From: an uncultured virus (IMG/VR IMGVR_UViG_3300042905_002851)
Lineage: Duplodnaviria; Heunggongvirae; Uroviricota; Caudoviricetes
Strand: one strand, 5' to 3'
Virus record (IMG/VR): IMGVR_UViG_3300042905_002851
DNA: 20,000 bases
Below, piece by piece: positions 1 to 20,000 of this stretch. The translations under genes and the position numbers were made by a program. Positions within the stretch are counted from its first letter, which is position 1, and every line of letters begins with the position of its first letter. The notes under the pieces are model-generated. The model searched no databases. It had not been told where the DNA came from and was given only the letters and a program-made list of their open reading frames with translations.

Positions 1-466
1 GTGAAATGTCCCCATTTCAATATTTCAAGACTACTTCGAAACTAACCCCTTGGTAGAAGTCGGTTAAGGTTAATAACGGCACCACCCGTACGTTAACATA
101 CCTTTCGGTTTTAAGTATCCTATGATACTGGAACCCGCAATAACAACATTGGAAATATTGATTCTTGCAACGTCCCTACGAGTTATTCCTATTGGAGTTC
201 CCTCCTCAACAAGATGACCCACATCACCTCGTCATAAAATCACTTTCCCTACACCGTTGGCCTCGGTACTAAAGATCTTATGGTATCTCGCCTGTGTACT
301 CGACCTCAATATTCCGAAGACTATTGAGACGCAAACCCGTTACACTTGGGGGTTCACTTTATCCTACTTTCGTAGTTTATTTTATGGACTATACACGGCC
401 CAATATCTTTATCAGTTTCACTCTTAAACCCGAAGGTTCTTAACCTAATCCTGAACGGATAATATC
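1..466 (-). ncRNA. Large structured non-coding RNA, 3' part outside window; tentatively GOLLD/ROOL-class phage RNA
   Basis: No long ORF and clearly more GC-rich than flanks. Minus-strand hairpins: cUUCGg (427-438, 305-328), GAAA (364-375, 100-109), GGAA (194-205), GGGA (3-18), plus a 10-bp G-U-containing stem near 206-231. Tetraloops read correctly only on the minus strand. Lies downstream of two promoters and a boxA-like element. Family name is inferred from size and context. Confidence 0.8.
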
Positions 467-471
467 TAAAA

Positions 472-501
472 TTTCAAAGAACTTTATCGGACGTTTCCGA
501 T
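472..501 (-). promoter_or_regulatory. rrn-like leader: hairpin (486-501) followed by boxA-like GUUCUUUGAAA (472-482)
   Basis: AUCGGA-AACG-UCCGAU hairpin then AAGUUCUUUGAAAUU; near-identical element at 7453-7463. Confidence 0.55.
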
Positions 502-509
502 TTGTTTTA

Positions 510-541
510 CAAAGATAAGAATACTTTTTGAATTTTCCAAA
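510..541 (-). promoter_or_regulatory. Bacteroidota-type housekeeping sigma promoter P2 of the large ncRNA
   Basis: Minus strand TTTG-N20-TATCTTTG matches the -33 TTTG / -7 TAnnTTTG consensus. Confidence 0.8.
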
Positions 542-609
542 TTTTTTCTAAACTTTTTTGTTTTTTTTTGAGATTTGTGTCTGAACTGTTATCTACCTCA
601 TTTGTCTTA

Positions 610-640
610 CAAAGATAATAACTTTATTTTGTTATATCAA
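610..640 (-). promoter_or_regulatory. Bacteroidota-type promoter P1 of the large ncRNA
   Basis: Minus strand TTG-N20-TATCTTTG; 500-518 and 600-618 match at 18 of 19 positions, exactly 100 bp apart. Confidence 0.7.
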
Positions 641-657
641 GTAATTTGTAATATTTT

Positions 658-795
658 TTAATATTTTTCTATATAAACATCATATGTTCCATAGTATTGT
701 GCTCTTAGTTGTGCAAATACTAAATTAGATGTCCACATTTTTTTTCCGTTGGCAATATAAACATACATTTCAACAATTTTAATTTCCTCTACCAT
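658..795 (-). CDS. Small hypothetical protein (45 aa, MVEEIKIVEMYVYIANGKKMWTSNL...)
   Basis: Hand-translated ATG..TAA ORF with A-rich upstream region, not in ORF track; fills the gap co-directionally. Confidence 0.6.
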   Translation of the reverse strand: MVEEIKIVEMYVYIANGKKMWTSNLVFAQLRAQYYGTYDVYIEKY

Positions 796-852
796 AATTT
801 TTTTATTTTATATTTAAAAATATATAATATATATAAACATTAGTCAAATTTA

Positions 853-2262
853 TTAAAGATTTTTTTTCATTAAATCTTTCATTCGATTAACCTCTTCATT
901 AATTTTATGTGTTTTTTTGTTTTCACTTATGTTACTTGTTGAATTTGAAGATCCGCCAATATAGTATAAATGCCAAGGTTCTGGAATTCTTAATTTTCCT
1001 GTGTTAACATATGTTACCTCAAACCCATATTTGCTCGCATTTTTTGATACCCATTCCTTAACATCTTTATTTGCGTCCCACCACGAATTTTCCACACTAA
1101 AAATATCAAAAGCTTTTCCTGTGTGATGTTGACTAAATCCAGGTAAAGAATTTGATTTTTGCGTATCATCAACCCCTCTTGTTTTAGCCTTTGTTCCAAA
1201 ATTTAAAACTTGGTCGTCATAACTTCTATAACCTGATACGATATCAGACGGATATTTTACATTAGGGTAATCAAGTTTACAATCTTTTATTAATTCTTTA
1301 ACTTTTTTCTCGGCCTCTTTATTAACTCCACCATTATCAGGACTTGGATTTCCTTCCATCTTAAACTCTTTATCTATATTATCTTGTGTAATATTTAAAT
1401 TATACGGCGATTTTTTTAACTTTTCTATTGAAGACAAAACACCTGATGGTAGTTTGGTGTCTTTTATGTTTTGACTATTTTTAATTGTTAGTTTTTCGTT
1501 TCCAGATTTTTTACCAGGAGAAAACATATCCAACCAACCCATTAATTCTTTACCCCCAAATAAACTAAACAAAGAGTTATTATTTTTGGTATCACCACTT
1601 ACATCATTAGTTGTTGTATCATTAGTTGTTGTATCATTAGTTGTTGTATCGGTATTTGTTGTGGTTGGTATACCAGAATTATCTTTAAAATCATCCACAG
1701 ATGGTGGTGATGAAGAGTTTTGGAGTCTATTTGAAATGTGTAAGTGGTTGTAGTGATTTCCTCCAATGTTTGTGTGCCACAAAACTGCCTTGTCTTTACC
1801 ACTCTCGGTATTCCATGTATATCCCATTGACACTAACGCATCTTTTAATTTAAACCCTAATTCTCTAAATTTTGCCAACCCATTTGTTGCGTTAGACGCT
1901 CCTCCTGAACCAACACCGTCTAATATTGCAACATCAACACCAGTACCGTTCATATGCCTACTTACATTTTTAGATCCTTTTACATTTCTATTATGTCCTG
2001 TTTTAGCGGTGGTTATTGTTGCAACAATTCCTACAGATTTTGCGGCAGCATTTATATCATCTAATAACGGTTTATTAACAGAATCGTTTTGGGTTCCATC
2101 ACTATCAAATTTTAAATTTGGATAATTAGTGCTATTAAGTTTAACTAAATTAAGATCTTCATTAATTATATTTTTGTTATTTAATATGTCATCATATTTA
2201 GAAATGATCTCTATTATTATATCATTTTCTTTTATGTGATTTCTATGAAAATTATTACTCAT
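853..2262 (-). CDS. Two-domain peptidoglycan peptidase: N-terminal M15-like (Hedgehog/DD-peptidase fold) domain, Thr/Asp linker, C-terminal VanY-like M15B domain
   Basis: Domain 1: SRHMNGTGVD...HYNHLHIS. Domain 2: SGYRSYDDQ...PGFSQHHTGKAFD...EPWH (SxHxxGxAxD and ExxH motifs). Confidence 0.8.
   Translation of the reverse strand: MSNNFHRNHIKENDIIIEIISKYDDILNNKNIINEDLNLVKLNSTNYPNLKFDSDGTQNDSVNKPLLDDINAAAKSVGIVATITTAKTGHNRNVKGSKNVSRHMNGTGVDVAILDGVGSGGASNATNGLAKFRELGFKLKDALVSMGYTWNTESGKDKAVLWHTNIGGNHYNHLHISNRLQNSSSPPSVDDFKDNSGIPTTTNTDTTTNDTTTNDTTTNDVSGDTKNNNSLFSLFGGKELMGWLDMFSPGKKSGNEKLTIKNSQNIKDTKLPSGVLSSIEKLKKSPYNLNITQDNIDKEFKMEGNPSPDNGGVNKEAEKKVKELIKDCKLDYPNVKYPSDIVSGYRSYDDQVLNFGTKAKTRGVDDTQKSNSLPGFSQHHTGKAFDIFSVENSWWDANKDVKEWVSKNASKYGFEVTYVNTGKLRIPEPWHLYYIGGSSNSTSNISENKKTHKINEEVNRMKDLMKKNL
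1603..1650. repeat. 15-bp tandem repeat x3 encoding DTTTN linker
   Basis: ATCATTAGTTGTTGT repeated three times. Confidence 0.95.
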
Positions 2263-2277
2263 GCTAATAAATACACC

Positions 2278-2751
2278 TTAAATTAAAAACCATTCAGGAA
2301 TGTCTCTATTTTTCCATTTTGCAAAATCTTTTTTTGCCCCTATATAGTAGTTTCTATAAGATTGTATGACGTTATTAACTTTATATTCATCTGGCATAGC
2401 TTTTGGTGGTTCTGTGAACTCTGTGTCGGAAATGTTTGGTTTGTTTGTTAAACACCACTCTATTACCTCCTGAGACTTATGTCTTCTACCATAACGATAT
2501 GTGTATTCTTTACATAACTCCAAACCAAAATCACATAAATAAAGATAGTTGGATAAAGATTCTCGAGACCAAATTGCGCATGGGTGATTTTTGTGAGATA
2601 ACTTATATGGGATTTGATCGGTTACTTGATTTGTTACATGATGAACACCACATAAAAGTTGTGCTGTTTCCAAAATCATTTTTACTACGTGTTTGTCACA
2701 ATGATATTGTGCGCATTTTTTTGTGTCAAAATCTAAAAAGAAAATATTCAT
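2278..2751 (-). CDS. Pyrimidine dimer DNA glycosylase / endonuclease V (DenV)-related protein
   Basis: MNIFFLD...CAQYHCDKHVVKMILETAQLL...HKNHPCAIW signature typical of this phage family. Confidence 0.75.
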   Translation of the reverse strand: MNIFFLDFDTKKCAQYHCDKHVVKMILETAQLLCGVHHVTNQVTDQIPYKLSHKNHPCAIWSRESLSNYLYLCDFGLELCKEYTYRYGRRHKSQEVIEWCLTNKPNISDTEFTEPPKAMPDEYKVNNVIQSYRNYYIGAKKDFAKWKNRDIPEWFLI

Positions 2752-2787
2752 ACAGTAAAGGTATGAATTAAATTGTAATTTACAAAA

Positions 2788-3390
2788 TTATTGTTCTAAA
2801 TGTGTCATTAACACTCCACCAAGAGATGTAGCATAAACCTGAAGATGTTTTATTGAATCTTCATCAAGTTTAGTTTTTCTTTTTGTGTAATCAAGACCTA
2901 AACACCCAATAAACTTATCATCAATTGTTTTAATTGCAAATAAATACCCCGATTTACATCCTGTGTCTTCGGCAATATACTTTAATCCAAAAGTTGCAAT
3001 GGTTTCGTCTTTATAGTCTGAAATTTCAATCACATCATTACTTAATAATTGATTAATTGATTTTGAAAATAAATTAACGGGGATATTATGAAAATTACTT
3101 TGTACTGATGATATACCAGGATTTACCGTTTCATACATTATTGAAAACTTTGCCATTGATTTACCTGTTGGATAAAAATTTCCACCATTGTGAAATTGTG
3201 TGATCCAAACTCTATCAGGTTTAAATTCATCTTTTATATCTTCAATTTTATGGGTAACAAGTTCACTAACTCTAAGAGTTTCTCTAACCATATCCGGTTT
3301 AACTTTTTTCTTTTCTAATTTATTTTTAATGTAAACTAAAAGTATAGGTCCTAAAACACCTGTTATAAACGCAATAATAATTCCTGTCAT
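2788..3390 (-). CDS. Membrane-anchored protein with GAF-like domain; possible T4 T-type holin
   Basis: N-terminal TM helix (IIIAFITGVLGPILLVYI); RVWITQFHNGG...SGYLFAIKTIDDKFIGCLGLDY resembles a GAF fold; next to peptidase and second holin candidate. Confidence 0.5.
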   Translation of the reverse strand: MTGIIIAFITGVLGPILLVYIKNKLEKKKVKPDMVRETLRVSELVTHKIEDIKDEFKPDRVWITQFHNGGNFYPTGKSMAKFSIMYETVNPGISSVQSNFHNIPVNLFSKSINQLLSNDVIEISDYKDETIATFGLKYIAEDTGCKSGYLFAIKTIDDKFIGCLGLDYTKRKTKLDEDSIKHLQVYATSLGGVLMTHLEQ

Positions 3391-3427
3391 ATTTTCAAAC
3401 TTATAAATGATAAATATAATGATTAAT

Positions 3428-3454
3428 AAAAAAACCCACCAAAAGTGGGTTTTT
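3428..3454. terminator. Intrinsic terminator (bidirectional shape)
   Basis: AAAACCCAC-CAAAA-GTGGGTTTT with A/T tracts on both sides. Confidence 0.8.
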
Positions 3455-3474
3455 AATTTTAAAAATAATAAAAG

Positions 3475-3648
3475 TTAATTTTTGTTTTTAACAACAATTG
3501 ACCAAATGGCTCCTGCCAATGTAGTGGCTCCTCCTAAGATTTCTTGCACCATTGAATCCTCAACGATTCCTTTCATGACAAGAATACCGCCAATAAATGT
3601 AATGGTATGCCTAACGATGCCCAATAATTTTTCTTTTGTTAATTTCAT
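3475..3648 (-). CDS. Small two-TM putative holin (57 aa; resembles Pam3-gp28-like holins)
   Basis: Hand-translated MKLTKEKLLGIVRHTITFIGGILVMKGIVEDSMVQEILGGATTLAGAIWSIVVKNKN; missing from ORF track; followed by terminator. Confidence 0.7.
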   Translation of the reverse strand: MKLTKEKLLGIVRHTITFIGGILVMKGIVEDSMVQEILGGATTLAGAIWSIVVKNKN

Positions 3649-3699
3649 AATAAAATATTTAATGTTTATTTTACTATAAATATAAACAAATTGGTTAAA

Positions 3700-3792
3700 T
3701 TACAATTTATGTTTATTTACCATATACATACAGGTTAGAATTCCAACCAAACAAACCGGTATTCCTATTGCGATATAAATTTCTATTTCCAT
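3700..3792 (-). CDS. 30-aa single-TM microprotein
   Basis: MEIEIYIAIGIPVCLVGILTCMYMVNKHKL; TATTTAT motif upstream (3807-3813). Confidence 0.45.
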   Translation of the reverse strand: MEIEIYIAIGIPVCLVGILTCMYMVNKHKL

Positions 3793-3870
3793 GATATATA
3801 TTTGTTATAAATACGTATAAAATTTTGATTTAAATTAAAAAAAAGACTAATGATTATCAAATAACACTAA

Positions 3871-4080
3871 CTAATTACTATTTGACTCTAAATCTTTTTT
3901 TTCAAATAAACGTTCAAAGTAGTTAGTCCAATGTTCAAATATTGGGTAAATTATTATGACCCCAAACAACCCTAATATTATCGAAATAATTGATATTTTA
4001 TGTTGAACATATATTGAACAAAATACAATTCCAATAAATGAAATTAAACAACCAACAACTTTTGCTAAAATTTTTCTCAT
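3871..4080 (-). CDS. Small two-TM membrane protein
   Basis: Two hydrophobic segments; start moved to MRKILAK, which has an A-rich leader and no overlap. Confidence 0.65.
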   Translation of the reverse strand: MRKILAKVVGCLISFIGIVFCSIYVQHKISIISIILGLFGVIIIYPIFEHWTNYFERLFEKKDLESNSN

Positions 4081-4090
4081 ATTTTTATAA

Positions 4091-4333
4091 TTAAGATTTA
4101 GCAATGTGTTTTTTCATTAGTTCTGATGCCTTATTAACCGCCAATTCTTTGGTTTTAAAACCTGACTCAACAATTTTTTTAGCATGATACACAACATACT
4201 CTGTGTTTTTAACCTCACCTTTTAACCATTTTAATTTTGAGGCTTTAGCTGGTTTAAGACTGTCTTTTGCGTAGATGTCTAAATGTCCTACTTTTTGGAT
4301 GTAGCGTCCTTTGTTTCCCGATTTTAACGACAT
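4091..4333 (-). CDS. Hypothetical basic protein
   Basis: 80-aa ORF, A-rich leader, co-directional. Confidence 0.75.
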   Translation of the reverse strand: MSLKSGNKGRYIQKVGHLDIYAKDSLKPAKASKLKWLKGEVKNTEYVVYHAKKIVESGFKTKELAVNKASELMKKHIAKS

Positions 4334-4376
4334 AGTTTATTTTTTTTATTTTAAGTTAAACAATTATACATTTTTT

Positions 4377-4655
4377 TTAAATCAAAGCATCCCATTCAGA
4401 TACTATGAATTCAAGTTTTAAAAATCCCTCTACAGGAATATAGGTCACTTGAAAACCTCCAGATCCGACACTTGTTTCTCGTTCAATCGAATCCGTTAAT
4501 AACTCTCTTGCCTTTTCTCGAATCTCACCCATACAAGGTATTCCTTCTTCAGCACCATCCCACTGCCATCGTAAAGATCTCATGGTTTTATGAACTTTTT
4601 CAAAGTCAAACCAATCCATAACATTATCTAAAGCTTTTCTTTGTTCGTCAGTCAT
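4377..4655 (-). CDS. Hypothetical phage protein
   Basis: 92-aa ORF; TATATTTG promoter element 4 nt before ATG. Confidence 0.8.
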   Translation of the reverse strand: MTDEQRKALDNVMDWFDFEKVHKTMRSLRWQWDGAEEGIPCMGEIREKARELLTDSIERETSVGSGGFQVTYIPVEGFLKLEFIVSEWDALI

Positions 4656-4659
4656 ATTA

Positions 4660-4667
4660 CAAATATA
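4660..4667 (-). promoter_or_regulatory. TAnnTTTG -7 element, near-leaderless
   Basis: TATATTTG-taat-ATG. Confidence 0.6.
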
Positions 4668-4678
4668 AACAATTTTTT

Positions 4679-4948
4679 TTATAAAGACTGCACATTCTCC
4701 ATAATTTCTGTAACATCTTTTGGATTTAAATAACCAATCACATCATCCGTTACCGAAGTATCGTAGGTTATATCACCATCTTTACCCAAAACGGCAACTT
4801 CAAACAAACCATCTTTACCACCATATGAATGTGTGTGAGAAACAACAGATACACCGTATCCATTTTCAAACATCATTCGACACTTCACACCAATTTGGAA
4901 AGGTGCGTCTTCAATTTTTTCAAACTCTAAATCTTCAAATTTTTTCAT
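4679..4948 (-). CDS. Conserved hypothetical phage protein (FENGYGVSVV...GLFEVAVL type)
   Basis: 89-aa ORF; motif familiar from small phage proteins; promoter 4 nt before ATG. Confidence 0.8.
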   Translation of the reverse strand: MKKFEDLEFEKIEDAPFQIGVKCRMMFENGYGVSVVSHTHSYGGKDGLFEVAVLGKDGDITYDTSVTDDVIGYLNPKDVTEIMENVQSL

Positions 4949-4952
4949 AATA

Positions 4953-4960
4953 CAAATATA
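4953..4960 (-). promoter_or_regulatory. TAnnTTTG -7 element, near-leaderless
   Basis: TATATTTG-tatt-ATG. Confidence 0.6.
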
Positions 4961-5000
4961 AGTATTTTATTTTAATTATTAGCATATTTATAATAAAATA

Positions 5001-5736
5001 AATTATGAAAAATATTAACGATCATAAAAAAAGATTTTACAACTTAATGGAATCCACAATTGGTGATGTTAGACCATTACTTATGGAAGTTTATACTCCA
5101 CCTGGAGCAATAAAAGGAAGAAGTAGGGATTTTAAAGACAAAGCATCTTTCGAGGCGTTTAAAACCGTTCCTAAAGTTTCATTGTCCAACGGTCCATGGG
5201 TAAGAGATTTAACTTTGTTTCCTTCATTAGTTGAAAAGACTAATGACAGTAATAGACCTGCTCAGTGGAATTCGTGGGTAAGAAAGCTGAATCCTAATAT
5301 TAATATAGCGGTAACTACAATGAATGGTGAACTTTCAATGATGGCCGCTCAGATATTTTTAGTAAGTGCTTTAGTGGGATTAAGAAATTTAATTACAGAT
5401 GTTGATAGATTTTTTTCAGTTATATACAATACTCCAGGTCTTCAGGCAGCATTTAAAGCCGCTGGTGGTGATCATACTGATACTTCAAGAATAGGGATTT
5501 ATAGTGGACAAGTACGTGATCGGTATGTAAATAAAACAACCTTTAAAAATTACATAGATATTATTAACCCAATTTATACAGAACGACTCACCTCATACGC
5601 AATGCCCGAGGCACCTACAAAACCCCAATCATCTACAAAACCTTAATAAAACCCAACAATTATGAAAAAAATTAACGATTATAAAAAAAGATTTTACAAC
5701 TTAATGGAATCCACCATGGGAGATTCTAAACCATTA
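5001..5736 (+). repeat. Direct repeat pair (about 5001-5079 and 5658-5736) encoding the shared leader
   Basis: AATTATGAAAAA.ATTAACGAT.ATAAAAAAAGATTTTACAACTTAATGGAATCCAC present in both. Confidence 0.9.
5005..5646 (+). CDS. Hypothetical protein with shared N-terminal leader peptide (copy 1)
   Basis: 213 aa; MKNINDHKKRFYNLMESTIGDVRPLLMEV leader; TATTTAT at 4985-4991. Confidence 0.85.
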   Translation: MKNINDHKKRFYNLMESTIGDVRPLLMEVYTPPGAIKGRSRDFKDKASFEAFKTVPKVSLSNGPWVRDLTLFPSLVEKTNDSNRPAQWNSWVRKLNPNINIAVTTMNGELSMMAAQIFLVSALVGLRNLITDVDRFFSVIYNTPGLQAAFKAAGGDHTDTSRIGIYSGQVRDRYVNKTTFKNYIDIINPIYTERLTSYAMPEAPTKPQSSTKP

Positions 5737-6165
5737 ATTAATGAAGTGTTTGATTCACTCACTGTAAATACAAATATAACAACCGCACTACAAGGGGTTG
5801 CAACATTCTATAATAACTCATTAAATCAATATTACACAGACAACCCTAATAAACCTAAGAATTATTTTTCAGTTAAAAGAACAACGGGAATGAGAGACTC
5901 TAGTGGTGAAGAAGAGATTGTGTGGAAGCCATACTTTGGGAATACAGAACTTAATGTTGATGGGGTAAGACTTAGGGCTATTTATGACTATCAATTTAAA
6001 GCTGTCCCCACCATGAAAACATTTATAAATACTGGATTAATAGATCCTATTATGAATAAGATGACTAAAATTGATGGGGTTTCAAGGGTTAATACAACAC
6101 CGTCTAACACAGCAGTTACTGCCATAACTAACATTCTTAAACAAGTTAATCCGACAAGGCCCTAA
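5662..6165 (+). CDS. Hypothetical protein with shared N-terminal leader peptide (copy 2)
   Basis: 167 aa; MKKINDYKKRFYNLMESTMGDSKPLINEV leader. Confidence 0.85.
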   Translation: MKKINDYKKRFYNLMESTMGDSKPLINEVFDSLTVNTNITTALQGVATFYNNSLNQYYTDNPNKPKNYFSVKRTTGMRDSSGEEEIVWKPYFGNTELNVDGVRLRAIYDYQFKAVPTMKTFINTGLIDPIMNKMTKIDGVSRVNTTPSNTAVTAITNILKQVNPTRP

Positions 6166-6198
6166 TAAAAAACCCCAACAATTATGATGGGACGTTTA

Positions 6199-6639
6199 TT
6201 AAGAACTTTTTAATATTTGAAAGTTAATAAATATACAAATTTCAATATAAGTCTGTAAAATATCGGAATCTAAAACAAATTGTTCGGATATTGAAAACCA
6301 TGCGACTTGTTCATTATTTAAATTTACAACCAATCCGGTAGTGTATCCATCAACTAAGAAATTAATTATGTAAATTCCGTCTTTAACATCAAAGGATATA
6401 TCACCCTCAACTTCAACACCATTACTTTTTATAATAAAAAATCTATTATTGGTTAAATCAATATCATAAAAACTATTAACTTTTCTATGTTCGTAGATAA
6501 GACTATCATTATTTATAACATTTAAAACACTGGTGTCTTGTCCGTAAGAGTCCATAACTTCAGATACCTTAATTTTAATAACTTGTGAATTAAAAAAATT
6601 AACAAAAAATAACGACAGAGTTAAAAAAAGTGTTTTCAT
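6199..6639 (-). CDS. Secreted hypothetical protein with Bacteroidota-style signal peptide
   Basis: Likely start MKTLFLTLSLFFVNFFNS/Q (Gln after cleavage site); the ORF-track extension runs into tRNA-Asp. Confidence 0.75.
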   Translation of the reverse strand: MKTLFLTLSLFFVNFFNSQVIKIKVSEVMDSYGQDTSVLNVINNDSLIYEHRKVNSFYDIDLTNNRFFIIKSNGVEVEGDISFDVKDGIYIINFLVDGYTTGLVVNLNNEQVAWFSISEQFVLDSDILQTYIEICIFINFQILKSS

Positions 6640-6663
6640 AATAGTTATTTTTTTAAAGTTTAG

Positions 6664-6736
6664 CGGTCCCGACGGGATTCGAACCCGTATCTCGCACCGT
6701 GACAGGGTGGAATTGTAACCATTCAACCACGGGACC
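6664..6736 (-). tRNA. trnD: tRNA-Asp(GUC)
   Basis: Acceptor GGUCCCG/CGGGACC, anticodon loop CU-GUC-AC, T arm ACGGG-UUCGAAU-CCCGU, G73; CCA not encoded. Confidence 0.93.
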
Positions 6737-6816
6737 AAGTTTATCAGTCTTTCCTGATCGTCACCCCTAACCCACAGGTATGAACCCGTATCGTAGTAAA
6801 GCTTGGTTAGCTATAG

Positions 6817-6888
6817 TAGTCCCACCGGGAATCGAACCCGACTTTCCAGGATGAAAACCTGACGACCTAACCGATAGTCGATGGGACC
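6817..6888 (-). tRNA. trnE: tRNA-Glu(UUC)
   Basis: Acceptor GGUCCCA/UGGGACU, UCAGG-UUUUCAU-CCUGG, T loop UUCGAUU. Confidence 0.95.
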
Positions 6889-6895
6889 AAAAATA

Positions 6896-6956
6896 AGGGT
6901 AGACACGGGCCTAGCTAGCCATCTTTCAGGAAAGGCCCTTACGAATATTCTACCCT
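6896..6956 (-). ncRNA. Unidentified ~60-nt structured RNA in tRNA spacer
   Basis: Nested perfect stems AGGGUAGA/UCUACCCU and GGGCCU/AGGCCC. Confidence 0.5.
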
Positions 6957-6961
6957 TTTAG

Positions 6962-7034
6962 TTGCGGGAACAGGGCTCGAACCTGTAATCTCGGCTTATG
7001 AGACCGAGCGGATGACCAATTTCCACATCCCGCG
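6962..7034 (-). tRNA. trnM: tRNA-Met(CAU), initiator-like
   Basis: CGCGGGA/UCCCGCA with C1xA72 mismatch; UCGGU-CUCAUAA-GCCGA anticodon arm; T loop UUCGAGC. Confidence 0.9.
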
Positions 7035-7039
7035 ATATG

Positions 7040-7113
7040 TAGTTAATACTGGACTCGAACCAATGACCTATTCCGTATCAGGGAATCGCTCTAACCAACT
7101 GAGCTAATTAACT
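7040..7113 (-). tRNA. trnI: tRNA-Ile(GAU)
   Basis: AGUUAAU/AUUAACU acceptor, GCUC/GAGC D stem, AUUCC-CUGAUAC-GGAAU, T loop UUCGAGU. Confidence 0.93.
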
Positions 7114-7188
7114 ATATTCTCGTCTTTCCGAGATGTCAATAGGGATATTTTGTGTACAATTCAGGACTCTCATATACTTCCTTAGTTG

Positions 7189-7342
7189 TAGTCAGGACAG
7201 GATTCTAACCTGCATGAACACTTTGAATTTTACCTACGCACAGTGAGGTAGTGTTCTTCATCATTCGCATTGCCTTTTCAAAGTGCACTTATTCAAGGTT
7301 GCCGTGCGTGTCACTATGTGTCTAACATTCCACCACCTGACT
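7189..7342 (-). ncRNA. 154-nt tRNA-like RNA: acceptor, D and T arms with a ~100-nt structured insert in place of anticodon and variable arms
   Basis: AGUCAGG/CCUGACU-A acceptor; GUG-GAAUGUUAGA-CAC Leu-like D arm; GCAGG-UUAGAAU-CCUGU T arm; no canonical anticodon arm. Confidence 0.75.
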
Positions 7343-7351
7343 ATTTTAATT

Positions 7352-7444
7352 TTGTAGTTAAGTAGCTGACACACACTCTCGTTTCACCATCTTATGTCAA
7401 CAGGTTAATGCACTTTACGAGTTTCCCGTTTCTTACCACCACAA
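7352..7444 (-). ncRNA. Unidentified ~93-nt structured RNA at head of tRNA operon
   Basis: Closing stem UUGUGGU/ACUACAA, hairpin ACGGG-AAA-CUCGU, 9-bp stem GUUGACAUA/UGUGUCAGC. Confidence 0.5.
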
Positions 7445-7452
7445 TATTTTAA

Positions 7453-7514
7453 TTTCAATGAACTTCTTATTTCTTCACGGGAGTAGGACACCAACCTCTC
7501 ACTTCCTACCCCCG
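7453..7514 (-). promoter_or_regulatory. rrn-like leader: 11-bp hairpin (7478-7514) then boxA-like GUUCAUUGAAA (7453-7463)
   Basis: CGGGGGUAGGA/UCCUACUCCCG stem; AAGUUCAUUGAAAUU matches the element at 472-482. Confidence 0.55.
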
Positions 7515-7526
7515 TTGTTTCTCTTA

Positions 7527-7558
7527 CAAATATATGGCGTTTGTTTTAAACTGCCAAA
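7527..7558 (-). promoter_or_regulatory. Bacteroidota-type promoter of the tRNA/ncRNA operon
   Basis: TTTG-N20-TATATTTG. Confidence 0.8.
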
Positions 7559-7580
7559 CATTTTATGAAAATTTTTTAAT

Positions 7581-8078
7581 TTATTTTATCTCAAATGCAC
7601 ATCTCATGATTTTTTTAGTCTTGGTGGCATCTTCAGGGTTTCCAATAACAACACCATCTTTGATTGTAAACGCATGTCGGTTAACAAGAACAAAGAATGT
7701 GCCTTTTGGGTTTTGTTTAACAAATGTGCCCACAGTCATGTTTCTTTTCTTTGTTTCACCTTTGATTGTCACATCATACATTAATGATCTTAACATTTGG
7801 TCATTATGTCTTATCCCAACAGGACGAATTTTTTTGCCGTTAACCTTAAACAAACTGTCACCCATTTTGACAAGTTTAGATACCGTTCCGTATGTACCAT
7901 TTCTTGGTTTTCTTCCAAATTCATCGGCAACATACCTGTGAGCATAATCATAAGATACTTCAAATGAAGACGCAAATGCTCTAACAACACAATCATTTCT
8001 TTCGCCTTTGGCGGTTGATGACTCAGTATATCCTTTAATTGCGTTTCCTGTGGCTTCGTATGGTAGTTTGTTTTTCAT
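7581..8078 (-). CDS. Hypothetical phage protein with NDCVVRA...HAF motif
   Basis: Start likely MKNKLPY (8078), 4 nt after a TATCTTTA element. Confidence 0.8.
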   Translation of the reverse strand: MKNKLPYEATGNAIKGYTESSTAKGERNDCVVRAFASSFEVSYDYAHRYVADEFGRKPRNGTYGTVSKLVKMGDSLFKVNGKKIRPVGIRHNDQMLRSLMYDVTIKGETKKRNMTVGTFVKQNPKGTFFVLVNRHAFTIKDGVVIGNPEDATKTKKIMRCAFEIK

Positions 8079-8101
8079 ACTGTAAAGATACAAATTTTTT
8101 T

Positions 8102-8197
8102 TTAAATCAAGCCATATTGGTTTAATTCGTATAAATATTTTTCATAGTTTTCTGAGTTAATAAACTCTTCGTGAATTTGTTGGTGTATATCTTCCAT
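8102..8197 (-). CDS. 31-aa microprotein
   Basis: MEDIHQQIHEEFINSENYEKYLYELNQYGLI; AAAAAACA leader, directly after tRNA-Arg. Confidence 0.5.
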   Translation of the reverse strand: MEDIHQQIHEEFINSENYEKYLYELNQYGLI

Positions 8198-8216
8198 TGT
8201 TTTTTTAATTAAATTG

Positions 8217-8288
8217 TAGTCCCGCCTGGATTCGAACCAGGAATAGAAGATTAGAAATCTACTGTGATATCCCTTTCACTACGGAACC
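8217..8288 (-). tRNA. trnR: tRNA-Arg(UCU)
   Basis: GGUUCCG/CGGGACU acceptor, GUGA/UCAC D stem, loop UU-UCU-AA, CCUGG-UUCGAAU-CCAGG. Confidence 0.92.
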
Positions 8289-8294
8289 ATGGTA

Positions 8295-8480
8295 TCAAAT
8301 CTTCTTAATTTCGTATTTATGGCCCGAATCGGTGTTGGTATTTAATATGTTTACCATCTCTTGGACTTTGTCTTTATCATCAAATTCCCACACCTCTCCT
8401 TGTTCGTTTAACATTATCACAGGCAGTATTCGGTTATTTGGAAGACTAACGTTTTTAATAATTACAAATATATTATTCAT
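8295..8480 (-). CDS. Hypothetical protein (61 aa)
   Basis: Start MNNIFVII overlaps upstream stop (ATGAATAA), suggesting translational coupling. Confidence 0.75.
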   Translation of the reverse strand: MNNIFVIIKNVSLPNNRILPVIMLNEQGEVWEFDDKDKVQEMVNILNTNTDSGHKYEIKKI

Positions 8481-9168
8481 TGTATAACATTTCAATAAGT
8501 TCAACATCAATTGGTGCGTATTCTGTTGTTGTTGTCCAACCTTGATAATAAATACTTTCAGGGTATTTGTAAGAGTCATTAAACAACCCTAAAGATTGTG
8601 TTAACTCTTCACGAAGTAAGTGTTTTTGTTCTACTTCATTTGCTCTATTGATATCAACATACATATAACCTTTTACCGATCCAACACTAAAAAGACCCCA
8701 ATTATTTGTTAATAAAGAACGATCTAAATTTGGGCAATAATTGGCAAAACCATCACTTGACCCAAGATAAATAAACATATTGGCATCTTTAGGGTTTTTA
8801 ACAATTTCTATTTCAATAGTGTTAATAATATTATTAAGTTCTGAAACAATATCATTTAATTCTACCATCAAATAATCAATTTTTTCGCCCTCAACATATA
8901 TTTTCATGTTTTTATTCCATTTGAAGGCACTTTCCCTTTTTCCTTTAAATTCGGTATTAAAAACAATTTCATTAAAATAGTCTATTGTTTCTTGAGATCT
9001 TTGTATTTTTTTTGGGGTGTATCCACCGCCATCAGATACCGTCTGTTCGTTTTGCGAATAGAGGTTTTTATTTGTATCATTGGTTTTTTGAGGCTTTACA
9101 TTTAAAAGGCAAAAAACAAAGAAACCTATAATTAATAGGGAAGACAGAGGGCTTATTGTGTTTTTCAT
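8473..9168 (-). CDS. Membrane-anchored/secreted DUF2927-like (zincin-related) protein
   Basis: N-terminal hydrophobic segment; HLLREELTQSLGLFNDS motif; promoter TTTG-N19-TATCTTTG at 9185-9215. Confidence 0.7.
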   Translation of the reverse strand: MKNTISPLSSLLIIGFFVFCLLNVKPQKTNDTNKNLYSQNEQTVSDGGGYTPKKIQRSQETIDYFNEIVFNTEFKGKRESAFKWNKNMKIYVEGEKIDYLMVELNDIVSELNNIINTIEIEIVKNPKDANMFIYLGSSDGFANYCPNLDRSLLTNNWGLFSVGSVKGYMYVDINRANEVEQKHLLREELTQSLGLFNDSYKYPESIYYQGWTTTTEYAPIDVELIEMLYNE

Positions 9169-9184
9169 AGTAGATTAATTTCTA

Positions 9185-9215
9185 CAAAGATATATAAAAA
9201 AATTAGATAAACAAA
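9185..9215 (-). promoter_or_regulatory. Bacteroidota-type promoter
   Basis: TTTG-N19-TATCTTTG. Confidence 0.7.
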
Positions 9216-9222
9216 AAAAAAA

Positions 9223-10938
9223 TTAAATTAAAGCTTCTCCCATATCATCTATATTTTGAACTATTGGACAAACCATATTTTCTGCTAAAATTTCTAATCT
9301 TTTAAATACTGTTGTTTGTGCCGCGGTTTCTGTTACCGTATTTTTAAGCGCCGAATAAACAAACCCTTCCATAGACCCCTTCCCGCTCCCAATTTTTTTC
9401 ATGGCCAGATCCAACCAAGCTTCTAGCGCGGATTTTACAATTATTTTTGTAAATTTAGAACAATTAGTAAAAAATTCTTTGTAGTCAGCAACATCTAAAT
9501 TTGCAAAAACATTTATAATAAGTAATGTGATAAAATCATCCGCCTTAAACCCAAGTTTTTTGACAATGTAAGTAACGATGGTTTCTTTTGCACCCCCCAT
9601 TAGTTTGTCTCCTAAGTTAAACCCAAGACCACCAAAGATATCGCCAGCAAGACCTTCATTTAATCTGTTTAATTTTTTCATAGATTTTTGAAGATCAAAA
9701 TAGGCACTTAAAACTAACTGAGATGAAAAATCCTCAACCAACTCTTTATTAAAATTATATTGATGTTTTTTAACATTATTAAACGAAAATTTTCTATGTT
9801 CTTCATTTAAAATATTATTGATCTTAAACTCTAAAGTTGATTCTGCTGTGATATTGCCCTGAGTAACTGTTCCAAGACCAGTCGCTAAATTCTGTAAACC
9901 ATAATACGTAGGGTCACCTATTAAGGCTTCAAAATCATCTTTAAGACCAAGTATTCCTCCCGCTTTAAACATTCCTTTTTTATTACAACTAATTGTACTT
10001 AACTTTCTTTGTATTAGTTTTTCATTACACTGATCTTTAGTAACACTTTTATCGTTATTTTTACAAGCTTTAAGTAGTCTTACAAATTCTCTACATTGAT
10101 CAGGAGTTGGGTCAAAAACAACACCACCATTTCTAGTTGGCCAATACGCCTTAGTTGTGGCCACACTTGAGTCAATCCCCATAGTTCCCAAATTGTCTTT
10201 TGCCGATTTTAAAGTAAACCCTAAACCCAATTCAGTTTGATTTGAAGGTTGTATGTCGGTAAATCCTTGTTCTTTCATTATCTTGTCAGTTTCTTCGGCG
10301 TTGTCAAGAAATTGTTGACTACCACCCTCAACTTTTCTCCAAACTTTTCCCTGAGGATCACCATCCCAAGGCAATTGTTTACCATTTTGTCTTAAATCTC
10401 TATATTCAACTGCAATAAAATTACTCATATTAGACGGTTCAGCAGTGGTATACATACCACCATATCTTTTTAAATAAGAATCTAACACCGCTTTATTATA
10501 TTCAGATAAATTACCTTGACCATAATCCTCAAATCTTTGTAGTTCTCCACATCCGGTTCCAGCTCCTCCTGGGAATCTTTGAGGTTTTAGTCCTGAGGCA
10601 ACTGTATAAGCTAATAAACCTCTTTTTCCTGATTGTGTGTTAGGATCTACAACACCAAAAACCACAATATTTTCACTACCAAGTTTACCCGACGCATAGG
10701 CAACAGCATCTGGTGTCATATTGTAAATTTCGGGAAACTTATTCATTAAAGGAACATTTCCATCTATAGGGGATGATGGTGTCATTGATTTTATACCACC
10801 TAAAAACTTTAAAGTTGGGCAATTTGTTTTGGCGTTTGATAATACCAAATTAGTGTCTTTATAATTTATACCTCTTCCGGTTTTACCTACCACATATTCT
10901 TCATTTAAAATTTTACTTAAAATACTACTTACATCCAT
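9223..10938 (-). CDS. Large hypothetical protein, candidate virion/head protein
   Basis: 571 aa; ILNEE motif occurs twice; helical, partly hydrophobic C-terminal domain. Confidence 0.85.
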   Translation of the reverse strand: MDVSSILSKILNEEYVVGKTGRGINYKDTNLVLSNAKTNCPTLKFLGGIKSMTPSSPIDGNVPLMNKFPEIYNMTPDAVAYASGKLGSENIVVFGVVDPNTQSGKRGLLAYTVASGLKPQRFPGGAGTGCGELQRFEDYGQGNLSEYNKAVLDSYLKRYGGMYTTAEPSNMSNFIAVEYRDLRQNGKQLPWDGDPQGKVWRKVEGGSQQFLDNAEETDKIMKEQGFTDIQPSNQTELGLGFTLKSAKDNLGTMGIDSSVATTKAYWPTRNGGVVFDPTPDQCREFVRLLKACKNNDKSVTKDQCNEKLIQRKLSTISCNKKGMFKAGGILGLKDDFEALIGDPTYYGLQNLATGLGTVTQGNITAESTLEFKINNILNEEHRKFSFNNVKKHQYNFNKELVEDFSSQLVLSAYFDLQKSMKKLNRLNEGLAGDIFGGLGFNLGDKLMGGAKETIVTYIVKKLGFKADDFITLLIINVFANLDVADYKEFFTNCSKFTKIIVKSALEAWLDLAMKKIGSGKGSMEGFVYSALKNTVTETAAQTTVFKRLEILAENMVCPIVQNIDDMGEALI

Positions 10939-10950
10939 TTTTTTTATTTT

Positions 10951-12288
10951 TTAAATTTGAAAACTTCCTCCACCATAACTTTTAGCACATATAGCACTCA
11001 TGTCTGAAGAAGTGAAACTTTTTTTATTTATTTTATTTTTTAGTGCGTCTTCTGTTTCTTGATTAAAGAATCCATTAGGCGTTACTCCCAAACAATCTTG
11101 AGCCTTTTTAATATTGTCATCACCTTTTTTTCCGATACATCCTTTATAATAAGGTGGTTCACATTCAACATATTTATTTCCTTCGGAATCTTTAAGGTTT
11201 TCATCATTAGGTCCTTCATCTTCTGTGTCTCCACCGCCTCCACCGCCTCCGCCGCCTCCGCCTCCGCCGTCTCCACCATCAGGAATACAACCTTTTCCTT
11301 CAACCATATGAGTTCCTGGTTCACAAGGGTTTGGAGCATTATCTCCAAACAATTTTTTATATAACCAATAAGCCCCAACCGCTAATGATCCCCATTTAAC
11401 AATTGACCATACAATGGCCCATCTATTACCTTTAGCAAAAAGTCTACCAAAAAATCCCGTATTAGACCTAGTTTCAGATTCTATAACTCTTAACATTCCA
11501 TCAGGATCTCTTCTACCCCAATCATCAAAATTTTTAAAACCACTATTTCGCGCTAAATCATCCGCATCTTTACCTGTAGCCTTATAAAGATCATCAGCAT
11601 ATCCATCCAAATATTTTGCATATTCAGCATTACTCATATTTTTAACGTTATTGTTAATATTGATGTTAATATTTTGAGAATTTTTACCTGCGTTTTTACC
11701 TGCGTTTTTACCTGTGTTTTTACCTGTGTTTTTAACTAAGTTTTCGCCCGTGTTACCTATAATAGATAATCTTTTTGTGTTAGATTTAAAAAGAGCCTCC
11801 GCTTGTTGTGGACCTATTTTCATGTCTTTTGTTACCCTTGAAATAAACTCTGATTTATTTAAATTCCCATACTTATTAATAAAACTTGCTCCCTCCACCG
11901 TTTTATCGGCAATACCCTGAAGTAATTTAATATCTGTTGTGTTTCTAAATGCGTTTCTATAAACTTTTCCAGCTTCAGCTGGCGCTAGTTTACCAGCCTT
12001 TAGTGCTCCAATAATTTCATCAGTTGTTTTTAATAATGTTATTCCGTCTTTAGCGGTAATAGTAAGTTTTTTACCTTGATTTAAAGCGGTTCTTAATTCA
12101 TTTTCTGATGCTTTCAACATTTGTCTTTCTATTTTTGCAATATCGTCAACAGTTTTTATAGTGTTAACAACCGTATCACCCTTACCTTCTTTTAAAATAA
12201 TTTCTTCGTTTTCAGTTAAAGTTGATTTCATATCATAATTTGATAATAATCTAATCCTTAATATTTCGTTTAGTATTTCTTTTTCCAT
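10951..12288 (-). CDS. TM protein with Gly-rich linker and C-terminal peptidoglycan-binding-like domain
   Basis: Start likely MEKEILNE; TM WAIVWSIVKWGSLAVGAYWLY; poly-Gly; IKKAQDCLGVTPNGFFNQETEDALK resembles PG_binding_1. Confidence 0.7.
   Translation of the reverse strand: MEKEILNEILRIRLLSNYDMKSTLTENEEIILKEGKGDTVVNTIKTVDDIAKIERQMLKASENELRTALNQGKKLTITAKDGITLLKTTDEIIGALKAGKLAPAEAGKVYRNAFRNTTDIKLLQGIADKTVEGASFINKYGNLNKSEFISRVTKDMKIGPQQAEALFKSNTKRLSIIGNTGENLVKNTGKNTGKNAGKNAGKNSQNINININNNVKNMSNAEYAKYLDGYADDLYKATGKDADDLARNSGFKNFDDWGRRDPDGMLRVIESETRSNTGFFGRLFAKGNRWAIVWSIVKWGSLAVGAYWLYKKLFGDNAPNPCEPGTHMVEGKGCIPDGGDGGGGGGGGGGGGGDTEDEGPNDENLKDSEGNKYVECEPPYYKGCIGKKGDDNIKKAQDCLGVTPNGFFNQETEDALKNKINKKSFTSSDMSAICAKSYGGGSFQI
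11681..11733. repeat. 12-bp tandem repeat x4 encoding KN(T/A)G
   Basis: TTTTTACCTGYG units. Confidence 0.9.
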
Positions 12289-12289
12289 A

Positions 12290-13603
12290 TTAATCATTTC
12301 CCCATGCATTTATATCGTCCAAATTATTCTCACCAGTATCTAAAGCTGCCAATAAATCATCAGATTTTGTTGCCAATTCTTTATTTTGTTTTTCAACCGA
12401 TGCCGCATTAATTGCGTTTTGTTTATCCATTTCTTTCTTTTTGGTTTCTAAATCGGAAAGTTTTTCTTTTTGTATTTCACCATAAGCTCCTAATCCAGTT
12501 ATTAATCCAAGTTGTATTAAAACAGGTCTAAATTGTGGTTTACTAAATAATGATTTTATTGAATTTAAAAACCCGGTAACTACCTTTCCAAGACCAGTTA
12601 AAGCCGGTCCAAATAACTTAGCAAAAAAACCTGTTCCAAGTTTTGCAGAATGCTGAGCGAATTTAGCTGGTAAATCTTTCATCGCTCCAACCATTTTTGT
12701 AAGAATTCCCATTATGGATTTGTTTTTAGCGATTGTTACTGCCGCTTCAGCCCCTGAAGAAATTCCTTTAAAAACCCCTTTTATTACGGCTCTTGCTCCT
12801 CCCGCAGCTGCCCCAGCAAAAACTAACCCTAAAACATCACATCCAAAAAATAAATATCTTACCCACATAGGATCATCTTTGTTTTCATAATCTTCGTTAA
12901 TAAATTCATAAAGGTCTAACGCAACAATGATCGCCCAAACAACTACCTGACCAATTTTACCAACACCAGTCGCTATTAAAATGGCATCTACAATCATACC
13001 AACAGTGCTATAAGCGGCGGACCTTATTTTTCTTGCCGCCCATAAAAACCCTCTGCCAATTATTGCCATAAGTTCTGTAAAATCCCCTTTAGAAATTGCA
13101 ATACCTGCCGCTTTTATACCATCCCAAGCTTGTGAAAGTGTGTCTTTAATGCCTGTGTAGGTTGATTTTACGGTGTCTACCACAAAATTACCCACAGCTT
13201 TTACTCCCTGTACTCCTTTATTCCAAAGCCATTGGATTGCATTATCTTCTTTAATTAAAATTTTAATTAAATGTTTAATTGACGATAAATCTCTATTACC
13301 TTCCATTATAAGTCTTTTGGAAAAAAAGTTAGACGCTTCTTCTTTTATTACCGATGTAAATTTGGAAGTTTTATAAAGATGTTCTAAAAATAAAAATAGG
13401 TTGTCTGGATTTTTCCAAATATCCCCTAAATTTGTTTTTGTTTTTACTTCAATTAATTGATCCATAAATACGACATATTTATTATCGGAACTTAACCAAT
13501 TTGTAAAAACAACATCATCTTCAATTAAAAAAGATTTATTGTTAGAATGTTGTTTTAATAACTCTCTTTTTTCAGATTCATTAATTTGTATATTTCTTAC
13601 CAT
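12290..13603 (-). CDS. Hypothetical membrane protein with Gly/Ala-rich hydrophobic helices; candidate ejection protein
   Basis: 437 aa; hydrophobic hairpin TVGMIVDAILIATGVGKIGQVVVWAIIVALD, further TM-like segments, coiled-coil-like C-terminus. Confidence 0.8.
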   Translation of the reverse strand: MVRNIQINESEKRELLKQHSNNKSFLIEDDVVFTNWLSSDNKYVVFMDQLIEVKTKTNLGDIWKNPDNLFLFLEHLYKTSKFTSVIKEEASNFFSKRLIMEGNRDLSSIKHLIKILIKEDNAIQWLWNKGVQGVKAVGNFVVDTVKSTYTGIKDTLSQAWDGIKAAGIAISKGDFTELMAIIGRGFLWAARKIRSAAYSTVGMIVDAILIATGVGKIGQVVVWAIIVALDLYEFINEDYENKDDPMWVRYLFFGCDVLGLVFAGAAAGGARAVIKGVFKGISSGAEAAVTIAKNKSIMGILTKMVGAMKDLPAKFAQHSAKLGTGFFAKLFGPALTGLGKVVTGFLNSIKSLFSKPQFRPVLIQLGLITGLGAYGEIQKEKLSDLETKKKEMDKQNAINAASVEKQNKELATKSDDLLAALDTGENNLDDINAWGND

Positions 13604-13629
13604 AATTTATAAATATCTACTAATTTTGT

Positions 13630-13860
13630 TTATAATAAAGTATTTGACTTACCTCTCGTTATTTTGTATAAATCTTTCCATTTGGCCTTGTAATCAATTT
13701 GATTTGCAACACTTCTTGTTAACCCCGTCTCCCATTTTGTTACAGTAGGATATGCAGCTCCACCTGTGGATGGTGGCGACTCATCTTGTTCCCCCATTTC
13801 TTTTTTATTTGTTGGGTAAGTATATGTTGTTAACAAATAAATAATTTTATCTAAATCCAT
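13630..13860 (-). CDS. Hypothetical protein (76 aa)
   Basis: ORF with TATTTAT at 13870-13876 and A-rich leader. Confidence 0.75.
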   Translation of the reverse strand: MDLDKIIYLLTTYTYPTNKKEMGEQDESPPSTGGAAYPTVTKWETGLTRSVANQIDYKAKWKDLYKITRGKSNTLL

Positions 13861-13900
13861 TTTTTTTTTATAAATAGTTTTAAAAACATAAAAAAATGGT

Positions 13901-13908
13901 TATATTTG
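13901..13908 (+). promoter_or_regulatory. TAnnTTTG -7 element
   Basis: TATATTTG 15 nt before the lipoprotein ATG. Confidence 0.55.
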
Positions 13909-13923
13909 TAAAAACAATTAAAT

Positions 13924-14424
13924 ATGAAAAAAATACTTATATCCTTTATTTCCTTAGTTTTAATAACTTCTTGTGTGAAATACGCCCAACCACCTCTACT
14001 TAGTTTAAGTGGTGAATATAGAATTGATAAAATTACCTATGAAAATAGGGACAACTCAGGTTTAAATCAAGTTTTCTATCCTGGCGATCTTTATGTTAAT
14101 GAAAGTGAAACAAAGCCAATAGACTCTATCTCTGTTGGTTTTACAAGGTTGGCATTGGATTATTCCATAATATATTTTAACCCTGTTGATTTACCGAGTG
14201 GTGGCACAACTTGGAGTAAAAAATATACTTACTATACTCATGGCCAACGTAGTGTATATGATTATGGTTATATTGTTTTTAACTATGATGGAACTCGTCG
14301 TGTGTGGAAAATTCTTGATGATGGGGTAGAGAGTCTTGCAATAAGAACTTCAGGTAGTTATGATTTTGGGTCAAATACTAGTGGGGAAACAACAACCATG
14401 TTTTTAACTAGAGTTGGTCCTTAA
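13924..14424 (+). CDS. Lipoprotein, lipocalin-like beta-barrel
   Basis: MKKILISFISLVLITS/C lipobox; LSGEYRIDK first-strand motif; beta-rich; ends MFLTR. Confidence 0.7.
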   Translation: MKKILISFISLVLITSCVKYAQPPLLSLSGEYRIDKITYENRDNSGLNQVFYPGDLYVNESETKPIDSISVGFTRLALDYSIIYFNPVDLPSGGTTWSKKYTYYTHGQRSVYDYGYIVFNYDGTRRVWKILDDGVESLAIRTSGSYDFGSNTSGETTTMFLTRVGP

Positions 14425-14720
14425 GTAAATTCAGGTTTTGGTAATTTATCTGGATTAATAACGTAATACTCATTTAAAAAAATCATTAGATTATCCTCAT
14501 CAATTGATGGGGATTCTAACCAATAAAATTCGTCTTCATCTTCTTCGTCTTGGGTATTGTAATCTTCCATTATTATTTCATACCCAAAATCAGAAGCTTC
14601 GCTTAAACTAATAAAATCCGTTCTCATCTCTTCTTCAGAATCAATATTTAATCTAAAATGAACCTCAACAGTGTTTATATTTTCGTGAAGATAAAAAAAT
14701 ATTAATTCTTGAATTTCCAT
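14421..14720 (-). CDS. Small highly acidic hypothetical protein
   Basis: 99 aa, D/E-rich (DEEDEDE). Confidence 0.8.
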   Translation of the reverse strand: MEIQELIFFYLHENINTVEVHFRLNIDSEEEMRTDFISLSEASDFGYEIIMEDYNTQDEEDEDEFYWLESPSIDEDNLMIFLNEYYVINPDKLPKPEFT

Positions 14721-14722
14721 TT

Positions 14723-15385
14723 TTAATTATAATTTTTAAATTTTTTAAACATATTTAAAGACTCATTTATGTTTGATAAAACATCATATTGGTTTTCTTC
14801 GTCAACACTAGAAATATCTAAGTCATCAGAAAAATTATAATCTTCATCATCTTCCGTTTCATCATCTTCCGTTTCATCATCTTCCGTTTCATCATTATCC
14901 GAATATAAACCATCTGTTGAGTAATCCTCTAACTCATCAATGTCATATTCATATTGATCTAAATTTTGACTCATTTCATCTTTAAAATTACCATAGCTCA
15001 CATATTCTTGTTCGTTTTCGTTTGGAGAAGGGTAGTTATCATTCATAGTGTCTTTATCTACTAAATTAGTATCAGAAAAATTATCAAAATCAACAGTTCC
15101 GTTTTTTAAATGACGGTATTTCATATTACTTTGAGATTGTGGGTCACCACCAATCATGTCTGATCCTGTGTGTGTTTCATTAATATTCATGTTGCTATAT
15201 GGTTTAACAACTCCTTTGTTATTTACAGTTAAACCCATCTTATCGTTTGCCAAATCCTGAACATATAATGGAGTCTGATTACTCTGTTGATTATATTTAG
15301 TCACATAACCATCATAAATATGTTTATGTTGATCCAAGATATTGTCTTTTTCTTGTTTATCCATTTTAAAAAAATATGCGTTCAT
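14723..15385 (-). CDS. Acidic low-complexity hypothetical protein
   Basis: Start likely MNAYFFK (TATTTAT at 15403-15409 lies between the two ATGs); DDETE repeats. Confidence 0.8.
   Translation of the reverse strand: MNAYFFKMDKQEKDNILDQHKHIYDGYVTKYNQQSNQTPLYVQDLANDKMGLTVNNKGVVKPYSNMNINETHTGSDMIGGDPQSQSNMKYRHLKNGTVDFDNFSDTNLVDKDTMNDNYPSPNENEQEYVSYGNFKDEMSQNLDQYEYDIDELEDYSTDGLYSDNDETEDDETEDDETEDDEDYNFSDDLDISSVDEENQYDVLSNINESLNMFKKFKNYN
14844..14895. repeat. 15-bp tandem repeat x3 encoding DDETE
   Basis: ATCTTCCGTTTCATC repeated three times. Confidence 0.95.
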
Positions 15386-15491
15386 AGTTGTTTTGTTTTT
15401 TAATAAATATTTATCGTTTATCAAATATTTTTTTTAAAACACTAAATGTTTTATTTATTCTATATTTATTATATAGATATATACTTATGTT

Positions 15492-16112
15492 ATGGATTTA
15501 ATTTTAACGGAATCACAATTTATTAAATTATTAAAAGAACAACAAGAGGAAGAAATTGCCGGAATTTTTGAAAAATCAAGAGACTTTACAAAGAAATTTT
15601 TAAAAGATGTTAAAAAACAATTTGGAATTGATTTTACTTTTTTATTAACTTGGGGTTCTGTTATTGGGGGATTTGTGGGTCCAATCTCAAATTACATGGA
15701 GGATCGTTATTCAAACTTATCAGAATCTGACATTACTTTAATTTGTTTTGGAATAACTTTAACGTTTTTCTCAACCAATAAAGAAAAATTACATAAAGTT
15801 TTAGAAATTATAAAAGAAAAAAAATTAATAACTTTTTTTGATAGGGCAATGATAAAATCTTACGAACTAAAAGATGCTATGTTTAATTTTTTAGATAGTT
15901 TAAATATTACATTTTCAAAAGTTTCTAACATGATTGCTTATACTTTTTTAATCCCATTAGTTCCTTTATTAAAAGATATGTCAGATCTTGATTTATCAGA
16001 ACAACAAGTCAATCTAATTGTAACTGGTGTTAGTCATTACACTGGTGGTATTTTTGCGTCTAATTTATTAACAACATTAATAGATAAGATAATTAAAAGA
16101 TTTAAAGATTAG
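15492..16112 (+). CDS. Hypothetical membrane protein
   Basis: 206 aa; MDLILTESQFIKLLKE leader; several hydrophobic segments. Confidence 0.8.
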   Translation: MDLILTESQFIKLLKEQQEEEIAGIFEKSRDFTKKFLKDVKKQFGIDFTFLLTWGSVIGGFVGPISNYMEDRYSNLSESDITLICFGITLTFFSTNKEKLHKVLEIIKEKKLITFFDRAMIKSYELKDAMFNFLDSLNITFSKVSNMIAYTFLIPLVPLLKDMSDLDLSEQQVNLIVTGVSHYTGGIFASNLLTTLIDKIIKRFKD

Positions 16113-16734
16113 TCTTATAGTCTAATATTTTCTTAATGGTAAGTTTTACTTCATCGTCGTTCATTTTATGAACATCCTTATACTTTTTAAACCAACCTAT
16201 CATTACATCATTAAATGGTCTTCCCGTAATTTTAGACATTCTTTTAAATCCGTAGTATTGAGAATCTAATTCTTTTGGTTTTGTGTAATAATCATATCCT
16301 TCTTCTTCGTCATCTTCATCATCATTTGGTTCAACATTAAAGTCGAATAAACCTTTGTTTTTTTGGTAGTTGTGTCTTAATTCATGAGCTAAAATTTCAT
16401 TTAACTCTCCAATCATGTCATATAATATTTTATTTTTTGTTTCAGGATTATATACGATTTTAACAATGACAACATCTTCACCATCATCGTCGTCAGAATA
16501 GTAATCCGCGTTTAATAAAAATCCATCAACACTTTTGGATTCCTCTAATAATAATTCAACAGTAACAAAAATATCTTTAAAATGATATTCATATTCATTC
16601 TCATTAATGTCCTCAGGAAGATAATATTCTCCCACACCCTTTTCCTTATATAGTGTGACAATATCTTTGACAATTTTTCTTATCAAAGAATCATACTTAT
16701 AAGATTCAACTATTGTCTGTTTGGTTAAAGTCAT
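16102..16734 (-). CDS. Putative zincin metallopeptidase-like protein
   Basis: LAHELRHNYQ (HExxH) plus downstream YYTKPKELDS candidate third ligand Glu. Confidence 0.65.
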   Translation of the reverse strand: MTLTKQTIVESYKYDSLIRKIVKDIVTLYKEKGVGEYYLPEDINENEYEYHFKDIFVTVELLLEESKSVDGFLLNADYYSDDDDGEDVVIVKIVYNPETKNKILYDMIGELNEILAHELRHNYQKNKGLFDFNVEPNDDEDDEEEGYDYYTKPKELDSQYYGFKRMSKITGRPFNDVMIGWFKKYKDVHKMNDDEVKLTIKKILDYKTNL

Positions 16735-16792
16735 ATATTTTTTATTTAATTCTTGATCTAAATCTTCTTCTTTTTATAATATAATTAAATTT

Positions 16793-17380
16793 TTACCATG
16801 CTTTGCAACTCCAGTATCTTGGTTTCCACTTTGGCCCAGGATTATCACAATTATGTCTTGCTCTAAATGATTTTCTCCTATCAGGATTGTTTTTTTTAAT
16901 TGTCATTATTTTACCTTTGGCCGATTTTCCACCAAAACCAAAATTTACTTTAACAACCTTTCCTTTGTCGTTTTTTACGTAAACTTTAGACTTCTTAATG
17001 TCCCCTTGCATAGGTTTACCCAACTGAACTTTTCTTCCTTGATATTCTGCCTCTGAAATAAATTCTAAATTTTCCATAGGAATTTCTAAATAGACATTTT
17101 CACCATTCTCTAAAATTACTTTTTTACCTAAATCTGATTCCACAATTAAACGATCTTCGTTATTTAATATAATATGTCCTTGATTATAAAGTCTTCTTAC
17201 TTCATTTATTAAATTGATAAAGGATCTTGAATAAGTTTTAAGAATATTTTCAGATAAAGGTATTTTTTTTTCTAAGTGATATTTTAATATATCTGAAATT
17301 AATACATTATTTTTTAATTTCATCGGGTGGTTATAATATTCTTCTAACACTTGTTTTACAACATTTTCAACAATTCTCAT
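16793..17380 (-). CDS. Conserved phage protein with basic C-terminal domain
   Basis: AEYQGRKV...VKVNFG...SFRARHNCD...RYWSCKAW domain familiar from large phages. Confidence 0.8.
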   Translation of the reverse strand: MRIVENVVKQVLEEYYNHPMKLKNNVLISDILKYHLEKKIPLSENILKTYSRSFINLINEVRRLYNQGHIILNNEDRLIVESDLGKKVILENGENVYLEIPMENLEFISEAEYQGRKVQLGKPMQGDIKKSKVYVKNDKGKVVKVNFGFGGKSAKGKIMTIKKNNPDRRKSFRARHNCDNPGPKWKPRYWSCKAW

Positions 17381-17436
17381 AGTATTGTATATTTATTTAT
17401 ATAAATACTAAATATAATAATAAAATTTCAAAACAT

Positions 17437-17964
17437 ATGAGATCAAATAAACTATTAGACTTTAAAATAAATAAGATTGTAAGATCTGTTTTAAATGAGG
17501 AAAATGAGATTAATTCTAAAAAGGAAATTAAAAAACCTAAATGTATACCCGAAAACGTTATACCATTAGAAGAAATTGTTGGTAGATCTGACGAATACTC
17601 GAAATACACTCCTGGTATCACAAAAAGATCTATGGGCGTTAATTCTATGGTAGATACTTTAGGTATTTTAAATAACATTAGGTTATTTAAAGATGTAAAA
17701 GATGGTGGTTCCCATTTATCTTATGAAATGATGAATCATTTAAATAAGTTTAGAAATAAAAATTATTATGATGAAACAACAGGTGATTGTCATAAAGCAA
17801 TGGACAAAATTATTGAATTATATAAGGAAAATGAACACGGAACTGAATTAGTTAAGGATATTGAAAGGGTTTTAAATTTACAAACAAAAGAAGATGAATT
17901 TACCCCATCACCAAGATCAAAAGAATATTTAAAACAATCATTAAATTTAATTAAGGGAGTTTAA
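17437..17964 (+). CDS. Hypothetical protein
   Basis: 175 aa; KIVRSVLNEE leader; followed by terminator. Confidence 0.8.
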   Translation: MRSNKLLDFKINKIVRSVLNEENEINSKKEIKKPKCIPENVIPLEEIVGRSDEYSKYTPGITKRSMGVNSMVDTLGILNNIRLFKDVKDGGSHLSYEMMNHLNKFRNKNYYDETTGDCHKAMDKIIELYKENEHGTELVKDIERVLNLQTKEDEFTPSPRSKEYLKQSLNLIKGV

Positions 17965-18035
17965 CGTCCACATTATAACTAATTTTTTTATTGAGGATAT
18001 TATACAAAAAGACTAAAATAACCTCTATTTTAATC

Positions 18036-18063
18036 AAAAAACCCCTATTTTAGGGGTTTTTTT
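18036..18063. terminator. Bidirectional intrinsic terminator between convergent genes
   Basis: AAAAAACCCCTA-TTT-TAGGGGTTTTTTT. Confidence 0.85.
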
Positions 18064-18117
18064 GTTATATATATAGACAAAAAATGACCAAAAACAGGTC
18101 TTTTTCGAGAATTTTAT

Positions 18118-18390
18118 CTATTTTTTAGTTATTTTTTTAGCAATTTCACCCATTCTTTGGTTAAAATTACCAATTTGACCTCCAAAACTACCAATATTTT
18201 TGTAAAAATCTTCTAAATTACCCAAATTATTAAGGTTTTTAGTAAAATTTGATGGATTTTGCATGTTTTTTAGGTCTTTTAAGGTAAAAAATAGTGATTT
18301 TCCGTATTTTTTCCACCAATATATGAATAAAATGGTTGTAAAAAGAATAATTATACTAAAAATTAGTAAAGAAATTGATAAAAATGTCAT
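18118..18390 (-). CDS. Small single-TM protein
   Basis: Hydrophobic N-terminus followed by WWKKYGK. Confidence 0.75.
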   Translation of the reverse strand: MTFLSISLLIFSIIILFTTILFIYWWKKYGKSLFFTLKDLKNMQNPSNFTKNLNNLGNLEDFYKNIGSFGGQIGNFNQRMGEIAKKITKK

Positions 18391-18462
18391 AATTTGTTTG
18401 TTTTTATGTAAAAATGAGCAAATTATATGATATAATCAAGTGTTTAAATAAAAAAAACGTTA

Positions 18463-19122
18463 TTATTGAGTCATAAAGTATTTTACAACCTCAGTTGCAA
18501 GTCTATTTACCCTATGTGTTGCTGATGATCCCGTAATTTCTTTATTTTTCTGTTCTAAATCAGTAACTGCGGCTGAAATCATGATATTTCTAACCATTTC
18601 TGACATTTCTAAGATTTTTTTAATCAATTCTTCATCTTTATCGTCTAAATCTTGTTGTTTACGGTATAAATTAAAGTATGTGGTCAAATAATCCTCAGTT
18701 TTACCTAAAAATTGACCTGATTCAAACATATTTACCACACCCAATTGTTTAATTGCGTTTAAATACTCCATAATAGACTTTAAATCAGACTTTTTAAAGA
18801 GTCTTGACCACTCATGTCGTTTTATTAACTCATCAAGATCTATAATTCTACCTTCATTTAGGTCATTTTGGTCGTTTTGACTATATTCACGATCTAACAT
18901 CCAAGTATCGCTCTGTGGGAGTAAAGATAGGGTAGATATAACCTTTTCATCGTCATCATACCACTCTACATCATACATATAGTCAAATTCTGACCCAAAA
19001 CTAGGTTGTTGACCTATTCTTTTAACCTTTCCTTTGGTTCCTGTATCAACATCTTCACCTGGCATGTATATTAGAACTATGCGATCACCCTCTTTTAACT
19101 TAGGATTTTGTTTTTTACTCAT
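18463..19122 (-). CDS. Hypothetical protein with N-terminal SH3-like (DUF4314-like) domain and helical C-terminal domain
   Basis: LKEGDRIVLIYMPGE...GTKGKVKRIG...YDVEW; C-terminal IKQLGVVNMF resembles DUF5049. Confidence 0.6.
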   Translation of the reverse strand: MSKKQNPKLKEGDRIVLIYMPGEDVDTGTKGKVKRIGQQPSFGSEFDYMYDVEWYDDDEKVISTLSLLPQSDTWMLDREYSQNDQNDLNEGRIIDLDELIKRHEWSRLFKKSDLKSIMEYLNAIKQLGVVNMFESGQFLGKTEDYLTTYFNLYRKQQDLDDKDEELIKKILEMSEMVRNIMISAAVTDLEQKNKEITGSSATHRVNRLATEVVKYFMTQ

Positions 19123-19137
19123 ATAAATAAATATCTA

Positions 19138-20000
19138 CTATTTAACTAATGTTAAATTACCTATAAATTCATTTATTTTGTCAGTTTTAGGTGTTTTAAA
19201 TCTTAATTTCCAAGTATAAACACCATCTTGACATGGTTTATCGTCATAATTACCATCCCAACCCATGTTTGTGTTATAAGATTCCCATATTATCTGTCCC
19301 CAACGGTTATATATTACAAATACATAGTTAAAAACGTCTACTCCTGACGTAATTATGGGTTTAAATGTGTTATTTCTTTCATCACCATTAGGTGTAAAGG
19401 CGTTTGGTATGTAAAATATCTCATTTGGACACAATTCTAAGGTTACAATGAAGTTTTCGGGGTTAGAAACACATCCATTGTCCCATCTAACCACTTGAAA
19501 TTGGAATATTCCATCTTGATCCCAAGTAATATTTAATGTTTGACTAATTGTTGTGTCTCCAAACGAGTACCATTCGTTATATCCACCACTTGCAGACACT
19601 GCATCAAAGATATCGGTAATGGTATCTCCCTCACATATCTCATGATACTCGGTATTTTCAAAAACAACACCGTTTACAACAGGAGAAATGAGTGGTCTTG
19701 GGTATACTTGAACATTTATTGATGTATTAAACAAACAACCTGACTGAATATAGTTGTAATTCACAACATCAAGACCAATAAATCCGTTATTTGGACAGTA
19801 TTGTCCACCCCAAACGTTTAATCCACTAAAAATTCCACCTTGTGGGGTACCATTTAGGTTAATACAGTTGTCATATTCACAAAATGGACCAACTTGAGTG
19901 ATTGATGGAAGAATATTTAACACAACAAGGTTAAAAGTTTCAGGTAATGACTGACATCCAAGTTGATTAACACCAATAACCGATAGTGAGTTAGGGTAAT
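19138..20000 (-). CDS. Ig-like repeat protein with gliding-motility-associated C-terminal domain (T9SS type B CTD), 5' truncated
   Basis: FYIPNAFTPNGDERNNTF...IYNRWGQIIWES...WDG...GVYTW...GNLTLVK; frame stays open from 19923 to the window end (YPNSLSVIGVNQLGCQS...). Confidence 0.85.
   Translation of the reverse strand, partial: YPNSLSVIGVNQLGCQSLPETFNLVVLNILPSITQVGPFCEYDNCINLNGTPQGGIFSGLNVWGGQYCPNNGFIGLDVVNYNYIQSGCLFNTSINVQVYPRPLISPVVNGVVFENTEYHEICEGDTITDIFDAVSASGGYNEWYSFGDTTISQTLNITWDQDGIFQFQVVRWDNGCVSNPENFIVTLELCPNEIFYIPNAFTPNGDERNNTFKPIITSGVDVFNYVFVIYNRWGQIIWESYNTNMGWDGNYDDKPCQDGVYTWKLRFKTPKTDKINEFIGNLTLVK

What the first reader, a model, noticed from the sequence alone, without database searches (positions are those of the whole stretch)
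1..466. Large, tetraloop-rich phage non-coding RNA running off the left edge (GOLLD/ROOL-class candidate or new family)
Seen: at least 460 nt without a credible ORF, GC-richer than the flanks, and packed with minus-strand hairpins: AAC-CUUCGG-GUU, CUCAAUA..CUUCGG..UAUUGAG, CUAC-GAAA-GUAG, ACC-GAAA-GGU, GGAG-GGAA-CUCC, GAAAUG-GGGA-CAUUUC and UGGGC/GUCCA. It sits behind two consensus promoters, suggesting high expression. Known: GOLLD and ROOL are 600-800+ nt phage/tRNA-associated RNAs of unknown function that can form multimeric RNA assemblies. Inference: this is such an RNA in a Bacteroidota jumbo phage; I cannot confirm the family by eye.
Basis: partly seen in the sequence, partly recalled or inferred. 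Interest (0 to 1): 0.85.

Follow-up and report, generated by a model that had tools for sequence, protein, structure and literature searches.

The report
Front half of a GOLLD RNA

Summary
Window 1 to about 503 (minus strand) is the first ~500 nt of a ~900-nt GOLLD RNA gene.

- **The missing half.** A viral contig identical to window 1-1744 continues leftwards. Rfam GOLLD (RF02032, 287 bits, full model) starts exactly at window base 1. Rfam models only the 3' half, so the window itself gives no hit.
- **What the window holds.** It holds the 5' "cap" domain. This domain shares long identical motifs, in the same order, with the cryo-EM-solved env-38 GOLLD.
- **Fold support.** In 48 distinct homologues, 97.5% of cells pair and 81 of 111 pairs show compensatory changes.
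- **Leader.** Upstream lie two Bacteroidota-type promoters, a 5' hairpin and GUUCUUUGAAA. That motif also sits upstream of 16S in 43 of 73 Bacteroidota-type rRNA leaders and in 0 of 64 16S bodies. It is a boxA-like leader, which I infer recruits host Nus factors.
- **Expression.** Eighteen metatranscriptome runs hold the sequence.
- **Host phage.** Probably a ~290-kb freshwater jumbo phage of Bacteroidota.

This scan has met GOLLD many times on other DNA, and earlier notes already flagged the rRNA-style leader. The family is known and interest is low.

The parts
610..640 (-). Distal promoter: TTG (640-638), a 20-nt spacer, then the -7 box TATCTTTG (617-610).
   Evidence: The motif TATCTTTGTAA (up to 1 mismatch) occurs 12 times in the window against 1.53 expected, and 0 of 200 shuffles reach 12. 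The sequence was read. TAnnTTTG is the -7 box of Flavobacterium and Bacteroides (PMC7641319, passages). That it works as a promoter is inferred.
510..541 (-). Proximal promoter: TTTG (541-538), a 20-nt spacer, then the -7 box TATCTTTG (517-510). The predicted start is near 503.
   Evidence: The region is conserved in 13 of 14 rows of alignment A1. The start site is inferred, not measured.
486..501 (-). 5'-terminal hairpin AUCGGAAACGUCCGAU, in the place of boxB.
   Evidence: One search lists it as a 6-bp stem with a 4-nt loop. L001 has a different hairpin at the same place. B. subtilis rrn leaders likewise begin with a small hairpin followed by boxA (PMC13753749, passages).
472..482 (-). boxA-like element GUUCUUUGAAA.
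   Evidence: - Exact match in the window.
- TTCTT..A is invariant in 48 of 48 homologues.
- Found at a fixed distance in 52 of 55 GOLLD loci of this type and in 0 of 25 others.
- The same motif (up to 1 mismatch) lies upstream of 16S in 43 of 73 Bacteroidota-type leaders, against 0 of 64 16S bodies and a shuffle mean of 0.84.
403..471 (-).
   Evidence: The region aligns poorly and varies in length in A2. Part of it is absent from L016 and L052. It lies upstream of the point where the solved env-38 construct begins.
2..402 (-). GOLLD 5' (cap) domain, the equivalent of P1-P13. Nineteen to twenty consensus helices, one of them loop-to-downstream (396-391 with 299-294).
   Evidence: - nhmmer profile hits in 55 of 80 GOLLD loci.
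- 111 pairs: 97.5% of cells paired, against 36-41% when slid. 81 pairs have changes on both sides, and 0 of 500 shuffles reach this.
- Motif order matches env-38, with identical runs of 28 and 21 nt.
1..1 (-). First base of the Rfam GOLLD (RF02032) 3'-domain model. The remaining ~403 nt lie beyond the left edge.
   Evidence: The L018 GOLLD hit spans 1744-2147 (+) at 287 bits. L018 1744-1 equals window 1-1744 at 100% identity.

Best explanation
**What it is.** Window 1 to about 503, read on the minus strand, is the front of a ~900-nt GOLLD RNA gene of a freshwater jumbo phage that most likely infects Bacteroidota.

**Order along the RNA**
1. Two tandem Bacteroidota-type promoters.
2. A 5' hairpin.
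3. A boxA-like GUUCUUUGAAA.
4. A variable spacer.
5. The ~400-nt 5' domain.
6. Beyond the window's left edge, the conserved 3' domain that Rfam models.

**Inferred by homology.**
- The 5' domain matches the solved env-38 GOLLD (833 nt, a 14-mer cage). By that homology the RNA folds on its own and assembles with copies of itself into a hollow RNA-only cage.
- In that cage the 5' domains, which are the part in this window, form the two caps. The 3' domains form the rings.

**Inferred from the leader.**
- The leader copies the host's rRNA-operon leader.
- I infer that it loads the host NusB-S10 and the Nus antitermination complex.
- A long untranslated RNA would then be made fast, without Rho termination, and with help in folding.

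**Purpose.**
- What the cage is for is unknown in the literature.
- Because it sits with a tRNA array and a tmRNA gene, my best guess is a role in the phage's takeover of translation, such as holding or organising tRNAs or ribosome parts.
For: **Shown**
- 13 viral loci hold window 1-40 exactly.
  - 10 have a full GOLLD hit (285.9-291.1 bits, cut-off 150) that starts at the base matching window 1.
  - 1 has a truncated hit.
  - 2 are cut by contig ends.
- L018 is 100% identical to window 1-1744 and carries the hit at 287 bits.
- A 635-kb phage record has the same layout.
- The 5' domain recurs in 55 of 80 loci picked by a 3'-domain motif.
- Covariation in 48 distinct sequences: 97.5% of cells paired, 81 of 111 pairs changed on both sides, slid controls 36-41%.
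- The env-38 construct printed in the paper's supplement has the same motifs in the same order, with runs of 28 and 21 identical letters.
- env-38 residues 1-420 form the cap and 421-833 form the ring.
- boxA tests.
- 18 RNA runs, spread over at most 16 studies, hold at least half of the sampled words of window 1-520.

**Inferred**
- Cage assembly by this copy.
- Nus loading at the leader.
- The biological role.
Against: - The window holds only 1 nt of the Rfam-modelled half, and its own assembly is not held. Continuity therefore rests on an identical contig.
- The RNA runs are kept as contigs. They cannot show strand, ends or level, and an RNA run may hold the sequence as DNA.
- No read mapping was obtained.
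- The 3' end is not defined. No terminator-like site follows the last helix; the next lies 245 nt on, after a 61-aa ORF.
- The comparison with env-38 was by eye, not by alignment.
- The boxA motif never varies, so it carries no covariation signal, and binding to NusB is untested.
- 30 of 73 rRNA leaders lack the motif at up to 1 mismatch.
- 0 of 25 other GOLLD loci have it, 23 of them with full upstream sequence. It is therefore not a general GOLLD feature.
Confidence: 0.95

Rival explanations
1. The GUUCUUUGAAA element and its hairpin are not a Nus-loading site. They are some other conserved leader signal, for example a processing site that frees GOLLD from upstream RNA, or part of the promoter region. 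On this reading the likeness to rRNA leaders says nothing about function.
For: - The motif never varies, so nothing ties it to a partner.
- In L001, GOLLD follows a tRNA instead of a promoter and still keeps the hairpin and motif. That would suit a processing signal.
- rRNA leaders are processed too.
Against: - The same 11-mer and its common variants (GAAT, GACA, GATA, GAGA) sit in sense upstream of 16S in 43 of 73 leaders, against 0 of 64 16S bodies and 2 of 73 in reverse complement.
- 38 of those 43 have a stable fold in the 45 nt before the motif.
- It differs by one letter from the B. subtilis boxA core, which binds NusB.
Confidence: 0.35
2. The window RNA is a stand-alone 'half GOLLD': a 5' domain transcribed on its own, not joined to the 3' domain.
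For:
- The two domains fold separately in the solved structure.
Against: - In every one of the 11 loci with enough sequence, the 3' domain follows with no gap.
- No terminator-like site lies between them.
Confidence: 0.02
3. It is a new RNA family, or a fragment of rRNA, an intron, tmRNA, RNase P or ROOL.
For: No Rfam family reaches threshold inside the window stretch itself.
Against: - That gap is explained. RF02032 models only the 3' half, which begins at base 1.
- The best other hit is GEBRO at 11.6 bits, E 0.92.
- The motif order matches the env-38 5' domain.
Confidence: 0.01

Closest known systems
GOLLD RNA env-38 (Rfam RF02032). Cryo-EM 14-mer cage, Kretsch et al., Nature 2025, PMC12286853; listed as PDB 9MEE in PMC12990946.
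   Same: - Two-domain layout.
- A 5' domain of about 400 nt with the same motif order and identical runs of 28 and 21 nt.
- A 3' domain that scores 287 bits in the identical contig.
- A variable A-rich linker after the first 3' hairpin.
- Phage origin, close to tRNA genes.
   Different: - This copy has about 100 nt of extra leader (hairpin, boxA-like motif, spacer) ahead of the point where the env-38 construct starts.
- It has its own Bacteroidota-type promoters. env-38 is described as lying downstream of a Met-tRNA.
- Cage formation and copy number are untested here.
Streptococcus agalactiae GOLLD (700 nt, 12-mer; reviewed in PMC12990946, passages seen).
   Same: Same family and the same conserved 3' domain. 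The 5' domain caps the cage.
   Different: - The Sag RNA lacks P9, P11a-c and P21b and is about 200 nt shorter.
- The window RNA has a full-length 5' domain like env-38.
- 25 of 80 GOLLD loci sampled here lack this 5' domain type, 2 of them cut by contig ends. Whether they are Sag-like was not tested.
ROOL RNA
   Same: A large ornate phage RNA near tRNA genes that forms an RNA-only cage.
   Different: - Unrelated sequence and fold.
- No ROOL hit in any Rfam scan here.
rRNA-operon leader (boxB hairpin and boxA; the Nus-factor antitermination complex).
   Same: - Hairpin, then GUUCUUUGAAA, close behind the promoter.
- The motif matches Bacteroidota 16S leaders.
- It is one letter from the B. subtilis boxA core.
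- Two promoters about 100 nt apart. That rRNA operons have the same arrangement is my recollection.
   Different: - It precedes a phage cage RNA, not rRNA.
- Binding of Nus factors has not been shown.
- No boxC was identified.

Membership tests
GOLLD RNA (RF02032) | Conserved 3' domain scoring above Rfam's gathering score (150 bits). | tested here: met
   Not inside the window, which holds 1 nt of the model. Met in L018, which is 100% identical to window 1-1744: 287 bits, model 1-416, starting at window base 1.
GOLLD RNA (RF02032) | A 5' domain (P1-P13) directly upstream, homologous to that of described members. | tested here: met
   Same motif order as the env-38 construct, with identical 28-nt and 21-nt runs; compared by eye. 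Helices supported by covariation. Stem numbers could not be assigned because the figures are not held.
GOLLD RNA (RF02032) | About 800 nt or more, in a phage or prophage, near tRNA genes. | tested here: met
   - About 905 nt from the predicted start to the end of the model.
- Five tRNA genes at 6663-8288.
- A tmRNA gene about 350 nt beyond the RNA.
- Relatives lie in phage genomes of 260-320 kb.
GOLLD RNA (RF02032) | Self-assembly into a multimeric RNA-only cage. | not testable with these tools
   Known for env-38 and Sag GOLLD. Here it is inferred from homology only.
ROOL RNA | A match to the Rfam ROOL model. | tested here: not met
   No ROOL hit in the window or in 14 related loci.
rrn-type antitermination leader (boxA) | A boxA sequence like that of the host group's rRNA leaders, promoter-proximal and preceded by a hairpin. 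| tested here: met
   - 43 of 73 Bacteroidota-type 16S leaders carry the motif at up to 1 mismatch, against 0 of 64 16S bodies.
- The window has the exact motif at 482-472, four bases after the hairpin at 501-486.
rrn-type antitermination leader (boxA) | Binds NusB-S10 and makes RNA polymerase resistant to termination. | not testable with these tools
No paper in the searched library holds both GOLLD and boxA.

The most novel reading that the evidence does not exclude
GOLLD genes of this large clade of low-GC jumbo phages carry a copy of the host's rRNA-operon leader: tandem promoters, a 5' hairpin and boxA. The phage would so borrow the host's Nus antitermination and RNA-chaperone machinery to mass-produce and fold its cage RNA. 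The same promoter-hairpin-boxA layout ahead of the phage's tRNA array (window 7534-7453) would make this a general way for the phage to express its stable RNAs. I found no paper linking GOLLD to boxA, although earlier notes of this scan had flagged the likeness.
Probability: 0.45. Interest if true: 0.45.

Novelty: new member of a known kind. Interest (0 to 1): 0.22.

Why it matters
**The RNA itself.**
- It adds little. GOLLD has been described since 2009, as cited, and its cage structure was solved in 2025.
- This scan has met it many times.

**Practical lessons.**
- Rfam's GOLLD model covers only the 3' half. The ~400-500-nt 5' half therefore looks like an unknown RNA whenever a window or contig cuts the gene.
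- The 48-sequence alignment and its helices could seed a model of the 5' domain.

**The one possibly new point.**
- The rRNA-style boxA leader is shared by 52 of 55 GOLLD loci of this type.
- If it works as inferred, it says how phages make large amounts of a long untranslated RNA.
- It also gives a simple handle for expression studies: mutate boxA.

Tried and rejected
- **Rfam on the window stretch.** Nothing above noise: GEBRO at 11.6 bits, E 0.92.
- **The nearest held virus record, G001.** It covers the window only from about 3308 onwards, so it did not help.
- **A closing helix between the leader and the domain's 3' end.**
  - RNAalifold proposed it on 14 sequences.
  - On 48 sequences only 79% of cells pair, and it clashes with a well-supported helix. 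Rejected.
- **Pairing of the conserved leader UUAUCC with GGAUAA.** Rows that change the first do not change the second (by eye). Dropped.
- **Read laying.** It returned nothing, so transcript ends, strand and level stay unknown.
- **ARAGORN on L018.** It found no tmRNA, although Rfam scores one at 104.6 bits.
- **The 339-nt spacer ahead of tRNA-Ile.** No Rfam match and z -0.65, so no case for a structured RNA there.
- **The GOLLD alignment in the Nature paper's supplement.** Stems could therefore not be numbered P1-P13.

Full report
**1.
- Window 1-466 has no ORF longer than 56 aa.
- GC is 0.425 in 1-400, against 0.255-0.29 in the following 1.2 kb.
- The minus strand of 1-480 folds to -137 kcal/mol, z -3.33, and 0 of 100 shuffles fold as well.

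**2. Rfam sees nothing in the stretch, and why.**
- With curated thresholds the window gives only five tRNAs.
- A permissive scan of 1-800 gives only noise; the best hit is GEBRO at 11.6 bits, E 0.92.
- The reason became clear from relatives. A distant BLAST hit to a 634,780-bp uncultured phage record (72% identity over window 173-668) has a full Rfam GOLLD match (RF02032, 287.3 bits, E 4.9e-82). The match lies on the same strand, directly downstream of the stretch that aligns with the window.
- RF02032 has 416 positions and models only the 3' half of the RNA.

**3. The missing half lies just off the left edge.**
- The window's own assembly is not held. The nearest held record covers the window only from about 3308 onwards.
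- An exact search for window bases 1-40 found 13 viral loci. On these:
  - 10 have a full-length GOLLD hit (285.9-291.1 bits, cut-off 150).
  - 1 has a hit cut by the contig end (182.8 bits).
  - 2 end 225 and 39 nt past the 40-mer and give none.
- In every hit, model position 1 is the base that matches window base 1.
- L018 is 100% identical to window 1-1744 and carries the hit at 287 bits.
- The gene therefore runs from about window 503, through base 1, and another 403 nt to the left. That is about 905 nt in all.

**4. The window part is a conserved, folded domain.**
- A profile of the window's 5' part matched 55 of these 80 at E 3.4e-50 or better.
- Of the 25 that did not match, 2 are cut by contig ends.
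- From these 55 hits and the loci I aligned 48 distinct sequences, with mean column identity 58%.
  - 13 exact duplicates and two truncated rows (L036, L073) were dropped.
  - Loci on the same contigs as rows already present, or standing for the same near-identical group, were also left out.
- On the RNAalifold consensus, 97.5% of 5,318 cells form standard pairs, against 36-41% when partners are slid by 1-3 columns.
- 81 of 111 pairs show changes on both sides, and 0 of 500 shuffles reach any observed measure.
- The sequences are related, so the shuffle count is not a probability. The slid controls and the many pair types per position make the case.
  - Five are among these helices.
  - UGGGC/GUCCA pairs in all cells, with one covarying pair. 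Its loop pairs with a stretch about 95 nt downstream (6 pairs, 100% paired, 2 covarying).
  - AAC-CUUCGG-GUU lies in a variable spacer.

**5. The domain is the known GOLLD 5' domain.**
- What the papers say:
  - Kretsch et al. (bioRxiv 10.1101/2024.12.08.627333 and Nature, PMC12286853; passages read) solved GOLLD env-38. It is 833 nt and forms a 14-mer cage with D7 symmetry.
  - They call the 5' region 'less conserved'.
  - A review (PMC12990946; passages) assigns P1-P13 to the 5' domain and P14-P27 to the 3' domain. It also describes a shorter 700-nt Streptococcus agalactiae GOLLD that forms a 12-mer.
- What I compared:
  - The env-38 construct is printed in the Nature paper's supplementary file 1. 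It shows the same motifs in the same order as the window RNA, and the shared motifs include runs of 28 and 21 identical letters.
  - I compared these by eye only.
  - The construct begins at the GGCCG stem, which matches window position ~402. Window 403-503 is therefore extra leader.

**6. The leader looks like an rRNA-operon leader.**
- Promoters.
  - On the minus strand there are two promoters of the Bacteroidota type: TTG or TTTG, 20 nt, then TATCTTTG, with -7 boxes at 617-610 and 517-510.
  - The motif TATCTTTGTAA at up to 1 mismatch occurs 12 times in the window against 1.53 expected; 0 of 200 shuffles reach 12.
  - Several copies sit just upstream of ORFs.
  - TAnnTTTG is the -7 box of Flavobacterium and Bacteroides (PMC7641319; passages).
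- Hairpin and motif.
  - Right after the proximal promoter come a hairpin (501-486) and GUUCUUUGAAA (482-472).
  - TTCTT..A is invariant in all 48 aligned sequences.
- The lead.
  - Two earlier notes of this scan on related lake-phage GOLLDs had called such a leader rRNA-like, so I tested it.
  - In B. subtilis, rrn operons start with a small hairpin followed by a boxA-like AUGAUCUUUGAAA that binds NusB. The E. coli consensus is UGCUCUUUAACA (PMC13753749; passages).
- The test on rRNA leaders.
  - I fetched 80 loci around a Bacteroidota-type 16S 5' end. Most titles are Bacteroidota and a few are labelled otherwise.
  - Among the 73 with at least 200 nt upstream, 43 carry GTTCTTTGAAA at up to 1 mismatch in sense orientation, mostly 90-280 nt before the 16S start.
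  - Controls: 2 of 73 in reverse complement, 0 of 64 in the 16S body, and a mean of 0.84 of 73 in shuffles, with a maximum of 5.
  - 38 of the 43 have a stable fold (-5 kcal/mol or lower) in the 45 nt before the motif.
- The test on GOLLD loci.
  - The motif lies at a fixed distance, 735-799 nt before the 3' motif, in 51 of the 55 loci with this 5' domain.
  - A 52nd locus (L043) has matches only further upstream. At the usual place it has a 2-mismatch variant.
  - The three misses are two contig-end cuts and one 2-mismatch variant (L026).
  - It is in 0 of the 25 other loci. A relaxed pattern gives 35 of 53 against 0 of 23.
- Reading.
  - I take the element to be a boxA that recruits host NusB-S10 and the Nus complex.
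  - This would protect a long untranslated RNA, with a C-rich unstructured linker, from Rho, and would help it fold.
  - This step is inferred and nothing here tests binding.
- Literature. No paper in the searched library holds both 'GOLLD' and 'boxA'. Of the four that hold 'GOLLD' and 'antitermination', the three that I read by passages do not connect them. The fourth is the preprint twin of one of them, seen in the listing only.

**7. Context.**
- The window also encodes five tRNAs on the same strand (6663-8288).
- Protein matches:
  - a VanY-type peptidase (853-2262);
  - a Pyr_excise-like protein (2278-2751);
  - a DUF2927 protein (8473-9168);
  - a protein with a CHU_C type IX secretion sorting domain (19138-19923). 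That this secretion system is typical of Bacteroidota is my own knowledge.
- PHROGs matched 4 of 16 proteins.
- Just beyond GOLLD in the identical contig lie a 61-aa ORF with a lipoprotein-like signal, a terminator-like hairpin, and a tmRNA gene on the opposite strand.
- Relatives carrying this GOLLD type are phage records of 262,603 to 322,477 bp, estimated 84-100% complete. G001, the nearest record, is 80,391 bp at 28% completeness, which implies roughly 290 kb.
- 'Bacteroidota jumbo phage' is therefore well supported, though the host is inferred.

**8. Expression.**
- 18 runs on record as RNA, all metatranscriptomes of fresh water, lake water or sediment, hold at least half of the sampled words of window 1-520. 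The 23 listed runs come from 16 studies.
- They are kept as contigs, so they show presence only, not strand, ends or level. Some could hold the sequence as DNA.
- Read laying gave no result.
- For the family, one paper reports that a Lactobacillus brevis prophage GOLLD builds up during lytic growth yet is dispensable (PMC7567579; passage).

**9. Verdict.**
- The stretch is an ordinary, full-size member of a known family whose structure is solved and whose purpose is still unknown. It is not a new family.
- This scan has reported GOLLD on other DNA many times: 1,415 notes hold the word, and four look-alike windows were all read as ordinary GOLLD.
- The only part that may be new to print is the boxA-type leader, which earlier notes of this scan had already spotted and which I tested against real rRNA leaders.

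**10. Left open.**
- The window's true left flank.
- The transcript's ends and strand.
- Whether this copy forms a cage, and of how many chains.
- Whether Nus factors bind the leader.
- The numbering of stems against the published P1-P13. The figures are not held, and the supplementary GOLLD alignment was cut when stored.

Noticed in passing
window 7114-7534 (-): The tRNA array has the same front as GOLLD: a promoter motif TATATTTGTAA (7534-7524), a GC-rich hairpin, then GTTCATTGAAA (7463-7453). That variant is also seen in 5 of 43 rRNA leaders. A 339-nt gene-free spacer then precedes tRNA-Ile. The spacer has no Rfam match and z -0.65. It is 81% identical over 521 nt in a 292-kb relative.
   Followed up: partly
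L018 2501-2910 (opposite strand to GOLLD); L010 4398-5000; L022 1041-1643; L019 118-341: - A tmRNA gene lies about 350 nt beyond GOLLD in five relatives, at 100-105 bits. ARAGORN misses it in L018.
- In L010 and L022 the tmRNA hit is weak (52 bits) and overlaps a group I intron hit (89-90 bits).
- L019 shows the intron hit (98 bits) near its contig end.
- The tmRNA gene therefore seems to be interrupted by a group I intron in some relatives.
   Followed up: no
L018 2185-2412 (+), left of the window: A 61-aa ORF with a lipoprotein-like signal (…TLMTAC) starts 38 nt after the last GOLLD helix. A terminator-like hairpin follows it. No terminator-like site separates it from GOLLD, so the two may be co-transcribed.
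   Followed up: partly
window 19138-19923 (-): A phage ORF carries a CHU_C type IX secretion sorting domain (52.4 bits). That is a host-type export tag inside a phage genome.
   Followed up: no
L024, L029, L035 and 22 other loci: 25 of 80 viral loci with the GOLLD 3' motif lack this 5' domain type and the boxA-like motif. Two of them are cut by contig ends. Their mean GC is 0.40, against 0.34 for the others. Their 5' halves were not examined.
   Followed up: no
window 4657-4667, 8462-8472, 9182-9192 (-); 13901-13911 (+): The promoter motif TA..TTTGTAA recurs just upstream of ORF starts or RNA genes on the matching strand. It could serve to map this phage's transcription units.
   Followed up: no
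L032 (record G006): One 262,603-bp relative that carries this GOLLD type is classed as a provirus by its source. The others are classed as linear phage records.
   Followed up: no

What the first reader, a model, noticed from the sequence alone, without database searches (positions are those of the whole stretch)
7189..7342. 154-nt tRNA-scaffolded RNA whose anticodon region is replaced by a possibly pseudoknotted ~100-nt domain
Seen: perfect 7-bp acceptor stem plus A73, Leu-like D arm, and T arm with atypical UUAGAAU loop. The insert has a 10-bp stem (GCACUUUGAA 7286-7277 / UUCAAAGUGU 7227-7218) enclosing hairpin UACCU-loop-AGGUA. That loop's CUGUGCGU (7243-7236) is complementary to upstream ACGCACGG (7309-7302), giving an 8-bp pseudoknot or alternative fold. 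There is no anticodon arm; it is too short for a group I intron and lacks tmRNA's G3-U70. Inference: a tRNA shell gives RNase P/Z processing and stability to a functional RNA payload (decoy, ligand or guide), possibly an undescribed class.
Basis: partly seen in the sequence, partly recalled or inferred. Interest (0 to 1): 0.8.

Follow-up and report, generated by a model that had tools for sequence, protein, structure and literature searches.

The report
Phage tRNA shell carrying self-pairing RNA
A large freshwater virus of bacteria carries a gene for an RNA that keeps the upper half of a transfer RNA but holds, where the codon-reading arm should be, a separate knotted RNA module that appears built to pair with a second copy of itself and that other phages carry without the tRNA frame; its target is unknown.

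Summary
The 154-nt element is real and is a composite. (1) Shell: a tRNA-Leu-type acceptor stem, D arm and T arm with leucine identity features; its odd T loop is compensated in the D loop. The same shell occurs in 367 distinct phage sequences with about 179 unrelated interiors. Phage T5 RNA1 is the precedent, and this scan noted the shell family before on other DNA. (2) Cargo (7214-7313): an autonomous ~100-nt RNA motif with no Rfam match, 120 distinct versions held. One loop holds a 6-nt palindrome in 53 of 70 variants, switching among 11 hexamers (shuffles 7.5), the signature of self-kissing dimers. The cargo sits inside shells (30 of 131 contexts), free between tRNAs, or after the major capsid gene of Porphyromonas phage005; near-identical phages lack it. 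Best reading: a non-decoding tRNA chassis that processes and protects a dimer-forming accessory RNA, probably a protein decoy (inferred). No intron signature. Transcription, charging, dimer and target are untested.

The parts
7189..7342 (-). Whole element: tRNA-Leu-type shell plus cargo, 154 nt
   Evidence: near-identical copies in other phage contigs; one RNA-library contig spans 7181-7346 with one difference
7336..7342 (-). Acceptor stem, 5' strand
   Evidence: 7 Watson-Crick pairs with 7196-7190; other cargo-bearing shells have four further acceptor stems, all paired
7318..7335 (-). U8, D stem and D loop of tRNA-Leu type (A14, A15 at 7328, G18, U19 at 7325, A20a)
   Evidence: A15 with U48 in 105 of 109 long shells with a canonical D arm
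7214..7313 (-). Cargo: autonomous pseudoknotted RNA motif, about 100 nt
   Evidence: 120 distinct full versions, 244 copies in held loci; pair counts; no Rfam match
7304..7309 (-). Pseudoknot, 5' strand
   Evidence: pairs with 7241-7236; 4 of 6 pairs change on both sides
7267..7302 (-). Hairpin P2 (7302-7300/7269-7267 and 7298-7295/7276-7273) that presents the palindrome
   Evidence: 5 of 5 counted pairs change on both sides
7283..7288 (-). 6-nt palindrome (10 nt in this copy, 7290-7281): predicted self-kissing dimer site
   Evidence: 53 of 70 distinct hairpins with a perfect central hexamer, 11 different hexamers; shuffles 7.5 +/- 2.6, maximum 19 in 2000
7251..7256 (-). Helix P1, 5' strand (partner 7221-7216)
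   Evidence: 45 distinct strand sets pair 5.4 of 6 on average against 3.7 for swapped partners
7231..7250 (-). Helix P3 (7250-7246/7235-7231) with loop carrying the pseudoknot 3' strand 7241-7236; nearly invariant core
   Evidence: no two-sided change in alignment A2; two divergent copies outside A2 (L563, L591) show one each, read by eye
7216..7221 (-). Helix P1, 3' strand
7197..7213 (-). T arm; A56 at 7206 compensates U19
   Evidence: positions 19/56 among 109 long shells: G-C 101, U-A 3, A/A 3, other 2
7189..7196 (-). Acceptor stem 3' strand and discriminator A73; CCA not encoded
   Evidence: A73 in 92% of 262 shells
7527..7558 (-). Bacteroidota-type housekeeping promoter upstream of the RNA cluster (-7 box at 7534-7527)
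   Evidence: read; -7 consensus from passages of PMC9723704; the -33 box and its spacing are recalled

Best explanation
A non-decoding tRNA chassis carrying a portable, dimer-forming small RNA. Step 1 (inferred): the cluster is transcribed from the host-type promoter at 7558-7527 as one precursor with the neighbouring tRNAs. Step 2 (inferred from kept features): host RNase P and 3' processing see the acceptor-T stack and the D/T elbow, cut the RNA out and add CCA, giving a stable 157-nt RNA that leucyl-tRNA synthetase may charge but that cannot read a codon. Step 3 (shown by covariation): the cargo folds into P1, P2, P3 and a 6-bp pseudoknot. Step 4 (strongly implied by palindrome switching): two copies pair loop to loop into a homodimer. 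Step 5 (guess, about 0.35-0.4): the nearly invariant core binds a host protein as a decoy or sponge, two sites per dimer, giving an optional advantage in some hosts, as an RNA counterpart of a phage 'moron'. The shell is one of several interchangeable wrappings for this cargo; the others are a plain closing helix, or a place between a tRNA 3' end and a small hairpin.
For: Shell kept by selection with the cargo inside: five different paired acceptor stems among 15 further shelled copies, compensated elbow, A15-U48 in 105 of 109. A73, A15-U48, D-loop G18/A20a and a dispensable anticodon arm are the described bacterial leucine identity set (PMC9976931 passages; PMC2377443 abstract). Cargo structure: 98.1% of 1020 cells paired, 13 of 20 pairs change on both sides, slid controls 17-42%; pseudoknot variants came from scans that left it free. 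Palindrome: 53 of 70, 11 hexamers, while other shell interiors avoid 6-nt palindromes (45 of 109 against 71 +/- 5); such switching marks intermolecular kissing loops in OLE and GOLLD (PMC12286853 passage). Autonomy: 30 of 131 distinct contexts in a shell, 29 in a plain helix, 58 before a small hairpin, 14 other; shell state changes at least 3 times on the cargo tree; free copy after the capsid gene of phage005. Optional: absent from a 99% complete 292-kb relative and from 77 of 80 capsid relatives. Present unspliced in an RNA-library contig.
Against: No binding partner, phenotype or co-occurring gene was found; the decoy step has no direct evidence. RNA evidence is from assembled contigs only, DNA carry-over is not excluded, the upstream ORF is covered too, and no CCA end was seen. 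The window's copy has U19 where the described leucine set has G19, and a long variable arm in its usual orientation is missing, which matters for one LeuRS, so charging may fail. In the window's subfamily the palindrome could also be the top of an ordinary hairpin, and a 10-bp alternative stem could hide it. 12 of 70 hairpins have only a 4-nt palindromic core and 2 rely on central G-U pairs. Pseudoknot covariation rests on about three independent variant types. Single-sequence folding is not better than shuffles.
Confidence: 0.6

Rival explanations
1. The shell is only punctuation: a cutting handle that lets RNase P and 3' nucleases release the neighbouring RNAs, and whatever lies inside is a passenger trapped by recombination between identical shell ends.
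Against: This interior is conserved with covariation and kept inside shells whose acceptor stems have changed on both sides; long interiors fold somewhat better than shuffles (mean z -0.82; 15 of 109 below -2, 4 above +1). The two readings can both hold for different shells.
Confidence: 0.13
2. The cargo is a small ribozyme (HDV-like variant or a new self-cleaving class) that trims tRNA 3' ends or cuts the capsid message.
For: Nearly invariant core, patchy distribution, 12 of 131 contexts directly behind a tRNA-like 3' end, as for theta ribozymes (PMC10879173 passages); helix order resembles the HDV nested pseudoknot.
Against: No equivalent of HDV P3; the C in the junction before the last helix is present in only 100 of 120 versions, whereas the catalytic C is required; cutting inside a shell would destroy a frame that selection keeps; an RNA-library contig spans the element uncut.
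Confidence: 0.12
3. The palindrome is not an RNA-RNA contact but a DNA or RNA protein-binding site or a hairpin cap; the RNA acts as a monomer.
For: In the window's subfamily the flanks extend the symmetry to 8-10 nt, as in a plain hairpin.
Against: A protein site would fix a sequence; here 11 hexamers alternate and the two central, adjacent bases stay complementary, which cannot pair within one strand.
Confidence: 0.1
4. An intron-containing tRNA gene that is spliced to a normal tRNA, or a decaying tRNA pseudogene.
For: The same shell is also used by ordinary tRNAs (ARAGORN of 106 shells under 100 nt, many with unclear anticodons).
Against: An anticodon-like stem joining the interior's two ends occurs in 3 of 110 long families against 2.4 by partner swap; the window's own ends do not form one; ARAGORN of 155 shells of 100-199 nt; joints in RNA contigs have short sides and one holds 36 other letters, so they are other shells; no RtcB in 5 related phage records; the cargo exists outside tRNAs.
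Confidence: 0.04

Closest known systems
Phage T5 RNA1 and RNA2 (GenBank AY543070, 30501-30644 and 32959-33083, annotated 'tRNA-like stable RNA with unknown functions')
   Same: In a phage tRNA cluster; RNA1 has acceptor stem, tRNA-Leu-type D arm and T arm around a replaced anticodon region; RNA2 has a T arm like this family's.
   Different: Different acceptor stem and unrelated interior: the cargo profile and model find nothing in the T5 or T4 regions. No pseudoknot with a switching palindrome is annotated there.
Phage T4 species 1 RNA (rnaC) and species 2 RNA (rnaD), AF158101 70908-71171
   Same: Small stable RNAs of unknown function in a tRNA cluster; rnaC ends in a T arm.
   Different: No tRNA-Leu-type D arm seen in rnaC; no sequence match to the cargo.
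ROOL, GOLLD and OLE RNAs (PMC12286853)
   Same: Phage or bacterial RNAs, ROOL and GOLLD often near tRNA islands, with pseudoknots and symmetric kissing loops whose palindromes switch; non-essential where tested; function unknown (passages).
   Different: The ROOL and GOLLD examples described there are 659 and over 800 nt and form cages; this cargo is about 100 nt with one such loop (two in the capsid-operon copies), has no Rfam match, and can ride inside a tRNA frame, whereas GOLLD sometimes holds tRNAs inside itself.
Theta (minimal HDV-like) ribozymes (PMC10879173)
   Same: Small pseudoknotted RNAs next to phage tRNA 3' ends.
   Different: No P3 equivalent, junction C not invariant, often inside a tRNA frame or far from tRNAs.
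tmRNA
   Same: tRNA-like domain joined to a pseudoknot-containing domain in place of the anticodon arm.
   Different: No G3-U70, intact D stem, no conserved reading frame, 154 nt; not called by ARAGORN or Rfam.
Engineered tRNA-scaffold expression of RNA cargo, and retroviral dimer-initiation loops (both recalled, no call)
   Same: Cargo placed in the anticodon position of a tRNA for processing and stability; 6-nt palindromic loop for homodimers.
   Different: Here natural, in DNA phages, with both features in one RNA.

Membership tests
Decoding tRNA | Anticodon stem-loop | tested here: not met
   None in the sequence; not called by ARAGORN or Rfam
T5 RNA1-like tRNA-shaped stable phage RNAs | Acceptor stem, D arm and T arm around a replaced anticodon region, in a phage tRNA cluster | tested here: met
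   Side-by-side anatomy
T5 RNA1-like tRNA-shaped stable phage RNAs | Accumulates as a discrete stable RNA | tested here: inconclusive
   RNA-library contigs cover it unspliced but cannot show ends, strand or level
Substrate of bacterial leucyl-tRNA synthetase | A73, U8-A14, A15-U48, G18, A20a | tested here: met
   Present in the window and in most shells; set taken
Substrate of bacterial leucyl-tRNA synthetase | G19-C56 elbow pair | tested here: inconclusive
   Window has U19-A56; 101 of 109 long shells have G-C
Substrate of bacterial leucyl-tRNA synthetase | Is actually charged | not testable with these tools
   Needs an aminoacylation assay
tmRNA | G3-U70 alanine determinant | tested here: not met
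   Pair 3-70 is U-A
tmRNA | Conserved resume codon and tag frame | tested here: not met
   A two-codon look-alike lies in the variable hairpin and is absent from other subfamilies
HDV-like / theta ribozymes | Invariant catalytic C in the last junction | tested here: not met
   C in 100 of 120 versions; requirement
HDV-like / theta ribozymes | P3 helix between the P2 5' strand and the P1 3' strand | tested here: not met
   No such helix in alignments A1, A2; HDV helix order recalled
HDV-like / theta ribozymes | Self-cleavage | not testable with these tools
   Needs an in vitro assay
Intron-containing tRNA | Exons rejoin to an anticodon stem-loop | tested here: not met
   3 of 110 long families against 2.4 expected; window's ends do not pair. 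Type II-style test 26 of 110 against 17.3 +/- 3.4 (max 27) shows only a mild excess of closing stems
ROOL / GOLLD / OLE | Match to the Rfam models | tested here: not met
   No hit in the window or in 7 loci with free cargo
RNAs with symmetric kissing loops | Loop palindrome that switches sequence, adjacent central bases covarying | tested here: met
   53 of 70, 11 hexamers
RNAs with symmetric kissing loops | Dimer or multimer shown physically | not testable with these tools
   Needs native gel, mass photometry or cryo-EM

The most novel reading that the evidence does not exclude
Large Bacteroidota phages run an RNA cassette system: a standard, leucine-chargeable tRNA chassis into which hundreds of unrelated functional RNAs are swapped by recombination at the shared ends. 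This member's cargo is a self-dimerising aptamer that also travels without the chassis between jumbo phages and oral or gut prophages and neutralises a host defence or translation factor; in the chassis it would be a two-headed aminoacyl-tRNA mimic.
Probability: 0.25. Interest if true: 0.92.

Novelty: new variant of a known kind. Interest (0 to 1): 0.72.

Why it matters
The tRNA-shaped stable RNAs of T4 and T5 are still annotated as of unknown function. This case splits the problem in two: the shell is a reusable frame, and at least one cargo is an independent RNA with its own covarying fold and a specific, cheap-to-test prediction (a homodimer through a switching palindrome). It shows in nature the tRNA-scaffold design used in laboratories, adds a 100-nt candidate to the short list of natural RNA-only multimers, and supplies a named host-phage pair (P. 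gingivalis ATCC 49417, phage005, reported active in culture) in which the cargo can be studied. The roughly 179 other interiors are an unexplored library of phage RNAs that tRNA finders skip.

Tried and rejected
No genome is held for the window; the nearest record G001 (80 kb, 28% complete) carries the element once. Rfam: no hit on the element at E up to 10, none on the cargo in 7 other loci; a weak manA hit in L318 (E 0.43) lies elsewhere. A loose scan for the cargo returned mostly chance matches and no new full member. Host-mimic idea: the cargo model found nothing in 5 and in 151 sampled genomes of the phylum of a Flavobacterium-labelled genome, while it rang on G001 at E 5e-19; only 26 candidates per genome were scored, so this is 'not found in those searched'. 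Packaging-RNA idea, raised by the place after the capsid gene: rejected, since 77 of 80 capsid relatives, one 99% identical in protein, have no cargo there, mostly a simple hairpin. Y RNA/Ro60 and repair-ligase links: no TROVE and no RtcB in 5 related phage records; a CCA-adding-type domain in 2 of 5. Generality of 'cargo also lives outside shells': among the other interior families only one single copy without a T arm turned up in held loci; two further flagged families were shells with divergent T arms, so autonomy is shown for this cargo only. Guide/spacer idea: interiors were compared only with held loci and one 3.6-kb shell-rich region with the phage collection, not with host genes. RNA runs: contigs only; depth not used. 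Literature: ten searches showed no description of this cargo. In PMC10690425 (10,006 candidate viral RNAs) six supplementary files and the held part of file 4 gave no motif hit, but files 1 and 2 could not be read, so the cargo may be there as an unnamed candidate. PMC12619734 (passages) gave no information on such RNAs.

Full report
Setting. The window is 25-37% G+C, packed with mostly unannotated ORFs, with hits to phage families and a type IX secretion signal domain. No whole genome is held. The nearest virus record is 80 kb and 28% complete, and a contig of 291,867 bp has the ORF at 7581-8093 at 96% identity, so this is a phage of about 290 kb. The RNA runs that hold the stretch are mostly lake and freshwater-sediment libraries. 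A Bacteroidota-type -7 promoter box lies at 7534-7527 (consensus from passages of PMC9723704). The element opens a row with tRNA-Ile, -Met, -Glu and -Asp.

The observation. The shell is as described. ARAGORN and Rfam do not call it. Folded alone it is no more stable than shuffles (z -0.50), so everything rests on relatives.

The shell is a large family. My parser found 262 distinct shells after two scans and 367 in all loci held later. Lengths run from 66 to 191 nt, leaving out one 266-nt parsing chimera. ARAGORN of 106 under 100 nt, many with unclear anticodons, and 1 of 155 at 100-199 nt. The 244 shells with a canonical tRNA-Leu-type D arm fall into 179 interior families, 156 of them singletons. 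Five large phage records hold 1 to 5 shells each. In one genome for each of 185,579 prokaryote species the exact 3' end occurs on 18 contigs, all from metagenome-assembled bins, 9 labelled as Bacteroidota groups; I read these as phage DNA. A73 is kept in 92%, A15 with U48 in 105 of 109 long shells, and positions 19/56 are G-C in 101, U-A in 3 (the window among them), A/A in 3, other in 2. [quoted passage not shown] T5 RNA1, annotated as a tRNA-like stable RNA of unknown function, has the same build. I took that lead from earlier notes of this scan, three of which describe this same shell family on other DNA.

The cargo is a separate RNA. A gapped pattern from the interior alone gave 87 viral stretches; with two further scans 120 distinct full versions and 244 copies were held, plus 7 partial ones set aside. 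On 51 representatives (chosen from 68 non-redundant ones) a 20-pair structure is 98.1% paired, 13 pairs change on both sides, 0 of 500 shuffles reach this, and slid registers give 17-42%; relatedness inflates such counts, as the tool warns. Helix P1 (7256-7251/7221-7216) varies freely and stays paired. P3 never changes on both sides in the alignment; two divergent copies outside it do, read by eye. No Rfam family matches, and no match was found in 151 sampled Bacteroidota-side genomes.

The palindrome. The hairpin between the P2 strands was in none of the search patterns. Of 70 distinct versions, 53 have a perfect 6-nt palindrome at the centre, 3 have one with outer G-U pairs, 12 have a 4-nt core and 2 scored zero (they are self-complementary only through central G-U pairs); shuffles give 7.5 +/- 2.6, at most 19 in 2000. 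Eleven different hexamers alternate. Other shell interiors have fewer 6-nt palindromes than shuffles (45 of 109 against 71 +/- 5). The two central bases are neighbours and cannot pair within one strand; PMC12286853 uses this pattern as evidence for intermolecular kissing loops in OLE and GOLLD (passage). The window's palindrome extends to 10 nt (self-duplex -12.9 kcal/mol). In this subfamily part of the symmetry could come from an ordinary hairpin top.

Shell and cargo combine and separate. Of 131 distinct contexts, a rule-based sort puts 30 in a tRNA shell, 29 in a plain closing helix, 58 before a small conserved hairpin (12 of them directly after a tRNA-like 3' end) and 14 elsewhere. Fifteen further shelled copies show five acceptor stems, all paired, so shell and cargo have been kept together for long. 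A tree of 76 cargo versions needs 6 changes of the shell state, at least 3 forced by well-supported branches (few columns, rough, direction unknown). A divergent group lies right after the major capsid gene of Bacteroidales siphoviruses, closed by a long helix and with a second palindromic hairpin; Porphyromonas phage005 is a named case, reported active in culture (PMC10367356 passages, which showed no mention of such an RNA). Only 3 of 80 capsid relatives have it. Among close kin of the window, copies 98-100% identical sit at four different places of an otherwise collinear array, and the closest relatives by the upstream ORF lack the element. It is optional and moves by exchanges at tRNA ends.

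Expression. Fourteen RNA runs hold 0.29-0.49 of the words of 6600-7600; I laid 4. One contig spans 7181-7346 with one difference, another 6853-7373. Joints that skip the interior have sides of 21-25 letters and one holds 36 other letters, so they are other shells, not splicing. These are contigs: DNA carry-over is possible, the upstream ORF is covered too, and ends cannot be read.

How it most likely works. Shown: fold, autonomy, optional presence, kept tRNA upper half. Strongly implied: homodimer. Inferred: cutting by host tRNA enzymes, CCA addition, stability, possible leucylation. Guessed: a decoy for a host protein, because a small invariant surface that is optional, found where transcripts are abundant and always given protected ends fits a trans-acting binder better than a cis switch. 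Rivals are punctuation with a passenger (0.13), a ribozyme (0.12; the junction C is present in 100 of 120, against the requirement in PMC10879173 passages), a monomer (0.10), and intron or pseudogene (0.04).

Novelty. The shell type is known from T5 and T4 annotations and from earlier notes of this scan. I found no description of this cargo in Rfam 15, in ten literature searches, or by sequence in the scan's notes; one note describes a self-pairing pseudoknot family between phage tRNAs whose relation to this one I did not test. Two supplementary files of PMC10690425 that I could not read may hold it as an unnamed candidate. Verdict: new variant of a known kind, interest 0.72.

Noticed in passing
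window 7135-7186 (-): Conserved spacer RNA directly behind the element; its loop also carries a 6-nt palindrome that switches among three hexamers in six variants, a second candidate self-kissing RNA.
   Followed up: partly
window 7114-7136 and 6742-6762 (-): Small hairpin with a fixed 4-nt lead-in and purine-rich loop, stem covarying; 55 of 79 distinct copies lie within 14 nt of a tRNA-like 5' end. No Rfam hit. Possibly a processing or antitermination signal.
   Followed up: partly
window 7350-7446 (-): Conserved multi-stem RNA with a closing helix and covarying inner helices, 19 variants in held loci; no Rfam hit.
   Followed up: partly
window 7470-7520, 6890-6960 and 6762-6815 (-): Three more conserved structured spacers of the array (12, 17 and 12 variants).
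   Followed up: no
L001, L093, L109, L047, L550 just 3' of shells or tRNAs: Elements that look like minimal HDV-type (theta) ribozymes in freshwater phages; judged by eye only.
   Followed up: no
L293:2951-3124, L570:937-1111, L598:226-404: Shells with a second insert, a hairpin in the D loop, besides the cargo; also in other interior families.
   Followed up: no
L591:1460-1635: Cargo inside a degenerate shell with an altered T loop, in a G+C-rich phage-like head-gene region unlike the other two phage groups.
   Followed up: partly
L658:4053-4172 (PP754928): A 39-codon 'hypothetical protein' is annotated over the cargo RNA in phage005; probably a spurious gene call.
   Followed up: no
L184 (6766-6867 and 9896-9996); L144 and L129: One contig carries two cargo copies with different loops; two contigs carry seven exact shell 3' ends each within 4-6 kb.
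   Followed up: no
G160:C1:74738-75148: A CCA-adding-type domain about 2 kb from a shelled cargo copy; present in 2 of 5 related phage records.
   Followed up: no
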